Source: Neophaeotheca triangularis
Lineage: Eukaryota
Length of the DNA stretch: 64,000 nt
Assembly (NCBI GenBank): GCA_054600435.1
Contig: BAAIJX010000029.1
Location: forward strand, 186,001-250,000
Direction: 5' to 3'
Notes under the pieces: generated by a model
Seen by the model: the letters and a program-made list of their open reading frames with translations, nothing else
Database searches by the model: none
What the model was told of the DNA's origin: nothing
Shown here: in pieces, positions 1-64,000 of the stretch
Position numbering within the stretch: the stretch's first letter is position 1
How the letters are laid out: every line of letters begins with the position of its first letter
Made by a program: the position numbers and the translations under genes

Positions 1-1198
1 AACGACCAACGATGGTGGGAATGGTTGGTATCAGGTTGCAGCCCAGTAAGAGAACAGAAACACTCATTCTCACTGGCCAACGCTACCTCTTGAAGAACCC
101 AGAGCCTCCTGCAAGATGTTAACGCTGTTTGCCTGCACTTTATCATGGGGTGACTTACTGGAACCATGGTAACGCTAGTACATTCAATAGCGCATCTTGA
201 TACTGCGTTGTCAAACCTGGGCTGGCTCTCCTGAAACCACCCTGGAAGAGAGCATCCGAGAAATCCCCTGAATTTCCAAGTGCGGCGGTATTGGTAATGC
301 GATGCGTCAGTTCCCTGACTGCCACTGCCACCAGTGAAGCGTCGTGTTCGCCAAGGAATATGAGATTCCGGCGACTTCGCCGGTATATCAAGCCCATGAG
401 TTTGATCTGACTGCTTTTCTCTACGTTGTCCTCCTGAAGGATGCAGATGGCGTCGATCCAAAGCATGCGGTCGTGTCTTTCATCTCGCATACACCTCAGC
501 GCTGCGTAAGAACTGGCTGGTACGTCCGTTGGCATGAAATCTTCTCGTGTGCCCACAGGGGTGTCTACGAGGAATATAGTCTCTCGACTTGTGGCGTCGC
601 CCCAAAAATAGGATATCGTCTCGTAACTAGCCGAAGCAGCCATATCCACGTACACGAACCTTGCGCGAATTGGTTGGTCCCAACGGCCAGCTAGCACTTG
701 CAGTAACCTAATCTCCTTTCTCCGAACACGAAGGGGTCGATATGGTGGGGCTTTGCAGGCTTTCCATACGTATCTCCTGGATCGAATCTCCGCGAGCAAG
801 GTTGACCCATCGAACAAATGTATATTCGTGTGGAACACGTCGAGGACCGAAAGAGAAGAAGGCGTTAACTCAGGGTACGTTGCAACTGCTAGCAGCCTTC
901 CTTCGAGCGGAACTTCACCATGTATCCATGAAGTCAGTGGTAGGGACAAGCATCTCTCGTAAAGGCGAACGCCTTTGCTCTCTACGCTCATGCGTATGGT
1001 GGCTTCACCATCGTTCTGCTTGAATAGTCTTGCCGACAACTGATTCTCCTCCCCGTATTTTATGTTAGCAGGCTTTAGTATTGTCTCAAAACCAAACGAA
1101 AATCTGGGAAAGGGAGTGTAACAGATACCGGATTCATCGACGTAGGTAAATTCCACGCTCCGGCGTCGGACGGGAGCTCTACGCGGAAGCGAGGCCAT
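1..1198 (-). CDS. HET (heterokaryon incompatibility, HET-6-like) domain protein; 3' end runs off the window
   Basis: Likely ATG at 1198 (MASLPRR). HET motifs EIRLLQV, YETISYFWG, LWIDAICILQED..EKSSQIKLMGLIY. Intron 158-109 (GTAAGT...TTAAC...CAG) restores WFQRLWVLQEVALA. Confidence 0.9.
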
Positions 1199-1499
1199 GC
1201 TCTTGCCGAAAAAAAAAAAAAGGAATGGAAGACAGGAACGCGCTCGGAGCTGGCAGTTCAAGACTGTTATAGGCAGGTGCTGCAGGCTGCAGCGACAGCT
1301 CCACGCCACTTCGCTTGAGCTGTTCGCTTCGCCACAATGCATGCATGTCACAAGGCCAACGAAAAAAATGCAAACCAACCTTGGCTAGTAAATACCTATA
1401 CCATACCCACTTCGAGACCAACTTGAAGATCCACCAAACACGACCATGTGCCAAAAAAATAAAAACTAGGGAAGAAAAGAAAAAACACCTCAAGCCTGC

Positions 1500-2500
1500 T
1501 GCGTTCCAAAACCAAGAGTAAGGCGCCGGCACCGCCACTCCACCCTGGAGGTACTCCGTAGCATGAGTGCGACAAGTAAAAGTGCTAACCGAGCCCAAGA
1601 CCTTGGGAGCAACGATCCGGGTGACAATGCTTGTGACGGTGACAACGCCGCCACCTGAGCAGCTGGGGCTGGTGATTGTCGCCCCGGGAGCGGTGGATAT
1701 TACGGTTTCGCTACCGATGGTGATTGTGATGATCTCGCCGGGGAGGGTGATTGCCTCGGCGGGGAGGATGCTGGTTTCGTAGAAGGCTTGGCCGCCGCTG
1801 GTGACGGGTTCGACGATGGCCGGGGGTGAGGGAATGGCTATTGTGACGACCTGGGAGATTCTGATTGGGATGGTGGTTGTGGTTACTGCGGTTGTGCTGG
1901 CGGTTGCTAAGAGGCAGATGATACTGACGACGGTTGAGACGCCGTAGGTGGAGGTGAAGGTCTCGCCGGGGAAGCGCAGGTCGAGATTGCCGTTGAGACG
2001 TGGTAGACGATGGAGGCGATGATACGGCAGCCGGTGCCAGGCCCAGTGCCAGGCCCGATACCGGGTTCATTGTAAACAGTAGTAGGAAGACTATGTTTCC
2101 AAGTAACGCCATAACCTCTAAAAGTCGACACAGACCCAGGTATAGAAGTAACGTAACGGTCTTATCAATCGCAAAATCCCCGTCAAATTACGACTCGGAC
2201 TCAACAACCTCCTACTTCACGAGCCAGACCGCCGAGCAAGACTAAGCTGCCCTTGAGCAGGCAATTTACGGCATTTGATCGCTCAGCGAACTTTTACCCA
2301 TGCACTGAGATGATCGGGAGTAATGCAGCGTGTTATACGTATTACAGGGGGTGAAGGCGGCGAGGGAGTCTCGGGTGATTGCGTCGATTGTGGTGTCGTT
2401 GTAGAGGATGCTGCAGTTGATGACATAGGCCATGCCCATGTTGCTAACGTGAGTGGTGCCCTCTCGGGTCAGCTCAGGAGGTTGAGTAATCCCCTCGGCC
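1500..2500 (-). pseudogene. Frameshifted, decayed 3' half of the S/T-rich surface-protein gene
   Basis: Protein-like segments continue in shifting frames: ITQPPELT..YVINCSILYND..SSQCMG, NCLLKGS, PTTVYNEPGIGPGTG..STAISTCAS, PGETFTSTYGVSTVV..TITSPSCSGGGVVTVT..STFTCRT, separated by stops and frameshifts. Confidence 0.55.
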
Positions 2501-4012
2501 TGTAATGGTCGTGGCAGGGCCTGCGTCGGCAGGTGTTGCGCTCGTGCCACTGTTTACGGGAATTTGGTTGTAGGTCATGCTTTGGCCGTTGCCGTCTGTG
2601 GTTTTTACAACTTGGCCGTCTGGTTGAGACCGTCCGTTGATGATGAGGCTGCCTGGGGCTGGGCAAGTTAGGGGTACGCCGCAGGATGAAACCGTGGTTG
2701 TGGTGTAGACTGTCGTAGTTCCGGTGCCAGGCAGGGGAGCATACGTCGGGCAAGTTGGGTTCGGCGTACGACTTGAAGGTGTCGTAGGTGTTGATGGCTG
2801 AGCGCCACTTGTAGTCGTGTAAGAACCAATTGACAACGAAGTGAAGAAGCCGCCAGAAGAAGCGGTATAAGTTACCGTACTTTCAATTGTAATCGTGGCC
2901 CCAGAACTCAGAGCTGCACTATGTATTAGCAAACATCACTGATGTCGTTGCGAGGGCGTAACTTACAAAGCGTGCTAGTGGCCGAAGGCGCAACAGTAGC
3001 AGGATCTTCGGAAGAAACTTCAGTCACCGTGTCCACGGAAGTCGTCACGACAGGATCCAGGGGCACCGAGGGGCTCGAAACAACAGGGCCAGACGTTGCC
3101 ACCGTAGCAGGCGTGGTCGGTACGACCCCACTCACAGGAAAACTCAAAGGCGGATCATTGCGAAGAAGCGGCTGGGCGGCGACACTACCAGGCTGCGCCA
3201 CCACCTGTCCGATGACTTCGGTGAAAAGCTGGCAGTCCGTCTCAAAGAAGTTGAAAGCCAGACATAATACAGTCTGATCGCACAGGAGCTGGCACTCGTA
3301 GAACGTGGAGACGGTGGCACGCTTCTTGACACTGACCTCTGAGCGTCTGTCAAGATTGTCAAGGTCCTCAAGATCTGGAAAGTTCACCGTATCGAGGTAG
3401 TCGGTATCAAGGATTGTACCGGCCCAAGCGAAACCGCAGCTATAGGCGTAGTCGTTCCTGTTGACGCTCGAGCAGGTGCCGCTGGCGATTAAGCAGAGTT
3501 CTTCGGCTTCTATGGGACATAGAGGAGCTGTGCTCGGTGCTGGGGAGCCTGCCGTGCTTGTTAGCCCACTCTGCGCTGGGTTCAAGCTGTCTGCTGTTGA
3601 ACTTGGGGGAGAAACAAGCGGGCTCGTGGGAGTGGAACTGATGGATAGAGGTGGGCTGGATGCGCCGCCGGGTATTGAGCTCATGAGCTGAGCTGGGCTA
3701 GATGCGCCGGTGACCGTCGAGATGACGTCTGGGTTGCTAGTTGCGAGCGACGACGGCTCGGCAGTAACAACCAACGAAGTCACCGAGCCAGATAGCGACT
3801 CAGACCAAACAGTCGGCGGGCCAACTTCCAGGCTGAAAACAGCCGAAGTCCTATATGAATTTGACGAAGGACGTCTTCGAAGCTTGGAGCGAGGAGATTA
3901 CAAAGAGAAGGCTCGCACCTGGGTTATTCTGCGCAGCGACGAAGACAAGAGACGAGAAGCAAAGAAGCGTTGAGAAGGTAGTCCTCCTAGAAGCGAACCG
4001 CGAGGCCGACAT
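2474..4012 (-). CDS. Secreted/cell-surface Ser/Thr/Pro-rich protein with a Cys-containing PAN/apple-like domain; appears truncated
   Basis: ATG 4012 with a hydrophobic signal-like segment (FSTLLCFSSLVFVAA). S/T-rich exons. CQLLCDQTVLCLAFNFFETDCQLF resembles a PAN module, preceded by a KKR Kex2-like site. Intron 2966-2914 (GTAAGT...GCTAAT...CAG) is in phase; the first intron junction (donor 3918) is uncertain. Confidence 0.65.
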
Positions 4013-4510
4013 TGCAGTGTGAGGCGAGCTGCAAGTGGATGTGTCTGTTGTAGTAGAAGTTGGCGACAAAAGGTTACTCTCACCACTGGATGGGCGGAGC
4101 GAATCGATGCTTAGAGGAAGCCTTGTACACGTCTGTTGTTTTCATTGTTGCATTCCTCGGCTTCGTCCGTGGGTTGGACCGACATTCCTAGATTGAAAGC
4201 TTCAAAATGCCCCCAGGCCATGGGACGATGCCATACTGACTATCACCATTGCATTCCTCGCTCGTTCTTTGATTTGATTTTCGGAAAGTTGCAAAGTCTT
4301 GTCTTCGCAAAGCTGCTTCATACAATCGTAATGAGCACTTCAGCCGTGAGCCCTAAGCCCATGGCCCGTATAGCTCCTTATGTGTGCCACGATGCTTTTT
4401 CGCATCAACTGTACCAAGTCGTGAGTCCAGAATTGGCCACGCTGATCAAACCATGAACTTGCCCCGCCAAGTATACACACATGTACATTCATCGCACGCA
4501 ATCTTCCAAA

Positions 4511-5458
4511 TCATGGAGATCCAAACCTCTTTCCAAACTCCTCGAAGATCTTGGGCGTAATCTCATCCGAACTATTGCCCTGCACCTTCCACAAAACGCC
4601 AAGCTTATCGTAATGCTCGAGCAAACTCCTGCTGTTGTCTTCAAAACCCTTCAGCCTCGCTTTCCATACCTCGGGCTTGTCGTCATCTCTTTGTATGAGG
4701 GGTTCGCCGGTAAGGTCGTCTTTGCCGTTCTCTTTAGGAGCGTTGTACGTGGTGTTGTATACGCGCCCAGATCGCGGATGTATCCAGCGATTGCAAATGC
4801 GGTCCAATATGATCTCCGTCGGCGTGTGTATATGGATCACCATATTGATGGGTATCAGAGAATCAAGCTGGTCTGCTTGCCCTGCTGTTCGTGGGAAGCC
4901 ATCGAGTATGAAGGATGCCGAAGGATGAGTCGAGTACGTGTACTCGGATTCTCGCTCGGAAGGAATAGTAATAAAACTGTCATCGTGGGGTTCGTGTGCT
5001 AGTCCTCGCGACTCGCTTGTGCCGTCTGAACCATAGCCTGTTGTCATGGAATTGAGATTGTATGCAGGCGCGTGCCCGTCCTTCGGATACAACCAGCCTT
5101 TGGTCGTGAGCGTGTTACGAATTAGTCGCAGAATCATAGAATCTGGGACGAGTTCACCGCGCTTCATGATCGACTCGGCTTGGACACCTACCAATGGCTC
5201 AATCAGTATGGAGCGCTTTCCGAACGCTCGAAGCAATGCGCATACCTAAAGGAGTTTTATTCCTAACATTCTCCCGCAGGAGATCGCCGGAACTGATCGA
5301 GGATAGCTGAGTGTAGCGATTGAGCATGCGCTCGGTTTGGGTCTAGCACCAAATCAGCATTCGCGATCGACTTGAATCACGGAGGAAGCTTCACGCACGC
5401 CTTTTCCGACGCCGGGTGCGCCGACCAATATAAGCCTTGCCGCTTTCTTCAAAGTCAT
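4511..5458 (-). CDS. ADK2: Mitochondrial GTP:AMP phosphotransferase (adenylate kinase 3 type)
   Basis: Exon 1 MTLKKAARLILVGAPGVGKG (P-loop), exon 2 ISSGDLLRENV, exon 3 GELVPD, FILDGFPRT, RWIHPRSGRVYN, GEPLIQRDDD. Two canonical introns. Confidence 0.93.
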
Positions 5459-6385
5459 GATGATAGATATGTGGTATGGTCAAGAATGTGCAATGTACAA
5501 CAAGCACGCGCGAGTGGTCGAGAGAAAGTTGTCGGTAGACCAATTGGGGCCCGAGTATGCGCTCGGCTAGCTGCTATCGTACATCTTTCTGGCGGTTGAA
5601 GGGAAGAGTAGGAAGTGGGCGGGGGGGTCGAGTCGCTGTCGGGTAGGGTTGGGGTCGGTGGTGGCCTTCGTAGGGCACTGGAGGCAGTCGTCACCTGCGC
5701 ATACGTCTGGTAATATGGGTGCAGGTACTTTCTCTCTGTTCACAGTAGAAACAAAAATAACGTACAAATGATTTAAATGCCCAACAGGGCGGCACCTTGA
5801 TATTCTCCGAGTCTCGTCTGGCTCGAGTGCGGAGGAGGTGCGGAGTGCGGTCGGCCCAGGTCGGACTTCGGACTGGCAGCGTTCCGACCGAACTCACGTG
5901 ACGGCTTTTTTCCTAGGAAGATTCCGGAACAGAAGTAGTAGGCAACATACTATGTACTTACTACCGCGCCTGTAGACAGCCGAGGTGTTTGATAGGTAAG
6001 GTAGTGTCATTAAATTGATGTCTAGTACCCAGGATACCTCCTACAACCATAATCCAGTAGGTAAGCAAGTAAGGTACCTAGGTAATTACCACCGGCGGCC
6101 TGAGGCATGAACCGAACAAATACCTGGGCGTACGAATCTAGAAGCGGATCTACGTAAGGTACACAGACAAGCTTCGTCAAGCTGCAGGAGACTCCCGCCT
6201 CGAACTTTCTAACAAGACTGATCTCACTGCAAACACTACTCCTTCCCTCATCTTTCAACACTTCTCTTCCTGCACCATCACTACAGCTTTACTTCGTAAT
6301 ATCGATCATCTGACACTTCTCAACACCTCAAGTGTATTGACTTTTTAATCAGCTCTCTGCTGGCCGGCCCAGCTAACACCAAGAA

Positions 6386-8041
6386 ATGTCGTTTCGAACC
6401 GCTTCCCAGCTTGCCGCCCCTTTACTACTACGGAATGGCAACCGGGTCGCCTTCCAAAGAGCCTCAAGATTACCTCGACACGTCCCTGCGCTCGCCATAC
6501 TAGTACCTCAAAGAGGAATTGAAACCGGAACGTCGACAAATCAGAGTGGCAATGGAAACTACCCGCCCCCTGGCTTCAACGCAGAGGAGGCGAAGAAGCC
6601 CATTTCCCAAGGATCGCAAAAGGACCCTTCCAGCACAGGAGCTCAGAAGTCGTCGAAGCCGTCTGATATCAACATACCAGCATCAAAGCCGAGCGCCCAA
6701 GCGCCCACTAGCGCCGAGGAGCAACGAACGCTCGACGAGCTAGCAGCCGAAAAGGCCGCGGCGGACAAGGCAGAGGAGAAAAAGGTGGCAAAGAAGGAAG
6801 AAGAGAAGAAGAAGCTCACGTTAGGCCAAAGGATCAAGAAGGAGGCGCAGCATTACTGGGATGGCACTAAATTGCTCGCAACTGAAGTCAGGATCAGCAG
6901 CAAGCTTGCTCTTCGCATGGCAGCAGGCTACGAACTCACACGCCGTGAACATCGTCAACTCCACCGCACAGTGCAAGACCTTGGCCGCTTGATTCCTTTC
7001 AGCGCATTCGTGCTCGTTCCGTTTGCCGAGCTTCTGCTGCCTGTCGCCTTGAAGCTCTTCCCTAACATGCTTCCTAGCACCTACGAAGGCGCGAAGAGCA
7101 AGGAATCCAAGGCAACGACTTTGCGCTCGACCCGAAAGGAGGTCTCAAACTTCTTGCGTCAAACACTTCGCGAGTCCGGTATCCCGGTGAGCGCAGCCAA
7201 TGCCCAGCGTGAGGAATTTACGGAGTTCTTCCGTAAGTTGCGCGCAACGGGTGAATCGCCGACAAAGGCCGACGTTATCAAAGTCTGCAAGATCTTCAAG
7301 GACGACTTGACACTGGACAACTTGTCGCGCCCGCAGTTGGTAGGAATTTGCAGATACATGAACCTTGCGACATTCGGCACGGATACCATGCTGCGGTATC
7401 AGATCCGTCACCGCATGCGTCAAATCAAGCGCGACGACAAGGCTATCAGCTTCGAAGGTGTCGAGAGCTTATCCGTTCCCGAGCTTCAGACCGCGTGTGC
7501 TGCTCGTGGGCTTAGGACACACGGCATGAGCCCTGGCAGACTACGTGACGATCTTGGTCTCTGGCTGGACCTGCGTCTCAAATACGGGGTGCCCTCTACC
7601 CTGTTGGTATTGAGCAATGCTTTCATGTACGCTCAAGGCAAGGAAACAGAGTTTGACTCGCAGATCGACGCTCTCCAAGCCGTCCTCTCCTCCATTCCCG
7701 AGGAGCTGTTCCACGAGATCGAGCTCGAGGTGCACACCGCCGAAGGTGCTGCGACCAATAAGCAGCGTCTGGAGGTTCTTAAGGAGCAGCAGGAACTCAT
7801 CGAGGAGGAGAAGGAGCAAGTCGAGCAACAAAAGGAGGGAGGTCGTGAGGCTCAAAGTGTGAATGACCGCGAAGACATTGACGAGAAGGAGGAAGAGGTC
7901 AAACAGGAACAGGCCTTGGCAAGCCAGAGCGAGGGCACAGCAGCCACTGGCGAGGACGAAGACGCCAAGATGAAGATTGACGAGTCCTCAAAGTCTGAAG
8001 AGAAGAAGGCCGAGGAGCCGAAAGAGGAGCAAAAGAAATAA
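6386..8041 (+). CDS. MDM38: LETM1/Mdm38 mitochondrial inner-membrane protein
   Basis: 551-aa ORF with a basic presequence, HYWDGTKLL, LTRREHRQL, PFAELLLPVALKLFPNMLPSTY and LTLDNLSRPQL. Confidence 0.95.
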   Translation: MSFRTASQLAAPLLLRNGNRVAFQRASRLPRHVPALAILVPQRGIETGTSTNQSGNGNYPPPGFNAEEAKKPISQGSQKDPSSTGAQKSSKPSDINIPASKPSAQAPTSAEEQRTLDELAAEKAAADKAEEKKVAKKEEEKKKLTLGQRIKKEAQHYWDGTKLLATEVRISSKLALRMAAGYELTRREHRQLHRTVQDLGRLIPFSAFVLVPFAELLLPVALKLFPNMLPSTYEGAKSKESKATTLRSTRKEVSNFLRQTLRESGIPVSAANAQREEFTEFFRKLRATGESPTKADVIKVCKIFKDDLTLDNLSRPQLVGICRYMNLATFGTDTMLRYQIRHRMRQIKRDDKAISFEGVESLSVPELQTACAARGLRTHGMSPGRLRDDLGLWLDLRLKYGVPSTLLVLSNAFMYAQGKETEFDSQIDALQAVLSSIPEELFHEIELEVHTAEGAATNKQRLEVLKEQQELIEEEKEQVEQQKEGGREAQSVNDREDIDEKEEEVKQEQALASQSEGTAATGEDEDAKMKIDESSKSEEKKAEEPKEEQKK

Positions 8042-9199
8042 GCAAGTGTACGATGAATACATTCTGGCATGTGAGCGTAAAGGTGGGACTGGCGTTCTAG
8101 TTTGCCCGGCGTGACCATCGCATAGGGGGCTGAAATGGGATGGACGGTCGACTCGCTGCTCAGCGACTATTTCCCTTTGATTAAAGAGATGTATTACTTG
8201 AAGAAGGTAGCCCCTTCTCCACTTGACTGAACTAAATTTCAACGACCTCCATGCCCGAGGGTGGTACTTCTCGATATTCTGTCTTTGACCCGTACTTTCG
8301 TAGGTCCGCTTTCTATCTTGAAGCTTCATTCGGTTCACCAAACGTTCTTAACTTTTCTCCTACCAAGGTCACTCACTGCATATAAGGTTATGTTTATGGT
8401 TGCGGCTATCCCGTGCCGGCATGCCATCACACCACAACATACCCACCCATCTACCTAACATACTACCTACCCTTTAACCCCTCGCCCACGGCCAATGCAA
8501 ACACGCCAAGAACATCTCGTTCACTAATCCAAGATTTCCTGACCGTCAGGCTCGCGTAAATCTGAGCGTGTCCCTTGCCCAGAAGCACAAACCAAGTTAA
8601 ACTGCCTCCTCCAAATAATGCGGACACGCCGCGCCAGACGACGGCACCGCTTCTTGCTCATGGCACAGATTGCTGTCCGTCAAGCTTATCGACGGGTTTC
8701 ATTGAGACTCGAGCTCGAGCAGGCTCTCGAGGAAGATTCCGAGTCTGACGTGGCCCCTGGCCCTCATGGAGAGGATCGACGACAGCACGATCTGGCACCG
8801 AAGCAGCCTTCACGGCATAGTAGTTCTCCAACTAAACGACCAGTGGGAGACCTCAATGAGACGTACAAGCCAGGCTGACTTCCTTTTCCGCTCGTGCCCC
8901 AAGCTTCCACGACAGACCTATAGGGGAGGCGCCTCTGGAGCCTTCAGCGCCCTCAGATGAGGAGAAAGGCAAGCCCGCTCGTAGCACACAGGAGAGGGCC
9001 TCAGCTCACCGTCAGAAGCGGGACAGACACGCCTCTGTTAGTTCTGGTGGGGGGTTCCGGGTGTGCAAATTCGTGCATAGGCGCAGGCTCAGGGCTTCTG
9101 GGTGAACAAAGTACAAGATCTGGTACATGATATGCATGTATTTGTACATATAAATATACTGTACAAAGCTTCTTGCCATGAGCTTAGCTTCACATCACT

Positions 9200-10519
9200 C
9201 TACTTCCCAGCTCTCTTCTGCTGAGCCTGCTGCGCAGCCTGACTGGGCAATAAACTCTGCACCTTCTTCAAAAACCTCTCTCCATCATCGCTCAAATATG
9301 TTCCATTCTTCAGCGTCATTCTCGCGATCCCGTCCAGCACCGGCTGCTTCGGGTACTTGGACTTGCCAGACAAGAGTCCCTCCTCGTCGTACTTGCCCTT
9401 CACCATCTTGTCTACGGTAGCTTCCCGCACAGCTTCCGGCAACGGCGCGAAGTCAAAGTTGATAGGCTCGAGGGGCTCGTCCTCGCCCTTCCGCTTGGCA
9501 ATGATGCGGCCTCTGCGTTCAGCAATCTCTCTCGCAGCCGCTATCACTGCGTCCTTCTCCTCGTGGCTTTCAAAGCGGATCAAGCCGCCGTTGAGGAGTT
9601 TTTGCGCCAGATAGGGTGGATGGCGGAAACCGTCCTGAGTCGGTTCGGCAATAATCCTGATGCGGTCTTCCACCACACCTTCGAAGTTGTTCGCAACAAT
9701 GATAGATCCGTTCTGGCCGAGTTGGAGGAAACCTTCCCTGGTGGTCGGGTCCGCGCGAGCCGGGACACTGCCAACTTCCTGCCTGTCGAACTGTTCCAAC
9801 AGATTGAGCTCATATTGCCTCGAATAAGGACCCGATCCCTCGTCATCCGCATCCTCGTCATCCTTGTCCTCAATTAAATCTTCCTGCTTTGAAGCTGATC
9901 GGAACCCTTTCGACGGCCTAGCAGCCCTCCTATCAGTATCCACCTCGACCTCCGTCGGGAACACGGAACCCGCATCGCTCGTTCCCCTGACTGTAGAACT
10001 GTACCGACGATCCATGTCATCCGCATCGTTCTTCACATTGCGGGCCGCGCTCGCATTGCTCTGAGCACCGGGTCCTTCTTGCTCGTAGCTGTAGTTTTCA
10101 CCCATGGCACCGCTGCCCACGCCCTCGCCAACGGCTTCCGGATCGATGGTCCTTCCACGTATGCTAGGCTCATGAGAGGGCTCCTGTCCAGAGGTCCTGC
10201 CCTTGGGGTCACCGCGAGCGAGCATGTTCACTTCGTCGGAGATTCGTGCGCTGCGTTGTTGGCGGGTGGAGCCTCGGTTGGGTGCTGGAAATAACTGTCA
10301 GGGCATTTCCTAGCTTCGCCTTGGTAGCATTGTCGTCTTACTATTGATCGGTGTACCCCTGTCATTGCCTACATCACCCTTGTTGTCGTCCTGCTCACCA
10401 GCCGCTCTCTGCTGCGTTGCATGGAAACACCGAACGCATTGCCCGCTTCGTAGACGCGCATTGCGCAAAGCAATACGCTCTGCCGCACTCAGTGCCGCAA
10501 TCGATGTTTTGCGATACAT
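9200..10519 (-). CDS. Hypothetical protein with a predicted mitochondrial presequence
   Basis: Arg-rich N-terminus with RCFHAT. An intron (GTAAGA...CTGAC...CAG, about 10341-10285) joins in frame to the 343-aa ORF. The C-terminus (NGTYLSDDGERFLKKVQSLLP) looks globular. Confidence 0.75.
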
Positions 10520-10750
10520 TTTGTTGTTCTGTCACTCTTTCTCGTCCCGACGAGTCGTTCATGGGATGTAGTGCAGCTTCGCGCCAAGCCCGCAACCGGC
10601 CGGGCTTCCCCTTTGGGTAACGATGGTGACCTGACCTGACTTCATGGCGCGAACGCGACTTCAAGTAAACATTACGAACATACGCTACCAACACACGTTT
10701 GCTATATAAGAATACCCGAAACACCTTAACAAACGCCATCACCACCAACA

Positions 10751-11026
10751 ATGCTATCCCGCCCCCCAACAAAGCTCACCCTCACCCCCGACGACATCAC
10801 AGCCTACGAGGAACGCAAAATCGCGCGCGATGCAATGCGTGATCAACAGCGGGCGCAACAGCAGACACACGTTACTAGCTCACAAGACAGCAACCAGAGC
10901 ACTGTCGAAAATGGCGGGGATGAAGATGTCGAGATGACGCCGGCCGAACAATCGCGCGTTGCGAGGCTGAGGGCTAAGAGGGAGAGAGAGATGCGGATCG
11001 GAGTTGGGGCGGGTCCTAGAGGTTGA
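10751..11026 (+). CDS. CDC26: Anaphase-promoting complex subunit Cdc26/Hcn1 family
   Basis: N-terminal MLSRPPTKLTLTPDDITAYE matches the Cdc26 MLRRxPTxIxLxxEDIxEYE signature; 91 aa with a disordered tail. Confidence 0.8.
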   Translation: MLSRPPTKLTLTPDDITAYEERKIARDAMRDQQRAQQQTHVTSSQDSNQSTVENGGDEDVEMTPAEQSRVARLRAKREREMRIGVGAGPRG

Positions 11027-11205
11027 GAGGGATTTGAAGTGTCTCTGGGGAGGCCTGTTTAGCGGGTTATTCCCAGATGGTCAATCGTACGCTCGAGCAC
11101 CTCGAGCCCCTTCAGCATCTCAGCCAACATCGAAGTGGCTACTATGGTGGGTACCCTGAGCGTCCGAGCTAGCAAGACAGCTACGCCCGCCATCAAGGAA
11201 ATCAA

Positions 11206-12116
11206 TCAATCAATCGTCCATTCCGCGCCCCAAAAATCGACAACATTCCGATACGCCTGCTCCCCCAGCAAAACCCGCAAATCCTCAAGCCTACCCTCAA
11301 CACCAGGTCCACCACCAGACACCATGCTCGAACCCTGCATTTCTCTAGAATCCGCCGAAAAGAATCCCGCCTCTGTCTCTGGAGTTACAGACGTACACGC
11401 CACCGCCAGATCCCTCAACCGAGGGAAAATGTCCGAAAGAACGTAGGCGTGCTCTTGGCTCATGGGTGGATCCGCTGTGCAGAGCTTCAGCAGCTCGAAA
11501 GGTGCAGTCGCCGGAGCTGGCTGGCGCTTCGCTCTGCTGTAGCGGGCCGCCATGGCTGTGGCGTGCTTGCTGAGAAGGTCTGCCAGCCCTTCGAGCTTCG
11601 CGAGTGGGAGGGTGGGAATGTGGGGGATTTCTTGGTCATTATGGATCAGGACTTGGAGTTGTGTGAAGGCATGTATGCCTGCTAGGCCTGTTTGGTGCGG
11701 GTCGTTGTCGTGGGCGACTTGCTTGGCGGTTACGAAGCTGCTAGGCGGCGGTTGGGTTGGCGCTAGTAGGAAAATGATGATGAGGTCTTTGCCGCCTGTG
11801 AGCGAGGCGAAGTGGCGGATGCGTGAGATTGAATTTGTGGCGGCGTTCTCGGTCACTGCGGAGGGTGAGAGGAGGAGGACGCGCAGCTGGTCGGAAGATG
11901 TGGTCTGCCCCGTTCTAGAGTCTATCGTCGGGTTCAGAGGTATGCAGATGTCGTGGGTTTCGAGGCGAGATTCTACAAGCTCTGTCAGACCGAGCACCGT
12001 CTTTCGTGTGCGAGTCGCACCTGCACCATCTTACCGCGCAGGCCAAGACCCCCTGATGACAGGGATGGAATCGAAGATACGAATGAGGGTCGCCGACGGA
12101 GTGTGTGGCAAAACAT
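11206..12116 (-). CDS. Hypothetical protein, possibly Spo16/ERCC1-like (inactive XPF fold plus HhH)
   Basis: 263-aa ORF plus an upstream exon joined by an intron (GTAAGA...CTGAC...TAG); start uncertain (12116 or 12344). Alternating beta/alpha pattern and C-terminal AYVLSDIFPRLRDL..LLGEQAYRNVVDFW. Confidence 0.6.
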
Positions 12117-12787
12117 GGTGCTATAGCGGTTGCGTCTCGTGTGTAAGAAGACAACATAGTAGCCGAGGGTTGAGGTCAGGTTCTTTTCTTCGAGTACTTC
12201 TGAGGTCCGTTTTAAGTCTGATCGCTCCTTCCTCCACGGTGATCTCGACCCAACCGCACCTCTTGGCGCTACTTTGAACTCGCAAGGTGGTGACAGCAAG
12301 ACGCGGAAGGTCACGACCTCAGGACTATGAAATTTATTACCCATCGGTGCTATTTCAGCCTCTCGACCACATTCATGCCTTCTCGCCCCTTAGCAACTAT
12401 GCTAAGCACCTATAATAAATCTAAGGATTCCCTACGACTTTAGAAAGGTCTTAAGGAAAGAGTGATTAAAGCTTGCCGGAGACGTGTGTACTTGACCTGA
12501 TCACCTAGAGTACTTCGTTCTCGCAGGGGTAGCAATTCAACTTATGTTTAATGCTATAGGCCGCTTTCTTAACCGGTTTGTATACGCTGCGAAGGGTAGC
12601 AGCGTATTATACATCCGCCAGGAGATGACAGTGCGCTTCACGCCAGATTTGTTCCGCGTTTTGTTGTCATCCGGAGGCCACAAAAGGTGACATGCGTCGG
12701 AAAATTGAGCACGTTGCTTGTCTGTAATGTAGTGGGGTATCATATATATGTAATGTACACGGTCAGAGTCAAGATTGCAGGCAGCCA

Positions 12788-13794
12788 TCACTTACTGCTC
12801 GAAACATGCGCCTCAGCCGATGTAGCAGAGGGTGTTTTCTGTGGTGGCTCCTTTTTGCTTCCTTCTGTACCTTGGGCTTCCTTTTTTGATTTAGGGACCT
12901 CTGTCTCATTCTTCATGTCCTTCGAGTCGCCTTTGCTCTTACTCTCCTTCTCATCCGCAGAATTCCGCTTGACCCGAGCAGCATTGGCGACCTCCGCGAC
13001 TTCTCTCGTCCTCTTTACCTCCGTCTGTGCTTCTTTCAACAGGGTACTATCATCTGCCACCGGCTCAGGATCCTGCCGGAACCACCCAACGGGATTCCAC
13101 CAAGCACTCTTCCTCTCCAATGCCTCTTTCCTCTCCTCCTCCAGCTCCCTCTTCTTCTCCAAAGCCACAAGCTCCGGCTCGTACCTCGTCCTCAGCCTAT
13201 CGACCTCGGTCTCCAAATCGTCCAGCCTCTCAGCAACATCGTCTCTTCTTGCACTCTCCTTCCTCCTCGCTCTCCAGCTATCAAAGATCAACAGCCCAGC
13301 CGCAACAGCGAAGATGAAAGCTTCAGAGAAGAAATTGGCCCCCAACTCAATAGCTTTGCCCTCACTCAAAGGCCGTATTTTAACTTTATGCGGCTTGTGA
13401 GACTCCTCCTTTTTCTCCCCATTACCCTGCTGCGACTTGTCCCACTCAGCATCTCGGGCTTTCAGCTGCGCTTCCGTCAACACCGTCGGTGTCTCAGCGG
13501 CTCGGCGTTTTTCTTCGGCTTTGCGCTCTTCGCGCGCGTGCATGCGCTCTTGGGCGGCTGTATCGTGGAGGATGCCTAGGCGCATGCGCATGTCGATGCG
13601 GTGGAGGCGTTGGGCTCCGTTGATGCAGAGGCGACGGAAGCCATCGTGTTCGGAGGCTTGCTTTTTGATTTGGTTCTGAGACGTCGATGTTAGCGATGGG
13701 GAGTCTAATGGCATTGCTGATAGTGTCTGCTTACGCCTATGGGCTTTGCAACCGTGCGGATTGCGAGTGAGGCGAGCTTGAACGTGAGAGACAT
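12788..13794 (-). CDS. OPA3: OPA3-like mitochondrial protein
   Basis: Exon 1 [20 protein letters not shown], intron GTAAGC...CTAAC...CAG, then [14 protein letters not shown] and [23 protein letters not shown]. Confidence 0.92.
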
Positions 13795-14269
13795 GATCGG
13801 TGTTTGGGATTCTAGGGCGCGATCACCCAAATCAGAGTCTATTCATGCATTGCTAGAGAGCCGTGAAGTAGTACAGTCGTCTTTGAGCCAGTATCCAGAA
13901 TGTAGGAAGTTGATCATTCTGACTCCCTCACAGCTCGGTGCTTACGATGTAAAGTCCGATGGGCGAGGATGGGAGAAGATGATCGAAACATTTGACCTTC
14001 GCCTAACTCGCTTCTCGTCTGACATGAGCGGTGATGTTCAGAGCCTATTGAGAAGATGCTACTCTTTTGACAAGAAGATAGATCGTGTTTCACGAAGGAA
14101 CAAAATATTATCGTTGTCTGGTTGTAGAAACAGCATCGGCTTTTGTCTCGCATTGGCGCCGACTTCGCGTCTGGGTTGTTGGTTGCCTCTGACGAAGGAG
14201 GGGCTCCAACATTTTCCGGACCTCTTGTTGACTCAAGCCGCACTTCATACACCAATACCCACAAAGCCC

Positions 14270-15994
14270 ATGCAATCCCTCCTTCGCCTACCACCTTCCC
14301 TTCGAATTTCTCTTCTCAAACCGGGTTTCTTCTCACAAGTCAAGACAGCAACATCGCTCCAGGCATCCAAGTCTTTCACCACAGAAACAACAGCCCCCAC
14401 CACCACCACCTTCGACATGGGCAAAGATAAAGAGATTAAGGGCTCCGGCTTCCAGCTTAAAGTCCCAAAGGGTACCAAAGACTGGAGCGGCACGGACATG
14501 GTGCTTCGCGACCGCATCTTCAACACCATCAGCACAGTCTTCAAGCGTCACGGAGCCGTCACGATCGACACGCCTGTCTTCGAGCTCAAAGAAATCCTCT
14601 CGGGCAAGTATGGCGAGGATAGCAAACTCATCTACGACCTCGCGGATCAGGGAGGCGAGCTCTGCAGTCTGCGCTACGACTTGACTGTGCCTTTTGCTCG
14701 CTGGTTGGCCATGAACTCTTCCGTGCAGAACATCAAGAGGTACCATATTGCCAAGGTCTATCGACGGGATCAGCCTGCCATGGCCAAGGGGAGGATGAGG
14801 GAGTTTTACCAGTGCGATTTCGATATTGCTGGGAGTTACGACCCGATGTTGCCGGATGCGGAGATTATGAGGATTACTTGCGAGATTTTTGAGGCGCTGG
14901 GTTGGAAGGGGAGGTACACGATCAAGGTCAATCACCGGAAGATTTTGGATGGTATCTTCCAGGTGTGCGGTGTCCCGGGTGATAAAATTAGGGCGATTAG
15001 TTCGGCGGTGGACAAGCTGGACAAGAGCCCGTGGGAGGAGGTCAGGAGGGAGATGACGGAGGAAAAGGGGCTGGATGCAGCCATCGCAGACAAGATCGGG
15101 GAGTACGTGGTACGCAAGGGCTCAAAAGAGCTGCTGGAAGATCTAAAAAACAACGCCGCGCTATCTGGCAACGAGAGCGCAAAGGCTGGACTCGCAGACA
15201 TGGACCTCCTCTTCACATACCTCGAAGCTTTCGAAGTCCTGCCGCAAATCTCCTTCGACATGTCTCTCGCCCGCGGTCTCGACTACTACACAGGCGTCAT
15301 CTACGAAGTCATCACCGAGGGCTCTGCACCACAAACCTCCGAAGGCCAGAAACTCCAACAAGCCGGCAAAAAGGAGAAGAAGGAGCTCGCAGATGGCGAG
15401 GACCGCTCCAACGACCCTAGCGTCGGCGTCGGCAGTGTGGCGGCAGGCGGTCGTTACGACAACCTCGTCAGTATGTTCAGCGGCAAAGGCCAGATCCCCT
15501 GTGTCGGCATTTCCTTTGGCGTCGACCGCATCTTCTCCATTACAAAAGCACGCATTGCCGCCGACAGCCAAGCAGCCCCGATAAGAACGAACGAGGTCGA
15601 TGTTTACGTCATGGCATTCGGTGGAAAGGGTTTCGACGGGCTGTTGCCGCAACGCATGGAAGTAGCCAAGAGGCTGTGGAACGCCGGCGTCAAAGCGGAA
15701 TTCAACTGGAAAGTCAAGCCCAAACTGCCGCAACAATTCAAGGCCGCGGAAGCAGGTGGTGTGCCTTTCGCCGTTATCCTCGGCGACGAAGAGCTGGCAG
15801 CCGGCCAGTGCAAGATCAAGGAGCTAGGACTGCCGGAGGGCCACGCCGAAAAGGACGGCGTGCTCATCAATATGGCGGATTTGGAGTCGGAGATCAAGAG
15901 CCGCATCAGCAAGCACGGTGCTGATGGCTTGGCTGCTGGCGTGAATGCTATGGCGCTGGGTGCTGAGGCTTCTGCGGCTGCCAAGACTAGTTAG
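14270..15994 (+). CDS. HTS1: Histidyl-tRNA synthetase (ATG 14270 for a presequence-bearing form, ATG 14417 for a cytosolic form)
   Basis: [71 protein letters not shown]. Confidence 0.97.
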
Positions 15995-16582
15995 GTACTG
16001 GAGAGGACGGCGTGTGGGCCTGGGTGTTTGTGTCAGGAGTGGAGGTGGCGGTAGGTAGGGTTTTGCAAAGGTTTGGGGGGCCAAGGCGATAGGTGGTGGA
16101 TGTGGTTCGTTTGATGATACCCGGTGAAATTCTTTACATTGACTGCGTGCTCTCAGTACATCACTGACTGCTCGAATCATGGCGCCGAAAGGAAATAGCA
16201 CGACCATTCGATCTCGCATTCGCCTGGCCACTGTCCTTCAAATACTTGTAGTACCGGCCCCTCTCATCTTAGACGCAAACAAAAAGCGCGTATCCAGTCG
16301 TAGCTTCGTCTCCTCCGATTGCACGAATGAACCTTGCGCTCTACCGTACCTGAAAGCCCTCAAAGCAGCCCATCCCAACGACCGACCAGGTGACCACGCC
16401 TGCGGCACATGGAACAACGCCGATGGTGAAAAACACAATCCCTTCCGAACGCTCTGCCGCTCGAGCCGCTCTCTTCAATCTCCATACAATGGGCAAAGGA
16501 GGCATTGTACGCAAAACAGAAGACGGCAGGAGTTAGAAAACGCAACCGCAGCAACAGGTTGCGACAGGCGTCACTCCAGGCT

Positions 16583-19500
16583 CTAGGTGGAGCCGGCGGA
16601 GCTCCGTCTTCTCCTTCCCCCGCGTTGGTGGTCACGACCTCGACGTCGCCGATCGCGTATAATACAAGCAGGCAAGCGAAGGCGGCGGCGAAGTAGCAGA
16701 TCAGCATCCTGGTGATAGCGCCGGGAATACCCTTCCCCCTGGTGATCTTTGCCCTCTTCACTTTCGGACTGCGCCCGTTCCACCTTGGTCGCAAACTGCT
16801 CGAGCTTTGCGCGCGCCGCAGGAATTAGAGACAAGCCTCGAAGCCAGGTGCGTTCTTGACTGCCTTGTTCGTTAGACGCTTCGCTCAGTCTTTCTTCAAA
16901 CTTTTCGGAGGCGTCGATTATCAAGCCCACCGAGGAAAGAAACGGTATAGGCGTGAATAAGATGGAGTGGTACTCCTTGCTGATCTCTGGAAACTTGTGT
17001 TTGGAAAATGGGTAGTCCACCCTAATCACGTATTCGCTTCGTAGCCTCAGACCACAGCAAGCCGAATCACTCCCTCTCCGGATCCGCATAAGAGGATGTG
17101 CATGCTTCGGAATCCAAGGGGGATCGTATCGCGCTCCTGATTGTAAGAGTATCTTGATTGTGCTTGTGAGATCGGCCCCAATTTGCCAGTCACCCCCTCC
17201 CCATGTGCTTTCTGCTGCCCGATACAGAGGCGTCGCACCTTCTATGCTCTTTGAGTTGACATCGACCTGGCTTAGGATGAGTCGTAAAACAGTTTTGGGG
17301 TGCCGTGCCCAGGCTGCCCAATGCAGAGGTGTCCTCCCTCGGTCGTCCATAGATTCAACATCGACGCTCGTCTCTAAAAGCAGTTCAACGACAAATTGAT
17401 GCCTTTTAGCTGCTGCGTAAGACAGCGGTGTCCTTCCTCCGCCATCCTTGGAATCAACGTCAACGTCCGTCTGTAAGAGCAGCCGGACGATTGCCTCGTG
17501 TCCCTTCTCTGCTGCCCAAGACAGAGGTGTCCTTCCTCCGCCATCCTTGGAATCAACGTCAACTTCCGTCTGTAAGAGCAGCCGGACGATTGCCTCGTGT
17601 CCCTTCTCTGCTGCCCAAGACAGAGGTGTCCTTCCTCCGCCATCCTTGGAATCAACGTCAACGTCTGTCTGTAAGAGCAGCCGGACGATTGCCTCGTGTC
17701 CCTTCTCTACTGCCCAAGATAGAGGTGTCCTTCCTCCGCCATGCTTAGAATTAACATCGACGTCCGTCTGTAAGAGTAGCTGGACGATTGCCTTGTGTCC
17801 ATTGTCTGCTGCGTAAGACAGAGGTGTCCTTCCTCTGCTATCCTTAGGATTAACGTCGACCTTGCCCGTATGTAAGAGCAGCCGGACGGTTGCTTCGCAT
17901 CCCTTCTCTACTGCGAGAGATAGCGGTGTCTTTCCCCAGTAGTCCTTAGAACCAACTTCGACCTTCCCCGTCTGTAAGAGCAGCTGGGAAACTGCTTTAC
18001 GTCCCTTCTCTACTGCAAGATCTTTTCGGAGGGATAGCAGTGTTCTGAATCCCCAACCATCATCGGCGGCCCACCTTGTCCCTACTGCGAAAGATAGCGA
18101 AGTCTGTCCCCAGTGATCCTTAGAATTAATGTCGACCTTCCCCGTCTGTAAGAGCAGTTGAACAACCCCTTCGCGGCCAAAATCTGCTGCGTAAGATAGC
18201 GGTGTCCTCATACTCTCAGCCCTCGAATCGACGTCGACCTTCTCTTCCTGCAAAAGCAGCTGAACGACTACTTCGTGTCCCTTTTGTGCTGCGTAAGATA
18301 GCGGTGTCCTCCAGTACCGATCCCTCGAATCGACGTCGACCTTCTCTTCCTGCAAAAGCAGCTGAACGACTACTTCGTGTCCCTGGCTTGCTGCCCAGGA
18401 CAGCGGTGTTCTCCCACTCTTATCCCTCGAATCAGCGTCGACCAAGTCAGTACCTAGAAGTATTCCAACAACCACCCCACGCCCATACTCGGCGGCGTGC
18501 GATAAGGGTGTCCTATCCTGACTGTCCAGAACATCAACCGGCTGCTCAGTTTTGCACAAGGCTTCCGAAAGTGGCGCAGCGCCTAAGCGTGCCAGCAAAT
18601 GCATACCACTTGTATCGCGGTAGAGATTATACCTGTAGCAATGTCTGGTTAAGAAATCCCAGGCTTCTGTTGCAGAAACGACCAGACTCTTGTTCTTCAA
18701 TAAGCACAACGAGGCGCTTGTTACAGTTTTGTCTCCCGGCTGATACGCATCTGAAACATGGCCAGACCAACGCAAAGCAGAATATTCCAGAAGCGGATAC
18801 TCCGAGGACCTGCGCAAAAACTCAGTATCATCCCAGTCAACGCCGGGAGCCTGCGCAAACGGCTCCAAAGACAGGTATCTGATACATTTGAGTGCAATGA
18901 TGGAGTCTGCGTAAGGAATCCACCTTTCCTACTGCTCTTCAAAGAATTTCTGAGCTGTGTAATGCACCAGTCGTACCACATCACGTTCTTCGTCTAGGAT
19001 GAGCAAGCCAGCGCAGACCGAGAGGACAAGGTCAACCTTGCAGATGTTGTCGTGAAGATCGCGGACGGAGAGAAGAGTCAACTCAGGTGTGGTCGCGTTG
19101 ATGTCGACTTCAACGGCGAGTGCGTGCTCCAATTCTTCTCTTGACAAAAGTTTCCGGGCCCGGACTACCAGAGACAGTGCTTCTATTGCAAGAGCACGAT
19201 GCTGTTTGTTCTGGTTTTGTATTCGCTCCATAGTTTTCACGTACGCATCAGAGTAAAGCTCGGTGTCTGGATCTTTCGGAAGGGCTTCAAGAGCACGTTT
19301 GACTTTGAGTGTTGTCGTGCACTCCTTGATTGAGCCCATATAGAGTTGTGCAAGCAGGAATCTGTAGGAGGTTAGCACTAGCCTTGTAAGGTGGTCCAAA
19401 ACTGCAATGTATACTTACATCCCTTCGACGGCTGGGATGATAGTCTTGATGATCAGCTCCCGCAAGGATTGTTCTTTCTGCACGGATTGTGGGAGATCCT

Positions 19501-20785
19501 TCATGTTGGCCTCCAGATACCTGGCCACGTCGGGATCAGGTGCTTGCACTCTCAATTTGGGACACTTCGTAAACTTTTCGAGGATGTTTGGAACAGGACG
19601 AGTCGTCACTAGTAGATGCAATGAGCCACCGGCTTGCTGCTCTCGAATGACATCTAAGATCTCTTCTCGTACGTCCGCCTGGCACTCATCGAGAGCGTCG
19701 AGGACGATGTGTACTTTTCTGAATGCTCGGAGGAGAGCAGAGAATGCTTGTTTCAGCTCTTCTCGAAGCGGGCGCCGGGTTCCCAGATGGTGTTGGAATA
19801 GCTGCTTGATCGAAGCTGGGACATCCACTCTGAAGCAGAGCATTTGTCTGATCAAAGCTCCAAGCAGATGGTCAGTCGTCTGCTCATGTTTGGTCTTGTA
19901 TGTAAAGAACAGGTATATAACTGCAACACTAGAGCTCTTCGGAACTTGGAGCAACTCGTGAATCACGGTTGCGGCCATGACTGTTTTACCGGCACCTGGC
20001 GGTCCCGGGGAAACTAGAGTGGTCACATCACCTCTTGACCACGCCTCGTACGAGGGGGCTTCCAAAAACCAGAGACCTGTGCCTTCCTGTTTCCTGCGAT
20101 GGATGTCGTTCAACTGCTGACTATAGTCTTGGTCACAGAACCATACGAGCATGTCCTTCAAGTCTGCCAGTTCCTGCTCCGTGCGAAACTCCTTGCTCAT
20201 GGCCTCCGCGGTGATTTTGACCGATCTGATCAACTTTTCCGTCGCTGACACGCCTGCGCTAATGGATGGAAGCTGACCAAGAGCGTCGTCCAGGGTATCA
20301 AAGCCATCCACCAGTCTCTCGTCCACGGCTCGCAGAAGTTGGTGCATGTCGGTCGCCGTATCCAATTGCAGCAAGCCCACAGCCATTTCAAGCTCGTCGC
20401 GACATGCCTCTACGTGCCCTCTGATGGCTGTGACGGTGCCTTTTCGAAATGGGTAGCAGGATTTGCGGCCATGTGCCTTGAGCTTGTCCCACGCCGTCTG
20501 CGGTGTCTCTTGCTTGCGTATCTTCTCGAGAATGTCCCGAAGATCGTTGGCAGCATCGTTGCAGGATCCAAGTGCGCTGTAAAGCAAATCGGTAGCTTGG
20601 ACCGAGAGGCCAGGTTTGCGGACTATATCGCGTGACACCTTGAATGCTTGATGAAGCCACAGGAGGTGCTCCCTGACTTCTGCGACGTCCTTCTCGCAAT
20701 CTTTCCAGGTGCGGTAGTAATCGTACAATTGCTTCGTCACATCGAAAGCGAGAGTGGCCACGGCCAGGGCTGTGCCGGGGTCCAT
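16583..20785 (-). CDS. Fungal NLR/STAND protein: helical N-terminal (SesA/HeLo-like) domain, NACHT, ankyrin repeats; interrupted by an in-frame TAG at 18931-18929
   Basis: MDPGTALAVATLAF N-terminus, GTGLWFL, Walker A GPPGAGKT, Walker B IVLDALDEC, LLVTTRP, intron 19418-19362, VRLVHYTAQKFF, then more than 12 RTPLSxAA..GH ankyrin repeats in the same frame after the TAG. Confidence 0.88.
17420..17750 (-). repeat. Near-identical 99-bp tandem ankyrin-coding repeats (about 3.3 copies)
   Basis: RTPLSWA(A/V)EKGHEAIVRLLLQT(D/E)VDVDSKDGGG repeated with almost identical DNA. Confidence 0.9.
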
Positions 20786-23136
20786 GTTGTCTCTGAGCTG
20801 CCGCTGCGAGTCTGACCTCGATACGCAATCTCGGAGAGACAACCCAACGAGACAGAAGCTTCGTCCGATTCTCTGTTGGTTCCAAGACGAAAATATTGGG
20901 TATTTGATGGGCGCTTCTCCTTGGAAGTACTGACGCTGCAAGTTCGTGAGACGTCGCTTAGACAATGGTCGCTGATGTCGGAATCCTTGTTGTGTAGTAA
21001 AACTGGTTGTAAGGACGAGGGGGCAGCTCGATGAACGGGGAAGGTTTCCTACCTAGAGCTTAGGAGTACATCGATACACATAGTAAATGGGGTGCGAAGT
21101 GCATGCGCGAGTACACGATTCCCAGGGAGGGGGCTGTGGAAACATGCAAGGCTGAAGGATTGGGAAGCGGCTCACCAATCGATTGATGAGTGGTGTTTGG
21201 AGCTGACACCTCGCGTCAATACCAAGCTCGCTAAAAGACCAATGCAAACGAATCCATACCTACTACAGCAGGTGCTCAACCAAGTGTGGGCGCGCATTGT
21301 GAAGCTGCGGGTGCCTCTATCACGCACACTCAAGGGGAGCTCCGTTAGCAGTACCTATCAGGCTGCTAGGCGTGGCGGGGGCGAAGACTCAGCTCCAACC
21401 GTAGCATGCCGTTGCATCGAGCATGTTTCCTCGCGACTTGGGAAATGTTTGATCGGAGTGGTTTTGAAGATTGTAGGACGTTGTAAAGAAGCGGAAACCG
21501 ATGGCCGGGCCGACGGGCTGGCATGCTTATGCCGATCTCAACTCCTGATGGGGAGAGAATCCATCCTTAGGCTGTACGAGGTACATTGTAGAAAGACATT
21601 TACCGCTTCGTGCCCCACTTCCACACTCTTTGGTCGCCTAGGCCTCGAGCTGACTCGACCATTCCTTGCCCAGGGTGCATTTTGACGCCAAGTGGCCTAA
21701 TTGATGCGGTTCCCTGCGCCGCCACTCGAGGATCACGCAGCCAGCATGCAGCTCATACAGGCTACCTAGGTACAGTCGTGGACAGCTGCTGACAGAGGGC
21801 GAGATATTCACAGTGTCGAGTTTGAGGGTATATGCTCGATCATCGCCGTGTCGTTTACGTTTGGTGATTTCGGGCAAAGCGGCGATTTTAGTAGTGAGAT
21901 GCTCGAAAGATAACCACGGTCCAGTCCAGACTGACGAACCAGGTAGTATCCAAGGATTCCATGGCTGTTGTGGCACCAGCTATGCGTTCAACTTGCTTGT
22001 AGCTTCACCGGTCCTTGGTGGCTGGGGACTCTGTGGAGGAGAGTATCGTCACCATGCAGCAAATGCAAACGAGGCTATGCATTTGTGTCTAAAGATGTGT
22101 ATGGCTTTATGGAAGCCTCAGGCATGAATTTCCTCGTCTCGGCAAAGCCGGTGGGGGGATTCACTCTCGGTCGTAAATGTCGGTAGACAGTTCCCTCCTA
22201 TACAACAATCGATCCATTCCCTGAGAGCCGCAAAGGATCGGGGCAAGGTCAACCAAATCGAATCTAGAACCAGCAGTGGCCTCGCAACCCAAGGACATTG
22301 AGCTTCGACAGTCTACTGGTCAGGCGAATTCCTCCAATAAGAGCGTTCAAGATTCAGACCTTACATGTATTTCCAGTCTCATGTGATTAGATGTACAGCT
22401 GGAAGAAAGTCGTTGAGAGCCACACGTTGACCGCTGTATAGGGCGTGTTCCAAGGCTGCTGTGTAATGATGCTCGTTATCTACATCAACTTTTTACCTCG
22501 CAGTCACATCGCCCTCGCTCAGGACAGTCCGAAACCAAAGGATCCCGTCATTCGGCACTTCGATACAGTCCTGCTACGGTTTTAAGTGTTCGGAATGCAT
22601 TGTTAAGGCTTAATCGTACACTCCCACGAACATGCTTGCCCGCGGACCAGAAGCGTTGCGTGAGAACAAAGCGAGGCAACCCGCGGTTCCTTCGAAATGC
22701 CAAATTCCGGACCCTTGTCTTACAAAGATACCAACGCTCTATCGTAGATAGACTTTGCTCTCTGCGTTTGTAGCGGACACCGGAACGAATGGAAAGGGCT
22801 TGGCGGTCTAATAAAGCAGTGGCGAGCTGAGTACGCAGCTTAGCGGTTCGAGTGCTCCTCTCGCGTAGCATGTCGTCATGTAGGGCGTGACTAGGAATAG
22901 CGGGAGCAGTCTGGTTGTCTTGCATACTGAAAATGCGAGCTGCCAGTTGCGTTGGATCCTGCTGAAGTAGGAGGCTTGCCGGGAGCGATTGATGCAGCGT
23001 CGATATGTTTCCAAGTGTTCCCTCGTCCAAAGCCGGCTGAGAACAAGTGGAGTCGACAATGTAATCGTAAGCGAGACTTCTTTTTCCTCTTCGCAGCTCC
23101 GTTTCCTCCTTCGCAGCTCGAACCTCCTGCTTCCAA

Positions 23137-24679
23137 CTAACCAGCCCCCTTCTCCATATCCAGAATCCGATTCACATCCAAACCCTCATCCCCCTCGCCC
23201 ACCTCCCCCGCCTGTTTCCAGAATCGACTCAAATGCCGAGTCCCCGAGTCACAAACGATCGTGACAACCCTCGCCCCAGCCTTGCCCTCCCTCTTGAACC
23301 CCCTAGCAACATGACAAGCCGCAACCAAATTCACGGCGGAACTCGCGCCCACAAAAAGTCCCTCCTTAGCAACAAGCAACCGCGCCATAGCCATCGCCTG
23401 CCGATCCGAAACCTTAACCGCATCATCCACCAACTTCATCCCCGCGTTAAAATTCGCCGTTAACCGCGTGATGCCAATCCCTTCTACCACGGAATCAACC
23501 TGATGCCGCCGTCTCGTCCCTTCAGCTTCCGTAGGACTGAACATAACCCCATACCTCACCTTGTTGTACAAACCACTCCCTTGAGGGTCCGCTAACACGA
23601 CTCGCAAGGTCGGTAACAGCGGTTTCAGCGCCAAAGCGACTCCGGAGATGGTGCCGCCTGTGCCCGCTCCCGCTACAAAGGCGTCCAGGTGATTGTGGCA
23701 TTGGGTGTATATCTCCGGCCCTGTCGTGTATTGGTGTGCGAGGTGATTGGCGGGATTCTCGAATTGGTCTGCGAAGAAGCCGACGGATTTAGGATGGGTG
23801 GCGGGTGGGGAGGCAGTGTGTTCTGCTGCGCGGCGGCGGGCGAGGTTGACGAATTGGTTTTGATCGACTGAGTGGAAAACGAGGTTAGTACTAGAGGATG
23901 GTGGCTTGGGATTAAGCGCTCGAATGAGGGAGCGGTGGTGTGATTACATACCTATGCTTGCGGGGCGCACTCGCTCGACGGTTGCGCCTAGGCGGAGTAG
24001 CAGGTCGGACTTCTCGGCTGACTGGTCGTCGGGCATGCATCTGTCATAGTGTTGGCAGAACGGACTTTGTGAAATGTAGTAATGGATTGCGCAGCCTATA
24101 ATCTACGTACATGTGCGCTTTGTAGCCCCTCGCTCTGCAAACCGCGGCCAACGAGATCCCCGTCGAGCCAACAGTGCCCTCGTAGATTGTATCACCTCTA
24201 CCCGGCACCAGCAAGCCTTCTTCCTCGGCATGATTGATCATGGAGAGCGCTACACGGTCTTTGGGGCTGTTGCCCGCACCGTTGAGCAACTCGGCTTTGG
24301 CGAGAATCTCACATCCGGTGGCTTCACTCAGACTCTTGAGTTTGATGAGAAGTGTATCACCTATGAGTCCTTCAATACCTGTTGCAATCTCCGGGACGGT
24401 CTTTGAAGCAGATGTGCCAGGTTGGAGCGCCATGCTCTTGCGGCGGGTGTGATCTTCTAGGCGTACGTAGTCGGGTTGTCCGGGCAGTGGATGAGGGATG
24501 TTCAGACCTCGAAGTCGACGCATTCGCTGTTGAAAGGAATGCTCGAGGTCTGGGTAGAAGTCTTTGAAGGCAAGGGTTCCCATGATGCCGAGGATGACAC
24601 CGCCCATGCCTGTGAGTTTGTTGCGGTTGTCGACCATGCGCGCCCAGATGGCGGTCAAGATGTCGCTGAAGACCCACAT
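23137..24679 (-). CDS. Cysteine synthase family PLP enzyme with an N-terminal membrane anchor
   Basis: AKAELLNGAGNSPKDRVA (PLP lysine), EGTVGSTGISLA, FVAGAGTGGTISG, LADPQGSGLY, VVEGIGI, CDSGTRH. Two introns. Confidence 0.93.
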
Positions 24680-24918
24680 GCTGCCGTCGTCTCTATTCTC
24701 CGCCCTGTTAGAGCAGCTCTGGAGCCTGGACGGTCGATATGTCTCTGAGATATTGTCTTAACGAGAGGAGATGAAGTAGTGTGTAGAGGTGAGGTCCAAG
24801 ACAAGCTCTTTGGCCCCCACACTCGCCAGCTCTCTTCCCCGAAGCTCCGCCCGCATTGACACTAGTTACTGGCCGATGTTTGACTACACCTCGACCGGCA
24901 TTCCCAAACACCAGCCCA

Positions 24919-26400
24919 ATGGATTCCCCTGCCGTCAGTACCCTATTCCGCCGCCTGGCGACTCACCGCTTCTGCCACCAGACTCGACCCGCGGTCAGTC
25001 GCAGCCAGCAGCAATGCCGTTCTCAAAGTACCCGGCCGAAGAAGGAAGTCAAGACGACGGTGGAATCCAATTGGCAGCAGAGGACGGATACATTCCCCTT
25101 GGATAAGAGCGAGGAGTTCAATTGGTTTCCGACAGTGACGGCTGATATATTGCGAACGAGAAAGGAGCGGCCTCGGCGGGTCAAGATGCTTATGAGGGAC
25201 TTTATCGAAGACTCGCTATACAACCCGAACTACGGCTACTTCAGCAAACACGCGACCATCTTCAACCCGGGAGAACCGTTTGATTTCAACTCGATCAAGG
25301 ATGAGCCCGAGTTCCACAATATACTAGGCCAGCGGTATCAGGAGTTCGAGGACAAGCTGGATGCAGTAGATTACAACGAAGCGCGACAACTCTGGCATAC
25401 GCCTACAGAGCTCTTCCGACCCTACTACGGAGAAGCAATCGCGCGCTACATGGTCGCCAACTACAAACTCTCCCTCTACCCCTTCCATGACCTCCTGATC
25501 TACGAGCTCGGCGCGGGAAACGGCACGCTCATGCTCAACATCCTCGACTACATCCGCGCAACCGACGCCGAAGTCTACGCGCGAACCAAATTCCGCATTA
25601 TTGAAATTTCCGACGCCCTCGCCTCGCTACAAACCTCCAACCTGATGCGCACAGCCATCTCGCGTGGTCATGCGGACAAAGTGGAAATCATCAACAAATC
25701 CATCTTCGACTGGGACCTCTACGTGCCCACTCCATGCTTCTTCCTCGCAATGGAAGTTTTCGACAATTTCGCCCATGACAGCATTCGTTATGACCCTTTT
25801 ACGGAAGAAACGCTGCAAGCGTCCGTCCTAATCGACAACGCTGGCGACTTTTACGAATTCTACTCCCGCGACCTCGACCCAGTCGCCGCTCGCTTCCTCC
25901 GCGTCCGCGACGCCGCCTGCGCCGACCGTTCCTACCCACACCCCTTAACTTCCACGCCGAAGATTCTCCGCAACCTCCGCCACCGCCTACCAATGGCCCC
26001 TAACCTCACCCTTCCCGAATACATCCCCACCCGCCTGATGCAATTCTTCACCATTCTATCGAAACAGTTCCCCGCCCACCGCCTCATAACCTCCGACTTC
26101 CACTCTCTCCCACAAGCCACACCTGGCTATAATGCTCCCGTAGTGCAAACACGTTATAAACGCCGCACCGTACCCGTGCGCACCCCGCTCGTCCAGCAAG
26201 GCTATTTCGACATCTTATTCCCAACAGATTTCGGCGTCATGGAAGACCTATACCGTGCAATCACCGGGAGACTAACGAGGGTCATGGAGCATGAGGATTT
26301 TTTCAGACGCTGGGCTTTTGTCGAGGAGACGGAGATGAAGAGTGGGGAAAATGCGCTGCTGGGATGGTATAAGAATGCTAGTGTTATGGTTACGGTTTGA
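24919..26400 (+). CDS. SAM-dependent methyltransferase, NDUFAF7/MidA (DUF185) family, probably mitochondrial
   Basis: ATG 24919 with presequence, MRDFIEDSLYNPNYGYF, LWHTPTELFRPYYG, IYELGAGNGTL, LAMEVFDNFAHD, GYFDILFPTDF. Confidence 0.9.
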   Translation: MDSPAVSTLFRRLATHRFCHQTRPAVSRSQQQCRSQSTRPKKEVKTTVESNWQQRTDTFPLDKSEEFNWFPTVTADILRTRKERPRRVKMLMRDFIEDSLYNPNYGYFSKHATIFNPGEPFDFNSIKDEPEFHNILGQRYQEFEDKLDAVDYNEARQLWHTPTELFRPYYGEAIARYMVANYKLSLYPFHDLLIYELGAGNGTLMLNILDYIRATDAEVYARTKFRIIEISDALASLQTSNLMRTAISRGHADKVEIINKSIFDWDLYVPTPCFFLAMEVFDNFAHDSIRYDPFTEETLQASVLIDNAGDFYEFYSRDLDPVAARFLRVRDAACADRSYPHPLTSTPKILRNLRHRLPMAPNLTLPEYIPTRLMQFFTILSKQFPAHRLITSDFHSLPQATPGYNAPVVQTRYKRRTVPVRTPLVQQGYFDILFPTDFGVMEDLYRAITGRLTRVMEHEDFFRRWAFVEETEMKSGENALLGWYKNASVMVTV

Positions 26401-27097
26401 GAAGACGGCTTGTGTTTTTGTATGCTTTGTACAGTCGGTTCATACAGCGATCAGAGGGTAGTGCAGAGCCAGCTTAACCTGTCGAATTGTATTTTCCGCC
26501 TTGCGACTGGCTAGCTGACTCCGACGAGGTGGAAAACCCCCCAGTAAATATTAATGTGTTTCACACCCCAGTTTCGTGGCTTCCGCAGTGCATACCTAAA
26601 TACCTAGTACCGGCGAATTCAATCCTTGAGTTCTGGTCGGCTACACACCCATAATACTGTAGGGTATCATCGTCGCAGCTTGACACCTTTGATTGGTCGG
26701 AAGGAGGTTGGCCACTAGTTTTTGGCTGTTTCTCGCGTCGTACAACGATGGTTGTGCGTCGTGCGACAGAGGCAAAAACTAGTGGCCAGATGCCGGTTTT
26801 TCTTCCACCTGCACCTACTGTACCATAGCCTCCAGATGCCAACACCAAAGTTCTAATACACTGTCGGTTTGCTAGGTCCACGCAAAATCAAATAGAAAGA
26901 GCAGGAATCAGGACTCCTCTGCCCTTGGCATCGGAATGCGAAAGCGAGGGTTGGTGTTTGGGCGATGGGCAAGATTGAACGCGACTAAGATACTTGAGTA
27001 ATGATATAGACCGATCGACGGCCTCTCTGCAGTCTCACTCCCTTTCATTCCTCTCATCCCATCCTCCCCGCGACTCATCGCTCTCTCCCTCCCAGCC

Positions 27098-28411
27098 TCA
27101 CATGCTGCTCTGGTAGGGATCCACCTCCCATCCAAACTCCTCCGCCTCCTTCCCCACATCCCTCAACCGGCGCGAAAACTCCTCGTTCCCATCGCTCTCG
27201 CCGCTAGGTGCACGCACCAAAGCCACAACGACCGGCCTGTACTGGGCTGTCAGACGCAGCAATTCGCGCTTTAGCTGCACGTTCCTGTTCTCGTGCTCCA
27301 CAAAATCTTCGTCCTCGGTCCAGAGCATGCGGTCTTTGGCGCCGGTCCACAGGTCCGCTATCTCCCCGTCCTGGAGCTCCATACGCAGAGAGGAGAGGTC
27401 GGTGTTGGAAGCTTGTAAGGTGCTAAGGGATGAGCGAACGGCCGAGAGCGTGCGTGTTTCGAAGCGGGAAGGAGCTCGGGGGTCTCGTGTTTCTTTGGCG
27501 ACGGAGATGAAGTCGAAGATGACGCCGGCGAGAACATCTTCCTGTAGCGTCAAATGCTTTGGAGGGACGTGGATGCAGATGGAGCGGAGACGGTTGATAT
27601 TGTTCACACCGAGCGGAGAGAGGAAAGCGTCGAATTCCATCCAGGCGTTGGCGGGGTGTGGGAAGCGGAACGTGTTCTCGGTGTAGAAGTAGTCGAGAGC
27701 TGATTGAGAGATCTCTTTATTAACTCGGAATAGGCCTGTGGCGAGGTCTCGACAGGGCGGTGTGTATGCGCGAGAGTATTGGAGGTGATGGCCGAGCTGA
27801 GCAATGAGCGATCGTGGATGGGGAGCCCTGCCAACATCGGTGCCTGTGTAGTCGTACTGCATTCCATCGATCGTCTCGGCGAGCTCAGTCCACAGTAGAG
27901 CGGTCTCAAAGACTTCGTCGTCTCTCGAGAAGGAACCAATGGCCGTTGGGAGCGTTTGTCTGGCGTCTAGCCATCTTTCGCACCAGGTCGAGTCGATGGT
28001 TATGGGACCATCTTTGAGCAGCGAAAATTCGAGAATGCGGGTTTCAACCTTGGATGGCAGCTTTTGCCACTGGAAAATACGATCGCTCCGGAGTGCTGAG
28101 TGGTGGCGATAAGCGCTCACGGGCTGATCTCTCCTCTTTGCAGTAAGGCCAGCGTTGCCGTCATCGGTGTCGCGCTTGCGCTTTGGGCGGAGCGCCAAAG
28201 AGCTGAAGACGGGAGCACTAGTGGGAGTGCCTTTGTTTCTACCCTGTCCGGTCACTGGAGCGCTGCTGGCTACGCAAAGAAAAGAATGTTAGACCATCCA
28301 AAAGTTTTCAAAAATCGTCCCAACGGTCTTTTGGAGGGCTTCAAATGCAGAAGAAGCCATGTAGTTAGTCTTTATAGCTTGCTTACTGTTGTCTTCAGCG
28401 TTGCTGTCCAT
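27098..28411 (-). CDS. Hypothetical protein (F-box-like motif followed by a FYxENxFxF domain)
   Basis: Short exon MDSNAEDN at 28411, intron GTAAGC...CTAAC...TAG joins in frame. FQWQKLPSKVETRILEFSL and LFRVNKEISQSALDYFYTENTFRF motifs. Confidence 0.75.
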
Positions 28412-29899
28412 GGTTGCTGAGGTATAGCTGTGGCTGTTTGGGAGTATAGGGGGAGGTTTTCAGGCTGGGAAAGCTCCGAGTGCGTATAAAGGCGGACGCC
28501 AAGACACTACCCAAGATTTGATGACTATATTAACGCAGCTCGGGCGGGAAGGCGCCTAAGAATAGTTGAGGTAAGGTGAGATAAGGTGAGGTACCCATGA
28601 GGCGAGGTGAAGTATGTGGAGTGGCCGGCTTGCTTCAGGGGTGATCTTGCGCTTTCTGTCTCCCGGCGAACACGGGACATCAATTGCCAAAAGTAGCGGT
28701 AGCCGACGTAGGGGGTTACCCCTGAAGTTGTCGATCAAGGACTGGATGGTGTTGACAAGTGATCTAGTAGCCAAGCCAGCCTAGAGAAGGGTCTTGTCTT
28801 CCTGCCAGAAGGATTTTGGGGCTCCTCAGCAGCAAAACCTCATAGTTCCGCTGAGACCGCTCCTAGTTCCTAGCCATAGCTAGCAGCCCGGACAATCTGG
28901 AGTTGACTTGTGCTCGTGGAGGAACAGCCCAGCCTTCCTACCGAGAGCGTCAATGGCTGAACGATCGATTCAGCTTGTTTCCTCGCTCGGTCGTAAAGGC
29001 ACCTTCAACACCCCAGCCCGTCACCGCCATCTAGCCCATTCTAGTGCATTTCAGTATTGGGCGCTGCCTGTAGTGTATAGATGTAGTCCAGCAGTATCGC
29101 CGCAAGCATCCAGCCGTACTGCTTGATAGGGCGAAGAGTAGAAAGCTACCAGCTAGCATGGAAATATTTTAGTGATGCTAGGGTCAGGTGTAGTGCAGCC
29201 TCTGCTGCTGATGTCAAGAGGATGCAGGAAAATTTACTCCAGGTCGTCTGAGAGAAGACCAATTTATAGCAAGACGATGCCTTTTGGAGTAGGACTAGAC
29301 GTTTGCCAGAAGCCCCTGGCGCTTTGAGATCTTCTCTCTATTACATACCTAGCAGCTTCTTTTGCCGTCGTCTAGTCTTCGTTGTCGATTTTTCTGTCGT
29401 GGTTTTGTTGATCTGGAGGACTGTGGCTTCGTGCTGCGATGTAGACCGGAGGTTATATATCATTGCTTATCGTCCGGTACCCCCAGGTTTGCCTTCGACT
29501 CGGACCGCTGTGACAAGGCTGCAACAATGGAAGTTCTTGTTACCGTGAAGGGCAGGCGGTATGGCTCGCTCTATCCTCTTATATTCCCCAAAACATCTTG
29601 AGCTGATCGGCAACAGCAACCAGAAGTCCTTTCAGAGTACAGCAACGGAAAGGGCACTCGTGCCGACTTACAACTTAGCCGGTAGGGGCACATGGAATAC
29701 CGTAGCAAGCACCAAGCGCCATGTTCAGGTTGAGCACCATCCTAATCGTCTTTTGCCGTTTTGAACCCATCCCATGCAACCCTCTCACAGGCATACGCCT
29801 GTTTTCAATATCTCTCATATTTTATCAACCCAACCGAGCAGCGATACCAGCACGAACATATCGTATCGCAGAGCCCTCAACCCCATTACTATTTGCGCA

Positions 29900-31841
29900 A
29901 TGTCGAAATCCAACATCATCCCAACACAGACCCCCCTCCCACCCATTTTTTTATCCAACGCCCACAAACACTCCCTCACTACAGGCTAGCAGTCCCCTCA
30001 GACCCTCCAACCCAGCCTCCTAACCTCGACCCTTCAAACCCCCTACTCAAACAACACCATCAACCTCAACCACCGCGCCTTCTCCGCCTACCAAAATCTC
30101 AAATGCCACCTCACCAACCATCTCTGCCCCCAAGACCTAGCAACCCTCCAGCACACCAACGCCACCAGCACCGAAGCCATTGAAAATCCCCCAAACGCGC
30201 TAGACGGCCTATGGCAGCGGTTGGAAAACAACATCTTGCGAGCGACGGTGTGGGAGCGTCTTGCGCAAGCTCTAGGCGATCCCGACGGCGAGCTGGGGTT
30301 GCCGGAAGTGGCGTGTCGGTTTGTGGGGGTTCTGGAGCCGTTGGGGGTTTATTGGTGGGATTTGGAATTGTATGATAGGTTTGCGGAGGCTGTTGGTGGG
30401 AGGGAGAGATTGTTGGGGTGGAGGGAGGGGGTTTTAGGGGAGAGTCTTGGGTATGATGGGGTTGTGGATGGAAGGACGGAGGGGGTTGGTAGTGTGGGAT
30501 GTGTCGTTTCTAATCCCACTCGTTTACCGGGTTTCAATGGATTTTCTGAGGGGCTGTTTCCTGGGGGTCTCGTTGGCGATGAAGACTCTATTGCCGCGAT
30601 GCAGCTCAAGAAGTTTGAACAGCCGCCTCGCGGACTGAAAGGAGAGACCTCGACAGTGCCACGAAACTCTTCAAGTAGCGAGGACTGCCGGACCGCGTCC
30701 TCCTCATCACTCTCTTCGATCGATCTTACTCGGCTCCCAGAGGAGCAGACGCACTTTTTACCCCTCTCGAACTTCCGCAATTGGGACAACGAAACACAGA
30801 CGACCTCGAGCGAAATCCTTCACCAGCAGCTCACTCCAGCCAACAGAAACAAGCCCAACGCAACCAGCGACCGACACTGCCCCTGTCCCCACTGCAATCA
30901 GCCCCCAGCACCAAAGCCAGACCCCTTCCCCACCACCCGTCCTTCCCCACCAGGAGACCAACCCACCCACCCAGCCCTCCTAGACGCAACCCTCACACAC
31001 CCGGTCTGGGGCCTCCCCTACACCGAGCAGCAAATGCAGCACCTCAAAGCGAGCAGCGACCTGCAAGCCTAGCAAGCCGAGCAGCTCACACGCTCAACCC
31101 TCATAGCCAAAACAACAACCCAGCCACCACCGCCCCTCCCCACTCCAGCAAACCTCCCCACCCTCACGCCCAGCACCCAGACCCACGCCTCCAAGCTCCA
31201 GCCCGTACCACGCTTCCCCCACCCCTCCCCCCTGGCAAACTACGCCCATTACACCAAAAACCTCGGCGCAAGACTAAACCTCCCACCCCACGCGGTGCTG
31301 AAACGCCACCGCGAGCAGAAAAACTACAGCCAGCGAAACATCCGCGCTCGCGAGAAAGCGGCCGGGATCTCACCGACGCTGCGCGCGAGACTTTCGGCCG
31401 GGGAGACGCGGCTGCTGATGGCTGCTGCTGCTGCTGCTGCTGCGGCGACAAGGACGGCGGCGGCGAGGGAGAGGCTGCGGGTACCTGACAAACTTGCGAC
31501 AGGGGGGTTGTTGTTGCCGGAAGAGGGGGCAAAGGGCGGCTAAGACCGCGGCGCCTGCTGTTCCGGCTGCGAGTGCTGTCGCCGCGGACGATGAGGGGGC
31601 TTTGGACCAGGTTCCCGGCTCTCGTGCGTTTCGGCAGCAGCTGGTGCGGACTTCTCCTACCCATCGTCGCAAACGGAGGTATCGCCGGTACACTGGGGAG
31701 AAGTTGGGGGTCTCGCCCGAAGAGGCGAAGCGTAGGCGTCGGAGGCAGAAGACGGAGAGTAATAGGCGTAGATGGGGGGAGGTTAGGGAGATGGAATTGC
31801 GGGCGGGGCGGCGGGGGTGGAGTAGTTGGCTTGCTGAATGA
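29900..31841 (+). pseudogene. Orphan coding sequence with in-frame TAGs at 29987 and 31070 and a frameshift near 31500
   Basis: ORFs 29774-29989, 30221-31072 and 31295-31543 share one frame and are separated only by single TAG codons. The final segment 31494-31841 is in the +1 frame and repeats a motif of the preceding segment. Confidence 0.55.
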
Positions 31842-31991
31842 GAAGGTTGACGGTGGCGGAGTGGGCTGGGAACGGGGGTTATAGAGGGGAATCGGGGACA
31901 TGGGAGACGAGCTTTCGTAAATTGTGGTTGTGAAAGCATTGATACGATTTTGAGTTTTTTCTTTTTTTTTTCTCTTGGTTCTGGTGGTTTT

Positions 31992-33446
31992 TCACTCCTC
32001 TCTCCCACCACCATCCTCATCAGCGTTGCCGCGTTTACGCATATTGGCAATGCCATACAACAGCCCATCGAGCGCTTTCGCATCCGTAGCTTCTGACCGT
32101 CTCTCGTTGAGGCTTTGCAATTTCATCTGCATTTCCCCTTCACCATCTGCGCTTTCCGCTGTTATCGTCAAAGCTTGTAAGCGCTGTTGGCTTTCATGCC
32201 GCGCATCTAGCGTGACGATCACTTTTTGGTTGCCAACGTGCGTGATATCCAAAGGAGCGTGCTCGAGTTTGATAACCGTTGGTTCGGTACCCGGAAACTC
32301 GCCGGCTGTGCACTGGAACGCAAAGAGCGCGGGTAGGGCTTCGATGGCGACTAGCAGGGTTGTGGTTTTGTTGCCGGGGTCCGTGGGTATGGTCCAGAGA
32401 CCGGAGACTGCGATCTCTTTGGTAGCTTCAGAGGGTAGGAGGGTGGAAAGTGCTTTCCGCAGATCCAGCTTCTTCCGCAGCGTGTACGACGGCCAATGCC
32501 AGACCCCCAACCACTCGTCGCCGCCACCGCTGATCAGCGTCTCAGACCCCGGGATGGGGCAGAGTTTGCTCACGAATTGCGTGTGTGCTAGACAAAACCC
32601 CTCGATAATATGCGCTTGCGGGATACCACGGGAAACACGAATGTGTTCGTCGCGGTCGGCCGTGATAATGTAGTCTCTGCGTTTGCCGTCGACGTCTCTG
32701 CTCGCGGTGAGCATGTCCGTGAGCATGCTGACGTGGCCGAGGAGTAGTTTGTGCTCGAAGGTCAGCGGTTCTTTGGATTTTGGAGTCATGTTTTTCTTTT
32801 GCTTGAGTTGCGCTTCGAGCGCTTTGCGGTTGCGTTGGGTGTGCACTGTTAGAACTGTGGCGGAGGGTTTGAAAGTCTTGGCATCATTTTCGTTCGTTGA
32901 GGTGGTAGCTTGGGGTTGAGAAGCGCCAGGGACGGCTTCGTAGTCTTCTTTTTCTAGCGGTAGGAGTGGCAGGGAGTAGACGTCGCCGAATTTGTCGCCG
33001 AGTAGGATTGTCGTGCTGTCGGGGAGGAATTGCAAAGCGCAGGGTCGTTTGGGCATGGTGCGTTGGCTGAGGGATTCTAATTTGCCAGATTCGTCGATGG
33101 TGAGGACGTGGATGCTTTTGTCTTCGGTGATGACGGTGGCGTAGAGGTTATTGGGGGCGATGGCCAGTTTGATGATGTTTATAGGGGTGGCAGGTTGGGA
33201 AGTCTTTTGCTTTTTGGCCGGTCTCCCGCTGTCGGGGGGATCTGCATTTGACGGGGTGTCTGGTTTTGGTGGCCACTCTGATAGGGGAGTGTCGTCGTCC
33301 AGGCGCAGAGTGGTTAGGTTTGGACCGCAGGCGGCGAGGAGGAAGGTTTGACCTCCTTCGGTTTTGACCGTCTCAATGGCCTGGTAGGGGTGTTGCATGT
33401 TCTCGTCGCCCGCCGAGGACGAGTCTGGCGCGTTCCTTTTGGGCAT
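31992..33446 (-). CDS. TRM82: tRNA (guanine-N7) methyltransferase non-catalytic WD40 subunit
   Basis: RTMPKRPCA, GDKFGDVYSLPL, LLLGHVSMLTD, ITADRDEHIRVSRG, SGGGD. Confidence 0.95.
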   Translation of the reverse strand: MPKRNAPDSSSAGDENMQHPYQAIETVKTEGGQTFLLAACGPNLTTLRLDDDTPLSEWPPKPDTPSNADPPDSGRPAKKQKTSQPATPINIIKLAIAPNNLYATVITEDKSIHVLTIDESGKLESLSQRTMPKRPCALQFLPDSTTILLGDKFGDVYSLPLLPLEKEDYEAVPGASQPQATTSTNENDAKTFKPSATVLTVHTQRNRKALEAQLKQKKNMTPKSKEPLTFEHKLLLGHVSMLTDMLTASRDVDGKRRDYIITADRDEHIRVSRGIPQAHIIEGFCLAHTQFVSKLCPIPGSETLISGGGDEWLGVWHWPSYTLRKKLDLRKALSTLLPSEATKEIAVSGLWTIPTDPGNKTTTLLVAIEALPALFAFQCTAGEFPGTEPTVIKLEHAPLDITHVGNQKVIVTLDARHESQQRLQALTITAESADGEGEMQMKLQSLNERRSEATDAKALDGLLYGIANMRKRGNADEDGGGREE

Positions 33447-34327
33447 TATTCTCTGGTGTATATGCTAGTAATGGGATGAAGTGGGAAGTGAGCAGCCAAT
33501 GAAGGATGAGATTAAGTCGAAAAAGTCGCCGGGCTGGAATCTAAGCCGACTTTGCAGATGGCGGGATTATGATGCCAAGAGGAGGATAAAGATTGATATT
33601 CGGCTCTACAGTCGAGATTCGGTATTGAATTACACTATAAAGGGCGGATAACGTTAACCAGTACGTCACGTTATTTGACTACTCGTCTGTATCAATTAGT
33701 ATTGAGCATTCTGTAGGAATGTTAGATGTTTGAAACTGCCTTTCTAGCCTCAGGCATGAAGATGAAGATGAAGATGATAGAAAGCAATCGAATCTTTGAT
33801 GATTCTACAGAGCAAAGCCAAGCCTCGACAAGGCTGCTCTGGGGGGGCGTCTGTTCCGTCATTCGCGCGAGAAGAAAGTTGAGCGACCTAGTACCCGACG
33901 CTTTCCAATTCCAATTCCCTTCACCTTTTACGATTAACAATTTCAACAACACCACTTACCTCCTACATCCTCTCTAATACTGTCCCTCCCCCCCCCTCCC
34001 TCTTTCTGGTCTCTTGACCATCTTCCCTCCGAAAAGGTACGTTCTCGCCCTATCCAGTTGCCTCGCCCGTTCAGCCCCAGCATTCCCGTCGTCTGTCACG
34101 GCGCGATTAGATAAGGCTATCTACCTTGCACCTGACCATGCTCACTTTCTACGCCCTTTTGCCTTGCATCAGTTTGCTCACAATTGCCCTAGGCATAACC
34201 TCCCTCCTACCTTCTTCACTGGGGACCACTTCCTCCGTATACAGCTCATCACCGCAACACGACAAGTAACCTCGCCATCCATCTGAGCGCGTGGGATTAA
34301 CAAACACTTGACCCACCCATCGCAAAG

Positions 34328-35673
34328 ATGGTCAAAGACACAAAGTTCTACGACATGCTGGGCGTCGCCCCGGGCGCCTCAGAGTCGGAACTGAAATCCG
34401 CCTACCGCAAAGGCGCGCTCAAACACCACCCCGACAAGAATGCCCATGACCCGGAAGCGGCAGAGAAGTTCAAGGAAATCTCCCACGCCTACGAAATCCT
34501 GTCCGACTCGCAGAAGCGCCACCTCTACGATCAGTATGGTGAGGATGGGCTCGAGCAAGGCGGTATGGGAGGCGGTGGCATGGGAGCCGAGGACCTTTTT
34601 GCGCAGTTCTTCGGCGGCGGTGGCGGTGGTGGTGGACCCTTTGGTGGCATGTTTGGTGGCGGCATGAGGGATCAAGGACCCAAAAAAGCCAGGACAATCC
34701 ACCATGTGCACAAGGTCACCCTCGAGGACATCTATCGCGGCAAGGTGTCGAAGCTCGCGCTGCAAAAGTCTGTCATCTGCTCCAAGTGCGAGGGTCGTGG
34801 TGGTAAAGAGGGCGCCGTCAAGACGTGCGCCGGGTGTCAGGGACAAGGCATGAAGACCATGATGCGTCAGATGGGCCCGATGATCCAGCGCTTCCAGACC
34901 GTCTGCCCAGACTGCAACGGCGAGGGCGAGAGCGTGCGCGAAAAGGACAAGTGCAAGCAGTGCAACGCCAAGAAGACAGTCATCGAGCGCAAAGTGCTAC
35001 ACGTGCATGTCGACAAGGGCGTGCAATCTGGCACCAAGCTCGACTTTCGTGGCGAGGGCGATCAAATGCCTGGCGTACAACCCGGCGACGTGCAATTCGA
35101 GATTGAACAGAAGCCGCACCCACGTTTCCAGCGCAAGGGCGACGACCTCTTCTACCACGCCGAAATCGACCTGCTAACCGCTCTGGCCGGTGGTGCAATC
35201 TACGTCGAGCACCTCGACGAGAGATGGCTGACAGTCGAGATCCTCCCCGGCGAAGTCATCTCCCCAGGTAAGCCCACTCCACTCCCTCCCTCACCGAAGT
35301 CTACATTCCCACTAACACACTCCCCCCTCTAGGCGAAATCAAAGTCATCCGCGGCCAAGGCATGCCCAGCTACCGCCACCACGACTTCGGCAACCTATAC
35401 GTGCAATTCGACGTGAAATTTCCCGAACACATCACCTCACCGGACGGCAACAGCATGACTCCCCAACAAGTCAAAGCGCTGGAATCCGTGCTGCCGCCGC
35501 GCAAACCGCAAGCTGTGCCCCCGCCCGATGCCATGACTGAGGACTTCCCTCTCGAGAAAGTCGACCCCAGCCAGGAGGGCCAAAGAGCTCGCACGGGTAA
35601 TGCGGGGGGTATGGAGGATGATGAGGATGAGATGGGCGCCGGGGGCGAGAGGGTGCAGTGTGCTAGCCAGTAA
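34328..35673 (+). CDS. YDJ1: Type I Hsp40/DnaJ chaperone
   Basis: J domain with HPD, G/F region, four CxxCxGxG-type motifs, intron 35268-35332, C-terminal CaaX box CASQ. Confidence 0.97.
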
Positions 35674-36760
35674 GTGAGGCGAGCGAGTCGAGGCAATGAC
35701 ACGAGATGAGAAAGATGGGCAGCCGCGGGGTGGTTTGAGCGAAAGCGAGGAGTACGGCGCAGTGGGCGCTAGACACACCTTCGATGAAGAAGTATTACCC
35801 CTACATTGCTTGCATCTCAGCGAGACGACTCGAGGGTTGCGCTAGCTTGGCTTGAATTCTTCATCATCTGTCTTTCCTTGGCAGCCCAGTTGGTTGGTCG
35901 GGAATTGGTTGTTTTGATGGCTGGCTACGATAGAACCTATGTGCTTTGCTTTGCTTAAGTGTACTCTTCGACAGATAGGGGAATATCCGATCACTGTCGT
36001 ACTGCCTTTCTTTGTTCGCTGGTTCCCTCCACTCTTGCCGGTTCTTGGGCGCTTGCAGGTAGTAAGTCTTACATCTCGAGTCGTGAATGGTTTGGGGAGA
36101 GAGGGAGAAGAGGAAACGGAGGGCAAAATGGCGTGGGAGGGCGGGTTTAACGGTGGGTTTGACGTGCTGCTTCGGACTGTGTGGACTGTAGACTGTAACC
36201 TAGGTTGTAGTACCTTGGTAGCGAACTTTAACCCATACCTTTCTCGCCCGCGCAACTCTTCGATACAGTTAGTGCATACTGTAAGCTCTTGTCTCTGAAC
36301 CTAGACTATATATTATCCTACGCAACGCTCTGCTGTCCGTCGGTGGGCAGTCGAGGTATCTGATAAGCCATGGCAAAGGTATATGTATATTTCACGGTGC
36401 TGCAAATGCCTGCCCATCTACGTCCTACCCCGAAACAGGCAGGTGCGAAGACCAAGAACTACCTAGCGAGTGAAAGCGCTTCGTCTTTTCCATTGTCCAA
36501 GTGCCCTAACAAACCGCCTTGGTGCCCGCTTGCAAAAGAATTACATTTCTGATTGACGGCTTTTTCTTTTCTTCGCACATGCGGGCGGGCGCTTTTCGTC
36601 CTCCAGGATAAAAAAAGAGGGAAGATATCTATCAAACCCCTCCAATTGGTATTCACATCAAAAGAAAAAAGCAAAACCACCTTCTCCTCTCCTCTCCTCT
36701 CCTCTCCTCTCTCCAGATCCCATTGGACAAGGCATAAAAATACTACCGACCTCCGCTCAA

Positions 36761-38446
36761 ATGGATGACGACCAAAATTTCGTAACCCTGGCCCTTTCCA
36801 GCCAGAACCAAAACAAAAACCAAAACCCCTCGCGTGGCCAAAACCCAAGCACCAAAAACGTGCAGATCCCCGTGACCAGACACTGCCACTCTCACACCCT
36901 GCAAACCAAAACGCCCGAGCCAACGCGTTCCGCTTCCTCTCCGGGCAAGAGCCACGACACCGCCGGCTCTGCTACGACTCTGCCAGTGCCCCGATGGGTT
37001 ACCGCCGAGCAAGCGCCGTTGATCCATGCGGTTTTGACGCTGCTACGCCGGCAATTGCCACGTTCGTTGCCCGTTTTGCGGAGGCTTGAGAGGGGGCCGG
37101 TGAGTGTGGAAGGGGCGGGGAGGGTGGGCACGAATTTAGATTTCGGGGCGGCGTTGAGGGGGGTTGTTGGTGGGGAGAGTGGAAGAAAAGGCGAGGGCGC
37201 GAGTGAGGGGCGGGTCAGTGGGGAGGTGGCGTTGAACGGGGATACGGACGTGTGCAAGGCGTCTACGGACGGCATCGAGGCCGAAACCACCAGCTCGTGG
37301 GATCCTGCCATCGACGCCGCTGACCCAGTTCACCCTCGGGCTCCGGAACAATGGTATATAACTTTTCACGACCTTTCCCAACGCCCCGAGACTGCAGCTT
37401 GGATCTATGGCTCGTGGGAAACTTCCGCCGACGCGGCCGAGCCGTATGGGCAGTACACGGACTTCGCTCCTGCAGCCAGCAGCACGGTGGAAGAACGAGA
37501 AGAGCTGAGTGAGCGCGCGGAACTTATGCGCGGATTAGTCGCGACCATCCGCGCCGAGGGGCTGCCTGCGAGCATTCACGCCGCCAACTCCAACTCCACT
37601 GGTGGTGACGTGAGGCATGCACTGGAAGATGGCAATGAGAGCAGCAACCAAGCCGGATCTTCATCGCCCACGGAGCTAAAATTGGACGACGCACCCATCC
37701 TCTTCGGCTCCCTCCATGCCTCGACGGTCGCTGCTCTCAAGATTGCAAAAGTTTTGGACACGGTTTCCAGTCCAGAGTTTACAGAACCCTTGGTGCCAAA
37801 TTTGCACTTTATCTTTCGATCGACGGCGCAGCTGGGGCGGCGGAGTGAGGGTAGGTCCATTGAAGGAAGTGGCGGAGGTAAATCTACAGATGGAGGGGGT
37901 GGGAATGGTGTGGACGGGGGAAAGGATGATGGTTTAGGGAGCCGAAATGACGGGGACGGTAGGAGTCTAGGTGATTCGAAGAGGGACCTCGAGTCCGACC
38001 TGCCAGCCGGATTCCGCTGGTCCAAACTCCACCCAGACGATCTCGCGCTCGTGATAAAGCGGAGTCACATTCCTCGCAAGCCACGGACGTTGGGTCTACT
38101 GCATAATCTGGCCATCTACCCCGAAGACGGTGAAATGGAGGAGCTTGGTTTGAGGAGAGCAGCCCCGATAGCGTGGGCATTCGTGGGGCTGGACGCGAGT
38201 CTAACGACACTGCATGTAGAGCCGGAGTGGAGGGGATTGGGGCTTGCGGGCAAGTTAACGGGGAGCTTGTTCAGAGCGGGCTTGGAGGAGTTTATTGTGA
38301 ATGAGATTGGTGATGCGGCTGGGGTAGGAGACGAGATCATGGCGCATGCTGTTGTTGTGCAAGGGAATCAGGCTAGCATAAGAGTTATGGAAGGTTTGGG
38401 AGGGCTGGCTGGCTGGTGGTGTTATTGGGTCAGGGTCAAGATCTAA
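36761..38446 (+). CDS. GNAT (FR47-like) acetyltransferase
   Basis: LPRSLPVLRRL, PIAWAFVGLDASLTTLHVEPEWRGLGLA (acetyl-CoA motif A), GNQASIRVMEGLGG. Confidence 0.85.
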   Translation: MDDDQNFVTLALSSQNQNKNQNPSRGQNPSTKNVQIPVTRHCHSHTLQTKTPEPTRSASSPGKSHDTAGSATTLPVPRWVTAEQAPLIHAVLTLLRRQLPRSLPVLRRLERGPVSVEGAGRVGTNLDFGAALRGVVGGESGRKGEGASEGRVSGEVALNGDTDVCKASTDGIEAETTSSWDPAIDAADPVHPRAPEQWYITFHDLSQRPETAAWIYGSWETSADAAEPYGQYTDFAPAASSTVEEREELSERAELMRGLVATIRAEGLPASIHAANSNSTGGDVRHALEDGNESSNQAGSSSPTELKLDDAPILFGSLHASTVAALKIAKVLDTVSSPEFTEPLVPNLHFIFRSTAQLGRRSEGRSIEGSGGGKSTDGGGGNGVDGGKDDGLGSRNDGDGRSLGDSKRDLESDLPAGFRWSKLHPDDLALVIKRSHIPRKPRTLGLLHNLAIYPEDGEMEELGLRRAAPIAWAFVGLDASLTTLHVEPEWRGLGLAGKLTGSLFRAGLEEFIVNEIGDAAGVGDEIMAHAVVVQGNQASIRVMEGLGGLAGWWCYWVRVKI

Positions 38447-38854
38447 TTTGCAGCATAGCAGACATGTAAAGCGAACATGAAACGTAGACGGGACGTCGAC
38501 TTCTGGTGAGGGAAATCTGTCTTTTCGTTTGCGTTAGCTTGGGATCTCCAACTGTTTATGCTAGGTTTATGCAAATGAGTTATGAATGATGTTTCATTAA
38601 AAAATTAGAGTGTTGTTGCGTTTTTGTTCAGCATGCCTCGAATGAGGTAAGTGTTAAAAGGTTTTAATCCTGTGGTCACGTGACTGGGGTTGAGAAAGAA
38701 GAAGCATACCATGATAATGTTGGATCCTCGTAGCAGGCGTTGTTGGTCCATTGCGACGTCACACAAAACTGCCATGTCGAGTTGACGATTCTTCAGATCT
38801 TTCTGCATTTGGCGAGGCTGTCTACGCTGAAACGCCACGCTTAAACGCACACGC

Positions 38855-39861
38855 TTAGTCGAAGAGACCGAAGCCCATGTCATCATCCTCCTCCTCAGAC
38901 TCTTCCTTCTTGGCCTCCTCCTTGGGAGCCTCAGCGGCGGCACCACCGGAGGAAGCGCCAGCAGCAGGGGCAGCGGCGGCGTAGGCATCAGGGTTCCTGA
39001 TGCGGTCCTTGAGCTCGTGGATGGACTCCCACTCGTACTCGGTCTCAACAGCGACAGAGATGGCGTTCTTGTAGGAGTTGACGACGCTGTGCATGACCGA
39101 GGGCATGGTAGGGAAGTTGGCAGCCAGGGAGATGGAGGCAATGGTCTGGATGGCGGAAGAGAAGGTCTTGAGAAGCTGGGACTCCTCAATGTCCAAGATC
39201 TCGGCGCCAAAGGTCTGACCCTGGTCGTAGATTTGCGAAACACCCATACCGTAGGTGAACGGAGAGATGTTAAGCATGTTGAGCAGGGTAGCCTCGGAAG
39301 CACCGACCTTGGAGTTGGCCTCGACGAGCTTTAGGTCGGACGTGATTTCAATGGTACCACGGGCAATCTTGGTGGGGACACCGAGAGCCTGGAAGAAAGA
39401 GGTCTTTCCAGGTTCCATACCAGTGTTTCCGGCCGGGATGTAGACGTCGGCAGGAGCAATGGCACCAGCACGGGCGGGAGCGGCGACACGGTTGGCCAAG
39501 ATGACATCGCGGGTGTCCTTCATGTCGGCGTTGGTGAAGACGAAACCGACATTCCCACGGACGTGGGGAAGGAGACGCTCGTACTCGGGGTGCTCAGAGA
39601 GGAAGCCCTTGATGGCACGACGAACCTGGGGAGGTAGGAAGTCAGCGCGTATCCCAGTGCATGCGTGTCCTAGCTTTTTCGCCATACCATAGTGTTCTTG
39701 CCCATCAGGACAACACCCTTCTGGCGCATGGCCTGACGGATCTCGTGCATCTGCTGCGAAGAGACATTGTCGACGGTGACGATGAAGATGGTCCTGTACT
39801 CCTCGAGCAGGGTCTTCAGCTTGTCGAAGTAAGCGGCCTTGGTTGCTGCCTTGCCCCCCAT
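38855..39861 (-). CDS. RPP0: 60S acidic ribosomal protein P0 (uL10)
   Basis: [19 protein letters not shown], intron 39687-39626, [19 protein letters not shown]-terminal [13 protein letters not shown]. Confidence 0.98.
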
Positions 39862-40264
39862 AGCGTCGGTGCGGTATAGGGTGGAGTTTTAAGGAAAGGC
39901 GAAAGATCTGGTTTTTGGGTTGGGTTTGGAAGGGGGTGGACTGTAGTTGTTGACTTGGTGTGAGAGGGGGAGGGAAAGCCGTCGTCGAAGTGCGAGGTTT
40001 TCAGCTTGTGCGGTCAGATCGTCTGCACGAGTCAAGAAGCTTGGCGGGCGCCCGCGAAAAGCTGCCTTTTAGACTTTTGCCCTCTCTCCGCCTGTCTACG
40101 TCTGCCCGCTCACACGACATGGCTTTTTCCTCTCTCCGCCTCACCTACACCACCCCCAGACTTCCCCTTGTTCTGTAGAAAAGCTAGGCAGGACCACACA
40201 ACGCAGACTTCCCCGCTCCCTGACTTTGTTGATCGCCTTTCATGAGAAGCGCCTCTCCCGGACC

Positions 40265-42397
40265 ATGGTCTCTCTCGCTTCACCAGCTGGGGCAATGCAG
40301 CCACCAGCTATACCTCAGTCTCAACGACCGACGATAGGCATGAAAAGAGACTCTTCTTATCTGGACAGCGATAATGGTGGCGACGATGACAACAGCAGCG
40401 TGTCGACATTGAAGAGGCGCAAGGTTGCCTTCGATCCCGACATCAACGTTCGCTTCATGGAGGACTGGGACGTAAAGAGCATGGCTTTGGTCAGAGAAGA
40501 GGTGCGGACTGGAATAGAGCGTCACTTGGCGGGGGGCGAGTTGAGGGACGACACGCAATACACGAAGCTAGTGCAACTACTACAGCAAGAGAATGGCGCG
40601 GACAACACGGGACGTGCCGGTGGAAAGCTGATGAAGAGGTATCTGTTGGCTTTGGAATCTCGGGTTAGCATGCTGGGGGAGTGTGGCAAGCTTGCAGACG
40701 CTGCTCTGAATCTGAACTGGCTCGGTCGGGATGAGACCTTTGCGACGCTCTGGACCAAATTCGCCATAGCTTTGGTTAGCTCTCACAGCAAATACTTGTT
40801 CGACGTGATGGACCGGCTTGTCGGCTGTTTCGCCAGGCTACCAGCCTCTCTCGGTCGATTGCCAGGTGAGGAGTCAGTGTCGCGACAGCACATGTACACT
40901 AGACTTCACACCACCATTCAGACGATCCTAAAACACATACCATCTGCCAGCAGTGGCCTTGTCAGAGCCATCAGATACGAGTTTCCCAACAATTCCGCGA
41001 CAAGCCGGACATACCTGCAGTATCAAAGACATCTCCTCCGCATGGCAGAGTATGCGCCTGAACTTAAAGCTGAGGTTCTGGCACTCATCGTGCAGCGTGT
41101 GGCGGATGTCGACGCTCACATTCAGGAAGACATTGAGGACTTGGAGGATGAGGCAGAGGAGCAATTACTACAACGACCAAGCTCAAAAGATGGCGATGCG
41201 GAGGACTCGGACGAAAGCGACGACGATTCCATGTCAGAGTCCGAATTCACCACCTCTGAGGAAGAGCTGCGTTTAAAGGAGATACGCTTGAAAGTCGCAA
41301 AGATGGACGGCACACTTGATCTACTCTTCGAATACTACACTCCTCTCATCCGCGATGGCTCGGGTCCACGAGATAACAAGGCCTTCCAACAGCTCATGTC
41401 CCACTTTACAACCTTCATCCTTCCTAGGAGATCCCGCCACACCCAGTTCCTCATCTTTCACTTCGCCCAGACCACTCCCACTCACAGTGCTTACTTTGCC
41501 CGCCACTGCATGGAACTCGCTTTCACCCAGACCAAATCCCCGGTCATCCGCCTCACCGCCTGCGCCTACGTCGCCAGCTTTGTCGCCCGTGGCACACACC
41601 TCCCAACTCGCACCGTTCGCGACCTCTGGCACCTCATGGCCGACTACCTAAACAGCATGCGCAGCAACTACGAACGCAGCTGCCGTGGACCCGACAAACG
41701 CAGTTTCCCCCTCTACTACGCCGTCACGCAAGCCCTCCTCTACATCTTCTGCTTCCGCTGGCGCGACCTCGTCACCACCCCACTCAACCCCTCAGACTCA
41801 AACGACAACGAAAACGAAACCTACGACGACCTTCTCGAAACCGGACACGACCTAACCTTCCTCCCATCCGTCAAGGAAACCCTTACCCTCAACATTTATT
41901 CCCCCCTCAACCCGCTCAAAGTCTGCTCCCCTCCAATCGTTAGCGAATTCGCCAAACTCGCCCACCACCTCCGCTTCCTCTACATCTATCCACTACTCGA
42001 GACCAACAAGCGCGTGCGCTTCGCTCTCACTTCCAGCTACTACGGCAACAGCAGCGGTATCGGCGGGCTCGACGTCGGGCGCAGGGAAACGGCCATGGAT
42101 CGCAAAAGCGGTGAGGAACATTTGAAACTCGAAGCGTATTTTCCGTTCGACCCGTACCATCTTCCCGTAAGTAAGAGGTGGGTGCAGGGGGAGTATAATG
42201 AGTGGGTTCTTCCCCGGGGGTTGAGGGGGGAGGATGAGGACGAGAGTGAGGATGACGGGGAGAGTGAGGTTGACGAAGAGGAAGGGGAGGAGGGAATTAG
42301 TGAGGATGAGGAGCAGGAGAGTGAAGGTGAGGATGTGGTTTATGGGGAGTCTACTGGGACGGGAGTACTGCCTCAGAAGGCGTTGGTTGAGGTTTAG
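40265..42397 (+). CDS. RRN3: RNA polymerase I initiation factor Rrn3
   Basis: Acidic loop, KMDGTLDLLFEY, SRHTQFLIFHF, AYVASFVARG, QALLYIFCFRWRDL, LNPLKVCSP, YFPFDPY. Confidence 0.95.
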   Translation: MVSLASPAGAMQPPAIPQSQRPTIGMKRDSSYLDSDNGGDDDNSSVSTLKRRKVAFDPDINVRFMEDWDVKSMALVREEVRTGIERHLAGGELRDDTQYTKLVQLLQQENGADNTGRAGGKLMKRYLLALESRVSMLGECGKLADAALNLNWLGRDETFATLWTKFAIALVSSHSKYLFDVMDRLVGCFARLPASLGRLPGEESVSRQHMYTRLHTTIQTILKHIPSASSGLVRAIRYEFPNNSATSRTYLQYQRHLLRMAEYAPELKAEVLALIVQRVADVDAHIQEDIEDLEDEAEEQLLQRPSSKDGDAEDSDESDDDSMSESEFTTSEEELRLKEIRLKVAKMDGTLDLLFEYYTPLIRDGSGPRDNKAFQQLMSHFTTFILPRRSRHTQFLIFHFAQTTPTHSAYFARHCMELAFTQTKSPVIRLTACAYVASFVARGTHLPTRTVRDLWHLMADYLNSMRSNYERSCRGPDKRSFPLYYAVTQALLYIFCFRWRDLVTTPLNPSDSNDNENETYDDLLETGHDLTFLPSVKETLTLNIYSPLNPLKVCSPPIVSEFAKLAHHLRFLYIYPLLETNKRVRFALTSSYYGNSSGIGGLDVGRRETAMDRKSGEEHLKLEAYFPFDPYHLPVSKRWVQGEYNEWVLPRGLRGEDEDESEDDGESEVDEEEGEEGISEDEEQESEGEDVVYGESTGTGVLPQKALVEV

Positions 42398-42920
42398 GCT
42401 GCCGTTGAATACATGATTTGGGAGGATGGATGTGAGAGGTTGTCATTGGGTTGTCTTTTTAGCGTGGCGTTTGATGGTGGGCTCGACGCTTTCTTCCGGA
42501 AGCGCTGAGCAGCGGTTTTCCTCGCGCATGTTAGAAACAGTCGCAAAAGTGAACAAGAGTGCAAAACAAATATGTAAAAAACCTAGGTAGGATCAACGCG
42601 CGGAAGTTTGTCCCCCGAGCCACATAAGTACACATATCAAATCTGGTCTACACATACATCATCTCCTCAACCCCTATATACATACCCTGATCAGGATATA
42701 AACAAAACCGCTCAATCCAGGTGCTATTATTCCCTCAGAACAACCCCGCGCTCAAGTCCAGTCAGTCCTGGCCCGGCCACCTAAAAAAAAAAAAAAAAGA
42801 AGCCGTTCGTCGTTCAAACTCACGCAACAATGGCGAGGAAAGAACCCCAACCCCAACCCTCACCCGGACAGAACGACTCACGCTCGCACGCTTGCAAACA
42901 CGCACGCCGCGTCCGTGCGA

Positions 42921-43340
42921 GTAGAGTAGAGTAGAGTAGAGTAGGTAAGTCATGTCTACAGTCCCACCATGCCGAAACGAACCAATTCTGCCTCTTAAAC
43001 CGCTCTGTCGGACGAGATGGGACGTGGCGTAGCGTGGTGTAGCGTAGCGTAGCCGCCCGATGGGAATTCGGGGGGTTTTTCGGAAGGTGTGGATGGAGTG
43101 GACGTGGTGGTTGGGCTCTATTGGTTGGTTGGTTGGTTGGTTGGTTGTGCGAGTTTTTGGGCTGGGTTGGATTGGGTTGGGTTGGGTTGGGTTGGAGTTT
43201 TCCACGCTGCTGTGGCGGACGGTACTTGTACTTTCTTCCTGTCGCGGTTACTGCTCTCTCTGGAGTGATTTTGATCCTTTTTTTCTCTTCTTTCTTGGGG
43301 CTTGGGTTGGGTTGGGTTGGGTAGGGTTGGGTTGGGTGGG
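42921..43340. repeat. Microsatellite cluster (GTAGA)n, (TTGG)n, (TTGGG)n
   Basis: Tandem runs read directly at about 42921-42944, 43121-43146, 43172-43194 and 43302-43340. Confidence 0.9.
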
Positions 43341-44412
43341 TCAAGGACCTGCTGAGCCCCCTCCCCCCCTCCTCCTTTCAAGGCCGCCGCTCGATTGCTT
43401 GCGCTCGAGTCTGGCTCGATGTTCTTTTTCTTCTGGCTATGCGTGCTGCGTGCTGAGATTGCGCGAGGGAGTAAAAAGAGGCTGATAGAGGGTTAGGATA
43501 GGTTTTACGGGAGGGAGAGAAGAGGCAATTTCGCTTTCCCCTTTTCATGCCGCTAGGGCCTGTGAGGGGACTAGAGAAGGCGTGAGTTTGCTTATTCTCC
43601 CTGGCTGAGTGGGAGAGCGTCTAGAATGGTAGAATTCTACAAGGCTCCTCGCGGGCGAGAATGAACGATAGGACGGACGGGACTGGTGAGTGGGAATAGT
43701 GAGAGGGTGTGTGAAGTTAGCGGCATGGATGTGAGATGCGAACGAAGACGTTTTGGCCTCGGGGGGGATATACACAGCAGCGAGCCCCTCGTGTTAGAGT
43801 CGGTTTTAAGGACAGCGCAGCTTGTGCAAACATTGAAACTACGATGAGGTGGATGCACGTCCTCAGGGGTAGACGTAAAGCCTTTTGTACGCGTGTAGGA
43901 AGAGGGGGACTCGAGCCTGGCTGTTTGCTATGGCGCCTTTATCGTTAGGTTCGCTTGGCGAAAGTTGAATACATTGACAGGCTAGGTCCTGAGACGATGG
44001 AAACGCAAAGGAAACGCGGTGAACACCCGCCGGGAACACTATAGCTCCTCAGGCGGTTTTTTACCGCTACGCTGCTTTAAAACCTCGCAGCTGCACTACT
44101 AGTCTAGAGCGAGCGAGTGAACGGCTGCAGTCTTCGGCGCTCGTCCAACCGGGCTGAAAACGCCATGGCCTAGGGGCGTAGAAACGGCGAGTCGTACGTA
44201 TTGTCAATTCGATTCGATTCGATTCGGGGCATTGCCGTTCTCTGCAACGAGCGAACAAGCGGCTTTAATTACTCGCCCCTTGACCAGGCCGGAGTTCTAG
44301 AGAGAGAAAGCCAGAGAAAGCCTGCCGCGAGAAGAGAGCAAGGATTCGAATTTGGCAGTTAATCGTTCCTATGTCCGCCGAGCGCCGGCAGTCTTCGGGA
44401 CTTCGATGAAGA

Positions 44413-44511
44413 ATGGGAACCGCGTTTCCTGAAGGCAGTGCAGTGCAAGATGGGAACCTCGTTTCCAGAAGGCAGTGCAGTGCAAGATGAAAACCGCATT
44501 CCCCAAAGGCA
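44413..44511. repeat. 37-bp tandem repeat, about 2.7 copies
   Basis: ATGGGAACC(G/T)CGTTTCC(T/A)GAAGGCAGTGCAGTGCAAG units start at 44413 and 44450, with a diverged partial copy at 44487. Confidence 0.9.
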
Positions 44512-44959
44512 AAGCGGTACAAGACGAACTGTGACGGTAAATTTTTCCAATATCCTTACTTGGCAGTCGCGCCAGAGTCTTCTTTCCACTCATTGCCGCC
44601 AACATACCTCGTGCAGGACAGCGGTAAGTCGAACGACGATTTCCTTGCTCACGCTTGAATACCTAGGCGCGAGTTTAGACAGCATAGCGGATGTGCAAGG
44701 GGAAGGGGGGATTTGTGTTGCTGCGACGCGTCGACGGGCGGGAGACGCGGGGGGTTTTGAGCTGTGGAGGGGAGGGGAGAGCTGTGCAGTGGAGGCTGGG
44801 GTGGTCGGGCTAGTGGTAGTGGAGAAGGGGACTGTGGGAAGAAGGGGACATCGATCAGATTTAGGGAGGAGTCGTGGAAGTCGGTTGTGGAGGAGGAGGA
44901 GGAGGCGGGGAGGTATGTCTTGGGTGTATTTGGGGCGAAATTTCGCGACCTGGTGAGGG

Positions 44960-45046
44960 AAGATGAAGACGAAGGCGAAGACGACGAAGACGACGACGAC
45001 GAAGGCGAAGACGACGAAGACGACGACGACGACGACGACGACGACG
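44960..45046. repeat. (GAC/GAA)n trinucleotide repeat
   Basis: Direct reading. Confidence 0.9.
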
Positions 45047-48000
45047 TGTTGTTGTAGAACACCTACCTTAAGTCTTTGGTCTTTAGGACAGACAAGTTTC
45101 TGACTGGTGGATGCGACTTGATAGCTTTCTCTTTCCTTCTGCCTCACGGGAAGTTCCTTGACCGATCGGGGAGTTGTTCGTCCGCTTGGATAGGTAAGTT
45201 GAACTACGGACAGGGTAAAGATTCAGGAAGGTAAAAGGTAGCTTGGTTCGTGCGTTGTCAGTTGTTCGGTCAAGGTTTTTTCGTTTTGTTTGGCCGACTA
45301 CTTTAGCGTAAGCATGTGAAGCATAAAAGATGGCGGCGCTAGAGGGTTGGGAATACGCCGGGCGTGTGGGTTTTGATGGGTAAGGTACCTTATGGACAAA
45401 GACCGCGTGTTACGTTTAGGCGCGTAGCTTGTAGGGGAGCAGGGACAGTCTCCCCGGCGGTCGGCCAGCCTGCCAGTTTAAGCTACCTACCTAGGTAGTC
45501 ACTACTGCTGTTTCACCATTTCTTACCTTTTGGCTTTGGCTTTGGCTTTGGCTTTGGTTTGGCTTTTGCTCTGAGATAGGCTTTGCTGTTGAGAACGGAA
45601 GCTCAAAAAGCCGGAGAATTGATCTAAGATATCTCCGGCGTCTCCATTGCTAATAGCGGCGGCGGCGTTTGGCGGGCTCAAGCCTCAGGGAAGTCAATAG
45701 CAGTCGGCTAGTTCAGTAAGTGGCATAGAAGTCTAGTGACCTTGAGAGAGGAAAGGCTAGCGGCGAGTGGCAGTCGAAGGTCGGTGAGGCGATTGATGAT
45801 GCTTGATGCTTGGTGAAGTTGAAGACCCTGTGGACGTTGTACGCGTATACGCGCAAGCAAAATCATCAATTCACCAATCAATTCATCAATCAATCAGCCA
45901 ATCAATCAATCAATCAATCAATCAGATAAACGGAACTACCCAGCGAACAAAAAAAAAAAAAAGAGGGTCAAGCGGAGAAGCGTTTTGTCGAGGCAGCCGG
46001 CAGCGATTGGATACGAGGGGTTTGGGTCAAAAGATGGGAATGCAGAATCCACACAGCCTGTCAAAAACCAGAAAGGAAATAGCATCATTCGCAAAGGCCG
46101 GGCAGATTGGCCGACGGCGCTAGTCAGTAGTCACCGTAGAGAGAGGGGAATTGAAAGAGGAAAAAAGAAGGGGAAAAAAAGGGTAGGAAAGTTACAAGTT
46201 ACATGGTTACAACTTACATGGGGTTGGCTGGCCCGATGCCTGTCCTGTTCGGGCTTCGGAAAAGAGATTTCTTTGGCTTCGGAATCGGAAATAATAATGC
46301 TAATCGGGTGCTACCCACCAGTACCTAACGTACGTTGCCTTCTAAGGTATGATAAAAGGGATCAAGCGTTTAGTGGTCAAGCCTGTTCAAGCTCTTGTGT
46401 GGGGGAGATGAATAGAAGAAGAATGTTAGGTAGGTAGTAGTGCTAGTGTTAGTGCAAGAGTGACATTAATTTTGTTTTGCTGGCGTCAGCTTCGACTCCT
46501 TCGTTGATTGGCTGAGAAGAAGTGGAGGTGGTGTTGTGGTAGTAATAAATAGTCTTTTAGATGTCTTGATGGATGGAAATGCAGTGGGAATAGTATGGTG
46601 GTGGTGGTGGTGGTGGTGGTGGTGGGTTCATGAGCGGCACGAGTCGCGACTGGTGGACTTGTCTTGTGGTGGCTTGAGGGGTCACAGCAGGTGGAGGAAG
46701 AAGCCACATCATCAACGGTACATACCTTTTTACTACCTACTACCACCTACCTACCTGGTCTAAGTCTCACAGGGAGAGCAGGTAGAACCTGACCGCATCC
46801 CGGTAGAATTAATGGTTAAGGCTCCATCAAATTCGCGTTGACATGGACCTTACAGGCCTACCTACCTAGCTAACACCCGACCCTTACGTGGAAGTGACCC
46901 GTCAAAGTGGAGGACGTCTACTAGGGTAGGGGGCCCATTGGTACGTTTTGTACGCCACGCCGCCTGAAACACCGGCATGCCGACTAGCTCATGACTAGCA
47001 GAGTAGCATCCCCGCAGCCACTACCGCAAAGTAGGATTAGCGTAAGACTGGCTGAGAGGACCACCCTAAGAAGGTCCATGGATGTATGCAGGGAAAGCTG
47101 CTAGTGTAGCGCTAAAGGAAGCGGGATGGCTTGAAGCCTCTACGTCAGCGGGACTTTCCATGCATGATCGGGAGGTGTCCTGTCCTGTATCCCGGGCACC
47201 TGCATCTTTCATGATGATGATGATACTACCTACGCAGCTACGTACTGTGAGGTAGCATTAGCAAGGAACCCGACACTCCAGCTAACCTCCACTGCTAACT
47301 CGTGGTAGAGGAGGCACTTTTGGGTGGTGAGTGATGAGGAAGACCTGGTGTGAGCAGTCATGGCGACGCAAATGGCTTTCCAGCTTCCCTCTTGCTACTA
47401 CCCTACTACTGCTCTCGTTTACCAGGTACTTCCTTTGCCATAGATATCAAAAGCCTCCCCCTCGCCCGTCGAGATCTGCAATCCTCTCTCCCCAAACAGT
47501 CTTCATCTTTTTACCAAATCCTCGCCTCTCTACTCCCAGCTCCTCTTCTTGTTCAACCGCGCGTCCAACCCGGTCCGACAATCCAATCAACCATCCTCCT
47601 CCTCCTTCCTACCTACCATTTCATCCATACTACTAGGTAGTCTACCAGTCTACCACCCTGCCACCACCACCACCACCACCACCACCACCACCACTACTAC
47701 TACTACTACTCCACCTCCGTCTTCGGCTCGCTCCCTATACCTTACTAGTGCTAGTACTAGTACTACTACCAACCATTCTACCACTCACCCAGCTCGCCGT
47801 CTCTCTACACATCAGCTGCTTTGCACATCATTGCCTCGTTTGACAGGGCAACGCGTACCACCTCCTACTTTTTACCTCTCACCACATCATCACCCTCCTT
47901 GTTCGCCCATCCATCGCTCACCTTGACGCACAACGTGCGCTCCCGCTTCGGTTTGAGCCTACCTTACTACTCTATCTTCCGCCACGCCACGACACGCCAC

Positions 48001-48480
48001 ACCACGCCATCCTCCTCCACTGGTTCGGGAAGACGACAAGCTGAAACACCGCGTTTCCTCCCCTCCCCTCTCCAATTGCCCGTTATCATCGCCATCTCAA
48101 TCTCATCTCTGGCCTTGCTCCACACCATCCCGACCGGCCACGCATCGACCGCGTTTGTTCCTCTCCAGCATTCGCAAGCGCAAGCATTCGCTGCATTGAT
48201 CGACACTCTCGATTGAGGGGCCCGTGTCAACTTCTTCTTCAGCTGCCCATTCTTCGGATGCTACCATCTTGTTACACGTCAAGCTGAAGCTGCACATAAG
48301 CTCGCTGATCCCGCCCATCCTTTCGCCATCCATCACACCTACTCTCCACCTTGCCCTTTGGATCTGCCGACCTGTAAACAGATTGAAGATCTGTTGATTT
48401 CATCACCTCTTACTTGCCTATCTACACGCCTACCCACCTACCTACCTGACCATCATCAATCAATCCATCTCAAAGCCATC

Positions 48481-49724
48481 ATGATGGCAGTCGACAGTCG
48501 CCAACAAGCTCCTCCTTTCCAGAGCTTGGGTTACGAAACCATGAGATATCCCCAACAGCCGCAGTTCACGAACCCTTGGGTATCAGCGCCGGCTTCTCAA
48601 AGCCAGCTGTATGCGACTTCGTTGCCTCAAGACAACAAGTCGCAATACAGTAACGCGCACATGCCCAATGTTTCTCCTGCATACTCGGCTGGCCATGTCT
48701 CTGCCTCTCCCATGGCAACAGGTATTCTCACCCTGGATCCGGAGCTTTTGGAGCAATCCAACTTACTCTATGCCCAAGACGTACTGCACGCCCCGAGACC
48801 ATACGGTGCCTCTTACTCTGCCGCTCCGCCACAAGCCCACAACGCCTACCCACCCACATCAGCACCACAATACGCTTCAGAGGTTATGCAACGGCAAAGC
48901 CCTTACAACTACCAACAACCGGACCGCCGAGGCTCGCACCCGTCAGTAGACCTGAACTTGCTTCCGGCCGAACAACCCATGCAAGGCCACGAGGCAGCAC
49001 AACAGAGCACTCTTATTGACTTCCACCACAGACTCGGCGGCGCATCGGAAAGCGAACGCGCTAGCTTCAGCGACGCCCTCGACGCTAGCCGCGGCATGGT
49101 GCAAATGAGCCAGACGGACATCACCCCGCGCAACATCTACGGCTCGCACCAACACTCCTCCCGCTCCTCTTCCGACTCCTATGGCTTCCCCGCCATGCAC
49201 TCGTCGCGCTCGTCCATTTCCTCCACCTCCACCTACCCCAGCTACTACCCCAGCTCCGTCAGCGAGGCTTCGGTAGGCGACTACGGCTCCGCCAGCGAAT
49301 CCGCCGATCTAGGAGGCGGCTCTCGCACTCTGCCACGCCCCTCGGGCCTTATCCCCGGCGGTCACATGCCTCCTGCCCCTTCAACCATGATGGGTCAATT
49401 CAGCTCCAAAGTCAGCTCGAGCTCGCAAAAGAAACACAAGTGCAAGATTTGCGATAAGCGCTTCACCCGGCCAAGCTCGCTGCAGACGCACATGTACAGT
49501 CATACTGGGGAGAAGCGTGAGTTTATAAAATCCAACACCAAGTATACAACCAGAACCACAGCTGATGCCTGTCACTAGCTTTCGCCTGTGACGTCGAGGG
49601 TTGCGGCCGTCATTTCTCCGTCGTCTCTAACCTTCGTCGCCATCGCAAGGTCCACAAGAACGGCGGCGCCGAGGACGAATCCACACAGGATCACGCTTCC
49701 GCTGGTGAAGACGAGGACGAATAG
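48481..49724 (+). CDS. nsdC: C2H2 zinc-finger transcription factor, NsdC type
   Basis: MMGQFSSKVSSSSQKKHKCKICDKRFTRPSSLQTHMYSHTGEK, intron 49517-49578, PFACDVEGCGRHFSVVSNLRRHRKVH; Q/P/S-rich N-terminus. The gene symbol is from recall of the NsdC finger region. Confidence 0.85.
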
Positions 49725-50177
49725 TCGCGCCGGCGCACACCTGTTATCAGTGCGCTTCTCTGCCGCAGTAGAGTCGGCGCATTCCCACCACATACCGCCA
49801 AGGAAGCAATCGGCGCAACGCGCACCTGTCGTAGCGAAAACGCTCACCTCGACCGCCACACATGCAGCTCCATCACTCGCATTGTAGTCGCATCAATCGC
49901 ATCCTCTGCGCGACAAGACAAGACAAGACCGAGGCTCGGCTCGGCCACGAATCGAACCCCATCGACTTCCATTGGCGGCAAATTCCTCCATTGGCGGTTT
50001 AAGAAAAGGAAACCTCGAGGTTTTTTTGGTCTCATCACGATCATCCACTTTCCATACGACTCCTTTCTATACGCTTATTTTTTCGCACCTGTCGCTACCC
50101 GTTTCTCCGGCCAATTCCTTTGTTTTTTACATCATGATACCCGGATGGCCTTTATTCGCTTTCGTTTTCCCACAGCT

Positions 50178-50585
50178 TTGTTGTTGTTGTTGTTGTTGTT
50201 GTTGTTATTGGTAGGGGCAAGAGTTTACGGGAGAGCCAGACCTGAGAGGTTTAGGCGTTCTTGGAGGAGGAGAGGGGAGGGGACCGACGTGGGGAGAAGG
50301 AGCGCGGCAATCGCTTTTTTCCCCCTCCTCCGGTTAATGGAGATGTAAAGCATGGACTCTGGATGCTTGCATGCATACATGCTTGCTGTGGTTGTTGGAT
50401 GGGTTCTACTTGACGGTGGCGGTTCACTCGCTACACTATTGTTGATGCGATGGAGGGGAGGGGATGGTTGTGCTTTGGCTGTGGCTGTGGCTGTGGCTGT
50501 GGCTGTGGCTGTGGCTGTGGCTATGGTGATGGCTATAGTGATATTGATGGTGATGGCTATGGTGATGGTGATGGTGATGGCCTAT
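50178..50585. repeat. Microsatellites (TTG)n, (TGGCTG)n and (GATGGT)n downstream of the C2H2 gene
   Basis: Direct reading. Confidence 0.85.
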
Positions 50586-50707
50586 GGTGTGGGATTGGAT
50601 TGGATTGGATTGAATTGGGGAAGTATAGTAGTTATCTTTAGGAGAATTTATATTTTTGTCTTGTCCTATTGTTTTTCATGTCATTTTTGTGTCTTGACGA
50701 TTAATTG

Positions 50708-50880
50708 TTGAGATGAATTGTTTAGATGAAGTGTTCAAGATCAATCGCTTGGATCAATATTTTACTTAGATCAATCGTTTAGGTCAATTGTTTAGATGAA
50801 TTATTTAGATGAATTGTTTAAGATCAATCGCTTAGACCAATAGTTCAGACCAACCGTTTAGGTCAATCATTCACGTCAAT
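50708..50880. repeat. Degenerate ~13-bp minisatellite, consensus about TTAGAT(C/G)AAT(C/T)G(T/C)
   Basis: About 13 consecutive units such as TTAGATGAATTGT, TTAGATCAATCGT, TTAGGTCAATTGT and TTAGACCAATAGT. Confidence 0.8.
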
Positions 50881-51269
50881 TTCGTCGCTTAGAAGTTCAA
50901 CTCAATTCACCTTCGTCTTCCCTATTTTATCGTACCTAGAAATACAGTACGGTACGGTACATAGGAAAAGAAGGTAGGTAGGTAGATATAGATAAGCTAA
51001 GCTAAGCTCCCTCACTTTTCTAACCGAGCGCGATAATAACAATGACGTCTTTTCGAAACTAGGGCACCTTACCTACCTTACCTTAAGGTGGTCTTGTCAA
51101 TTCTCCTTGGAACCTATAGTAGAGTAGGTGAGGTTAGATGTAACTTGGGTAGGTAGGGGGGTAGTGACTAGGTAGGTAGTAGTCTCTTGCCGTCGTATAG
51201 AATTGAAAAACTAGTTTTGCGGGAGTCGCTATCGCTATCGCTATTGCTATCGTAACGAAGCTGTAGTAG

Positions 51270-51297
51270 GTTAGTTAGTTAGTCGATTAGTTATGTG

Positions 51298-51344
<47 letters not shown>

Positions 51345-51490
51345 GTGTAGTGATGGTTACTTGTGTAGTGATAGGTACTTTACCTACTTTACCTACTTTA
51401 CTTACCTACCTTACCTACCTTACCTACCTACCTACCTACTTTACTTTTTCCTTTTTACATTACTGTCGTCGTCGTCGTCGTCGTCGTCGT
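51270..51490. repeat. Microsatellites (TTAG)n, (TACC/TACTT)n, (TCG)n
   Basis: Direct reading. Confidence 0.9.
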
Positions 51491-53076
51491 TATCGTTATC
51501 CTATAGGCTTTTTCTTAATTTATTCTACTTGTTCTTAGTCCTTAGTCTCGAATTAGCGCGTAGGCGTACCGGCTAGATTTTCTTAACCGCTAGGGGTTTC
51601 GGTTGTTTGGTTGTTTGTTATTACCGGGAGCTTTCGTGCCGTGGACGTTATGTGATTAGGGTTTTTCGAGAGAGTGGGTAGGTGGGTAGGTGTGTCGAGT
51701 CGAGTCGAGTAGGAATACGTGGCAATAATGAGGATGTATTGACTGCCTTGACCACGATAATAGGTCTAAACGAAACAGCAGACCATTCAATCTTATCAGG
51801 AAGAGCCGGTGGTACCGGAGCGTCTATTTCGGCTTTGTCTGCGTTGGCTGGCAGGAAAAGGGGAAATGACAGCTTCTATATGACCTTTGTAGACTATGAC
51901 AGTAGACGAGCTTTTCGGATGTAGAACTCCATATGCAGAATCCAGCTCTTCTTTTGCCATGCCGTCGTATCGCTGACGGAAAATCCCTATCGACGCTCCT
52001 TACCCAAGTCGGCGAGCTCGATAGAGCTTAGGAGGAGGTCCTAGAAAGAGATCGTCAGGAACTAAACTTTGCGACATGCATGTCTGAGATACTCGGGAGA
52101 TCAGCCCGATTTCCAGTTCAGCGTCGTCAGCAAAAGTTTCCATAATGCCGGCATAAGGGTTTCTCTGGTAAGATGTGGACGACCAAGTCATATTCTGCCT
52201 GAAATTAGAGCGTTTTTGACTATGGGAGTTCTGGAACGGCGCAGAGCTCTCGGATGGGGGGTTTTCCTCCTTTTTACAGCGGCACTTTCTTGTTGTATCG
52301 TTGAAAGGGGGTTTGAGAAGTTGGAAAAAGGAGGTGTTGTACTTCTTTAGCACCTCTCTTTGCTTCTCTCTGCTCTTTCATCTGTCGAGCGGACTCAAGA
52401 GGCTGGAAGACGTCTAAAGCTGACTCTGAGGCGCACCCCCTTCCTGTGCCCCGGCTTCTTTCCAAGGACATGTTTTAGGTTTTAACCAAGGCCGCTGGAT
52501 TGATGGACATGCCGTGTAGAACGCCTCGGGGCCTGAGATTCCTAAACGCTCTTTGACGTTGAGACGCCAAGGTGCGAAACAACCCGAGCGCGTTTTTACG
52601 GCTTGCCTTGACAAGTCTCCCTTTCCAGATCCCTTATCTGTTAGTAGGTGGACTAGGCTACATAATCTCCTCCGGCCTCTACACGGCGGCAAGTGCGACC
52701 GCAAGAGGCGCGGGATCGTGGCCATGGAATCAGACTGCCACGGTCTTTTTGACACAAGCTACCACGCTTGATGCTTGGAAAGTCATGATGGACGAGTAAA
52801 GCTGGAGGTGACTGAGATGGAGAGACTCTCTGGTAGACCTACCCAGCGCTCACAGTGTGCAAGACGATGACCACCTTCATTTGAGTGGTCTGAGATTGAC
52901 CGTGAAGACACTGGACTGGAAGCCTTCCTCTCCACAAGGCAAGCAATTGACAGATCCACACCTCTACAGACGACGTGAGAACATGAGCGGCTCTCAACAA
53001 CCACTCCCACCGCTTCGCCACTCCCACCGCCAACCCCAACCCAGCCAGCTGAAAGACAGGAGAGGAAACGGCAACC

Positions 53077-54254
53077 TCACACTTCCCCCTGCGCCCCACC
53101 CGCATTCTGCGCCATACGCATAAAACACCTCCGATACCCCTCATGCACCTCGGGAACCTCAAACCCCCACTCCCTAACCATATCGCAAAACTTACTACTA
53201 TCCAACTCACAATTACTCCTCGGAGCAACGACAGCCCCCGCCTGCACCGCCAACTGCACCCCGTGATCCGCATCCTCATCGTCGGTGAAATTCCTCCACT
53301 CCAGCTCAGGCTTGACATACTCCTTCAAAAGCGCCATAACCGCATTATGCGAGATGGCGCCGGGATTGGTGAAATTAAAAACCCCCTCGACGCCCCTCTC
53401 CGCCACCGCCAGCGCCGGCGGCAGCAGGTCGTGCAGGATCGTGTTGGAGTTGGCAATGTTGACCAGCCGCTCGTAGCGCGCGATTTTGCTCACGAAGCTG
53501 CGCGCGTGCAGGTCGTCTGAGACGGGCATCCGCACTCGGAGAATTAGCACCCGTGGGTAGTCGGCTAGCATCGCTTCGGCGTAGATTTTCGTTCGGCTGT
53601 AGTAGCTGCCGCTGAAGTTTGGGGGGTCGTTTTCCGTGAAGGGCGCGTTGGTTGGGGGCCCTGTGTTGGGGGGTGGGTGGGCGTAGTTGTAGTGGTAGAT
53701 GCCTATTTTTGGGGCGAGGGGCAGGGGGTTAGAAGGGGGGTCTATTTGGAGATTGTGGCTGTTTGGGCGTTGGACCGGGGGGGTTGGGGTGGAAAGGGAG
53801 ATTTGTGAGTTTGGGGCTGGTCACACTAGCCAGGGGTTGGAGAACAAAGCTTTCAGAAGGAAGTGTAGTGATATGGCAAGGGAGGGAGAAACTAACAGCC
53901 CGTGGCAAAAAGCGTCAAATGCACTCCCAACTCCCTACACGCGGCTGCCAACACCAACGGACCAGTCACATTCGCCTCGACCGTCTCATTCTTCAAAACC
54001 TCACACTGGTCGATGTTCGGCCGTCCGGTGAAGCCCGCCGCGCAGACTACGTTCCTGGGAGCGTAAGTCCGCAGCACCTCGCGCACCTCGGCGTCGTGGT
54101 GCATTCGCACGCCGCAGACGACGACCGTCTTGCCTTGTGCGATCAGCAAGTCGGCGAGCTTGGTGGCGATCCAGCCGCCTAGGCCCCAGATTAGCCAGAC
54201 TTCGGCTTCGGGGGGGCCTTGGTGGATTTCGAGGAGGGAGGGGTTGATGGGCAT
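53077..54254 (-). CDS. UDP-4-keto-6-deoxyglucose 3,5-epimerase/4-reductase (NRS/ER, RmlD-like; UDP-rhamnose synthesis)
   Basis: WLIWGLGGWIA, AAGFTGRPNIDQCE, ANVTGPLVLA, FATG, intron 53896-53703, CIY, FTENDPPNFSGSYYSRTK (YxxxK), LRVRMPVSDDL, FNFTNPGAISHN, APRSNCELD. Confidence 0.93.
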
Positions 54255-54576
54255 TTTTGGTGAGTTTGATTAGGGTGGGCGAGGTGATGTTTGGAGGGAA
54301 GGGCGGGCACCGCAAAAATGTTTTAGATGGATGGTTTTGGTCAGGCGCTTGCTCTTTGTATGTGCTACGTGAAAGGGAGCCAGCCACCCGCAAGGAGTGC
54401 CGGCTCGGAGCAAGGAGGCGCATACCAGTCGCCTCGACTTTAAACTAAAGGGCTGATTGTGATTGGAAGTGAGTTGGAAGAGACTGCATCATTCCGTCGC
54501 GATGTTGCTCTTGAAGACCCTCAATGCTACGCCAGCTTGCAGCAAGGAGGCGCATACCAACACTCACCCTTTCAAA

Positions 54577-55812
54577 TCACTTCCCCACCCGTCGGTGCAT
54601 GACGACCGAATACCTGCATGGACCCGTAAGTAAGGGACGGGAAGAAAGGGATGAGTCCAACTCACGCGACGATGCCGCCAACCGCCAAAACCACTCCCAG
54701 CAGACTACCATCCTTGAGCGGCTTCCCGCTATACAGCCACCCGAGCGCAACAATCGAGCACGTCTTGAAATGCCCCACGACAGTGCTACTGACGGGTCCA
54801 GCCTCGTTGATGATGAAAAACTGCGAGAGATTGATGAAGCAAGCCAGAACGCCGCTCTGTCGGGAGAAAAAACACGTAAAACCCGTCAGCGGCGCGCTTT
54901 CACCCTTTTTCCTCGGGTGGGAGTGTACTCACCAGCCCGATGAGCGCAAAAGTGCCTCCCCCAGTCTCGCTCCAGACTGTCACGTCGTCGGCGAAAGGGA
55001 TGACGTAGAGCATCACCAACACGCTAACCGGTGCCTGGTTGAGCAGCAATTGCATGCTCGTGCACGCCAGACTCTTGTGGTATTTGGCGATCCAGACGGT
55101 GTAGACGGAGCTGGCTAGGACGCCGCTGAGAGCGAAGAAGACTCCCAAAGGCGTGGTGGTTTTTGTGGCAGCACCCTCGGCGGTGGCGGGAGCGGTGTCG
55201 AAGTAGGAGACCACGGCGACGCCGACGCAAACGGGGAGCAGGGTCAGGGCTGCTTGCAGAGGGATGACGGCGCGGGAGATGAGGTAGTTGAGGACGACGA
55301 CGCAAGGGGTCAGTAGGACGCGGGCGACTTGGTAGAATTGGATGGAAGAATAGGCGAGGGAAGCGTTGGGCAGGACGACGTTGAGGATCATGGCGAGAGC
55401 GAGGGGTAGGATGGTGAGTTTGTCGACTGGCTTGGGTTGGAAGAGGTTGAGGCGGTTGGGGCGGGAAAGGGTGTAGAGGAGCGCGGCGGTCGTGGCGAAG
55501 TGGAAGGCTGCAAAGGTGACTTGGATGTGTTTGAGGCGTGGGTTGCTGAAGATGTGCTTGTTGACGAAGACCTGGTGGGCGTGGAGCTGTTAGTGCTGTG
55601 CAGTTGAAGGTGTAGGTTTTCTTGCTTCCTACTATGCCTGCTGTGGCGATGCAATTAACCGCAGCGCTGACCCAGAATCGTCGGCTCAAGGCTTCGGACT
55701 GCGGTTTGGCCATTTCGGCCGGCTCCTCATGGCGAGGAAGAAACACCTTTTCCTCATCCAGCTCGTATTCTTCGCGCATCTCGCGCTCGTTCTGCTTGAA
55801 TGCGATTCTCAT
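54577..55812 (-). CDS. Nucleotide-sugar transporter (TPT/SLC35E3, URGT/GlfB-like)
   Basis: Four exons: AVNCIATAGI / VFVNKHIF..VTFAAFHFATT..LPNASLAYSSIQFYQVARVLLTP..QLLLNQAP / SGVLACFINLSQFFII..GPVSSTVVGHFKTC / AYSVVMHRRVGK*; multiple hydrophobic helices. Confidence 0.9.
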
Positions 55813-56023
55813 CTTGTCGCCTAGAAGGTGTAGATTTGAAGAACAAACGCCAAAGACCACTCAACCGGAACGTAGAGGCCGCATTCCTCACGCGTCGTCA
55901 ATTGCAAGACTCGCATCCCTTGCGAAAAACAATCAAAGCCATCGCGTTGACGTCTCTAATGGCGTATTCAAATAGAGACGGATAGGTTGCGAAAGCGCAA
56001 GGAGCAAAGGTGAAAGCGACGAT

Positions 56024-57666
56024 ATGGCTCCATCAATCCCTGGCTGGAACACCTCAGGTATGAAGGGTGTATGCCCTATAATTCCCCGACTGACACGCTC
56101 CAGACCCGACAAGCCTCAGTGCACGCTTCTTCGAAGACGATGGTCTGTGGAAGGAAGCACCGCTATTGACGGGCCACACCCGTTTCGAGCCCCTTCCAGA
56201 CGTCCGGAACATCTTGGTAACGGGCGGCGAGGGTTTCATGTGAGTCCCATAGTCCCCGAGCAGGATGCTTCGAGGGCGGCACCAAGGACATGACCTAACA
56301 GTCCAACGCAGCGGCTCCTGGCTCGTCCGGCACCTAGTCCTGCAATACCCGCACGCCTACAACATCATCTCGTTTGACAAACTCGACTACTGCAGCTCCC
56401 GGCACAACTCCCGCATGCTCTCATCGCGGCCGAATTTCAAATTCATCCACGGCAACCTGCTCAACGACGCTGACCTCCTCAAATGCCTCGTAGACTGCCA
56501 AATCGACACCGTCTTCCACCTGGCCGCGCACACGCACGTCGATCTCAGCTTTGGGAATTCCTACGACTTTACGGTGAACAATGTTATCGGGACGCATAAG
56601 CTGCTGCAGTGTATTAAGCAGGTGGGGAGTGTGAAGAGGTTTTTCCATGTCTCGACTGATGAGGTAGGTGAAGGTGGCTTGGAAAAGTGTCGCTGGAGAG
56701 ATGACTTACCTGTCTGGTACTGCAGGTCTACGGCGAGGTTGAGAAGGATGGCGAGGATCTTGTCGAACACAGTTTGCTCGCACCCACCAACCCGTACGCC
56801 GCCAGCAAGGCCGCGGCCGAAATGATGGTGACGGCTTATGTCAAGAGTTGGGGACTTCCAACCACCATCGTCCGTCTGAACAACGTGTACGGTCCGCATC
56901 AGGTGAGTAGTGCTCTTTCCTGCTGGGAAACACCAGCCGGAATATGAAATCCAACTGACCTTAACCCACCCAAGTACCCAGAGAGTAAGAATCCACGACG
57001 CACTCACCTCCTCCCTCCCCAACTAACCCAAACCCCACAGAAATCATCCCCAAATTCATCAACCTCATAACCGCCAACCTACCCCTCCTAATCCACGGCG
57101 ACGGGCAACACACACGCCGCTACCTTCACGCAGGCGACGCCGCGAGCGCCTTCGACACGATCCTCCACCGCGGCGAATTGGGACAAATTTACAACGTCGA
57201 CTCGCGCGACGAACTCCCAAACTTGACTCTGGCGGCGAAACTGCTGCGGAATTTCGGCCTCGAACCAAACGCCGATTGGATCAAGCACACGGCTGATAGG
57301 CCTTTTAACGATCGTAGATATGCGGTTGATGGGAGTAAGCTGAGAGCGCTGGGGTGGGAGCAGAGGGTTGGGTTTGAGGAGGGGTTAGCGGGGACGGTCG
57401 AGTGGTATCGTAGGTTTAAGGGGTGGTGGGGAGATGTTTCGGGGGTCTTGACTGCTTTTCCTGTTGTCAGGGGGGACCATGTTGAGAAGGGGGTAGAGCG
57501 GGAGGGGGAGGCTGTGGAGGTGAAGAAAACGGAGGAGGCTGTAGTCGGCGCTGCTCAGCTTCAGGGCAAAATCAAGGAGGTGAAGTCGGTGGCGTCTTCC
57601 AATGGTCACGGCGGTTTGGCCGGGCAGCAGAAGAAGCGCAAAGCCACTGCCATGGAGGAGGATTGA
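56024..57666 (+). CDS. UDP/dTDP-glucose 4,6-dehydratase (RmlB-like; UDP-rhamnose synthesis)
   Basis: NILVTGGEGFIGS, FDKLDYCS, FHLAAHTHVDLSFGNS, HVSTDEVYGE, PTNPYAASKAAAE, RLNNVYGPHQ, YPEK (10-nt exon), IIPKF, IHGDG, DRPFNDRRYAVDGSKL. Five introns. Confidence 0.95.
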
Positions 57667-58165
57667 AACAAGTCGGCGACCGTAGCTAGCTGCGCCATCT
57701 TCGAAGTCCCCCATAGTCGTATCCTATATCAAACGCATGGTGCGAGGAAAATGGATCGTCGTTCTCGTCGTGTCTTAACAGGTTGCGAACCAATCCGACG
57801 GTGAAGTGAGGATAGCGAACTGACAACGTGGGGTAAGGAAGCCAAACGTAGCGGTGGAGAAGAAGATCACGAAAAAAAGGAAGCCTCGACGATGAGAGCA
57901 AGGGAGAAAGGAAGACCAGAGCAAAGGCACGGTGAAAACGAGTATCCCAACTCCGGACTAGATAGAGAAGCGCATAGAACCTAGAAACAGGGTATCAGTT
58001 AGTAGTACGAAAACCAGAAACCACCACCTACGCCAGAGCGCAAAAGCAAACGCCACACCAAGAGCCCAATTCTCAACACTCCCTCCATCCTCCTCCTTCG
58101 AATTCCCTCATTGCCTGTCTCCATCTCCATCCTATCTGCATCCAACAAAATCCCCTCACTTCACC

Positions 58166-60052
58166 TCAGCTACCCCCAACCCTGCCCTCCTCCCCATGAT
58201 CCCCAGTCCCTCTATCCGCCGCATCCCCAGCATTACTCCCACCAGTGACAGCGCCATAATCTCCCCTCCTAACCCCTTTCGCCCTCCCCGTCAAATCCTC
58301 CCAAGTTGCCCCAAACCTTCTCCCAGTACTCCTAAGCAACCCTTCCTCCTCCTCCTCCCGCAAATCCTCATCCAACTGCTCCTCGTCCAGCTTCGGAACT
58401 CTAAAAAGCATAACCACGAAAACGACGACGAAAATTCCGAGGAAAGCGAATTGTGCCCAGAAATCGACGACGCCGAGCCAGGGGAAGTTTACCGTGATGC
58501 GGTTGAGGAAGGTGCTCACAACGGAAGGGGTGCAGACGAGTTGGGCAGCGGGATTGTCTGAGCGTTCGGAGCAGAGGCGCACGTTGCGGCGGTTGGAAGA
58601 GCAGTCTGGTTGGGAACCGGGCGTTGTGGGGCGGTCGCAGAAGGTTTGCGCGCCGAAGGTGGCGTATTGGGGTGCGAGGATCAGGGTTAGGGAGTAGTTG
58701 AGGGCGAGAGTTGTGAGGGTTAGGAGTACGGTGGCCATTAAGAGGGCGTTGGGGGTGGTGTGGCCTTTGCGGATGCGGAAAAGAGTTATCCAGAGGAAGC
58801 GGATGCCGAGAGTGCCGATACCGATGAGGGTGCTGGTGAAGAAGAAGAGGGTGAGGAGGAGGAAGATGATGTAGTCGATGGGGAAGAGGCGGGAGGTTAA
58901 AGTTAGGAGATAGTTGGTTGGGTTGAAGATTTGCGTGTGGCCGAGGAGGTAACCGCAGTGACGACCGCAGACGGAGTTTTTAATCTTGTCGATGCAAGTG
59001 ATGAGCATGCTGGCGAAGAGGAGGAGGGATATGACGAGGAGGAGGATGCCGCCGATGAGTTTGAGGGGGCGGAAGACGGTTTCGAGTTTCATGAATGCGC
59101 GGATAAAGGCGTTGTGATTTTCGCCTGTGTTTTCGGCTGCGAGGCGTTCGCGTCGGACAAGAGTGCGCTCTTCACGAACGAGCGATTCGAGTTCTCGGCG
59201 GTCGCGGGCGTCTAGACCTCCCTCACGACCTTCGTTGCGACCCTCGAGCTGGCGCTGGCGTTCGCGGTTTTGGGAGAGTTGGCTGGAAGTTGTGTTGGCT
59301 AGTTGGGGTGCCGAGACACGAGGAGCTGTTTTGATGAGTGCGAGGGGAAGAAGAGCCAGGCCAGGGGCGGTATAGAGGCAGTATAGGAAGGTGCCTATAG
59401 TTAACAAAACACCAATACCGAAGGTCAAGGCTCGTTCACCGTCTGCATATCAGTCAGTCAGCCAGCTGCTCACAACGGTTGGATGGGTGTGCCTACGATT
59501 CTCCCTTAACAAGTCCTTGAAATAGTCCAGATCTCTATGTTCATCTCTCGCCTTCCTAGCAACGGGTACGAAGAAGCCCACCAAAAAGAGGATCAATACG
59601 ATGGCAACAAAACCAATGGTATACTTGAAAGCCCCCCACAGTCTGTTCCCAAGCGTCTGCGAGCCCTCTTCACTAGCGACCTCATCGTACTCTTCATACC
59701 AAAAGTAGGTAAAGGGGACTACGAGCAAACACAGCAAGGCATCCAAGCTGTATAGCGTGTAGTAGACAATCTTCAACTGGAACAAGATGCTATCCACGGC
59801 ATCTGGAGTAGCCCAGTCTTTTTTGGCGCCGAGTTTGTTGTCGGTGGTGCTGGAGACTAGAGCGATGTCGACAGGAGTGAGAAGGACGGTGGCCAATAGG
59901 GCGAGAGTGGTTATGAAGCAGACGATTGTCACCCCGGCGGAGCGTTCGGATGGTTTCTGGTAGAGGAAGACGAAGATGCCGGCAATGAGGGCGAGGATAG
60001 CTAGACAAACGGCGTAGGCGACCCAGATGAGGGAGGTTTGGATGAGGGCCAT
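58166..60052 (-). CDS. LMBR1-like membrane protein (probable lysosomal/vacuolar cobalamin transporter, LMBD1 type)
   Basis: [25 protein letters not shown], intron 59496-59443, [29 protein letters not shown]; multiple TM helices. Confidence 0.9.
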
Positions 60053-60457
60053 GTTTGTCTGTCGAGAAGTAATGGACCTCAGACTCGAGTGAGGTGAGGT
60101 GGAGGTGGAGGTGTAGTTGGAGGTAGAAAGAGGAGTAAGCTTGGAAGTTGTAGTCAAAGTCCAAGGCAGCTCAAGGCAGCCCAGCTCATGCTACTGTGGC
60201 TGAGGTGATAGCTAAGGTTAGCTCGAGCTTGCCCTCTGCTGTGACGAAAGTGGGCTAGAACGGCGTGGGCCTAGGCTTGCCTTGGGGTTGTTTGCCTCAC
60301 GGTGTTTTAAGGCAGAAAAGGCTTCATGATGCGCTAGTATTGACTTTCGCCCCCAACAACTACCTCCTACCTCCTACCTCCTACATACTACAAACCGTCC
60401 ATATCTCTAGTACTTGAAATCAATTCTAAACGTCATCCAACTAATAAATCCACAACC

Positions 60458-60759
60458 ATGCATCCTCACCTCCACACAAAAGATAATCCAGGTACGCGAC
60501 ACCATCCTGTACCTCTCCCCAATCACCACCCCTACTAATCCAAACCTCAGGCTGCGAAGAAGTCATGACAGCCCTAGAAGAATGCCACGCCCGCGGCTTC
60601 TTATGGAAATCCATGGGCATGTGCTCCAATCTCAAAACGGAGGTCAACAAGTGCTTGCGCGCCGAACGTCTGGAGAGGACCAAAGAGAATCGCGAGCGGG
60701 CTAGGGAGAAGAGGGAGAGGGTGCAGAAGGTTTGGGCAGAGATTGATGCGAATAGTTGA
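60458..60759 (+). CDS. CMC2: Twin CX9C cytochrome c oxidase assembly protein
   Basis: MHPHLHTKDNP, intron 60492-60550, GCEEVMTALEECH..GMCSNLKTEVNKCL. Confidence 0.9.
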
Positions 60760-61548
60760 ATTCGGGAAGATATTAAAGGCCATGCAAATGGTTCAAGGAA
60801 CTGCGGATTGGGAAAAAGGGGGGTCAAGGTTTCATCAGGATGGGACCGCGGTGAATGACAGGAGCGAGGAGGCCTGAAGAGGCGCTGGAAATGCCCGAGG
60901 ATACCATGATGTCGCCAATCTTGCAGGTATTGCCGCTCCACGAGAAGCCACACGGGCGTACGGATTGAAACGAGAAGAATCTTTGGTTGCTTCAACTGGA
61001 GGGCAAATCTTGAAACTGCCGTACGTTGGCTTATGGACTCTGGCGGTACCGCGCTGGAAGACGGCACCAAGCCCTGTTACGCCAGAACGAGATCTCCTAG
61101 AAGGGCGCACACACCCCGCCAATAGCCGCACTTCGTACGAGACAATCTATTTCCGAGGACAGCTCGATCACGGCCTGTACACTACCAGAGACGTCTCAAA
61201 GTCTCAGGCGACACGCAGAAGTCTCAGCAGCTACAGAGCACAAGGGCCTTTCGAGACAATACCCGCACTGACCAGACAATTGTCTCAAAGAGCGACTATA
61301 TAGCTGCCATAACGTCCAGCGAAGAATATCACTCCACTCATCATCTACATCACCAACTTGCAATCGTTCAGCTTCAACTACCATCAACCTTTTAAGCCAG
61401 AGGCTTCAGAATTCAGGCCACCTGCGCTGAACCCTTGACAACAGCTTGCGTACTACTAACGCTGCCAGATATATCAAAAACGACCAAACGGCCGTCACCG
61501 ACCGGACGCACAGAATACCGCCCATTTCACGCAACAATTAGCGAAACG

Positions 61549-62268
61549 ATGACCCATTTCAACTCTCACCACCAACTTCCAACACCGCCATCCAGTCCCA
61601 AAACCCACTCCCGAGCACCACGACCTCCGAGAGCCTCACCCCAACAATCCCGCCTCACACTCACACCCTCACCACCGCGAAGCCAACACGTCCACCCCAA
61701 CAACACCACAAATCCTACCCTCCGCGCTCGTTCCCTGTCCCAACCCACCAGTAAGTCCACCCACCCAACCAAAACCACCACTAATCACCCACCGCAAACC
61801 CGCAACTCTCCTGGTGACAAAACACTCAATACCCACCTCTACTCCCCTCCATACAGAGCCCGCGGGAGCAGCTCGTTGTCCCAAGCACCTTTGAACGCGA
61901 CCGGTGCCCCCTTGACCCCGCCACTGCCTACTCCGCACGCCTATGCCGACGCCGCTGCCGACTACCAGACTCCTGGCCATTACTACAATCCTCACCATTA
62001 CGAAACTCCTAGCCATTACGGAGGGAATCGCGGTTACGATGGTCATTATAATTGCTACAACTTCGGATCTATGGACGTCGATTCTCCCCCGCGGTCTCAT
62101 GAGGGCGTGGGAGCTGCAAGGGTTTGGCATGAAGGCTTTACTTGCTATGGGGGGTTCTCCGGGCTAGGGGTTTCGAGGCCCAGTATTGGGGTTCTGAGAG
62201 AGGGTCTTGGTAGATGGAAGGGGTTCTGGTTTGATAGGGATGGAGATTTGATCATGACTGGCGTGTGA
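61549..62268 (+). CDS. Hypothetical low-complexity Pro/Ser/Thr-rich protein
   Basis: Open frame of about 240 codons from ATG 61549, with LPTPP/PLTPP motifs and a C-terminal DRDGDLIM. No recognisable domain. Confidence 0.45.
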   Translation: MTHFNSHHQLPTPPSSPKTHSRAPRPPRASPQQSRLTLTPSPPRSQHVHPNNTTNPTLRARSLSQPTSKSTHPTKTTTNHPPQTRNSPGDKTLNTHLYSPPYRARGSSSLSQAPLNATGAPLTPPLPTPHAYADAAADYQTPGHYYNPHHYETPSHYGGNRGYDGHYNCYNFGSMDVDSPPRSHEGVGAARVWHEGFTCYGGFSGLGVSRPSIGVLREGLGRWKGFWFDRDGDLIMTGV

Positions 62269-63694
62269 ATGCGGATTTCCGTGTAGCTCAGGGGGGGCTG
62301 CTGAATTAAGGGTCAGGCTGGGTAGGCTTCGCGATTGGGGTGGGGATCGGGGTTGGCGGTTAGCGGGTTCTTGGGAGCGAACGCTGGGGGTTCTGTGAGG
62401 TTCCGGGAGCGTAAGAGAGCGGGATCTAGGGTTTTGGGTCGAGGACTGGAGTTTGTGGGAGGGCGTTGCCAGGCGTTGTGATTCCCCACAGCGAACCATG
62501 GCCGCCAATCAACTACCTTTTCGCCACGCCTCCGATTCCCACAATGTGCGGTCTTGTATCTTCGAAGACGTTTCCGTCATCAGGGCGGTTCGTCCGCGTC
62601 CGCGCGCTAGCGGGGCTCAGGGGGTAACAGATTTGCTTGCTGGAGACTGGAGCACGCTGGACGGGTGGGGCGGATGAGTGGGGGTGAGTGAGTGAGTGAG
62701 TGAGTGAGTGAATGAAATACTGAAAAGGGCAATTTCCCGGGCGCTGTAGAGCTTACTCGAGCGAGCAACGAAGAAGACGAGTCGAGCGGATCTCGATACC
62801 AACACCCCAGCAAGAAAAGCTGGAAGTGCAAGGAAAAGCTAGAGAAGGAAAAAAGTTACAAAATTGGCTGTACACGCAACCCGTCAACTCATTCCTTCCT
62901 TGCAAGCTATACTTTAACAGGAAAACCTCTATACCCATCCATTCATCACACCCTCCCCCCCACCCCCGGTCCACTGTATTTTACATACACAAGCCCTCGT
63001 CCGTTCCTTGCCGCGGTAGCAAGTAGAGTGGAAAAAATAAGGAGAAAAGCCCCGCTCCTCCATCCGTCGTGATCTCTGCGCGAGCAGGTCTCTGATTCGC
63101 TGCTCCGCGTCTAGAACCGTTTTCCTTCCTTGCCACCTTGCTTGATAGAATCTGCTGTGGGAGTAGGTCCCGTGGTCTAGGGGGTGCGCCGTGAACGCCT
63201 GGTGTACAATTGTTTTTTTTTTTTTTTTTGATTTCTTTGGTCTTTTCTTTCTCGGCCTTTGACTGTCATCAATGCCTTTCGTCTCCGGGTATTCGTATTG
63301 GATAGTCATGTTGGGACAGAGGGATGGGTCGTGCAGTGTAGGTGTGGGGTATGTCGTGTCGCTGATGTTGATGGTAACGTTGCCAGGCGTGGTGATGCTC
63401 TGAGCTGGAAACATAGAATGGTAACATGTGTGCTGAGGTTATTTGGGCATCGATTAGCGTAGTCGAGTAATAGCTGCGTCGGGAATCACCAGCGCGGAAA
63501 GAGGGGTGATAAGTATGGTCCATTGGCGGTCTCGGACACTCGGACAGCGGTGAAGACGTGGCTGGGTTGTCTAGTTGACGTCGGACATGGAGAGGGAAAG
63601 GGCGTTCAATGGATTCGACAACGGTCTGGTTTGCTTCGGCCTGATCATCGTAGAGACGTCTAGTGCTCGTTCTGGGGTTGTTGGCGGATTCTTC

Positions 63695-64000
63695 CTAAAA
63701 CTCCCCCCCACCTCCTGGACCAACGGGGTAGCCGAATTCCGTGGTAGGTTCGCCTGACGGGTCCATGGGGTTGCCAAGCATGGGTTGACCGGCGGCATCG
63801 TAGCCTGGACTTACTTCTGCGCCGCTGCTGCCGGAAACGGTTTTTTGATTCTCGCCTCTAGCGACGAGGTTCTGCTCGGCCGTCTTGTCAGGTTGGCTCG
63901 TCCACGAGAGGGACGACATTCTTACCTCGCGGTATCTCGCTAGATAAATCTTCAAAGCCTCGCCGTAGTTCTCGAAACCAAGCGAAGTCATGGCAAAGAG
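63695..64000 (-). CDS. HAP3: CCAAT-binding factor subunit NF-YB (Hap3/HapC), 3' end only
   Basis: LFAMTSLGFENYGEALKIYLARYRE is the histone-fold C-terminus; 54-nt intron 63925-63872. Confidence 0.9.
   Translation of the reverse strand, partial: LFAMTSLGFENYGEALKIYLARYREVRMSSLSWTSQPDKTAEQNLVARGENQKTVSGSSGAEVSPGYDAAGQPMLGNPMDPSGEPTTEFGYPVGPGGGGEF

What the first reader, a model, noticed from the sequence alone, without database searches (positions are those of the whole stretch)
53077..57666. Three-gene UDP-rhamnose module with an embedded nucleotide-sugar transporter
Seen: a 3,5-epimerase/4-reductase (minus), a TPT/SLC35E-type transporter (minus) and a 4,6-dehydratase (plus) are contiguous, and the transporter and dehydratase share a divergent gap of about 210 bp. 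Established: fungi make UDP-L-rhamnose from UDP-glucose using these two enzymes; the same transporter family includes plant UDP-Rha/UDP-Gal (URGT) transporters and fungal GlfB, which sits next to its biosynthetic gene glfA. Inference: the middle gene is the Golgi UDP-rhamnose importer, making this a synthesis-plus-import cluster for rhamnosylated wall glycans. I do not know of a biochemically characterised fungal UDP-Rha transporter.
Basis: partly seen in the sequence, partly recalled or inferred. Interest (0 to 1): 0.75.

Follow-up and report, generated by a model that had tools for sequence, protein, structure and literature searches.

The report
Fungal UDP-rhamnose synthesis-plus-transporter gene cluster
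Three neighbouring genes of a black yeast-like fungus encode the two enzymes that make the activated sugar UDP-rhamnose and a membrane transporter that stays beside them across many fungi, which makes it the best candidate so far for the unidentified carrier that brings this sugar into the fungal secretory pathway.

Summary
Window 53077-57666 (Neophaeotheca triangularis) holds three intact, intron-bearing genes. They are an NRS/ER-type 3,5-epimerase/4-reductase (-), a TPT/SLC35E3-like nucleotide-sugar transporter (-) and a UDP-glucose 4,6-dehydratase (+). The transporter and dehydratase start codons face each other across 211 bp.

The linkage is not chance. In 24 de-replicated metagenome lineages with at least 5 kb upstream of a transporter orthologue, 20 carry the dehydratase or the epimerase/reductase within 10 kb; 4 carry neither. 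The next most frequent neighbour occurs in 9. Three arrangements recur: dehydratase head-to-head with the transporter, epimerase/reductase head-to-head with it, or all three together. Locus tags or accession numbers are consecutive in 10 named Dothideomycete and Sordariomycete species; two named genomes do not fit.

The predicted transporter fold matches Vrg4 and other solved nucleotide-sugar transporters. UDP-rhamnose as substrate is inferred from gene neighbourhood only; nothing here tests it.

In some relatives, but not in this window, the transporter is also flanked by one to three DUF5672 genes. I show these encode membrane-anchored proteins with a GT-A glycosyltransferase fold, which makes them candidate rhamnosyltransferases. 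My literature searches found neither a fungal UDP-rhamnose transporter nor this cluster.

The parts
53077..54254 (-). NRS/ER-type UDP-4-keto-6-deoxyglucose 3,5-epimerase/4-reductase gene. Two exons (54254..53897, 53702..53077), one 194-nt intron, 327 aa.
   Evidence: Model and splice sites. Pfam RmlD_sub_bind 36 bits on exon 1. It is 51-52% identical over 297-319 aa to proteins named NRS/ER or UDP-4-keto-6-deoxyglucose epimerase/reductase (P0240, P0178, P0232, P0199). Motifs GLGGWIA (24) and YSRTK (154).
54255..54576 (.). 322-bp spacer between the transporter stop codon and the ER start codon. Both genes lie on the minus strand in tandem.
   Evidence: Coordinates. No ORF with a family match lies here.
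54577..55812 (-). TPT/SLC35E3-like nucleotide-sugar transporter gene. Four exons (55812..55633, 55571..54933, 54856..54666, 54613..54577), 348 aa. The public model P0001 (337 aa) stops before the last 37-nt exon.
   Evidence: Model. P0001 is 100% identical. Orthologues carry the ...AYS... tail that the last exon supplies. Pfam EamA/TPT. AlphaFold model pLDDT 84.1. Foldseek best match C. albicans Vrg4 9s36_A, E 6.2e-9, TM 0.74/0.78.
55813..56023 (.). 211-bp divergent intergenic region between the transporter ATG and the DH ATG. It is presumably a shared bidirectional promoter.
   Evidence: The head-to-head DH/transporter orientation is kept in all 33 metagenome loci that hold DH. Shared regulation itself is inferred.
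56024..57666 (+). UDP-glucose 4,6-dehydratase gene. Six exons, including a 10-nt micro-exon (56975..56984) that supplies YPEK; 444 aa with a low-complexity C-terminal tail.
   Evidence: The model equals the annotated P0241. Pfam GDP_Man_Dehyd 223.8 bits. It is 64% identical over 371 aa to P0518 (AEH41993.1, 'UDP-glucose-4,6-dehydratase [Pyricularia oryzae]'), in the same 90% cluster as U46DH_PYROR. Motifs GGEGFIGS, TDEVYG, YAASK.

Best explanation
This is a three-gene module for making and delivering UDP-L-rhamnose.
1. The cytosolic dehydratase converts UDP-glucose to UDP-4-keto-6-deoxyglucose.
2. The epimerase/reductase converts that intermediate to UDP-beta-L-rhamnose.
3. The TPT-type transporter, a ten-helix DMT-fold antiporter in the Golgi or ER membrane, imports UDP-rhamnose, probably in exchange for UMP, for lumenal glycosyltransferases that rhamnosylate glycoproteins or glycolipids.

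The head-to-head arrangement with a 211-bp shared upstream region would let synthesis and import be switched on together.

What is shown: the identity and intactness of the three genes, the transporter fold, and conserved linkage of the transporter to either pathway enzyme across many lineages.

What is inferred: the substrate, the antiport partner, the organelle and the co-regulation.
For: (1) Gene identity.

(2) Linkage in metagenome contigs:
- Of 80 loci with a transporter orthologue (42-64% identity), 33 hold DH. In every one it is upstream on the opposite strand.
- 9 loci hold ER.
- Of the 29 loci with at least 5 kb upstream, 21 have DH, 3 have ER only and 5 have neither.

(3) After de-replication on the transporter tree, there are 24 lineages with at least 5 kb upstream. 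DH is present in 17, ER in 6, either in 20.

(4) Control: the most frequent other neighbour family, a methyltransferase beyond DH, is in 9 of the 24 lineages. DUF5672 is in 6 and all others in 4 or fewer. Flanking genes otherwise differ between lineages.

(5) Three arrangements tie the transporter to the pathway and not to DH alone:
- DH<->TPT->ER: window, L037, L040/41.
- DH<->TPT: the majority.
- ER<->TPT without DH within 10 kb: L025, L042, L046, L050.
- In addition, L075 holds ER, DH, the transporter and three DUF5672 genes within about 11 kb.

(6) Named genomes:
- Consecutive transporter/DH locus tags: Neophaeotheca, Meristemomyces frigidus, Vermiconidia calcicola, Saxophila tyrrhenica, Zasmidium cellare.
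- Consecutive transporter/DH accessions: Zymoseptoria tritici (4 strains), Z. brevis, Glonium stellatum, Cytospora mali var. pyri.
- Transporter/ER consecutive: Oleoguttula mirabilis.
- ER and DH two tags apart: Rachicladosporium.
- Transporter and ER four accessions apart on one 72.5-kb contig: Tolypocladium capitatum.

(7) Fold: matches to Vrg4, plastid TPT, SLC35B1 and the CMP-sialic acid transporter; 34 chains at E<=0.001.

(8) A lumenal consumer is plausible. In 16 of 80 loci a DUF5672 gene sits directly downstream of the transporter. Its model has an N-terminal membrane helix and a GT-A glycosyltransferase domain.

(9) Need for a carrier: rhamnose sits on O-linked glycans of Sporothrix peptidorhamnomannan, and no transporter or obvious rhamnosyltransferase was found there (PMC4226871, passages). 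More than 97% of rhamnosyltransferase activity is in the membrane fraction (PMC13429783, passages).
Against: - No transport, localisation or expression data exist for this protein.
- Specificity of this protein class is not predictable from homology (stated in PMC5773217). The characterised fungal relatives Uxt1/Uxt2 carry UDP-Xyl and UDP-Galf.
- The M. oryzae Uxt homologues NST1/NST2 were linked to mannose and glucose by a yeast growth assay (PMC10013753, passages). I could not establish whether either is the orthologue of this gene.
- 4 of 24 lineages have neither enzyme within 10 kb (L074, L044, the L015/L019-22 group, L023).
- In two named genomes the numbers are not consecutive: Pseudocercospora eumusae AC578_2225 vs AC578_2208, and Valsa mali KUI65037 vs KUI64977.
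- The window holds no glycosyltransferase candidate.
- Whether N. triangularis contains rhamnose is unknown to me.
- Metagenome lineages are unnamed, so the taxonomic breadth beyond the named genomes is only indirect.
Confidence: 0.6

Rival explanations
1. The transporter is a general or different UDP-sugar carrier, for example UDP-Galf, UDP-Xyl or UDP-Gal as for Uxt1/Uxt2, GlfB or URGT. UDP-rhamnose is at most one of several substrates. The linkage then reflects co-regulation of wall-glycan genes and not a dedicated role.
For: - The closest characterised fungal relatives by the literature carry UDP-Xyl and UDP-Galf, plus UDP-Ara in vitro (PMC5773217, passages).
- Plant URGTs are bifunctional UDP-Rha/UDP-Gal carriers (title cited in PMC10013753 and PMC7752924; listing and abstract).
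- Source annotations call the orthologues SLC35E3 or GDP-mannose transporter.
- 4 of 24 lineages lack both enzymes nearby.
Against: - The only neighbours conserved across lineages are DH and ER; no other sugar-nucleotide enzyme recurs.
- Two independent head-to-head pairings exist, one with DH and one with ER.
This gene does not.
Confidence: 0.22
2. The transporter carries the dehydratase product UDP-4-keto-6-deoxyglucose, or another 6-deoxyhexose derived from it, into the lumen. There it could be finished or used, for instance to serve a lumenal enzyme.
For: - DH, not ER, is the commonest partner: 17 against 6 of 24 lineages.
- In animals TGDS-made UDP-4-keto-6-deoxyglucose has a role of its own in rescuing UXS1 (PMC12488480, abstract). 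That paper names no transporter.
Against: - A separate clade pairs the transporter with ER alone (L025, L042, L046, L050).
- The window and its relatives keep all three genes together.
- UDP-4-keto-6-deoxyglucose is described as a transient, toxic intermediate in Botrytis (PMC5698552, abstract).
Confidence: 0.06
3. The adjacency is inherited synteny with no functional meaning, and the transporter serves an unrelated pathway.
For: Fungal gene order can persist by descent. Most named cases come from one class, Dothideomycetes.
Against: - Other flanking genes turn over between lineages while DH or ER stays: 20 of 24 lineages against at most 9 of 24 for any other family.
- Different arrangements join the same partners.
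- The pair is also present in the Sordariomycete Cytospora mali, and near ER in Tolypocladium.
Confidence: 0.05

Closest known systems
Aspergillus fumigatus GlfB beside glfA (UDP-galactofuranose transporter next to UDP-galactopyranose mutase)
   Same: A fungal TPT-type nucleotide-sugar transporter sits beside the cytosolic enzyme that makes its substrate. By PMC5773217 (passages), GlfB is the closest relative of Uxt1/Uxt2, the group to which SLC35E3-like fungal transporters are assigned.
   Different: The partner enzymes here are DH and ER of the UDP-rhamnose path, not the mutase. No sequence comparison with GlfB was possible.
Arabidopsis URGT1-6, Golgi UDP-rhamnose/UDP-galactose transporters
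   Same: The predicted job is the same: import of cytosolic UDP-Rha into the Golgi by a member of the NST/TPT superfamily.
   Different: The plant genes are not known to me to cluster with RHM or NRS/ER genes. Membership of the URGT clade was not tested. URGT substrates were shown in proteoliposomes; here nothing was shown.
Cryptococcus neoformans Uxt1/Uxt2 and Magnaporthe oryzae NST1 (MGG_06694) / NST2 (MGG_04030)
   Same: They are fungal TPT-domain transporters of 370-400 aa. NST1/NST2 were found as the best M. oryzae matches to Uxt1/Uxt2 (PMC10013753, passages), the same annotation class (SLC35E3-like) as this gene's orthologues.
   Different: Uxt1/2 carry UDP-Xyl and UDP-Galf. NST1/2 were tied to mannose and glucose by a growth assay. 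None was reported next to rhamnose genes in the passages I read. Orthology to the window's gene was not established.
Vrg4 (yeast/Candida GDP-mannose transporter), solved structures 5OGE and 9S36
   Same: It is the best structural match of the predicted model (E 6.2e-9, TM 0.74/0.78), with the same ten-helix DMT fold.
   Different: Sequence identity is only 14-16%. Profile searches of PDB sequences gave no hit. Vrg4 carries a GDP-sugar.
Pyricularia oryzae UDP-glucose 4,6-dehydratase (AEH41993.1 / U46DH_PYROR) and fungal NRS/ER
   Same: The window's DH is 64% identical over 371 aa and its ER is 51-52% identical to named NRS/ER proteins. Catalytic motifs are present.
   Different: The window's DH has a roughly 60-residue low-complexity tail. 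Its ER carries a small insertion (...DDEDADHGVQLAVQAGAVVAP...) and is more divergent than its neighbours.

Membership tests
Nucleotide-sugar/triose-phosphate transporter family (Pfam TPT PF03151, DMT superfamily) | Sequence match to the family profile above the curated cut-off | tested here: met
   Orthologue P0004 scores TPT 41.1 bits (cut-off 30). The annotated, C-terminally truncated P0001 scores TPT 28.5 bits, just under the cut-off, but EamA 31.4 bits (cut-off 28.2). Precomputed PF03151 is recorded for many orthologues.
Nucleotide-sugar/triose-phosphate transporter family (Pfam TPT PF03151, DMT superfamily) | Ten-helix DMT fold as in solved nucleotide-sugar transporters | tested here: met
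   Model pLDDT 84.1, pTM 0.78. Foldseek matches: Vrg4 9s36_A TM 0.74/0.78, TPT 5y78, SLC35B1 9i20, CST 6oh3; 34 chains at E<=0.001.
Nucleotide-sugar/triose-phosphate transporter family (Pfam TPT PF03151, DMT superfamily) | Nucleotide-sugar/nucleoside-monophosphate antiport in a Golgi or ER membrane | not testable with these tools
   Needs proteoliposome uptake assays and localisation.
UDP-rhamnose transporters (functional class; plant URGT as the only characterised members known to me) | Demonstrated UDP-Rha uptake | not testable with these tools
No fungal example was found.
UDP-rhamnose transporters (functional class; plant URGT as the only characterised members known to me) | Phylogenetic placement with URGT rather than UXT, UAfT, GlfB/Uxt or SLC35E3 | not tested
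Names given by sources (SLC35E3, GDP-mannose transporter) are automatic.
Transporter-beside-biosynthetic-gene clusters (glfA/glfB type) | Conserved physical linkage of the transporter to the enzyme(s) that make the presumed substrate, beyond background synteny | tested here: met
   20 of 24 de-replicated lineages carry DH or ER within 10 kb, against at most 9 of 24 for any other neighbour family. Tags or accessions are consecutive in named genomes.
UDP-glucose 4,6-dehydratase (extended SDR, fungal UG4,6-Dh) | Rossmann GxxGxxG, TDE and YxxxK catalytic motifs; close similarity to the enzyme named as such | tested here: met
   GGEGFIGS at 52, TDEVYG at 172, YAASK at 198. 64% identity over 371 aa to AEH41993.1. 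Pfam GDP_Man_Dehyd 223.8 bits. UDP versus dTDP preference is not testable here.
NRS/ER (UDP-4-keto-6-deoxyglucose 3,5-epimerase/4-reductase) | RmlD-type substrate-binding domain, nucleotide-binding glycine motif, YxxxK; similarity to named NRS/ER | tested here: met
   RmlD_sub_bind 36 bits on exon 1. GLGGWIA and YSRTK motifs. 51-52% identity over 297-319 aa to P0240 (NRS/ER, Verticillium alfalfae) and P0178. Exon 2 alone gave no Pfam hit at E<=0.01.
DUF5672 (PF18922) as GT-A glycosyltransferases (neighbours in related loci, not in the window) | GT-A fold | tested here: met
   Model of L075:12190-13098 has pLDDT 90.6. Foldseek: glycogenin 3rmv E 5.8e-7, BoGT6a 4ayl, UGGT 7zle, GnT-I 1foa. VIA-align Z 11.3-12.7 over 173-221 residues to LARGE1, alpha3GalT, B3GalT6, EXTL2 and Kre2.
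DUF5672 (PF18922) as GT-A glycosyltransferases (neighbours in related loci, not in the window) | DxD-type metal/nucleotide-sugar motif and rhamnosyl transfer | tested here: inconclusive
   Nearly invariant Q162, D164, D182, E235 and D236 in a 66-sequence alignment, but no canonical DxD was assigned. Activity is not testable here.

The most novel reading that the evidence does not exclude
The window shows the reduced form of an old Pezizomycotina 'rhamnosylation cassette'. In its fuller form it joins the UDP-rhamnose enzymes, a dedicated UDP-rhamnose/UMP antiporter and one to three DUF5672 proteins.

On this reading, DUF5672 is an undescribed family of type II membrane, GT-A-fold Golgi rhamnosyltransferases. 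These would be the missing enzymes that build fungal rhamnomannans and related glycans. The GT-B proteins Rht1/Rht2 reported from Sporothrix would then not be the whole story.

Evidence so far:
- DUF5672 lies directly downstream of the transporter in 16 of 80 loci, in at least three transporter clades.
- L075 holds ER, DH, the transporter and three DUF5672 genes in about 11 kb.
- Four gene models from lichen-forming fungi and Sarea join DH and DUF5672 in one protein.
- The fold is GT-A, with an N-terminal membrane helix.
Probability: 0.35. Interest if true: 0.8.

Novelty: new member of a known kind. Interest (0 to 1): 0.6.

Why it matters
Rhamnose-bearing glycans mark the surface of several plant and human pathogenic fungi, including Sporothrix, Scedosporium, Verticillium, Botrytis and Magnaporthe, and they matter for virulence and immune recognition. 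The two cytosolic enzymes are known. How UDP-rhamnose reaches the lumen where O- and N-glycans are built is not known, and the transferases are still uncertain.

A transporter that has stayed physically joined to the pathway, in several arrangements and across classes of Ascomycota, gives a single well-defined candidate that can be tested with standard uptake assays and deletions. The same neighbourhoods also nominate DUF5672 as a candidate transferase family. Animals lack UDP-rhamnose, so the pathway, its carrier and its transferases are of interest as fungus-specific targets.

For annotation, the result argues against the automatic names 'GDP-mannose transporter' and 'SLC35E3' now attached to these genes.

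Tried and rejected
- Own genome: none is held. Paralogue counts and a search for DUF5672, UGM or GlfB elsewhere in N. triangularis were therefore impossible.
- RNA evidence: no RNA holder is listed for the stretch.
- Earlier scan notes: three look-ups returned nothing.
- PDB sequence and profile searches gave no hits for the transporter alignment, the DUF5672 ORF or the DUF5672 alignment. Only fold comparison gave matches.
- Martinez et al. 2012 (PMC3256918) is not held. I cannot exclude that gene adjacency was noted there. The Verticillium and Botrytis primary papers did not appear in the listings.
- Mapping M. oryzae NST1/NST2 onto the DH locus failed. Neighbouring MGG numbers gave only unrelated papers. 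Searches gave no MGG identifier for DH, and one search gave accessions but no MGG tag.
- A hidden gene between DH and the transporter, where the gap is 1.4-2.6 kb: ORFs there are not conserved between loci. Part of the gap is the transporter's first exon and the DH N-terminus.
- Other recurrent neighbours were judged incidental: a family with no Pfam match that by my reading of its sequence looks like a Brix/Rpf1-type ribosome-biogenesis protein, Vps18, squalene/phytoene synthase and DnaJ-X.
- DUF5672 or the methyltransferase in the window: tblastn found nothing better than E 0.5.
- The Atlas look-up of the transporter gave only generic transporter clusters.
- Two literature queries failed on syntax and were re-sent.

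Full report
**What is in the window.**

The window comes from Neophaeotheca triangularis. The large exon of the middle gene is 100% identical to the NCBI protein MBLNU230_g3826t1, and the third gene to MBLNU230_g3827t1.

From stop-to-stop ORFs and the sequence I built spliced models by coordinates in a script. All nine introns are GT..AG, 46-194 nt long, and every reading frame closes.

- ER (-): join 54254..53897, 53702..53077; 327 aa.
- Transporter (-): join 55812..55633, 55571..54933, 54856..54666, 54613..54577; 348 aa.
- DH (+): join 56024..56057, 56104..56239, 56312..56663, 56726..56902, 56975..56984, 57041..57666; 444 aa.

The DH model, including a 10-nt micro-exon that supplies YPEK, equals the public model exactly.

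The public transporter model (337 aa) ends at ...GGIVA. Orthologues continue with AYS..., which my last 37-nt exon supplies.

The transporter and DH start codons are 211 bp apart on opposite strands. The ER start lies 322 bp beyond the transporter stop.

**Identity of the enzymes.**

DH matches GDP_Man_Dehyd/Epimerase over its whole catalytic part (223.8 bits). It carries GGEGFIGS, TDEVYG and YAASK. It is 64% identical over 371 aa to AEH41993.1, 'UDP-glucose-4,6-dehydratase [Pyricularia oryzae]'. That protein's 90% cluster also holds the entry U46DH_PYROR.

ER matches RmlD_sub_bind in exon 1 and has GLGGWIA and YSRTK. It is 51-52% identical over about 300 aa to proteins named NRS/ER or UDP-4-keto-6-deoxyglucose-3,5-epimerase/4-keto-reductase.

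ER is the most divergent of the three genes, and its own protein was not returned by the search. That these enzymes make UDP-L-rhamnose in fungi is established knowledge (Martinez et al. 2012). I know that paper only as cited in PMC8092308 and PMC5698552; the paper itself is not held.

**Identity of the transporter.**

Pfam gives EamA and TPT. An AlphaFold model built on 33 orthologues has pLDDT 84.1. It superposes on C. albicans and yeast Vrg4, the plastid triose-phosphate translocator, SLC35B1 and the CMP-sialic acid transporter. It is therefore a DMT-fold nucleotide-sugar-type carrier.

Sources name the orthologues 'SLC35E3' or 'GDP-mannose transporter'. These are automatic names.

**Is the linkage real?**

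A scan of JGI metagenome contigs with an alignment of 14 orthologues gave 112 pattern matches. Of these, 90 were confirmed and the best 80 were kept as loci. I searched all 80 with my ER and DH models by tblastn.

- DH is present in 33 loci. In every case it is upstream of the transporter and on the opposite strand.
- ER is present in 9 loci.
- Most loci without either have short flanks.
- Among the 29 loci with at least 5 kb upstream, 21 have DH, 3 have ER only, and 5 have neither.

Many contigs are near-duplicates, so I built a transporter tree. It had 102 rows: 78 loci, the window and 23 named proteins. Two loci with fewer than 230 aligned residues were dropped. I then merged loci closer than 0.10 substitutions per site.

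Of 24 lineages with at least 5 kb upstream, 17 have DH, 6 have ER, 20 have one or both, and 4 have neither.

As a control, I clustered all ORFs of at least 80 aa from loci of at least 4 kb. The most widespread family that is not the transporter, DH or ER is a methyltransferase beyond DH, found in 9 of 24 lineages. DUF5672 is in 6 and everything else in 4 or fewer. The remaining flanks are unrelated housekeeping genes that differ from clade to clade.

**Several arrangements, same partners.**

- The window's clade (Mycosphaerellales-like; L037, L040/41, and L005 partly) has DH<->transporter->ER.
- The largest clade, which holds the Sordariomycete proteins of Cytospora and Tolypocladium, has DH<->transporter with ER elsewhere.
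- A third clade (L025, L042, L046, L050) has ER<->transporter with no DH within reach.
- L075 has ER, DH and the transporter interleaved with three DUF5672 genes.

Pairing with either enzyme argues that the transporter is tied to the pathway and not to one gene by descent.

**Named genomes.**

- Transporter and DH locus tags are consecutive in Neophaeotheca, Meristemomyces frigidus (LTR08_005335/6), Vermiconidia calcicola (LTR37_004612/3), Saxophila tyrrhenica (LTR77_003780/1) and Zasmidium cellare (PRZ48_009564/5).
- Transporter and DH protein accessions are consecutive in four Zymoseptoria tritici strains, Z. brevis, Glonium stellatum and Cytospora mali var. pyri.
- Oleoguttula mirabilis has the transporter and ER consecutive.
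- Rachicladosporium has ER and DH two tags apart, and Thelocarpon superellum has them three apart.
- Tolypocladium capitatum has the transporter and ER four accessions apart on a 72.5-kb contig.
- Against: Pseudocercospora eumusae tags differ by 17, and Valsa mali accessions differ by 60, although in each case both proteins show the same longest-contig length in the tables (125,352 and 5,395,810 bases). I could not tell whether this is numbering or a real separation.

**A likely consumer in relatives.**

In 16 of the 80 loci a DUF5672 (PF18922) gene lies 0.7-1.7 kb downstream of the transporter, convergent with it. One or two more copies often follow. These loci fall in at least three transporter clades.

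Four of the 120 listed DH homologues are single gene models that carry both DH and DUF5672, with a hydrophobic segment between them: Sarea resinae, Villophora, Caloplaca and Xanthocarpia. They may be merged neighbouring genes.

The family is large, with 1,926 representative clusters at E<=0.001. It is mostly ascomycete and unnamed.

A model of the complete 303-aa member L075:12190-13098, built on 66 sequences, has pLDDT 90.6. It shows an N-terminal helix (residues 3-28), a linker and a globular domain.

That domain matches GT-A glycosyltransferases:
- Foldseek: glycogenin, BoGT6a, UGGT, GnT-I and GtrB, at E about 1e-6.
- VIA-align: Z 11.3-12.7 over 173-221 residues to LARGE1, alpha-1,3-galactosyltransferase, B3GalT6, EXTL2 and Kre2.

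This is the topology of a lumenal Golgi transferase, which would need an imported donor. The window has no DUF5672 gene.

One literature search for 'DUF5672' gave a single unrelated paper. The Sporothrix rhamnosyltransferases Rht1/Rht2 are GT-B proteins (PMC9145935, sections 3.1 and 3.4).

**Mechanism and rivals.**

Most likely (0.6): DH and ER make UDP-Rha in the cytosol, and the transporter exchanges it for UMP across the Golgi or ER membrane. The divergent 211-bp region would coordinate synthesis with import. The substrate, the counter-substrate, the organelle and the co-regulation are all inferences.

Main rival (0.22): a broader or different UDP-sugar specificity. Homology is a poor guide for this class, and Uxt1/Uxt2, whose closest relative is GlfB, carry UDP-Xyl and UDP-Galf (PMC5773217, passages).

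Minor rivals: import of UDP-4-keto-6-deoxyglucose (0.06), which the ER-only pairings weaken, and meaningless synteny (0.05), which the control weakens.

**Literature.**

- (UDP-rhamnose, transporter, fungi, Golgi): 30 papers. I read the listing and passages of PMC10013753, PMC8092308, PMC5773217 and PMC4226871.
- one unrelated paper.
- 18 papers. I read passages of PMC13429783, PMC9145935 and PMC5698552.
- 108 papers. I read passages of PMC12295706.

None of these showed a fungal UDP-rhamnose transporter or this cluster. PMC4226871 states that Sporothrix has the UDP-L-rhamnose genes but no obvious rhamnosyltransferase. Supplements were not consulted.

**Verdict.**

It is a new, well-supported candidate within a known kind of system, with a more novel lead (DUF5672) attached.

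Noticed in passing
L075:2098-13098; L061:11637-18033; L080:11931-19616; L078:2566-6909; L032:2127-6865 (not in the window): DUF5672 (PF18922) genes, often two or three copies, sit directly beside the transporter/DH pair in 16 of 80 related loci. The predicted structure is a membrane-anchored GT-A glycosyltransferase. This makes them candidate fungal rhamnosyltransferases.
   Followed up: partly
P0265, P0276, P0289, P0322: Gene models from Sarea resinae and three Teloschistaceae join the UDP-glucose 4,6-dehydratase and a DUF5672 domain in one protein of 669-863 aa, with a hydrophobic segment between them. They are either real fusions or merged neighbouring genes.
   Followed up: partly
L052:4313-5488 (-), and the same family in L003/4, L027, L035, L036, L047, L051, L060-62: A class I SAM methyltransferase (Methyltransf_23/25/31) lies just beyond DH in 9 of 24 lineages. 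It is the next most conserved neighbour after the pathway genes. Whether it acts on the glycan is unknown.
   Followed up: no
window 54577-54613 (-): The public transporter model (P0001, 337 aa) lacks the last 37-nt exon. With it the protein ends ...GGIVAYSVVMHRRVGK, like its orthologues.
   Followed up: yes
window 53077-54254 (-): The window's own ER protein was not returned by the protein search (best hit 56% identity), although the ORF is intact. It may be unannotated or modelled differently in the public record. It is also more divergent (about 52%) than DH and the transporter are from their orthologues.
   Followed up: partly
window 56975-56984 (+): A 10-nt micro-exon supplying YPEK, flanked by 72-nt and 56-nt introns, is needed to keep the dehydratase in frame. 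The public model agrees.
   Followed up: yes
window 158-1384 (-), 16586-21052 (-): A HET-domain ORF, and an NLR-like pair of ORFs (SesA/NACHT followed by a long ankyrin-repeat array) typical of fungal non-self recognition genes.
   Followed up: no
Valsa mali KUI65037.1 vs KUI64977.1; Pseudocercospora eumusae AC578_2225 vs AC578_2208: Transporter and DH numbers are not consecutive in these two genomes, although both genes lie on one contig. In Cytospora mali var. pyri, a close relative of Valsa mali, they are consecutive. Numbering artefact or rearrangement was not resolved.
   Followed up: no
Vermiconidia calcicola LTR37_004612 and LTR37_012832; several Hortaea werneckii entries: Two close copies of the transporter occur in these genomes. 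By my recall, not tested here, such black yeasts are known to have duplicated genomes.
   Followed up: no
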